Shown here piece by piece: positions 1 through 32,000 of a stretch of 32,000 nt of DNA. The notes under the pieces are model-generated. The model made no database searches, was not told the DNA's origin, and saw nothing but the letters and a program-made list of their open reading frames with translations. Both the position numbers and the translations under genes were made by a program. Origin of the DNA: Flavobacteriaceae bacterium (GTDB lineage: Bacteria > Bacteroidota > Bacteroidia > Flavobacteriales > Flavobacteriaceae); assembly GCA_965224465.1 (NCBI GenBank), contig OZ245049.1, positions 3,270,001 through 3,302,000 of the forward strand. Reading direction: 5' to 3'. Numbering within the stretch: the first letter of the stretch is position 1; each line of letters starts with the position of its first letter.

Positions 1-578
1 TAGTAAAGGAAGAACAGCACTTAGTCCATGTAGGTTTGGGCTATAGTTTTAGAAAACCACAAGAGAATCATGCTTATGGTTACAAGGTACGCCCAGAAGT
101 ACATATTGCGAATAAATATATTAAGACGGATGTTTCTGATGTTGATCATGTCACTTTACTAAATGTTGAAGCGGCATGGGTGGCAAATTCTTTTTCTTTA
201 CAAGGAGAATATGTAAAAGCCAAAATAAGTGCTGCTTCTGATCAAGAGTTTTCCAGTTATTATACACAAGCTAGTTATTTTATAACCGGTGAAAAAAGAG
301 TGTATAAGAATTCATTAGTAGGGTTTGGGCGGGTGAAACCACTAAAAAACTTTGGAGATAGCGGGGTTGGAGCTATTGAGTTGGCATTGAGGTATTCTGC
401 TATTGAAGGGATGAATAACGATCAAATGAATATTGTTACAGCAGGCGTAAATTGGCACCTAAACCCAGCAACTCGAGTGATGGTGAACTATGTGATTTCA
501 TCAATTGATAATACGACGGATTATTTGGGGAAAGGAACGTTTCGTGCTTTTCAATTTCGTTTTCAGTTAGATTTTTAA
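1..578 (+). CDS. Phosphate-selective porin O/P family outer-membrane protein, C-terminal part (5' end outside window)
   Basis: Frame 3 is open from base 3, so the TTG at 36 used by the ORF track is probably internal. The sequence is beta-strand rich, ends in ..FRFQLDF, and has segments typical of PF07396 porins (GAIELALRYS, AGVNWHLNPATRVMVNY). It lies directly upstream of pstSCAB-phoU. Confidence 0.75.
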   Translation, partial: VKEEQHLVHVGLGYSFRKPQENHAYGYKVRPEVHIANKYIKTDVSDVDHVTLLNVEAAWVANSFSLQGEYVKAKISAASDQEFSSYYTQASYFITGEKRVYKNSLVGFGRVKPLKNFGDSGVGAIELALRYSAIEGMNNDQMNIVTAGVNWHLNPATRVMVNYVISSIDNTTDYLGKGTFRAFQFRFQLDF

Positions 579-864
579 TCCCTTATTGAGGGTTTAACAC
601 CAATTTAATCATATAATATCGCGTCACTTGTTTTTTTTACACCCTAATTGTAAAAAAAATAATTCAATATAATGATGCGACTTCACAAAAAATAAAAGGA
701 TGTAATTCTGCGAGGTGCTACCTCGAAACAGAAAAAAGTCTTCGGAAGTACACGTTCGAGCCTTTGAGGTATACTTAGGGATACTAAATGTGTTTCTTTA
801 GGACTGTTTACATTGGGTATTTGGATGTGTTTTTGTTATAACCCTCATAAAAGAGGTATAGGAA

Positions 865-895
865 AGAGGGTAGTTTTAAAACGTCCCTCTTTTTT
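865..895 (+). terminator. Orphan Rho-independent terminator-like hairpin (agaggg..ccctct followed by T5)
   Basis: Stem 865-870 pairs with 885-890, and the intervening gtttt/aaaac can extend the helix. A T5 tract follows at 891-895. There is no annotated plus-strand gene between 579 and 864. Confidence 0.5.
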
Positions 896-1145
896 ACGTA
901 ATTAGGAAAGGATGCATGTTTGTATTGTCAAAAAAATGACGGTTTTACACCTTAAAAACAAGTAGTTGCGAAAAATTTATTTGGTATTATTATTATCAGT
1001 GTATTTAAATAAGTGAGATCACTTTAAGATAGCGTAAAACACCTAACATTAACTTTACATAAAAAACTCTTTTTAATTATCTTTAGCTAACAATCAAGTT
1101 ACATCTGTTGCCTTATTTTGTAAAATAAATTAAGAAATAAGACAA

Positions 1146-2102
1146 ATGAAAAAAATACTTTTTTTAGCAATTTTTGCTGCTGCAATTGTTGCATGTGGAA
1201 AAAAATCAACAAAGGATAAGCAACTTTCAGAAGGTGAAACAGTATTGTCAGGGACTATTAAAATAGATGGTTCTAGTACTGTATTTCCTGTAACAGAAGC
1301 TGTTGCAGAAGAGTTTAGGTCTGTAGCTCCAGAGGTTAAAGTGACTATTGGAATATCAGGTACAGGAGGAGGATTTAAAAAATTCTCTAGGGGTGAAACA
1401 AATCTTTCCAATGCGTCTCGTCCAATAAAAGACAAAGAGAAATTGGCTTGTGAAGCTAATAATATCAGTTATTTAGAATTGGAAGTTGCTTATGATGGTT
1501 TGGCTGTATTGGTCAATCCAAAAAACGATTGGGTAGATAGTTTTACCGTGGAAGAGTTGAAAAAGATTTGGGAACCAGCAGCGCAAGGTGTTATTATGAA
1601 ATGGAATCAAATTAGACCAGAATGGCCTAATAAAGAGATTCATTTGTTCGGTCCTGGTGTAGCCTCAGGAACCTATGATTATTTTACCAAAGCCATTGTA
1701 GGAAAAAGTGGGTCAAGTCGGGGTGATTTTACTGCCAGTGAAGACGATCACGTATTGGTACAAGGGATTGCAGGAGATACCTATTCTTTGGGGTTTTTCG
1801 GGTTGGCTTATTATAGCGAAAACAAAGATAAATTAACCTTAATAGGTGTTCATAATGGAACAGAAGTGGTGAAGCCAACGTTGGAAACAGTGAGTAATGG
1901 TACGTATAAGCCATTATCTAGACCACTTTTTTTATATGTAAATAGTACTTCTGTAGCGTCAAAAGAAGTGGTGTCATTTGTTCATTTTTACTTGGAAAAT
2001 GCAGGTGAATTATCAAAAGATGTAGGCTATGTTCCATTGCCAGCAGCGAAGTATAAAGCACAAAAAGAACGTTTTAACGCTTTTGTTACAAAAAACAAAT
2101 AG
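1146..2102 (+). CDS. pstS: Phosphate ABC transporter substrate-binding lipoprotein PstS
   Basis: Lipoprotein signal peptide (..[10 protein letters not shown]). PstS-family motifs GSSTVFP and GTGGGF. First gene of the pstSCAB-phoU operon. Confidence 0.9.
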
Positions 2103-2168
2103 AAATTTATAATCACGCGGAAATCAATTGTTTTAGAACCGTTGATTTTTGCGTTTAAGAAATTAATA

Positions 2169-3047
2169 ATGCGTAAATTTAGAGAAGGTATTATTGAAAA
2201 ATCCTTATTGACAAGTGCTTTAATTACAGTTGCTGTAACCATAGGTATTGTGTCTGTACTTGCTTTTGAGGCCGTTCGGTTTTTTAGAGAAGTATCTATA
2301 GTTGATTTTTTTACAGATACCCAATGGACACCTTTATTTTCCGATAAGCATTATGGTATATTACCGTTGCTTAGTGGGACTTTTTTAACTTCAGCGATCG
2401 CTATTTCTTTAGCTTTACCTATAGGTTTGTCGATTAGTATTTATTTGAGTGAATATGCTCCTAAAGGGTTTCGGAAAACGGTGAAACCGATGTTAGAACT
2501 CTTGGCGGCTATTCCTACAGTTGTGTATGGCTTTTTTGCCTTGATTGTAGTTACTCCATTCTTACAAGGTATATTTCCTACCTTATCGGGTTTTAATTCA
2601 TTATCAGCAGGGTTGGTTATGGGGGTTATGATTATTCCATTTATTTCTTCGATCAGTGAAGATGCGTTGCATGCAGTTCCAAGAGAATTGCGGGAAGCTT
2701 CGTATGGGATGGGGGCGACCAAGTTACAAACAGCTTTTAAGGTAGTGGTGCCTGCAGCATCATCAGGGATTATAGTTTCTATTATTTTGGCTATTTCTAG
2801 GGCTATTGGAGAAACCATGATTGTGGCGGTAGCTGCTGGACAGCAACCTCGTTTTACATTGGATCCAACAGTGCCTATAGAAACAATTACAGCTTATATT
2901 GTACAAGTGAGTTTGGGTGATGTTCAACATGGATCTATCGAATACAGAACTATTTTTGCAGCGGGAATTACCTTGTTTGCATTCACTTTTATTTTGAATA
3001 CGATAAGCTATAGTATTCGAAAAAAATACCAAGCCAATTATGAATAA
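2169..3047 (+). CDS. pstC: Phosphate ABC transporter permease PstC
   Basis: Multi-TM permease with an EAA-type loop (EASYGMGATKLQTAFKVVVP). The ATG at 2169 is preferred over the TTG at 2142 given in the ORF track. Operon context. Confidence 0.88.
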   Translation: MRKFREGIIEKSLLTSALITVAVTIGIVSVLAFEAVRFFREVSIVDFFTDTQWTPLFSDKHYGILPLLSGTFLTSAIAISLALPIGLSISIYLSEYAPKGFRKTVKPMLELLAAIPTVVYGFFALIVVTPFLQGIFPTLSGFNSLSAGLVMGVMIIPFISSISEDALHAVPRELREASYGMGATKLQTAFKVVVPAASSGIIVSIILAISRAIGETMIVAVAAGQQPRFTLDPTVPIETITAYIVQVSLGDVQHGSIEYRTIFAAGITLFAFTFILNTISYSIRKKYQANYE

Positions 3048-3894
3048 GATACAAGTAAATAGATGGAAAGATCAGTTGTTTAAAATCTGGGGCATCGCAT
3101 GTACCTTATTTGGACTGATTTTATTAGTGGTTTTTATTGGGGATGTACTGATTGATGGAATACTGCGTATTGATTGGGGGTTTATCACAAATTTACCTTC
3201 TAGAAAATCAGAAAAATCTGGTATTTATACTGCGCTAATGGGGAGTATCTGGATTTTAGGATTGACGACAGTTATTGCTTTTCCTATTGGAGTTGCAGCA
3301 GCAGTTTATTTGGAAGAATATGTCAAGAAAGGTTGGTTCTCTGCCTTGTTAGAAATCAACATCTCTAATTTAGCAGGTGTTCCTTCAATTATTTATGGTT
3401 TATTAGGTTTGGAGATATTTGTTCGGATTCTAAATCTCGGGGCAAGTGTTTTGGCAGGAAGTCTCACCTTGTCTTTGTTGATATTGCCCATTATTATTGT
3501 AGCGACTAGAGAGGCTATAAAGGCAGTTCCTAGTTCTATTCGGGATGCTTCCTACGCTTTAGGTGCCTCAAAATGGCAAACTATCTGGTATCAAATTTTA
3601 CCTGCTTCCAGTGGAGGGATATTAACAGGTGTCATCCTATCTTTATCTAGAGCGGTTGGGGAAACAGCACCCTTAATTGTGGTTGGAGCCTTGGCGTATG
3701 TTCCTTTTGCTCCGAGCAATCCTTTGGACGAATTCTCAGTACTACCGATTCAAGTATTTAACTGGATTTCAAGACCACAACACGGATTTATAGAAAATGC
3801 AGCAGCTGCAATTATCATTTTATTATTAGTAACTTTTATGATGAACGGTGTCGCTGTTTATTATAGGAACAAATGGCAAAAGAAATGGAAGTAA
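3040..3894 (+). CDS. pstA: Phosphate ABC transporter permease PstA
   Basis: Permease with the loop [20 protein letters not shown]. Its start overlaps the pstC stop in the sequence atgaataa. Confidence 0.9.
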
Positions 3895-4712
3895 GTTTAG
3901 AAAAAGATAACATTATGAACACAGATAATGCAGTGGTACATGAAAGTGTTGATCTACAGAAACCTAAAATATCTGTAAAAAACACCAAGGTTTGGTATGG
4001 CGATTTTGAAGCGATAAAGGGAATCAGTATGGAGATTAAACCCAATTCTGTAACTGCTTTTATTGGGCCTTCGGGTTGTGGTAAATCTACTTTTTTGAGA
4101 TTGTTTAATAGGATGAACGATTATGTAGATGGATTTAGCATGGAAGGGAAAATTAAAATTGATGGCACTAATATTTACAAGAAAAAGATACGTGTAGAAG
4201 CGCTTCGTAAAGAAGTTGGAATGGTGTTTCAAAAACCAAATCCATTTCCGAAATCTATTTTTGAAAATGTAGCTTATGGATTAAAAATTCAAGGGATTAC
4301 AGATAAGAAAATTCTTAGTACTCGTGTAGAAAAAGCATTAAAACAGGCAGATTTATGGGGGGAAGTAAAGCATGATTTACAAAAATCAGCCTTGGCTTTG
4401 TCTGGAGGTCAGCAACAGCGATTGTGTATTGCTAGAACACTAGCTGTAGAGCCTTCCATTATTTTAATGGATGAGCCAACCTCTGCGTTGGATCCGATAT
4501 CAACGGCTAAAATTGAAGATTTGATTTTTGAGTTGAAGGAGAAATACACCATTATTATTGTGACTCATAATATGCAGCAAGCGAGTAGAATTAGTGATTA
4601 TACTGCCTTTTTCTATTTGGGAGAGTTGGTAGAATACAATAAAACAAAAACAATTTTTACAAAACCTGAAAAAAAACGTACCGAAAATTACATCACAGGT
4701 AGATTCGGCTAA
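3873..4712 (+). CDS. pstB: Phosphate ABC transporter ATP-binding protein PstB
   Basis: Walker [13 protein letters not shown] signature LSGGQQQR, Walker [13 protein letters not shown]. An alternative start at ATG 3915 would remove the overlap with pstA. Confidence 0.9.
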
Positions 4713-4721
4713 ATAAAAATT

Positions 4722-5387
4722 ATGGAAAACACAAATTACCAAAAAGAGTTGTTAAGTCAAGCAGGTATAGATATGATGTCTCTTTGTATTTCTCAGTTAG
4801 GGAAAGCTACAGAGGCCTATTTAAACAACGATGCTGATTTGGCGGAAGAGGTTATTTATACAGAGTCTCACGTAAATGCCTTGGACATTAGTATAGGGCA
4901 GAGTTGTGAACGTTTTTTAGCCTTGTTCAATCCAGTGGCGATCGATTTGAGATTTGTAATGGCAATGCTGAAAATTAACAGCGAATTGGAACGAATAGGA
5001 GACCATGCTTATGGGATTTCTAAATATGTTGTAATGGACGAAGATCCAACGCCTGCGCATTTATTTAAGGTCTTGAAATTTGAGGAAATGCATGTAATTA
5101 TCCAAGATATGTTTGATGATATTGTGGAGGCCTTTGTAAACGAAAATGTGAAGTCTGCAAGAAAGGTTTTTAAAAAAGACAAAATTTTGGACCTTATAAA
5201 TGCCGAAGCTTTTCGTGTTATTGAAGCTGAAATAAGAAAGGATATTAATATAACCGCCAAAGCATTACAGATTTCTTCAGTGATTAAGAAATTTGAACGT
5301 GTCGGAGACTTAATAAAGAACATTGCAGAAGAGATTATTTTTTACAAGAAAGCAGAACTTATAAAGCACAAAGGAAAGAAAAAATAA
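4722..5387 (+). CDS. phoU: Phosphate signalling complex protein PhoU
   Basis: Two PhoU repeats, each with an E..RIGD/RVGD motif (ELERIGDHA, FERVGDLIKNI). Last gene of the pst operon. Confidence 0.9.
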   Translation: MENTNYQKELLSQAGIDMMSLCISQLGKATEAYLNNDADLAEEVIYTESHVNALDISIGQSCERFLALFNPVAIDLRFVMAMLKINSELERIGDHAYGISKYVVMDEDPTPAHLFKVLKFEEMHVIIQDMFDDIVEAFVNENVKSARKVFKKDKILDLINAEAFRVIEAEIRKDINITAKALQISSVIKKFERVGDLIKNIAEEIIFYKKAELIKHKGKKK

Positions 5388-5556
5388 GAGGCTGAACGTA
5401 AAGCTTGTTTGGTCAGTATCAATTTAATTAAAAAACAGATTCTTGGCTTTTGGTCAGCCTCTTGGGTTAGTGCTTTTGTACTGTATAGTAGGCAATGCGA
5501 ATATAGCAAAAAAGATGTTAAAATCATTTCCTTATGCCTTGTAATTTAATAAAAAA

Positions 5557-5583
5557 CCCACCGATAGTATGCCTATCGGTGGG
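5557..5583. terminator. Bidirectional terminator hairpin between convergent phoU and sufS
   Basis: Perfect 11-bp stem cccaccgatag / ctatcggtggg with a 5-nt loop. It is flanked by an A-run on the left and ttt on the right. Confidence 0.6.
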
Positions 5584-5611
5584 TTTATGTAAATTCTAAG
5601 AATTAGGATAG

Positions 5612-6826
5612 CTAACTCAACATGTTAACAGCTCTTTCTAAAGCTGTGATAAATAGGTCGATCTCTTGCTTTGTATTGTAGAAGGCAAAAGAGGCACGGA
5701 CGGTACCTGGTATCTTGTAAAAATGCATGATGGGTTGTGCACAATGATGTCCTGTTCTTACTGCAATTCCTAATTTATCAATAATACTTCCAATATCAAA
5801 AGGGTGAATGTCCCCGACATTAAAGGAAATAACTGCTGTTTTTTGTGTGGAAGTTCCGTAAATCTTCAAGCCTTTTATAGCGAGTAGTTTCTCTGTTGCA
5901 TACGCTAATAATTCAGATTCGTAAAGAGCGATGTTCTCAAAACCAATTGTATTTAGATAATCCAATGCTACACCAAATGCAATTACACCACATATATTAG
6001 GGGTTCCTGCTTCAAATTTATGAGGTAAATCTGCATAAGTAGTTTTGTCAAAAGTGACTTCTTTAATCATTTCACCTCCTCCTTGGTATGGCGGGAGTTT
6101 TAAAAGGCACTTTTCTTTTCCGTAAAGAACTCCAACACCCGTAGGTCCACATATTTTATGTGCTGAGGTTACGTAATAATCTACATTTAAGGATTGCATG
6201 TCTGCTTTTATATGTCCAGCTGCCTGTGCACCGTCTATCAAGACTTCTGCCCCTACTTTATGAGCTTCGTCTATGATATACTGAATAGGATTTATAGTTC
6301 CCAAAGCATTAGAAACATGGTTTACAAACACTATTTTGGTACGCTTAGAGAGTAATTTCAGATATGCATCCATGTCTAATTCTCCCAATTCATTCATTGG
6401 AATAACACGTAAAATAGCCTCGGTTTTTTCACAAAGCATTTGCCAAGGAACAATATTGGAATGGTGTTCCATTGCTGAAACAATTATTTCATCTCCTTTT
6501 TGTAATAGTTGGCTGAATCCACTTGCTACCATATTGATACCGTGGGTAGTCCCCGAAGTAAAAATAATTTCAAAGGACTTTTTGGCATTCATATGTGCCT
6601 GCACTTTTAAACGTGCTTCTTCAAAAGCATTGGTCGCTAACTGACTTAAGGTATGGACACCTCTATGAATGTTTGCATTGTAATTGGAGTAGTAATCTAC
6701 AATGGAATCAATAACAATTTGAGGTTTTTGATTGGTGGCAGCATTGTCAAAATACACCAAAGGTTTTTTGTGAACCAGTTGATTTAGAATAGGGAAATCG
6801 GATCTAATTTTTTCAATGTCTAACAT
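5612..6826 (-). CDS. sufS: Cysteine desulfurase SufS (class V aminotransferase, group II)
   Basis: 404 aa. PLP-lysine motif SAHKICGPTG and catalytic-Cys segment RTGHHCAQP. Belongs to the suf cluster. Confidence 0.9.
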   Translation of the reverse strand: MLDIEKIRSDFPILNQLVHKKPLVYFDNAATNQKPQIVIDSIVDYYSNYNANIHRGVHTLSQLATNAFEEARLKVQAHMNAKKSFEIIFTSGTTHGINMVASGFSQLLQKGDEIIVSAMEHHSNIVPWQMLCEKTEAILRVIPMNELGELDMDAYLKLLSKRTKIVFVNHVSNALGTINPIQYIIDEAHKVGAEVLIDGAQAAGHIKADMQSLNVDYYVTSAHKICGPTGVGVLYGKEKCLLKLPPYQGGGEMIKEVTFDKTTYADLPHKFEAGTPNICGVIAFGVALDYLNTIGFENIALYESELLAYATEKLLAIKGLKIYGTSTQKTAVISFNVGDIHPFDIGSIIDKLGIAVRTGHHCAQPIMHFYKIPGTVRASFAFYNTKQEIDLFITALERAVNMLS

Positions 6827-6913
6827 AGTAAATAGTGCTGTAATCTCTTTTAATTGTTCAATGTTTTTATGCCCAGTCTAGTCTGTAAAATTTGCTTAGA
6901 ATGGTGCTATGAA

Positions 6914-6921
6914 CAAAAGTA
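6914..6921 (-). promoter_or_regulatory. Candidate Bacteroidota -7 box (TActTTTG on minus strand) upstream of sufS
   Basis: The plus strand reads caaaagta, whose reverse complement is tacttttg, matching TAnnTTTG. It lies about 88 nt upstream of the sufS start. Confidence 0.3.
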
Positions 6922-6955
6922 AGTAAAGTATTCCTAATACTCTTTATTTTTAATT

Positions 6956-6963
6956 TATCTTTG
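6956..6963 (+). promoter_or_regulatory. Candidate -7 box TATCTTTG for the serine hydrolase gene
   Basis: Exact TAnnTTTG match 24 nt upstream of the ATG at 6987. Confidence 0.4.
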
Positions 6964-6986
6964 AGAGATCACTAACGATTTTATCT

Positions 6987-8330
6987 ATGAAAAAAATTAG
7001 TAAGTACGGTTTTTTAATCCTGTTAATTGGTTTGACTATTGGTGTTTACCTCTATTATCCACGACTCAATATTATAAGTGGATACGCTGCAAAAAACATG
7101 GCGTCTAGTGTGTTTTTAGCGCATAGGACGGAGTCTTCTGTCTCAAAATTTGACAATAATTTTGATCCCATTAATAAAGCAGAAACACATGTGAACAGCA
7201 TTGAGAAATCCGCAAGTTCCAATTCGTTTGGAATTTTGAAACGTAGGGCTTTTTATAGAGAAGGATTAGGTGCTGTACTGGTAGATGATGATTTTGATAT
7301 ATCAGCGCCCTATTTAAAACCCTTGCGGAACAAAACACCTATACAATTGCCGTATCCGTATGGTGATTTAGCTCAAAAAGACACCGTGTTTGCAAATGTA
7401 GATTATCAAAAAATACAAGCGCTTGTAAATACTTCTTTTGATGTAAACGGACTGCGAATTCAAAAAACAAGATCCGTATTGGTAATTTATAAAGATCAAA
7501 TTATTGCGGAAAAATACGAAGATGGTATCGATAAAGAAACTCCAATTCTAGGATGGAGTATGACCAAGAGCATTGCCAGTACTATTGTTGGGATCTTGGT
7601 TAAGCAGCAAAAATTTGACATCTATAAGTCTGCTCCTATAGCTGCTTGGGAAAAAGATGATCGGTCTAAAATCACGACAGATAATTTATTGCAAATGAAT
7701 AGTGGCTTGGAATGGAATGAGGATTATAACACCATTTCTGATGTGTCTAAAATGTTGTTTTTATCGCGTGATATGACCATTGCCCAACGTGATAAGAAAC
7801 AAAAATATGCACCTGGAACACATTGGAATTATTCTTCTGGAACGAGTAATTTATTATCTAGAATTATCCGAAACCAATTCAAAACTCATCAAGAGTATTT
7901 GGATTATTGGTATGCAGCATTAATTGATAAAATAGGAATGTATAGCATGACTGTAGAGACAGATATGGCAGGGAATTATGTGGCTTCCTCTTATGGTTGG
8001 GCAACAACACGGGATTGGGCGAAGTTTGGATTGTTGTATTTACACAAAGGAAATTGGAATGGAACTCAGGTATTTGATCCAAGTTGGGAAACCTATGTAA
8101 AAACACCTGCACCTAATTCTGATAAGGGGTATGGAGGTCATTTTTGGTTGAATGCAGGTATGGGGTATAAGGATGTTCCTGCAACCATGTATTCCTGTAA
8201 TGGCTATCAAGGACAGCGGATTTCTATATTTCCGTCTAAAGATCTTGTGATTGTTCGTATGGGCTTGGCGAGTGGTAGTTCTTTTGATTTTAATGCGTTT
8301 TTGGGAGGTATTTATGGAGCGATTAAATAG
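6987..8330 (+). CDS. Serine hydrolase, beta-lactamase/transpeptidase-like family (membrane anchored)
   Basis: N-terminal TM helix. S-x-x-K nucleophile motif in GWSMTKSIAS, and a length typical of class-C-related esterases. Confidence 0.75.
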   Translation: MKKISKYGFLILLIGLTIGVYLYYPRLNIISGYAAKNMASSVFLAHRTESSVSKFDNNFDPINKAETHVNSIEKSASSNSFGILKRRAFYREGLGAVLVDDDFDISAPYLKPLRNKTPIQLPYPYGDLAQKDTVFANVDYQKIQALVNTSFDVNGLRIQKTRSVLVIYKDQIIAEKYEDGIDKETPILGWSMTKSIASTIVGILVKQQKFDIYKSAPIAAWEKDDRSKITTDNLLQMNSGLEWNEDYNTISDVSKMLFLSRDMTIAQRDKKQKYAPGTHWNYSSGTSNLLSRIIRNQFKTHQEYLDYWYAALIDKIGMYSMTVETDMAGNYVASSYGWATTRDWAKFGLLYLHKGNWNGTQVFDPSWETYVKTPAPNSDKGYGGHFWLNAGMGYKDVPATMYSCNGYQGQRISIFPSKDLVIVRMGLASGSSFDFNAFLGGIYGAIK

Positions 8331-8341
8331 GATTTATAAAT

Positions 8342-8854
8342 TTATCTAAAACAGTCCGTTTGGAGGTTAGATGCTTTACTCAAGCTGACTGCGTTTTTTT
8401 TGTTGAGTTATTGTCGCACCCTGTAATTATAAATCCAATTCCATAAAAAAAATTGAAAAGGGAGAAGTTTCAAGAATTTTTAGATATGAATGAAAATATA
8501 CTCGAAAACGTTAAAAATGTTTTGGGGATATATAAGCGTGGAAATACCGAGCTAATAGGTCTTTGTGGTTTGTTGACTAATGATGAAAATGACCGTGAAT
8601 TAGCATATCGATTTAGAGAAAAGTATTGGGGTAAAGGGTTTGGTTCTGAAATAACCAAGGGCTTAATAAATTTTTGCTTTTCAATTTTAAATTTGGATAA
8701 AATTACAGCCGATGTGTGTGTTAAAAATAGTGGGTCTGTTAAGATTCCTGAAAAATTCCTAAACCCAATAAAAGATTTTTATAACCAGAAAGATGCCTGT
8801 ATGGATAGAAGATATGAATTGACTTTGGGAGCATGGATGGAAAGAACGAACTAA
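8342..8854 (+). pseudogene. GNAT (RimJ/RimL-like) N-acetyltransferase carrying an in-frame TAA and lacking a convincing start
   Basis: The same frame reads ..VRLEVRCFTQADCVFFVELLSHPVIINPIP-TAA(8444-8446)-KK-LKREKFQEFL...YWGKGFGSEIT. The part before the stop is the normal GNAT N-terminus. The ORF-track ORF 8453-8854 starts at a TTG inside the domain. Confidence 0.55.
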
Positions 8855-8869
8855 ATTTCTAATAAAAAA

Positions 8870-8913
8870 CACCATTTAAATACGAGTATTTAAATACGAG
8901 TATTTAAATGGTG
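8870..8913. terminator. Bidirectional terminator hairpin between the GNAT remnant and sufD
   Basis: caccatttaaata ... tatttaaatggtg forms a 13-bp stem. The loop region contains a tandem duplication of atttaaatacgagt. Confidence 0.5.
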
Positions 8914-8938
8914 TTTAAGTAAATATAGTTTCTTGTTT

Positions 8939-10261
8939 TTACAAATTAAAACCGAGATTCACGCCTAATTTATCGGCAATAAATCCAGTAATGATAGTTT
9001 TAAGTTGAGGTATTTTTATTTTTTCAATCACATCATTTCCAAAGGCGTATAGCAACAAAGCTTTGGCTTCTTTTTTAGGGATACCACGAGATTGCATATA
9101 GAATAAAGCACTTTGGTCTAGTTGTCCAATAGTACATCCATGAGAACATTTTACATCATCCGCAAAAATCTCTAATTGAGGTTTGGAATTGATCGTAGCA
9201 CCATCATTTATTAAAATATTATTATTTTGTTGAAAGGCATTTGTTTTTTGAGCAGCTTGTCTTACAATTACTTTTCCGTTAAATACTCCTGTAGAGGTGT
9301 CTGCGTATATTCCTTTGTACAATTCATGACTCTCACAGTTAGGAGATTTGTGATCTACCAAGGTGTGATTGTCTACATGTTGATTTTTATTTAAAATAGA
9401 AATTCCATTTAAATGAGACGTAATTCGTTCTCCTTCGTGTTGGAATTCGAGGTTATTTCTCGTTAGTTTCCCTCCAAATGAAAAGGTATTTACAGAAGCA
9501 ACACTGTGTTGTTTTTGTTGTACATAAGTACTGTCTATCAATGTAGAATTATCGGTATCGTTTTGTATTTTATAATAATCTACAATGGCGCGTTTGTTTA
9601 CGAAAATTTCAGTAACAGCGTTTGTAAGGGTGTTGTTTTTGGAAAGGTTGTGGTGGCGTTCTATAATTTGAACGTGAGAGTTTTCACCTACCATAATAAT
9701 ATTACGTGGTTGTAATAACACCTCTTTTTCACTGCCTGTAGCGAAGTTTAAAATCTGAATAGGTTTGGAAACGACGGTGTTTTTAGGGATGTTTATATAG
9801 GCACCCTCAATGGCAAAAGCCGTGTTTAATTCAGATAAGCTATTGGTCTTGTCGGTAATTGTACTAAAATAATTGTCTATGATTATTTTGTATTTTGGTT
9901 TTGAAAGTGCTGCTGAAAGGATGCAAACATCACATTCATCATGCGTAGTTTCTGACAGGAAATTGTTAAACACACCGTCTATAAATATCAGTTTGTAACT
10001 GTCTATTTCGTTGATTAAAAATGGTTTTACATTCTTGTAGCCTACTGTTTCTTTTGTTTCTGTAAACAAGCTGAAATCTTGTTTTAGCAATGGGCGTAAA
10101 TTGGTGTATTTCCATTCTTCATCTTTCTTATTAGGGAATCCTAATTTTTCAAAATTTTGAATGGCTTTTGTGCGTATGTTGTGTATGGATGAGTCCAAGT
10201 CTACAATGCCTTTGTTTTCGAAGGCTATGAAGGAAGATATTAGTTTGTCTTTTAATTCCAT
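8939..10261 (-). CDS. sufD: Fe-S cluster assembly protein SufD
   Basis: 440 aa with the beta-helix-type SufBD C-terminal domain (..SKPQLEIFADDVKCSHGCTIGQLD). Lies downstream of sufC. Confidence 0.9.
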   Translation of the reverse strand: MELKDKLISSFIAFENKGIVDLDSSIHNIRTKAIQNFEKLGFPNKKDEEWKYTNLRPLLKQDFSLFTETKETVGYKNVKPFLINEIDSYKLIFIDGVFNNFLSETTHDECDVCILSAALSKPKYKIIIDNYFSTITDKTNSLSELNTAFAIEGAYINIPKNTVVSKPIQILNFATGSEKEVLLQPRNIIMVGENSHVQIIERHHNLSKNNTLTNAVTEIFVNKRAIVDYYKIQNDTDNSTLIDSTYVQQKQHSVASVNTFSFGGKLTRNNLEFQHEGERITSHLNGISILNKNQHVDNHTLVDHKSPNCESHELYKGIYADTSTGVFNGKVIVRQAAQKTNAFQQNNNILINDGATINSKPQLEIFADDVKCSHGCTIGQLDQSALFYMQSRGIPKKEAKALLLYAFGNDVIEKIKIPQLKTIITGFIADKLGVNLGFNL

Positions 10262-10313
10262 GGATGCTTTTTTGTACTGTATAGTAATAAATAATTGTAG
10301 TTGATAAATACTA

Positions 10314-11051
10314 CTATTTTAACCAATCATATCCTTTTGCTTCTAGTTCTAAAGCCAATTCTTTACCTCCAGATTTTACAATTTTTCCATTGTATAAAAC
10401 ATGTACAAAATCAGGAACTATATATTCTAATAAGCGTTGGTAGTGTGTAATTACAATTACAGCATTGTCTTTACTTCTTAATTTGTTTACCCCGTTTGCA
10501 ACAATTTTTAAGGCATCAATATCCAAACCAGAATCTGTTTCGTCCAAGATGGCTAATTTTGGTTCTAACATCGCCATTTGAAAAATTTCATTACGTTTTT
10601 TTTCTCCTCCAGAAAATCCTTGATTTAAAGAACGGGATAAGAATTTGCGATCCATTTCTAATAAATCTGCTTTTTCACGTATTAATTTCAGCATGTCTTT
10701 TGCTGGAAGTTCTTGTTCTCCTCTCGCTTTTCGACCTTCGTTAATGGCTGTTTTTATAAAATTTGTAACCGTTACTCCAGGGATTTCTATAGGGTATTGG
10801 AAAGATAAAAATATTCCTTTGTGAGCACGTTCTTCTGGTGATAAATCTTCGATGTTTTCATCATTTAAAAAAATGGTTCCATCAGTTACTTCGTATTCTT
10901 CTTTTCCAGCAATTACAGACGCAAGAGTGCTTTTTCCTGATCCGTTTGGTCCCATAATAGCATGTACTTCACCTGCTTTTATGTCTAAGTTAATACCGTT
11001 TAAGATTTCTTTATCTTCAATTCTAGCTTTTAAATTTTCTATTTTTAACAT
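10314..11051 (-). CDS. sufC: Fe-S cluster assembly ATPase SufC
   Basis: Walker A GPNGSGKST, signature FSGGEKKR, Walker B LAILDETDSGLD. Confidence 0.95.
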   Translation of the reverse strand: MLKIENLKARIEDKEILNGINLDIKAGEVHAIMGPNGSGKSTLASVIAGKEEYEVTDGTIFLNDENIEDLSPEERAHKGIFLSFQYPIEIPGVTVTNFIKTAINEGRKARGEQELPAKDMLKLIREKADLLEMDRKFLSRSLNQGFSGGEKKRNEIFQMAMLEPKLAILDETDSGLDIDALKIVANGVNKLRSKDNAVIVITHYQRLLEYIVPDFVHVLYNGKIVKSGGKELALELEAKGYDWLK

Positions 11052-11075
11052 GGTGTTTGCTTAATGGTCGTTATA

Positions 11076-11459
11076 TTATTGTGGAGTGTTTGCTTCTTTC
11101 TTTTCTGTGATAGAAATAAGTTTAGACATTTTGATGACTTGTAAAGTGTCTGTCTGTTTTTTAAGTTTTTCTCCCTTAAATGATACAGTGATACTATTTT
11201 TTCCGAGAAATGCTTTTTCATCTCTTAAAACGGTAAATAAACTGTAGAAATCGTTGTTTTTATATAGTTCGTAAGTACCCGAGGTATCTGTGAAAACGAT
11301 GGTTTTGTTTTCAGGATCATAGCTGGCTTCTCCTTTAAAACTAGCGTGATTTTCAGATGTATTTACAATATGATTGATCGTTTTTATCGTGTTTTTTTGT
11401 GGGGTATTATCACAGCTAATTGCCATGATACAGATAAAGAAGACTGTAATTTGTTTCAT
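11076..11459 (-). CDS. Small hypothetical lipoprotein inserted between sufB and sufC
   Basis: Lipobox-like signal peptide (MKQITVFFICIMAISCDNT). No family recognised. Tightly packed inside the suf operon. Confidence 0.6.
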   Translation of the reverse strand: MKQITVFFICIMAISCDNTPQKNTIKTINHIVNTSENHASFKGEASYDPENKTIVFTDTSGTYELYKNNDFYSLFTVLRDEKAFLGKNSITVSFKGEKLKKQTDTLQVIKMSKLISITEKKEANTPQ

Positions 11460-11481
11460 AATTGATTGTAATTCTATAGCC

Positions 11482-12930
11482 TTAACCTACGCTTCCTTCT
11501 AACGAGATTTCTAGTAATTTTTGTGCTTCTACGGCAAATTCCATCGGTAATTTGTTCAATACTTCTTTGCTAAATCCATTGACAATTAATGCAATTGCCT
11601 TTTCCGTGTCTATCCCTCTTTGATTGCAGTAAAATAATTGGTCTTCTCCAATTTTACTGGTGGTAGCCTCGTGTTCTATTTGTGCCGATGCGGACTTGTT
11701 TTCGATATATGGGAAGGTGTGTGCTCCACATAAATCGCCCATTAGTAAGGAATCACATTGGGTGAAATTCCTTGCATTACTAGCGTTTTTAGCTACTTTT
11801 ACCAATCCACGGTATGAGTTGTGAGAGTGGCCGGCAGAGATTCCTTTGGAGATAATAGTACTACGTGTGTTTTTTCCAAGATGAATCATTTTTGTTCCAG
11901 TATCTGCTTGTTGGTAGTTATTGGTAACAGCGATAGAATAAAATTCTCCAACAGAATAATCACCTTTTAAAATACAACTTGGGTATTTCCAAGTTACGGC
12001 ACTTCCTGTTTCTACTTGTGTCCAAGATATTTTGGAGTGGTTGTGGCAAATTCCTCTTTTTGTAACAAAATTGTATACTCCTCCAATACCTTCACTGTTT
12101 CCAGGATACCAGTTTTGAACAGTAGAGTATTTAATTTCTGCATTGTCCATAGCTATTAATTCTACAACGGCAGCATGCAATTGATTTTCGTCACGAGATG
12201 GAGCGGTACATCCTTCCAAATAACTGACAAAACTTCCTTCGTCTGCAATGACTAAGGTGCGTTCAAACTGACCCGTACCTCCTTCGTTAATTCTAAAATA
12301 AGTAGAAAGTTCCATTGGGCAGCTTACGCCTTTAGGAATGTAACAAAAAGATCCATCTGAAAATACAGCAGAATTTAATGCGGCATAGAAATTATCCGTT
12401 TTTGGAACCACACTTCCCATGTATTTTCTTACCAGTTCTGGATGTTCTTGAATGGCTTCAGAAATCGGCATAAAGATAATTCCTTTTTCCGCCAATGTCT
12501 TTTTAAAAGTAGTGGCTACAGATACAGAATCTATGACGATATCCATGGCTACATTGCTCAATCGTTTTTGCTCGTCAATAGAAATACCAAGTTTTTCAAA
12601 CGTTTTTAGCAATTCTGGATCTACATCATCCAAACTATCCAATGTCTTTTTTTGAATAGGTGCAGAGTAGTAACTCAATGCTTGAAAATCTGGTTTTTTA
12701 TAATTGACATTGGCCCAATCTGGTTCTTCCATTTTTTTCCAAATTCTAAAAGCATCCAAGCGCCAATCAGTCATCCATTGTGGCTCGTTTTTCTTTTTAG
12801 AAATGGCAATTACAATGTCTTCATTTAAACCCGCAGGAAATTTATCTGCTTCTATATCAGTATAAAAACCATACTCGTATTCTTGGGTTTCAAGTTCTTT
12901 TTTTAAATCGTCTTCTGTATACTTACTCAT
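11482..12930 (-). CDS. sufB: Fe-S cluster assembly protein SufB
   Basis: Highly conserved SufB sequence. The ATG at 12930 ([14 protein letters not shown]) gives 482 aa, and the ORF-track start at 12981 adds an implausible extension. Confidence 0.95.
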
Positions 12931-13076
12931 AAGTGACTGTTCAAAAGATACGCAGGTAGGTATTTGTTTTAAGAAAAACATACCCTATGAATCTTATTAT
13001 GTTACAACTTTAAACTTCGTTTAAAATTTATAATTAGCTAATTGTTTTTTACCCTATCAAGGGATGTCTCTTTTCT

Positions 13077-13406
13077 TTACAAAGAAAAACTCTCTCCACA
13101 CCCACACGTTCTGTTGGCATTAGGATTGTTAAAAACAAATCCTGTTCCATTGAGTCCTCCTGAAAACTCCAAGGTAGTACCCGCTAAGTAAAGAAAGCTT
13201 TTTTTGTCTACAATAATTTTTACACCATTGTCTTCGAAAAGCTTATCTTCTTCATTCTTAGAATGGTCAAATTTTAAATCATATGATAGTCCTGAACAAC
13301 CACCACTTTTAACTCCTACACGGACAAAATCCGTTTCGGAATTAAAACCTTCTTCGGTCATTAATTCTACCACTTTCTTTTTTGCTATATCTGAAACTTT
13401 TATCAT
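13077..13406 (-). CDS. sufA: A-type Fe-S carrier (HesB/IscA/SufA family), first gene of the suf operon
   Basis: 109 aa with a conserved Cys in GGCSG and the C-terminal CGCGESF motif. Confidence 0.88.
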   Translation of the reverse strand: MIKVSDIAKKKVVELMTEEGFNSETDFVRVGVKSGGCSGLSYDLKFDHSKNEEDKLFEDNGVKIIVDKKSFLYLAGTTLEFSGGLNGTGFVFNNPNANRTCGCGESFSL

Positions 13407-13443
13407 TTTTTTAAAGGCGCTTTAATTCAATATTACAGGCTTA

Positions 13444-13451
13444 CAAAGATA
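13444..13451 (-). promoter_or_regulatory. Candidate -7 box (TATCTTTG on minus strand) for the suf operon
   Basis: The plus strand reads caaagata. It lies about 38 nt upstream of the sufA ATG. Confidence 0.35.
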
Positions 13452-13822
13452 CGGTTAAATATGACAAATATCATAAAAACTATATTGAGTCGTCCTATGC
13501 GATGATAGATAGATTTTATATTACAAAAGTACGTTATTTGACTGGTTTTTCAAACAACATTTTTTACTTATAAAAATACATTTTTTACACGATAAACATC
13601 TAGTAATTAATGTATTGTAGTTTTATTTAGGTATAAGTGATTCGTGTAGTTGCTTTTTGGATGTGTTTTTTTTACACTGAATTTGCATCATTTATTTCTT
13701 GATTAATGGTTGGGATATTGTTTTTTTTTAGTGTAATCATCTAAAATATAAATGTTTTTTTAGGTGTAAACTTCTTCTTTTACTGTTGTGGTTCAGGAGT
13801 AGGAGTTGTTCAAATTTGGGGG

Positions 13823-13987
13823 TAATAACACGAATTACTATCCAAAATAATCGAGATAAATAGGCTGTTTTACGTTTTAGCGTTGTTAAAAAATAGGACG
13901 AGAAAGGCTATCCTTTGGTTTTTCGCCTAGCTAAAACACACAATTATTCCATTTCAAAACCGTCACTTGGAAATGTGTTTGGTACAA
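13823..13987 (+). repeat. MITE-like intergenic repeat, copy A (most diverged)
   Basis: Aligns along its length with copies C, D and E (..aattactatccaaaataatcg...ccgtcacttggaaatgtgtttggtac). Lies between the suf promoter region and thiL. Confidence 0.75.
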
Positions 13988-14124
13988 GTGTTTTTTTTAA
14001 ACTCAAAACGAGTTGTTTTAAGAAGTGTAAAATCCGATTTATTATTACTATTGGAATTGTTTTAACGTGAAGTGAGCTGGTTTTTATATGCTTTTCCCAA
14101 GGCTGTGAAATCAGATGGAATATG

Positions 14125-14132
14125 TATCTTTG
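14125..14132 (+). promoter_or_regulatory. Candidate -7 box TATCTTTG for thiL
   Basis: Exact TAnnTTTG match ending 4 nt before the ATG at 14137. Confidence 0.4.
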
Positions 14133-14136
14133 CTCC

Positions 14137-15183
14137 ATGTTAGAAAATAAAAATCAAAGCCGTACAAGTTTGTCTGAATTGGGTGAGTTTGGTCTGATAG
14201 ATCATTTGACTTCAGGGTTTAAAAATAAACAAAAAACGACTGTTCAAGGCGTTGGAGATGATGCTGCAGTACTAGAAAGTACTAAGAATCAACTCCTTGT
14301 TACTACCGATTTGTTGGTGGAAGGGGTGCATTTTGATTTAGGATATATGCCGCTTAAGCACTTGGGATACAAGGCGATAGTTGTGAATTTGTCGGATGTG
14401 TATGCTATGAATGGAGAAGCGAGACAGGTAACAGTGTCTATCGCCGTTTCCAACCGGTTTACCTTGGAGGCTTTGGAGGAATTATATGCAGGAATTCAAT
14501 TGGCTTGTGATTTGTATGATGTAGATTTGATAGGAGGTGATACGACTTCTTCTAAAACGGGTTTGTTGATTAGTGTGACCGCAATTGGAGAAGCTAAAAA
14601 GGAAAATGTAACCTATAGAAATGGTGCTAAAGAAGGAGATTTATTAGTGGTTACAGGCGATTTAGGTGCTGCGTATTTGGGCTTGCAAGTATTGGAGCGT
14701 GAAAAACAAGTGTTTGCAGTAAACCCAAACGAGCAACCTGATTTAGAAAAATATACATATTTAATAGAGCGTCAGTTAAAACCTGAAGCTAGGAAAGATA
14801 TCCCTGAATTGCTAGGGAAGTTAGACGTAAAACCTACCAGTATGATAGATATATCTGATGGATTATCGTCGGAGATTTTGCACTTATGTAAGCAGTCTCA
14901 TGTAGGGTGTAATTTATACGAGGATAAAATTCCGTTAGATCCTCAAGTAATTGCTACTTGTGAGGAGTTTGAATTAAATAGTACGACTATTGCATTGAGT
15001 GGAGGAGAGGATTACGAGCTGTTGTTTACGATTTCGGCAGATGATTATCCGAAAATCAAGGCGAACCCTAGCTTGACAGTTATTGGACATATGACCGAAC
15101 AAAACGAGGGCGTAAATTTGATAACAAGAGCAGATCAAAAAATTGTATTGACAGCCCAAGGATGGAATCCTATAAAAGGCTAA
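14137..15183 (+). CDS. thiL: Thiamine-monophosphate kinase ThiL
   Basis: AIR-synthase-related fold with motifs GDDAAV and GGDTT. 348 aa from the ATG at 14137. The upstream ATG at 14122 lies inside the predicted -7 box. Confidence 0.85.
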   Translation: MLENKNQSRTSLSELGEFGLIDHLTSGFKNKQKTTVQGVGDDAAVLESTKNQLLVTTDLLVEGVHFDLGYMPLKHLGYKAIVVNLSDVYAMNGEARQVTVSIAVSNRFTLEALEELYAGIQLACDLYDVDLIGGDTTSSKTGLLISVTAIGEAKKENVTYRNGAKEGDLLVVTGDLGAAYLGLQVLEREKQVFAVNPNEQPDLEKYTYLIERQLKPEARKDIPELLGKLDVKPTSMIDISDGLSSEILHLCKQSHVGCNLYEDKIPLDPQVIATCEEFELNSTTIALSGGEDYELLFTISADDYPKIKANPSLTVIGHMTEQNEGVNLITRADQKIVLTAQGWNPIKG

Positions 15184-15195
15184 AGTTTTAAGGGG

Positions 15196-15233
15196 GAGAA
15201 CGTTTTTTGGAGGTTGTTCTCTAACTGTTTTTT
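15196..15233 (+). terminator. Possible thiL terminator
   Basis: gagaac (15196-15201) pairs with gttctc (15216-15221), with a T-run at 15227-15233. The loop is long, so this call is weak. Confidence 0.35.
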
Positions 15234-15257
15234 ATGTTGATTGAGTAAGTGATTAAT

Positions 15258-15265
15258 TAGATTTG
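15258..15265 (+). promoter_or_regulatory. Candidate -7 box TAGATTTG for the 121-aa ORF
   Basis: Exact TAnnTTTG match ending 4 nt before the ATG at 15270. Confidence 0.4.
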
Positions 15266-15269
15266 ATTT

Positions 15270-15635
15270 ATGGGGTTTGATTTAAAATGGGATAAAGACG
15301 ATGTCTATATAAGATTCTATGGGAGCTTGGTTTTACAAGATCTTTTAGAGGCAAATGGCTTGATTTATGGAGACATCCGATTTGATGTTATGATTTTTCA
15401 AATCGCTGATTTTACAGCTGTCGAATGTGTAGATTTATCCAGTGAAGATGCTAAAATAATTACGACATTGGAACTTAGGGCAACGCATTGGAATAGAGAA
15501 GTTACCGTGGTTCATGTAACAAAACATCCGGAGTTAAAACATCTTTTAGGTGTGTATAAAAAAGGGATGGAGCCTACCAATTGGAGTATCGAAATTGTCG
15601 ACACTTTGGAAGAAGCAGAAAAAATGAAAAAATAG
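15270..15635 (+). CDS. Hypothetical 121-aa cytoplasmic protein (family not recognised)
   Basis: Clean ATG ORF with its own promoter box and a strong downstream terminator. No motif I can name with confidence. Confidence 0.6.
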   Translation: MGFDLKWDKDDVYIRFYGSLVLQDLLEANGLIYGDIRFDVMIFQIADFTAVECVDLSSEDAKIITTLELRATHWNREVTVVHVTKHPELKHLLGVYKKGMEPTNWSIEIVDTLEEAEKMKK

Positions 15636-15644
15636 GGCTAGAAT

Positions 15645-15688
15645 GCGTTCAAAACGACTAATACCAGTTGTTTTGAACGCGTTTTATT
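15645..15688 (+). terminator. Rho-independent terminator of the 121-aa ORF
   Basis: gcgttcaaaac (15645-15655) pairs with gttttgaacgc (15670-15680), followed by gttttatt. Confidence 0.6.
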
Positions 15689-15692
15689 GCTT

Positions 15693-15816
15693 TTATTCCA
15701 ACAACAATCCAAAATGATCGATATAAATAGTTTATCTTACGTTGTTAAAAAACAGAACGATAGCTAAGACTATCCTTCAATTTCTAAACCATCACTTGGA
15801 AATGTAGTTGGTATTA
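15693..15816 (+). repeat. MITE-like intergenic repeat, copy B (two internal deletions)
   Basis: Shares both ends and the core ttgttaaaaaacagaacgatagcta with copies C-E. It lacks the segments ttttagcg and ..ctccgtctagctaaaacaaaaaatagttcc. It ends 7 nt from the hydrolase stop codon. Confidence 0.75.
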
Positions 15817-15823
15817 CTTCAAG

Positions 15824-16606
15824 TTATGAACCAATAAATTGTACGAGTAGTACGAGTAGTTTTTCTTTGTTTTCTATATGACTCATATGCCCACCGTCTA
15901 AAATTTTAATTGGGATATCAGTATTCTTATAAATTTCTAATTGAGAATTCAGTACTAATACAGGGTCTTCTCTTCCTAAAATCACTAATTTTTTAAAAGT
16001 AGATTTAAAATAAAAATCAGTGTAATTATTCCTTATTTTCATGCCTTCGGTTGCTGCGATTGCTCCTTGTTTACTGGTCGTTAAAGCCTCTGTAATTACC
16101 TGATCTATTTCTAAACTAAAAGATGTTTTTGAGTCTTTGGAAAATAAATTTGGAATGGCAATTTTTATAAAAGTTTTAAGCTGTTGTTTGAGCGCAATAA
16201 CGGCTCGGTTTCTATGGATTACTTTTTCAGCGGAATCATTGAGGACGGTTGTATTTAACAAGCATATTCCCTTGGTGTTTTTAGGGAATAAATCGGCAAA
16301 TGCTAGGGCGACATAGCCTCCCATACTATGCCCAATAATTATTGATTTTCTTATTTTTAAGGAGTCTAAAACGGCTTTGACACTAGAAGCCATAGCGTTC
16401 ATACTGTGGATATATCCTTGGTTTTCACTGTTTCCATGTCCTAATAAATCGATACAGATTACACGATTTTTTTTTGCTAAAACACTGCTTATGTCATGCC
16501 ACATCGTTTTGTTTTCTAAGAATCCATGAAGCAATACCACGCTGCTTCCTTTGCCTTGTTGGTAAAAAGAAATACGTGTGTTTTTATAAGTTATCTGTTC
16601 TTGCAT
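15824..16606 (-). CDS. Alpha/beta hydrolase fold protein
   Basis: HG oxyanion motif (VVLLHGF) and nucleophile elbow GHSMGG. The ATG at 16606 is preferred over the GTG at 16621. Last gene of the kinase-regulator operon. Confidence 0.8.
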   Translation of the reverse strand: MQEQITYKNTRISFYQQGKGSSVVLLHGFLENKTMWHDISSVLAKKNRVICIDLLGHGNSENQGYIHSMNAMASSVKAVLDSLKIRKSIIIGHSMGGYVALAFADLFPKNTKGICLLNTTVLNDSAEKVIHRNRAVIALKQQLKTFIKIAIPNLFSKDSKTSFSLEIDQVITEALTTSKQGAIAATEGMKIRNNYTDFYFKSTFKKLVILGREDPVLVLNSQLEIYKNTDIPIKILDGGHMSHIENKEKLLVLLVQFIGS

Positions 16607-16637
16607 GCTGTAAAGATACACTTAAGAAAACATCGAT

Positions 16638-17252
16638 TTAAGGAATAATTAAATTATTAGTAATTCCAAAACGAATCAATTCGATGTTGTTTTTAGCATT
16701 TGCTTTGCTAAATAATTGTTGTTTATGTGATTTTAATGTAGATAGACTGATATGTAATTGGTTGGCTATTTCTTTTTCTGTTGAGTGATCGTAAATGGCT
16801 TGTAATATTTCCAATTGCCTCGTTGTGTAGTGCTCGTTTACTACGAAGTGTTTTTTACTAATGGAATGTTCTTGATGCTGACAGTGTATTTTTTTAATGG
16901 TAGTTGGAAATAGATTAAAATCATCGTCTTTTCCTATAAAACCAGCTGCACCTTCTTTAAATGCAGCATCGCGGATAAAGCTATTGTTTAAGGTGCTTAA
17001 CATAATTAATGTAAAATCTTTTTTTAAGGATTTTAAAGTATTAATATGATCAATGGAACTCTCTCCACAGAAATTTACATCGAGTAAAAGTATATTAAAA
17101 AAGCAAGATTTAACCTGTTCTATGGTATCTTGGATACTCGTGCATTTTGCGATAACTTCTATGTTCTCTTGATTGTCTAGGTGTTTTGCCAATGCCTCAA
17201 CAAAAAAATGATTATCATCAGAAATTATTATTTTATATAGATTTTGTGCCAT
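16638..17252 (-). CDS. Two-component response regulator, NarL/LuxR (HTH) family
   Basis: Receiver domain (IIISDDN, LLLDVNF, GFIGKD) plus a C-terminal LuxR-type HTH (TTRQLEILQAIYDHSTEKEIANQLHISLSTLKSHK). Its start overlaps the kinase stop by 20 nt. Confidence 0.85.
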   Translation of the reverse strand: MAQNLYKIIISDDNHFFVEALAKHLDNQENIEVIAKCTSIQDTIEQVKSCFFNILLLDVNFCGESSIDHINTLKSLKKDFTLIMLSTLNNSFIRDAAFKEGAAGFIGKDDDFNLFPTTIKKIHCQHQEHSISKKHFVVNEHYTTRQLEILQAIYDHSTEKEIANQLHISLSTLKSHKQQLFSKANAKNNIELIRFGITNNLIIP

Positions 17253-17891
17253 GGATAGGTATGTTTATAGTTATAGTGCTTCCTTTCTTTTTTGAGGATT
17301 TTATATCAAAGGTTCCATTTAAAAAAAGACTTCTTTTTTCAACGGATTTTAGACCAAAAGAATTGTTTCTAACTTTATTTTTTTCAAACCCTTTTCCATG
17401 GTCTGAGACCACTAATTGTAAGGTGTTTTTTAAGACCATTATATAGACGTTAATGTTTTCAGTTTTGGCATGTTTAATAGCGTTTGTAACTAGCTCTGAA
17501 GTTATTTTGTAAATATTCATACAGGTACTTTCTGGTAACAGAATATTTTGTAATTGAACAATTGGGCTTATTTTTATTTGAGTGAGTTCTTGCATTTTAT
17601 AGCAATATTCTAAAATGCTGTGTTTAAAATTATCAGCTGTAATATTAGGTGCGTATAAACTATTTAAAAGGACTCTGTAATCTTTAGAAAATGCATCCAT
17701 TATTTGGTTAATGTTTTTCTCATCGCTAGGGTCGTTCATTAAGTTTATTTTTAAGGCAGTTATATATCCGCCAAAAGAATCATGGACATCATTTACCAAT
17801 CTTGCACGTTCTTGGTCTTGAATTTTAAACAAATTGGATTGAAAATCGTTTTTTAATTGGATGTTTTCCTTTGCAAGTTTTATAGATAATA
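17233..17891 (-). pseudogene. C-terminal fragment (HisKA_3 and HATPase_c domains) of the IS30-disrupted sensor histidine kinase
   Basis: H-box ERARLVNDVHDSFGG, N-box TNAIKHA, G-boxes DHGKGF and FGLKSV. The frame stays open upstream of the TTG at 17832 right up to the IS30 boundary at 17891. Confidence 0.8.
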
Positions 17892-19016
17892 GCTGAATTC
17901 AAGTCACAAACGCAACTTTTAGTTAAATAATAATTGTTCCATTACAAATATAGGGTTTTGATATTTATGTCTCTTCCTAGGTCTGTTATTTAATTTTGTT
18001 TCTACCTCTTTGATTCTTTGATCTGTTAGGTTTGTAAAGTCACTTCCTTTGGCAAAATATTGTCTAATCAAACCATTTAAATTTTCGTTAGATCCTCTTT
18101 CCCAAGAGTGATATGGATGCGCAAAAAAGTAATCAATACATAAATTTTCTGCAACCTGCTCATGGCCTGCAAATTCTTTTCCATTATCAGCTGTTATAGT
18201 ATGTAGATAAGGCTTCCAGTCTTCTAATATTTCATTGATAGCTTTAGTGACAACAACTGCTTCTTTAGAGCTTACTTTTTTCATTTTAAGCATTCCAGAA
18301 GCTCTATCATTTACGGTAAGTATGGCTTGATTATGGTTTTTACCTATGATTAAATCGACCTCTAAATCTCCAAATCGATTTCTTTGTTCAACAACTTCAG
18401 GGCGTTGTTCTATACTAATACGATTCTTTATAACCCCTCTAGAATCCTTTGATGAGCCACGTTTTCTATATCTCCTTCCCTGTCTGCGAAGGTGTGTATG
18501 TAAATCACCATCATTCCTCTTGTCTTCCCTAATATGCTGATATATACGCTCAATAGACACCGTTTCTTTACCTTGTTTTTTTAGGACACCAACTACTTGC
18601 TCAGGACTATAATCGTCTCGCAATAACAACTCTATTGCTTGTTGAATATCTTCTGTAAAGCGTTTTCTTTTAGGCTTTTCTTTATGACGTTTAGCATACT
18701 TTTTTTGGGCTAATTCATGCTTGTAAACTCCATTTCTTTTGTCTGAATTACGCTTAATCTCTTTGCTAATAACAGACTTGTCTTTTCCTATAGCAGCTGC
18801 TATCTCAACCTGTTTATAACCTTGTTTTAACATGCAACAAATTGTGTATCTTTGCGCTTGGGTGATGTGTTTCATACAACTTCTTTTTTCGAGATTTGAG
18901 ACCGTAAGATACATATCCATCAAGACAAGAAAGGTAGGTTTTCCTACTTTTCTGTTTTGAAAATATAACCATCATAGAATCAAATCGAAAAGTTGCGTTT
19001 ATTAGTTGAATTTAAG
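17892..19016 (-). mobile_element. IS30-family insertion sequence, copy 1 (1125 bp)
   Basis: Imperfect ~26-bp terminal inverted repeats (gctgaattcaagtcacaaacgcaactttt / aaaagttgcgtttattagttgaatttaag). Flanked by a 3-bp direct repeat ATA (17889-17891 and 19017-19019). By eye, identical to copy 2. Confidence 0.9.
17919..18875 (-). CDS. IS30-family transposase (DDE)
   Basis: N-terminal HTH (MKHITQAQRYTICCMLKQGYKQVEIAAAIGKDKSVISKEIKRN) and a DDE integrase core (DLEVDLI..., ITADNGKEF, WERGSNENLNGLIRQY). The ATG at 18875 is the likely start. Confidence 0.9.
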   Translation of the reverse strand: MKHITQAQRYTICCMLKQGYKQVEIAAAIGKDKSVISKEIKRNSDKRNGVYKHELAQKKYAKRHKEKPKRKRFTEDIQQAIELLLRDDYSPEQVVGVLKKQGKETVSIERIYQHIREDKRNDGDLHTHLRRQGRRYRKRGSSKDSRGVIKNRISIEQRPEVVEQRNRFGDLEVDLIIGKNHNQAILTVNDRASGMLKMKKVSSKEAVVVTKAINEILEDWKPYLHTITADNGKEFAGHEQVAENLCIDYFFAHPYHSWERGSNENLNGLIRQYFAKGSDFTNLTDQRIKEVETKLNNRPRKRHKYQNPIFVMEQLLFN

Positions 19017-20187
19017 ATACTTTTCCTTTGACAACCTCACTTATAATATAATAGGTTACAAGGACTATTTCTAAGGTGATAAAAATATAGAATATATTAT
19101 CGATGATTAGCGTAGAAAAAACACTTAAGTCAAAAGGAGGGTTGTAAAAGGGGTGCCATAGTACACCTATTACTGGTAAGGAAAATGAAATCCCTAAATA
19201 TGTAGGGATGGATTTTTTAACTACTAGTATCCAGTGTATTATAAAGAATGCAACTACAAATAATTTTAAAGCAATCCATATTGATATATATAAATAAGGC
19301 ATTCCTCCTGCCATATATTTGTATAAATAAATAGATAATAAGAACCCTGTAAGTATGCTTATGTATTTAAAAATTTGGCGGTATACGAGTGTTGATTGGG
19401 TGTATTTGTAAAAATGCATAAAAAACAAACTTGCAGTAAAGGTAGCAGCTGTTTGTGAAAGGCTACGGATATTGTGAATTAAAAAAGAGGACTCATTCCA
19501 TAAGTATTGAATCCCTATCCCTTTGGCAGCGAGGTATTCTATCATGATAAATAGAATGTAAATAGCATACCATAGTAAACTGTTTTTTTGCTGTATTAAA
19601 GATAAAAATACAATAATCAAGAGTAGTGAACATAAAAAGGATAAATATATCCCTGTGCTAAAATAGTCAAATTGTGTTTTGTTTAGAAAATCGTTGTGTG
19701 ATAGCAATTCCATTTTTAGCCTAGTTCTAGGCTCGTTATCTTTTATCTTTATAAATACAGAAAAGGATTCTGTGCTTTTAGATATTTTCCATGTAGGGTA
19801 TCGGTAAAAAATAGTTTTAAACGGGAATTTTTTATCGTAGCTAACTTGGTGTAGCTCTTTAAGGAAGGTTGGAGTTTTTATATAAACCTTGGCATAATGT
19901 AAATACACATTTTCAATAATCAAATAGTGTGATTCGTTGAAGGAATCTAATTTTAAATGAATCCAAAAAGCACTGTTTTTATCTAGTTTTTGATATGTCT
20001 TATTCTTTAATGTGGAGGTGAAAAGACCGCTTTTTTGTAGGCGTAAGATTTCTTGAATACCTAACGAATCACGTGCGTCTCTATAAATATTTATTTGCGT
20101 GTTCTTTAAAGATGATTTTGAACAGGATTGTCCGAAGATAAGACAGATTGTGTATATGATTATTCGGATAGCATGAATTTTGAACAT
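19012..20187 (-). pseudogene. N-terminal fragment (7TMR-DISM extracellular and 7-TM sensor module) of the IS30-disrupted histidine kinase
   Basis: Signal peptide, an extracytoplasmic domain of about 150 aa, then seven hydrophobic helices. The stop codon at 19012-19014 is supplied by the IS30 terminus. Confidence 0.75.
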
Positions 20188-20263
20188 AAGATAATTTTAA
20201 CAATAAGCATACTTAAGTATCAGGAGAATACTAAGTGAACTCAATAGTTTTAGCGATTATTAA

Positions 20264-20775
20264 ATAACACTTTTTTCTATATGGATCGAAACTTTAAAAA
20301 TAGTACTAGATGCATTAAATCCATCGGGTTTATTGCTGCAGAACACGGCGTATTATCAAGGGACGGCGCTGTATGTTTGCGCACTTTCAAAAATCACTTA
20401 CTTTAATGAGAAAAAGATTCAAGACTATTATATAAGGGTAAGCCTTAGATACAATAAACGACATTTTTTTGACTTTATCAAGGAACCCAAAACAAATACC
20501 CAATTCATTTTATGGGCTGCCTCAGATATTGTTGTGATACGCGATAGTGGAACAGCGTTGCATGTGATAAAAGATATTCTCACTAATTTAAAGTGTTGGA
20601 ATTATAGAACCTAAGAATTCCATAGCCATAAATAGGAAGGATTACTGTCTGGACATAGTGGTTTTAGGCGGGCTGTTAAGAAATTAGCAATAGATCTCCC
20701 ACTTCTAATTACGAGATATTCAACGGAAGCAGCTATTGGTGCCTTATTAATAAACGGATTAAGAAAACAGGAGTA
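20264..20775 (+). pseudogene. Decayed class-3-lipase-like gene remnant
   Basis: A single frame reads ..QFILWAASDIVVIRDSGTALHVIKDILTNL..-TAA(20612)-..-TAG(20633)-..GHSGFRRAVKKLAIDL..ITRYSTEAAIGALL. This resembles the lipase_3 pattern (..RGT..D..DL, HSGF, GHSLGGA) but with two in-frame stops and a degenerate nucleophile elbow. It is cut off by repeat copy C. Confidence 0.35.
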
Positions 20776-20938
20776 ATACTAATTACAATCCAAAATGACT
20801 GGTGTACATAGTTTATTATACGTTCTATCCTTGTTGAAAAACAGAACGATAGCTAAGGATGTCCTTAGATTTTTCGCTTAGTTAAAACAGAAAATAATTC
20901 TTTTTCTAAACCGTCATTTGGAAATGTATTTGGTATAA
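20774..20938 (+). repeat. MITE-like intergenic repeat, copy C
   Basis: taatactaattacaatccaaaatgac...ccgtcatttggaaatgtatttggtataa. The termini form an imperfect inverted repeat of about 26 bp. Confidence 0.8.
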
Positions 20939-21014
20939 GGGGTAAAAGAATGTGATGGTGCTAGATGATAAAAAAACCATTCTTTAGTATGAGGTTTTAA
21001 TAAGAGATTGAAGC

Positions 21015-21022
21015 TAGTTTTG
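21015..21022 (+). promoter_or_regulatory. Candidate -7 box TAGTTTTG for the 566-aa ORF
   Basis: Exact TAnnTTTG match 30 nt upstream of the ATG at 21053. Confidence 0.4.
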
Positions 21023-21052
21023 TGATGTTACAGATTCAAAAAAGATATAAAG

Positions 21053-22753
21053 ATGAAAAATAGTTGTTTTTTAATGTTTTTTCTTATGGTTTCTTATTGT
21101 TTTTCTCAAGAAACCGAAATTAAAATAGACAGTACGGATACTGGGGATTACCATTTAATACGTGTTGAGGTAGACGGTGTATTAAAGAAGTATTTTGACT
21201 TAAGAGTGGAAGATAAAAAAATCATTTTAAAAGCAGACCTCTTAGCGTATTATAAAAATAAATTTGAAATGGAATATGAGGTTGAAATCAGCAAGTTAAG
21301 TATTAAAGTTAGTAGAGCAGGGAGCCTAGAGTATTCGTATGATATTAACAAAAAAATAGATAGAACATTGTTTCAGGTTGTACTGGCGGATGTTTATAAA
21401 GAAAGGTATGTGTTCTCAGATATAAAGAGGCAATTGGAGGTGTTTAAAGATAAGGAAGAAAAAAGTGTAATCGGAAAAATAGAAATATTTAAGAAAAATA
21501 AAATTCAAATTCATAAGGTTAATAAAGGTAAAGTTTTGTTTTTTAATAAAAGATCGTTTACATCTGAAAAAGAAGATTTTGTGATTATAAAATCAATAAT
21601 ATTACATATTAGAAAAGGTGCTATTTATGAGGTTCTTATCGAAGGGGAGCCTAATAGAAAATTATTTATAACGAATACTATTAAAGAGTCTGACAGTGTT
21701 TTAATACCTACAAATAAGCAATCAAATAGCATTCATTATCATAATAAAACAAGAAAGAACAACATGAGAAAAAAATATTTTCACAGTATGGATTACCCAA
21801 TATTGTTGGAAAGAATAACGCCTATAGGAGCTCTAACAGTTTCTTCGGATGTTAATAGAACGTATAATTTAAATCGTAGGCAGGATAAAAAAAGACATAA
21901 GATAATAGACAAGGGTAATCCTAATAAATTCATCTATTTAGACGATGTATTAAGGTATGTACCTGTGGTTAACAATCATTTTGTGCCTAAAGATGACCTG
22001 TTTAATATAAAAGTTACTGATCAATTACAGGAAGTGAAAATTATAAAGGATGTCCATTTGAATTCATATATAGAGGCAGCTGTTTATACAGATTTGTTTA
22101 GTTTGCTTGGAGATGCTGCGAATGGGCAAGTTCAAACAGAGTTTAATTCAAAAATATATTTAAATATTAAAAATATAGGATCATATTACGGGTATCTTTT
22201 TCATTATATACAGCCAAGTATTAAACATTCTTTATTTAAAGATGAACATATGTATTTAGAAATTGAAAATGGGGACGTTAATTTTTCAAAAACCAATTTA
22301 TATAGGCGTTCATATCTAAATTTAGGTTTGAAACTTAATTTATTTAAGGGAGAACTTTCCAATAGGTTTGAAGCTGACGTGAGTATTGGGACTAACTATT
22401 GTTTTACAAAAACTAAAGATAAACAAGAGGTTATATATAACGAAAAATTATGGAGTAAATATATAGGTTTAGAATTGTCTGTGAATGATTTTAAGAATTA
22501 TGGATTAAAAGGGTTTATTAAATATTCACATATTGATGACCCTAAGGTGAAAATCTACACGAAAGATGTATTTAAGGAAAAAGAAGATTGGTTTGTTTCT
22601 GTTGGTTTTGAATTGTTTTACCACCCTGTAAAAGACAAAGGGAATAAATGGTTTTTTAAATTTAACTATGTCTCAAACCAAGAAAATCATGAGGATGATT
22701 TTTCTCAAATCCAAGTAGGATATAAAATACCAATTAGGTTTAAACAAAAATAA
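21053..22753 (+). CDS. Hypothetical secreted protein with a predicted C-terminal outer-membrane beta-barrel
   Basis: Signal peptide MKNSCFLMFFLMVSYCFSQE. The C-terminal ~230 aa show alternating hydrophobic beta-strand patterns (YLNLGLKLNLF, KYIGLELSV, WFVSVGFELFY, WFFKFNYVS, IQVGYKIPIRF). Very Lys/Asn/Ile rich, and no family recognised. Confidence 0.7.
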   Translation: MKNSCFLMFFLMVSYCFSQETEIKIDSTDTGDYHLIRVEVDGVLKKYFDLRVEDKKIILKADLLAYYKNKFEMEYEVEISKLSIKVSRAGSLEYSYDINKKIDRTLFQVVLADVYKERYVFSDIKRQLEVFKDKEEKSVIGKIEIFKKNKIQIHKVNKGKVLFFNKRSFTSEKEDFVIIKSIILHIRKGAIYEVLIEGEPNRKLFITNTIKESDSVLIPTNKQSNSIHYHNKTRKNNMRKKYFHSMDYPILLERITPIGALTVSSDVNRTYNLNRRQDKKRHKIIDKGNPNKFIYLDDVLRYVPVVNNHFVPKDDLFNIKVTDQLQEVKIIKDVHLNSYIEAAVYTDLFSLLGDAANGQVQTEFNSKIYLNIKNIGSYYGYLFHYIQPSIKHSLFKDEHMYLEIENGDVNFSKTNLYRRSYLNLGLKLNLFKGELSNRFEADVSIGTNYCFTKTKDKQEVIYNEKLWSKYIGLELSVNDFKNYGLKGFIKYSHIDDPKVKIYTKDVFKEKEDWFVSVGFELFYHPVKDKGNKWFFKFNYVSNQENHEDDFSQIQVGYKIPIRFKQK

Positions 22754-22829
22754 ATTTAAGAGAGAAAACGTCCATTATACAGCTTTAATCGCTTTTAAAA
22801 CAACAACAGCTAACGTAATTTATTAAAAC

Positions 22830-23954
22830 GCTGAATTCAAGTCACAAACGCAACTTTTAGTTAAATAATAATTGTTCCATTACAAATATAGGGTTTTGAT
22901 ATTTATGTCTCTTCCTAGGTCTGTTATTTAATTTTGTTTCTACCTCTTTGATTCTTTGATCTGTTAGGTTTGTAAAGTCACTTCCTTTGGCAAAATATTG
23001 TCTAATCAAACCATTTAAATTTTCGTTAGATCCTCTTTCCCAAGAGTGATATGGATGCGCAAAAAAGTAATCAATACATAAATTTTCTGCAACCTGCTCA
23101 TGGCCTGCAAATTCTTTTCCATTATCAGCTGTTATAGTATGTAGATAAGGCTTCCAGTCTTCTAATATTTCATTGATAGCTTTAGTGACAACAACTGCTT
23201 CTTTAGAGCTTACTTTTTTCATTTTAAGCATTCCAGAAGCTCTATCATTTACGGTAAGTATGGCTTGATTATGGTTTTTACCTATGATTAAATCGACCTC
23301 TAAATCTCCAAATCGATTTCTTTGTTCAACAACTTCAGGGCGTTGTTCTATACTAATACGATTCTTTATAACCCCTCTAGAATCCTTTGATGAGCCACGT
23401 TTTCTATATCTCCTTCCCTGTCTGCGAAGGTGTGTATGTAAATCACCATCATTCCTCTTGTCTTCCCTAATATGCTGATATATACGCTCAATAGACACCG
23501 TTTCTTTACCTTGTTTTTTTAGGACACCAACTACTTGCTCAGGACTATAATCGTCTCGCAATAACAACTCTATTGCTTGTTGAATATCTTCTGTAAAGCG
23601 TTTTCTTTTAGGCTTTTCTTTATGACGTTTAGCATACTTTTTTTGGGCTAATTCATGCTTGTAAACTCCATTTCTTTTGTCTGAATTACGCTTAATCTCT
23701 TTGCTAATAACAGACTTGTCTTTTCCTATAGCAGCTGCTATCTCAACCTGTTTATAACCTTGTTTTAACATGCAACAAATTGTGTATCTTTGCGCTTGGG
23801 TGATGTGTTTCATACAACTTCTTTTTTCGAGATTTGAGACCGTAAGATACATATCCATCAAGACAAGAAAGGTAGGTTTTCCTACTTTTCTGTTTTGAAA
23901 ATATAACCATCATAGAATCAAATCGAAAAGTTGCGTTTATTAGTTGAATTTAAG
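22830..23954 (-). mobile_element. IS30-family insertion sequence, copy 2 (1125 bp)
   Basis: Same sequence and orientation as copy 1, offset by 4938 bp. Flanked by a 3-bp direct repeat AAC (22827-22829 and 23955-23957). Confidence 0.9.
22857..23813 (-). CDS. IS30-family transposase (identical to the copy-1 protein)
   Basis: The ORF-track translations of the two copies are identical. Confidence 0.9.
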   Translation of the reverse strand: MKHITQAQRYTICCMLKQGYKQVEIAAAIGKDKSVISKEIKRNSDKRNGVYKHELAQKKYAKRHKEKPKRKRFTEDIQQAIELLLRDDYSPEQVVGVLKKQGKETVSIERIYQHIREDKRNDGDLHTHLRRQGRRYRKRGSSKDSRGVIKNRISIEQRPEVVEQRNRFGDLEVDLIIGKNHNQAILTVNDRASGMLKMKKVSSKEAVVVTKAINEILEDWKPYLHTITADNGKEFAGHEQVAENLCIDYFFAHPYHSWERGSNENLNGLIRQYFAKGSDFTNLTDQRIKEVETKLNNRPRKRHKYQNPIFVMEQLLFN

Positions 23955-23988
23955 AACTGTATTAAAGCAATGGTGTTTTAATACAGTT
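23955..23988. terminator. 12-bp-stem hairpin at the IS30 copy-2 insertion site
   Basis: aactgtattaaa (23955-23966) pairs with tttaatacagtt (23977-23988). Before the insertion this hairpin lay about 75 nt after the stop of the 566-aa ORF. Confidence 0.5.
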
Positions 23989-24015
23989 CAAAGGATTCGT
24001 GTTTTTTATTTGAAT

Positions 24016-24165
24016 TCACGGTATTTTCTCATAAGTACCTTGGTGAGTCATAGTTATGCTGTCCGAGATGCCATTTTTATAGCGTCTGATTGTTTTTCCG
24101 GTTGTAGTGGTTGTAATTTTGATGCTTCCTCCTTGATAACAAACAGGATCTTTTTTTAGTAACAC
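24016..24165 (-). CDS. Possible small ORF or gene remnant (49 aa, GTG start)
   Basis: The minus-strand frame reads (V)LLKKDPVCYQGGSIKITTTTTGKTIRRYKNGISDSITMTHQGTYEKIP-stop. It looks more protein-like than the overlapping plus-strand ORF 23944-24159, but has no ATG start and no recognised family. Confidence 0.25.
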   Translation of the reverse strand: MLLKKDPVCYQGGSIKITTTTTGKTIRRYKNGISDSITMTHQGTYEKIP

Positions 24166-24189
24166 TGTGTTTTTTAAGCCTGTATAGTC

Positions 24190-24348
24190 TTATACTAATT
24201 ACCATCCAAGATGACGGATATAAATAGTTTATTTTACGTGCTAGCGTTGTTGAAAAATTGAACGATAGCTATCCTTAGAATTTCCGCCTAGTTAAAACAA
24301 AAAACAATTCCATTTCTAAACCGTCACTTGAAAATGTATTTGGTGTTA
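24190..24348 (+). repeat. MITE-like intergenic repeat, copy D
   Basis: ttatactaattaccatccaagatgacgg...ccgtcacttgaaaatgtatttggtgtta. Full-length copy. Confidence 0.8.
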
Positions 24349-24454
24349 ATTACTTGTATACAAATTATTTAAGAAGGGTTATGGGCATAAGTCGTGAGCT
24401 GATTTAACGTATGTTAATATTTTTTATTTAGCATTCTAAGTCATAAAAATAGCC

Positions 24455-24462
24455 TACTTTTG
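24455..24462 (+). promoter_or_regulatory. Candidate -7 box TACTTTTG upstream of the Cys/Lys-rich small ORF
   Basis: Exact TAnnTTTG match 28 nt upstream of the TTG at 24490. Confidence 0.35.
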
Positions 24463-24489
24463 TGTTTATTCATTCTAAATAAAAATAAT

Positions 24490-24636
24490 TTGTCTACAGT
24501 ATCCGTAGCTAAAGCTTTGTACGAATATGATTTTTCTGCTATTGAAACCGTGAGTAGAAAAAAGAAATGTTGTAAAAGCTACAAGAAAAAAGGGAAGACT
24601 TTTTGTGGTCGCTGCCCTCGAATTATAGAAAACTAA
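24490..24636 (+). CDS. Candidate small Cys/Lys-rich protein (48 aa from TTG 24490, or 58 aa from TTG 24460)
   Basis: Reads LSTVSVAKALYEYDFSAIETVSRKKKCCKSYKKKGKTFCGRCPRIIEN-TAA. Bracketed by a -7 box and a weak hairpin/T-run at about 24670-24697. There is no ATG start, so this is tentative. Confidence 0.35.
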   Translation: MSTVSVAKALYEYDFSAIETVSRKKKCCKSYKKKGKTFCGRCPRIIEN

Positions 24637-24798
24637 CATGTTTTTAGTTGTTCTATACTTGTGTTTTTGAGTTGTTAAACAACTGTAAATTTTTTTAAAA
24701 ACACACTTTTTAGGGACTTGTAAAATACCCAACGAATACGTATTCTTAAAAAATATATATTTAATAAAGTAGAACTGATGGTTGTATTCTTAAAATGA

Positions 24799-24806
24799 TA
24801 CCTTTG
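24799..24806 (+). promoter_or_regulatory. Candidate -7 box TACCTTTG for the ClC channel gene
   Basis: Exact TAnnTTTG match 27 nt upstream of the ATG at 24833. Confidence 0.4.
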
Positions 24807-24832
24807 CAGCGCAAAATTTACTTTATAATATA

Positions 24833-26623
24833 ATGCCAGGAGCTAAAAAAACGTTACTCGTTAAATTTCTAATTTGGAAGTATAAACATATTTCTGAACG
24901 TCAATTTATTTACATTTTAAGCATATTTGTAGGGCTTCTTTCGGGGCTAGGTGCGGTTATCTTAAAAAACTTTACACATTATATTCAATCGTTTCTAGAA
25001 GGAGGTTTTGTGAAGACTTACCTACATTCACTATATTTTATTTTTCCTATAATTGGTTTAGTACTGGTGTATTTTGTGATCAAATATGTGGTTAGAAGTG
25101 AAATACCTCATGGTATTCCATCAACTTTGTATTCTATATCCAAGAAAAAGGGTCTGATAGAAGGGTATAAGATGTGGGGTTCTTTATTAACAGCTCCATT
25201 AACCGTTGGTTTTGGTGGTTCTGTTGGACTGGAAGGCCCTGCCGTAAGTACGGGAGCTGCATTGGGATCTAATATTGCCCAAATGTTTCACATGAGTACA
25301 AAAACGCGGATGCTACTTATTGGTTGTACCGCTGCTGGAGCTATGGCTTCTGTTTTTAAAGCTCCAATTGCTGCTATTATTTTTGCCATGGAAATTTTCA
25401 GCTTAGAAATAGGATTTGCTTCTTTAATTCCGTTGCTTATCTCTACTGTTTCTGCGGTTGTAACTTCTTACTTTTTTAGAGGAACTGAGCTTCTTTTTCG
25501 GTTTGAATTGCAAGATAAATTTGAAATTTCTGATCTAGGATTCTACATACTATTAGGTTTGTTTACAGGGGTAGCCTCTGTTTATTTTTCTAAGATATTT
25601 TTTGGTATTAGTGCTTATTTTGAAAAGATGTCCAATTCTTTTAAGAAAATACTTGTTGGAGGAATCGGAATCGCAACTATGTTGTTTTTTATTCCTGCAT
25701 TGTATGGGGAAGGATTTAATCTAATGAATAATTTATTGCATGGAGATGCAAAAGCTGCCTTAGGAGATATTCCTTTTATGCAACACTTAACAGAGCACGC
25801 ATGGGGTATTATAGCCTTGCTTTTTGTGATTACTGTATTTAAAGCCATTGCCATGACGACTACTTTTGCAGCAGGTGGAATTGGTGGTATTTTTATTCCT
25901 ACCCTATTTATGGGCTGTACCTTGGGTAATATGGTTGCTAGGATTATCAATAACTTAGGTTTTGGTTTTAATGTTTCTGAATCTAACTTTACCCTGATTG
26001 GGATGACGGGCTTGATGGCGGGTGTATTGCACGCTCCTTTGACGGCAATTTTCCTGATAGCCGAAATTACAGGAGGTTATGAATTGTTTCTTCCATTGAT
26101 GATGGTGGCAGTAATTTCGTATTCTGTGACTCGCTATTTTATCTCCCATTCAATTTATACCATGGAATTGGCAAAACGTGGAGAATTAATGACGCATAAT
26201 AAAGATAATAACGTGTTGTTATTATTACAAATAGATAAGGTGATAGAAACTAACTTTATTTCTATTCACCCAGAAATGCCATTACAAGACATGCTTCATT
26301 CAGCAGTGGCAAAATCATCTCGGAATAATTTCCCTGTAGTAGATGAAGATAATGTCTTTTTAGGGGTGCTTTTATTAGATGATATTCGTGGAATTATGTT
26401 TGATAAAAAATTATGTGTAAAACTGAAAGTTGCAGATTTAATGCATAGTGCACCTGATTTAATTTATTATGAGGATGATTCTATGCAAGTGATTATGGAT
26501 AAATTTAAGCATTCAGCGGCATGGAATTTACCAGTTATAAAAGATGGTAAATATTTTGGGTTTATCTCAAAATCTAGATTGCTCACAGCGTATCGTCGTC
26601 AATTGTTGGCGGTAACCACTTAA
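24833..26623 (+). CDS. ClC-family chloride channel / H+-Cl- antiporter with a C-terminal CBS pair
   Basis: 596 aa and multi-TM, with ClC selectivity segments GGSVGLEGP and GGIFIPT. The C-terminal ~140 aa have a two-CBS-domain pattern. Confidence 0.9.
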   Translation: MPGAKKTLLVKFLIWKYKHISERQFIYILSIFVGLLSGLGAVILKNFTHYIQSFLEGGFVKTYLHSLYFIFPIIGLVLVYFVIKYVVRSEIPHGIPSTLYSISKKKGLIEGYKMWGSLLTAPLTVGFGGSVGLEGPAVSTGAALGSNIAQMFHMSTKTRMLLIGCTAAGAMASVFKAPIAAIIFAMEIFSLEIGFASLIPLLISTVSAVVTSYFFRGTELLFRFELQDKFEISDLGFYILLGLFTGVASVYFSKIFFGISAYFEKMSNSFKKILVGGIGIATMLFFIPALYGEGFNLMNNLLHGDAKAALGDIPFMQHLTEHAWGIIALLFVITVFKAIAMTTTFAAGGIGGIFIPTLFMGCTLGNMVARIINNLGFGFNVSESNFTLIGMTGLMAGVLHAPLTAIFLIAEITGGYELFLPLMMVAVISYSVTRYFISHSIYTMELAKRGELMTHNKDNNVLLLLQIDKVIETNFISIHPEMPLQDMLHSAVAKSSRNNFPVVDEDNVFLGVLLLDDIRGIMFDKKLCVKLKVADLMHSAPDLIYYEDDSMQVIMDKFKHSAAWNLPVIKDGKYFGFISKSRLLTAYRRQLLAVTT

Positions 26624-26705
26624 AACAAGGGGCTCAAACTAAATGTATATTGTTGCCTTAATTGTTTCTAATATTAACTAACTTCGTTTTTTAAAACATA
26701 CTATA

Positions 26706-27125
26706 ATGGAGAATAAAGTTGAATTATCTTGGCAAGGAGACATGCACTTTGTAGCTGAAGGGCATGAACAAATAATACATATTGATGCAAATCCAGAAGT
26801 GGGGGGTACAGGCAAAGGTGTCACTCCCAAAAAATTAATGTTGACTTCCTTAGCAGGGTGTTCTGCAATGGACATTGTATCTTTATTAAAGAAAATGCGT
26901 GCCGAAGTCGCTGATATTAAAATTGAGGTAAAGGCCAATTTGACGGATCAACACCCGAAAATTTATGATAAAGTGGAAATAATTTACCGCTTTTATGGAA
27001 CCGATTTTAAGAAAGATAAAATTCAAAAAGCTGTAGATTTATCCGTAGACCGCTATTGTGGTGTATTGGAGATGTTTAGAGGGTTTTCTGAACTTTCTAT
27101 TAAAGTCGAGTATATAGAGCAATAA
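26706..27125 (+). CDS. OsmC/Ohr-family protein (OsmC-like peroxiredoxin fold)
   Basis: 139 aa with the conserved Cys positions (LAGCSAMD and DRYCGV) typical of the OsmC family. Confidence 0.85.
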   Translation: MENKVELSWQGDMHFVAEGHEQIIHIDANPEVGGTGKGVTPKKLMLTSLAGCSAMDIVSLLKKMRAEVADIKIEVKANLTDQHPKIYDKVEIIYRFYGTDFKKDKIQKAVDLSVDRYCGVLEMFRGFSELSIKVEYIEQ

Positions 27126-27142
27126 TGTTGTCCGTTTTTTAT

Positions 27143-27150
27143 TATTTTTG
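27143..27150 (+). promoter_or_regulatory. Candidate -7 box TATTTTTG for recJ
   Basis: Exact TAnnTTTG match 16 nt upstream of the ATG at 27166. Confidence 0.35.
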
Positions 27151-27165
27151 AAAAAAAAATGATCG

Positions 27166-28863
27166 ATGCACTGGATACAGAAAACACCTATAGATTCTAA
27201 AATTGTACAACAACTTTCTACTGATTTGGGAGTTGATAAAATGATAGCGACTTTGCTTATTCAAAGAGGGATTTCTACCTTTGAAGAGGCAAAGTCTTTT
27301 TTCCGTCCTAATTTAAACGAACTTCACGATCCTTTTTTAATGAAGGATATGGATAAGGCGGTAGTACGCATTTGCAAAGCTATTAAAAACCAAGAAAACA
27401 TATTGATTTATGGAGATTATGATGTGGATGGAACCACCTCTGTGTCTTTGGTATATTCCTATCTAAGTACCATTCATAAAAATTTAGCTACTTATATTCC
27501 TGATCGCTATGCAGAAGGATATGGAATCTCTTTTCAATCTATAGATTTTGCAGCGGACAATAATTTCACCTTAATTATTGCCTTAGATTGTGGTATTAAA
27601 GCCATTGATAAAGTCAAATACGCCACAGAAAAAGGAATTGATTATGTGATTTGTGATCATCACAGGCCTGGTGTCGAAATTCCAAAAGCCATTGCTGTAT
27701 TGGATCCGAAACGTGTTGATTGTAGCTATCCTTACGACGAACTTTGCGGTTGTGGGGTTGGTTTTAAATTGATTCAGGCTATCGGCACAACATACAATCA
27801 GAGTATTGACTATTTCTTGCCGTATTTAGATTTAGTTGCTACGGCAATTGGGGCTGATATTGTTCCTGTTACAGGGGAGAATCGAGTGTTGGCTTTTCAT
27901 GGTTTAAAAGTGATAAACTCCAATCCTAGAATAGGGATGAAAGCATTGATAGCACTGTCAAAAAAAGAAAATCTGACCATTACAGATGTGGTTTTTGGGA
28001 TTGCTCCTAGAATCAATGCAGCAGGAAGGATAAAATCTGGAAATGATGCCGTTCAGTTGTTGATAGAGAACGATAGAGATAAAGCACAGAAATTTGCTGA
28101 AGCTATTGAAATAAACAACGTAGACAGGAAGGAATTGGATACATTGATAACGCAAGAAGCCTTAGCTCAAATTATAGAAAAGGAGGAACAAGAAGGCTAT
28201 ACTACGGTTGTTTATGATCAAAATTGGCACAAAGGTGTGATTGGAATTGTAGCCTCTAGATTGATAGAAACCTATTATCGTCCTACCTTGGTGTTTACAA
28301 AAAGCGGTGATAAACTGGCTGCTTCTGCACGTTCTGTGATTGGGTTTGATGTGTATGATGCCTTAGAACAGTGCAGTGAATTTATCGAGCAATTTGGGGG
28401 GCATAAATACGCTGCTGGATTGACCTTGTCTTTAGAACAATATCCTAAATTTAAAGCTAAATTTGAGGAAGTGGTCAAAGAAACAATGCCGGAAGAACTC
28501 CGAACTCCTCAATTAAAATACGATTCAGAGATACTTTTTGATCAAATTACTCCAAAGTTTCACCGTATTTTAAAACAATTGGCTCCTTTTGGGCCAGGGA
28601 ATATGACCCCCACTTTTATTGCAAAAAATGTGCGAGATACGGGATGGGGAAAGCCTGTGGGTGGAGATAAAACACATTTAAAAGTAAGTTTGGAAGATCC
28701 AAAAACTAGAACTGCTATCAGTGGTATTGGTTTTGGATTGGCAGCTGCGTTTTTGAAAATCAAAAAAGGGAATCAATTTGATATTGCCTTTACAATTGAT
28801 GAAAATACATGGCAAGGAAATACGAGCCTGCAATTAATGTTAAAAGATTTAAAAGAAGTGTAG
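27166..28863 (+). CDS. recJ: Single-stranded-DNA-specific exonuclease RecJ
   Basis: DHH-family motifs (GDYDVDGTTS, ALDCG, ICDHHRP) and a DHHA1 domain with GGHKYAAG. Confidence 0.9.
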   Translation: MHWIQKTPIDSKIVQQLSTDLGVDKMIATLLIQRGISTFEEAKSFFRPNLNELHDPFLMKDMDKAVVRICKAIKNQENILIYGDYDVDGTTSVSLVYSYLSTIHKNLATYIPDRYAEGYGISFQSIDFAADNNFTLIIALDCGIKAIDKVKYATEKGIDYVICDHHRPGVEIPKAIAVLDPKRVDCSYPYDELCGCGVGFKLIQAIGTTYNQSIDYFLPYLDLVATAIGADIVPVTGENRVLAFHGLKVINSNPRIGMKALIALSKKENLTITDVVFGIAPRINAAGRIKSGNDAVQLLIENDRDKAQKFAEAIEINNVDRKELDTLITQEALAQIIEKEEQEGYTTVVYDQNWHKGVIGIVASRLIETYYRPTLVFTKSGDKLAASARSVIGFDVYDALEQCSEFIEQFGGHKYAAGLTLSLEQYPKFKAKFEEVVKETMPEELRTPQLKYDSEILFDQITPKFHRILKQLAPFGPGNMTPTFIAKNVRDTGWGKPVGGDKTHLKVSLEDPKTRTAISGIGFGLAAAFLKIKKGNQFDIAFTIDENTWQGNTSLQLMLKDLKEV

Positions 28864-28905
28864 ACGGTCTGTAAATGAATCCAAGTTAAATTCAAGTGTG
28901 AAAAC

Positions 28906-28938
28906 AAAAAAATGCCCGAATATAACGGACATTTTTTT
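28906..28938 (+). terminator. Probable recJ terminator
   Basis: aaaaaaatgcccg (28906-28918) pairs with cggacattttttt (28926-28938) with one mismatch. The 3' arm runs into a T tract. Confidence 0.5.
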
Positions 28939-28959
28939 GTGTATGGATTATACTATTTA

Positions 28960-30051
28960 GGCTCAACTTGTAAATAGCGTATTTATTTCGTAACTTACTG
29001 AAAAACAGAATCATTATGGATAATTCAGCTATTTTAAAATATTTTGACTGTCTAGATGTAACTAAGCAGGATATTTTGCTTAAAGAATTCCAGTCTCTTT
29101 GCAAATCAGGAAGTTATGTAGACATTATTAAAATGAGAGGGAATGCTTTAGATGACAGAAGAGGTGAATGCCCTTACTGCAATGGCTATCACTATATAAA
29201 AGCAGGTGTAGATAAAAACAGCAGGCGTTATAAATGTAAAGATTGTAAACGTACTTTTACTGAATTTACCGGCAGTTGGCTAGCTGGGATACACAAAAAG
29301 CAACGCATACCAGCCTTTTTAAAAACACTTGAATTGAATTTAAGTTTGGTTAAAACAGGAAAGGATCTTTCCATAGATCCAGGGACGGCATTTAGATGGC
29401 GTCATCGTTTTTTGTCTGCTATGTTTCAAGAAACCACAGGTTATTTCAAAGGAATCACCGAGAGTGATGAGACCTTTTATTTACACAGTCAAAAAGGTAA
29501 AAAGTGTGTACATAGACCTCCCAGAAGTAGATCCGAAAAGAAAGGGGGCAGGTATAACAAAAGAATACGCAACGGTATTAACAACCCAAGATAGAGCAGA
29601 ACTATGCGTGTCTAAATTTACAAATATGGGCAGAATTACCAAGAGTAATATAAAAAACACTATCGGAAGCATGGTAGATAATAGAACCATATTTTGTTCT
29701 GATGGACACCGTAGTTTTACAGGGTTTAGTAAGGATTTACATTTAGAGCATCATGTTTTAAACAGTAGTAAAAACCAACGAGTCAAAGGGACTTATCATA
29801 TTCAGCACATCAATAGTTTGCATAGTAGGTTAAAGACATTTTGTAACGTGAAATTAAAAGGAGTATCCACAAAATATCTTCAAAAATATTTAAATTGGCA
29901 AACAATTAAAGATTCATATCGTAAAGAATCAAATTGGGTAGTTACTGTCCTTAAGTACTCAATGAAACGTTCAAATGCAATTCAAATATATAACAATATC
30001 CAAACTGATTATGACAAAATTTTTATAACAACGCTAAATGCTAGTTGAGCC
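28960..30051 (+). mobile_element. IS1595-family (ISXO2-like) insertion sequence, 1092 bp
   Basis: Terminal inverted repeats GGCTCAACTTGTAAATAGCGT and GGCTCAACTAGCATTTAGCGT (reverse complement of the right end), 17/21 identical. Flanked by a perfect 8-bp direct repeat ACTATTTA (28952-28959 and 30052-30059). Confidence 0.85.
29016..30048 (+). pseudogene. IS1595-family transposase split by a +1 frame change
   Basis: The N-terminal zinc ribbon (CPYCNGYHYIK...YKCKDCKRTF) and the start of the DDE domain (ITESDETFY) are in frame 3. The rest of the ISXO2-like domain (..KRKGAGITKEYATVLTTQDR...CSDGHRSF...HINSLHSRLK) is in frame 1. The switch maps to the gaaaagaaaggggg homopolymer stretch at about 29535-29548. 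Confidence 0.8.
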
Positions 30052-30206
30052 ACTATTTACAATCTAAAATAACGGATATAAATAGTTTATTTTACGTTTT
30101 AGCGTTGTTAAAAAACAGAACGATAGCTATCCTTAGATTCTCCGTCTAGCTAAAACAAAAAATAGTTCCATTTCTAAACCGTCACTTGAAATTGTACTTG
30201 GTATTA
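30052..30206 (+). repeat. MITE-like intergenic repeat, copy E (its first 12 nt lie at 28948-28959 on the other side of the IS1595 insertion)
   Basis: Removing the IS and one TSD copy gives ttatactatttacaatctaaaataacgg..., matching the left end of copies C and D. The right end ..ccgtcacttgaaattgtacttggtatta stops 14 nt before the EEP gene stop codon. Confidence 0.8.
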
Positions 30207-30220
30207 CCAGTCACCAAATA

Positions 30221-31279
30221 CTATTTCTTCTCTTTAATCACATAAATATACACGGGGAAATGGTCACTATAACCTCCTGTAAAGTTTCCATAGCTAAAAC
30301 TTCTATATGGATATCCTTTATAGCGTCCTTTTTTATTGATAAGGTAGCGTGGATTGTAAATATTGGCTTTAAACATTTTATAATCCTCAAAATTTTTGTC
30401 AGTATCTAATAAAGAGGATGAAATTATTATTTGGTCAAATAAGTTGATATTGTCTCTATATCCCAAAGTATTTAGCCCTCTTGCATGCATGTTCTCCATT
30501 GGGTTATACATGTTTCCTGGTTTAACTTCCGATTTTTTGCCTTTTGCTTTTAGTATGTTTTTGATGCTTCTATTGGTGGGGTCATCATTAAAATCTCCCA
30601 TGGTAATAATTTTTGCCTGTGGGTTTTCTTGCTGTAGTTCTTTGATTATTTTGACATTTAAAGCGGCTGCTTTTTCTCGTTTGTGACTGCTTTTTTTCTC
30701 TCCTCCACGTCTGGATGGCCAGTGATTTACAATTATATGGATCAATTCGTCGTCCAGGTAACCAGAAACTAATAATTGATCTCTAGTGGTTTGTTTTTTA
30801 CCTTCTTTGTTATTTGCTAATTTTAACACGTAGTTTTTACTGTGTACGGGTTTAAAGTAGCGTTTTTGATAGAGTAGTGCTACGTCAATACCTCTAAAAT
30901 CTGGAGAGTCGTAATGTACAATTCCATAGTTGAATTTTTTAAGATGCGTATTGGCGACTAAATCTTCCAATACTCTTAAGTTCTCTACTTCCGAAACACC
31001 TATAATTGCAGGTGCTGTATTGGTTTTTTTGCTTCCTATTTGTGCAATTACCCGTGCCATATTATCCAGCTTTTGGATGTATATCTTGGCAGTATCTCCT
31101 TTGGACTCCATAATAGGACTTGCTTCATCGTATACATTTGGGTCGTTTACAGTGTCAAATAGATTTTCCAAATTGTAAAATGCAATGGTTCTAATTTGGT
31201 ATTCCTTGCTTGAATTTTGAGCATTGCTACTAAGTGTCAAGAAACAAAGTGTTGCTATTAATAGATTGATTTTATTCAT
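30221..31279 (-). CDS. Secreted endonuclease/exonuclease/phosphatase (EEP) family protein
   Basis: Signal peptide MNKINLLIATLCFLTLSSNAQ. EEP motifs (AFYNLENLFD, GVSEVEN, MGDFND, YSDHFPVY). Confidence 0.8.
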   Translation of the reverse strand: MNKINLLIATLCFLTLSSNAQNSSKEYQIRTIAFYNLENLFDTVNDPNVYDEASPIMESKGDTAKIYIQKLDNMARVIAQIGSKKTNTAPAIIGVSEVENLRVLEDLVANTHLKKFNYGIVHYDSPDFRGIDVALLYQKRYFKPVHSKNYVLKLANNKEGKKQTTRDQLLVSGYLDDELIHIIVNHWPSRRGGEKKSSHKREKAAALNVKIIKELQQENPQAKIITMGDFNDDPTNRSIKNILKAKGKKSEVKPGNMYNPMENMHARGLNTLGYRDNINLFDQIIISSSLLDTDKNFEDYKMFKANIYNPRYLINKKGRYKGYPYRSFSYGNFTGGYSDHFPVYIYVIKEKK

Positions 31280-31300
31280 CGTTGTAAAATATTAGGTCTA

Positions 31301-31308
31301 CAAAGTTA
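31301..31308 (-). promoter_or_regulatory. Candidate -7 box (TAACTTTG on minus strand) for the EEP gene
   Basis: The plus strand reads caaagtta, 21 nt upstream of the start at 31279. Confidence 0.35.
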
Positions 31309-31373
31309 TGAACAAAAGTCGAACTGTGATTGTTTTTTACTTCTAAATTACAATTGAACATGTTAATAAGTTG

Positions 31374-31381
31374 TAAATTTG
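31374..31381 (+). promoter_or_regulatory. Candidate -7 box TAAATTTG for the TonB-dependent receptor
   Basis: Exact TAnnTTTG match 45 nt upstream of the ATG at 31427. Confidence 0.35.
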
Positions 31382-31426
31382 CAAAGCAATAAAAAGTTGC
31401 AATCAAACATTTTTATCAATTCAAAT

Positions 31427-32000
31427 ATGAGAAAAACAATCGTCTCACTATTCCTTAGTTTATTTGTCGTTTTGTCGATAGATGCGCAAAGTTTGAGTAG
31501 TGTTAAAGGTACTGTTTCTGATAGCGATACGGGTAAAACCATCGCTGGAGTTACAGTAAAGGTTTTAGGGACAACCTTTGTTCAAAAAACAGGTTCTGAA
31601 GGGAATTTTATTTTGAATCAACTCCCAAAAGGTCAACATGTAATACAGTTGATTTTTGACGGCTACGGCACACAAAATTATCCTGTTGTTGTGTTGGAAG
31701 GAAAACAAGTGGATTTAGGAGTATTACTTTTGTACAAAGAAATGGGCTCTAGCAGCGATTTAAGTGTAATTACACTTTCTAATGACGATCTTTTAGAAGA
31801 TGAAGGCGGAGGATCGGACAATGTTTCTGGTTTATTATCTTCGTCAAAAGATGCTTTTTCAAGGGCTGCTGCTTTTAATTTTGGAGCTGCTTGGTTTAGA
31901 GTTCGTGGTTTTGATTCACAAAATGGAACGGTGATGCTCAATGGTATTCCGATGAACAAAATGTATGCGGGTCGTCCACAGTGGAGCAACTGGGGAGGAT
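31427..32000 (+). CDS. TonB-dependent receptor, N-terminal part (carboxypeptidase-regulatory-like domain and plug); continues past the window end
   Basis: My own translation, since this ORF is not in the track: MRKTIVSLFLSLFVVLSIDAQSLSSVKGTVSDSDTGKTIAGVTVKVLGT...FRVRGFDSQNGTVMLNGIPMNK. It has a signal peptide, a CarbopepD_reg-like beta-sandwich and plug motifs. The minus-strand ORF 31678-31989 is its antisense shadow. Confidence 0.8.
   Translation, partial: MRKTIVSLFLSLFVVLSIDAQSLSSVKGTVSDSDTGKTIAGVTVKVLGTTFVQKTGSEGNFILNQLPKGQHVIQLIFDGYGTQNYPVVVLEGKQVDLGVLLLYKEMGSSSDLSVITLSNDDLLEDEGGGSDNVSGLLSSSKDAFSRAAAFNFGAAWFRVRGFDSQNGTVMLNGIPMNKMYAGRPQWSNWGG

Follow-up and report, generated by a model that had tools for sequence, protein, structure and literature searches.

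The stretch of Flavobacteriaceae DNA analysed here (32,000 nt, referred to as the window) carries the gene order sufA, thiL, hydrolase, ClC, OsmC, recJ, and Exo_endo_phos, which is shared by the related regions L009-L014; tRNA and tmRNA genes are absent from the window. Between thiL and the hydrolase gene there is an ORF of 121 aa without a Pfam match (15270-15635), which has a counterpart in L014 (118 aa) and none in L009 or L010. The hydrolase and ClC genes are separated by a 7.8-kb stretch (16622-24441) that is absent from four relatives with the same gene order, where ~110 bp of unalignable DNA lie between the two genes. This stretch contains a disrupted two-component system, two identical copies of IS30 (17892-19017 and 22830-23955; 1126 bp, 2-bp duplications, ends GCTGAATTCAAGTCACAAACGCAACTTTT / TCTTAAATTCAACTAATAAACGCAACTTTT), a gene for a 566-aa protein without a Pfam match (21053-22753), and two of the repeat copies described below (C and D). 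The first IS30 copy interrupts a sensor histidine kinase gene (17233-20187), whose 7TMR-DISM sensor part lies at 19012-20187 and whose HATPase part lies at 17233-17832; a LuxR-type response regulator comes next (16638-17252). Further along, between recJ and the Exo_endo_phos gene, we found an IS1595-family element of 1092 bp on the + strand (28960-30051) with inverted ends GGCTCAACT, bordered on both sides by the 8-bp duplication ACTATTTA (28952-28959 and 30052-30059). Its IS1595-type DDE domain is encoded in a frameshifted gene (overlapping ORFs 29016-29594 and 29464-30048), and the split is due either to a frameshift mutation or to programmed frameshifting.

When the window was analysed with a repeat finder and MAFFT alignment, a repeat of ~155-160 bp was recovered in exactly five copies, at 13823-13987 (A), 15693-15816 (B), 20774-20938 (C), 24190-24348 (D), and 30050-30206 (E). 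Two degenerate patterns built for the ends each match these same five places only, all on the + strand, where shuffled sequences are expected to give 0.00-0.01 matches. The number, places, common strand, and intergenic position (5/5 copies) of the repeats are thus as given in a preliminary description of this DNA, which had also suggested a consensus search; with a profile made from the five repeats, nhmmer detected no sixth copy in the window and did detect copies elsewhere in related genomes. The length of the element proper is 118-159 bp across copies. The copies have no ORF conserved among them, and their indels are not multiples of three.

Copy A (13826-13987, + strand; element 13829-13984) lies in the intergenic region between the divergent genes sufA and thiL, is flanked by TAA (13826-13828) and CAA (13985-13987, one base mutated), and is 87.7% identical to the family consensus. 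Copy B (15693-15816, + strand; element 15696-15813; flanks TTA / TTA) has convergent genes on both sides and stands directly after a terminator-like hairpin (15639-15686, 20-bp stem); the alignment shows that ~8 + 33 nt of its interior (~41 nt) are gone, in agreement with the internal deletion first reported. Copy C (20774-20938, + strand; element 20777-20935; flanks TAA / TAA) falls within the 7.8-kb insertion peculiar to the window and lies 115 bp upstream of the gene for the 566-aa protein, and copy D (24190-24348, + strand; element 24193-24345; flanks TTA / TTA) has an IS30 copy on one side and the ClC channel gene on the other. Copy E, between the convergent recJ and Exo_endo_phos genes, is broken by the IS1595-family element after its first 12 nt. 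Its left 12 nt (28948-28959, + strand) consist of the flanking TTA plus TACTATTTA, and the remainder occupies 30060-30206 (+ strand), with the element ending at 30203 and a second TTA at 30204-30206. The preliminary description had recognized the split and the left piece correctly, but its right part began at 30052 and so overlapped the 8-nt duplication of the insertion sequence; because 30052-30059 is the duplication made by IS1595, the restored copy is 28948-28959 + 30060-30206.

The closest ThiL on record to that of the window is 93% identical, and the nearest relatives are Flavobacteriaceae MAGs, mostly of the North Pond subseafloor aquifer series. A strict right-end pattern searched against 185,579 species genomes gave 4 matches, all in three North Pond Flavobacteriaceae MAGs, and by this pattern the relatives appear to hold 1-2 copies per assembly. 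The same pattern gave 3 matches in a metagenome scan and none in viral contigs, and BLAST against plasmid and phage collections returned no real match. One of the metagenome matches (L005) was set aside, as it lies on a GC-rich contig and is most likely a chance match of the kind expected at the pattern's information content. The copies in relatives occupy sites unrelated to the five in the window. They include a full-length copy (L003), a copy with insertions (L001), an orthologous pair consisting of the two ends only (L002 and L004, 70 and 79 bp), and relics in which mainly the right end is kept (L015/L016/L018 and L006/L007). The two host species of the orthologous pair are only 84% identical in DNA, and a hairpin-only derivative has persisted at a shared site, where the element is more diverged than its immediate flanks. 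Relatives for this site were sought through the adjoining GH130 gene, which belongs to a very large family, and the best matches were 83-85% identical. In L016, at 9895-9925 (and at the same place in L015, L017, and L018), ~85 bp upstream of thiL, 13 nt, TGTAGTTGGTATT, are identical to the right end of the B/L002 subtype, in the sufA-thiL interval where the window has copy A; nhmmer does not report this place, which could hold an extremely decayed relic or a chance match. We concluded that the family is confined to a narrow Flavobacteriaceae clade, with different sites in different species. A literature search did not find a named Flavobacteriaceae MITE of the same type, and the family appears to be undescribed.

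The ends of the repeat form imperfect terminal inverted repeats of ~25 bp (left TACYAAWTACAATCCAAAATGACSG, right CCGTCAYTTGRAAWTGTNNTTGGTA), and similarity between copies stops abruptly at them. Across 23 positions, 83% of the sequence-by-pair cells pair, and sliding the partner by 1-3 columns lowers this figure to 23-36%. The ~26-bp inverted repeats proposed earlier are therefore real, except that their outer TwA falls outside the repeat: the element proper starts with TACYAAWTACA and ends with TGTNNTTGGTA. In the aligned ends the outermost 3 nt are direct repeats, TTA...TTA or TAA...TAA, in six of the eight independent copies, namely B, C, D, and E in the window, L003 (TAA / TAA), and the L002 + L004 pair (TTA / TTA; one orthologous site, counted once); the others are A and L001 (TAA / TGC). 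The middle base of the flank is the same on the left and right in all seven independent informative copies (p ~0.008 if the two sides are independent). This is the opposite of what is expected for an inverted repeat or a selected stem, which would read TTA...TAA. The flanking TTA/TAA is a 3-bp T-W-A target-site duplication, and insertion is possible either way round relative to the target. The preliminary description reported no visible target-site duplication, and the duplication was overlooked because it had been counted within the "TwA" of the inverted repeat.

For the window copies, identity is 88-91% to the consensus and 78-88% between one copy and another. The divergence is star-like, as expected for insertions from one master sequence that decay independently. 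With 12-22% divergence from one another the copies show no sign of recent activity, and the copy closest to the consensus (L003, 96% identity) is found in another species. Copy B (15696-15813) and L002 (97-165) have CCATCA + GTAGTTGG variants in common in their right arms, which suggests that they may represent a subfamily; the left-arm positions opposite those variants are changed in copy B as well, and its arms are still complementary.

Next, we compared the occupied sites with their counterparts in five related lineages, taking from each the 21 kb that surround thiL. Four of the lineages (L009-L014) keep the gene order of the window, with ThiL 91-93% identical and genes ~80% identical by BLASTN, while the fifth (L015-L018) matches only up to thiL. 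No copy was detected by nhmmer at any of the five window sites in the four syntenic lineages, nor at site A in the fifth. The window exceeds L009 in length in exactly those intervals that hold elements: 584 bp versus 255 bp for the interval of A, 688 bp versus 131 bp for B, 1364 bp versus 133 bp for E, and 7.8 kb versus 112 bp for C and D together. The element is thus absent from the five orthologous intergenic regions, as shown for each interval and not to the base, since the intergenic DNA of the relatives is too diverged to align across the insertion points. We regard this outcome of the site comparison, which the preliminary description had named as a check of mobility, as good but not perfect evidence that the element moved.

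Taken together, the repeats are small and non-coding, they carry terminal inverted repeats and a target-site duplication, and their copies are dispersed at unrelated sites, as is typical of MITEs. MITEs abound in Bacteroidota and are for the most part genus-specific there (PMC11602168), and the repeats are therefore read as another family of this known type. The T-W-A duplication, the star-like divergence, the absence at orthologous sites, and the deletion derivatives elsewhere that keep the ends all bear out the MITE-like, non-autonomous nature first proposed from the window sequence. We consider it likely that they are a MITE family, old and decayed, that belongs to a narrow clade of Flavobacteriaceae, a DNA transposon of ~155 bp without coding capacity. 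For its spread we infer a transposase-mediated mechanism, as we do the identity of the parent. A DDE-type transposase from an autonomous IS with matching ends, encoded elsewhere, would bind both inverted repeats and make a 3-bp staggered cut at T-W-A, and repair would copy TTA or TAA to both sides. On this reading the window copies stem from an old insertion wave, each ~10% decayed from the master sequence. Because of this decay, the interior loss in B, and the IS inserted in E, the window copies are probably no longer mobile.

Neither IS type of the window qualifies as the parent, in line with the preliminary description, which saw no obvious parent in either. The IS30 ends are unrelated to those of the element, and the resemblance once noted between an IS30 end and the core of the inverted repeat amounts to a short motif at chance level. 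IS1595 is likewise not the parent, with its different ends and a duplication of 8 bp. The window and ~250 kb of related loci revealed no autonomous element whose ends match, the related loci gave no further end-like sequence, and no IS5-family element was present in the window or in the fetched related loci. Among eukaryotic transposons, PIF-Harbinger and Tourist elements prefer TWA (TTA/TAA) targets. A 3-bp duplication is reported for the MITEs of this type (PMC2213677). Within the IS5 family, an exclusive 3-bp direct repeat at TNA is the hallmark of the IS1031 group (PMC12016507). The T-W-A flanks observed here (TTA/TAA) obey the IS1031-group rule, whereas the inverted repeat given for that group, GAACCTGTCTAGTATCT (PMC12016507), is unlike the TACYAAWTACA of this element. 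On account of the IS1031 TNA duplication and the TWA duplication of PIF-Harbinger/Tourist elements, an IS5-family parent of IS1031 type would be the best lead by analogy, as a candidate only.

Two interior motifs are common to the repeat and the IS1595-family element. The sequence TTTAGCGTTGTTAAAAAA (A 13876-13893, E 30098-30115) is identical in 17 of 18 bases to the subterminal part of the IS1595 right end (30021-30038), and the adjacent (T)GAAAAACAGAA equals nt 40-51 of the IS1595 left end (28999-29010); the two matches have blastn-short E values of ~0.001 and ~0.017. The point at which IS1595 inserted into copy E is ~45 nt from the shared TTTAGCGTTGTTAAAAAA motif. From sequence comparison, the sharing could be due to chance, to a chimeric origin of the MITE, or to a transposase-binding motif that attracted IS1595. 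A variant of the MITE reading that we consider unlikely is mobilisation by a transposase group undescribed in Flavobacteriaceae, either IS5 / PIF-Harbinger-like with strict T-W-A targeting or an enzyme recognising the IS1595-like interior motif, with some copies perhaps recruited by the host as terminators or mRNA-end stabilisers. The possible recruitment is raised because hairpin-only derivatives are kept across species and the central hairpin is terminator-like.

Orientation bias is typical of single-strand transposition, and all five window copies lie on one strand. The copies could accordingly be palindromic units of the REP/BIME or ERIC kind, spread by recombination or by an HUH/RAYT transposase and possibly functional in the host (mRNA 3' end stabilisation, termination). 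Several copies adjoin intrinsic terminators, between convergent genes or just past stop codons, and the hairpin-only derivative kept at one orthologous site in two species with DNA 84% identical would also suit such a unit. However, 5/5 on one strand has a chance of only 1 in 16, a bias that was put forward in the preliminary description and is not significant. GC skew is positive over the whole window, so that all five copies are on the G-rich strand, but in L001, L003, and L002/L004 the element is on the opposite strand relative to the local skew. A replication-linked orientation bias is therefore not supported across genomes, and with no consistent skew orientation the model of HUH-type single-strand transposition is weakened. 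HUH-type elements, moreover, are without terminal inverted repeats and target-site duplications, both of which are present here, the window contains no RAYT, HUH, or IS200-like gene, and 155 bp is far above REP size. A REP-like nature, which had been offered as an alternative, is thus very unlikely. Strong intrinsic-terminator hairpins at gene ends adjoin B (15639-15686), E (28905-28940), L006 (12995-13025), and L015 (12718-12740), and in L004 the TAA duplication coincides with the stop codon that ends the gene upstream. Such siting may mean that insertions are tolerated there, or that TAA stop codons or hairpins are preferred.

We also examined whether the repeat is a structured RNA, since its ends can form a closing stem of ~25 bp and its centre can form a hairpin. 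The ancestral centre, GATAGCTAGGGCTATCCTTAG, contains two overlapping palindromes, of which the first is kept in B, L003, and L001 and the second in A and C; in D and E a 6-nt deletion leaves the loopless GATAGCTATC. The preliminary description had a central palindrome at the same relative position in every copy, but built from different bases. This is right in part: a true two-sided change, one in number, is seen in copy A alone, and the other differences come mostly from the two overlapping ancestral palindromes and the D/E deletion. Single copies fold at -21 to -40 kcal/mol on either strand, and both strands fold well because of the long inverted repeat. A T-run after the second hairpin in A, C, L003, and L001 is weakly terminator-like (the scan flagged C at 20853-20868). 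A small RNA, a cis-regulatory leader, or a 3' element whose stem and hairpin are under selection would be in keeping with these features, with the two-sided change in A that preserves a central hairpin, and with two two-sided changes in the terminal stem of copy B. Against such an RNA family, a search of Rfam 15 found no family at the gathering threshold, and the copies stayed without a match even at E<=10. RNAalifold on nine copies predicted the terminal stem only; it counted 0 compensatory pairs, and its covariation term was positive (penalising). For a hand-drawn terminal stem of 23 pairs the covariation score was 0.089 versus 0.082 in shuffled alignments, and 78/500 shuffles reached it, so that it does not stand out from them (9 sequences, low power). 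Copies B, D, and E no longer have the terminator-like central hairpin, the strict Bacteroidetes -7 box (TAnnTTTG) is absent from every copy, a scan for outward promoters at the right end detected only a relaxed TTTC-N18-TGnnTTTG in 3/5 copies, and no promoter or terminator is common to all copies. Neither strand is favoured, because G.U and A.C mismatches occur on both. The gene context is mixed, with divergent pairs for some copies and convergent pairs for others. The direct TTA/TAA flanks are a mismatch that a selected stem would shed, and the L002/L004 element, being diverged beyond its flanks, argues against strong selection on its sequence. The structured sRNA suggested as an alternative in the preliminary description is consequently highly improbable.

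That the copies are instead non-mobile, as conserved UTR parts of neighbouring genes or as segmental duplications, would agree with their restriction to intergenic DNA and is hardly credible, since the genes beside different copies are unrelated to one another, similarity has an abrupt border at the inverted repeats, and the same intergenic regions are empty in the four lineages with conserved gene order, which rules out the conserved-UTR idea.

Correia elements (CREE / NEMIS) of Neisseria are ~155 bp long, with ~26-bp terminal inverted repeats and a 2-bp TA duplication. They number hundreds per genome, and promoters, IHF sites, and RNase III processing are documented for them. Among known systems these would be the closest in architecture to the MITE family described here, by analogy in size, length of the inverted repeat, internally deleted variants that keep the ends, intergenic position adjoining gene ends or starts, and a short A/T duplication. 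In contrast, the sequences are unrelated, the phylum is another, and the duplication is 3-bp T-W-A and not 2-bp TA. Tourist / PIF-Harbinger elements share the 3-bp TWA duplication, the small non-coding format, and the terminal inverted repeats, with no sequence similarity, so that the analogy is one of mechanism only. The family also resembles the MITEs catalogued in Bacteroidota and Flavobacterium (PMC11602168), which are small, genus-restricted, and intergenic, have inverted repeats and target duplications, and occur in Flavobacteriales.

MITEs are routine in bacterial genomes, and the value of the finding is therefore mainly one of annotation: the MITE reading accounts for five puzzling intergenic repeats. 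It also depicts a stretch of chromosome that has been struck repeatedly by mobile DNA, with five MITE copies, two IS30 copies, one IS1595, and a 7.8-kb insertion. What is new is the T-W-A duplication together with the clade restriction. The duplication provides a handle for locating the parent transposase in the complete genome, and the family is a lineage marker for a poorly sampled marine/subseafloor clade of Flavobacteriaceae.
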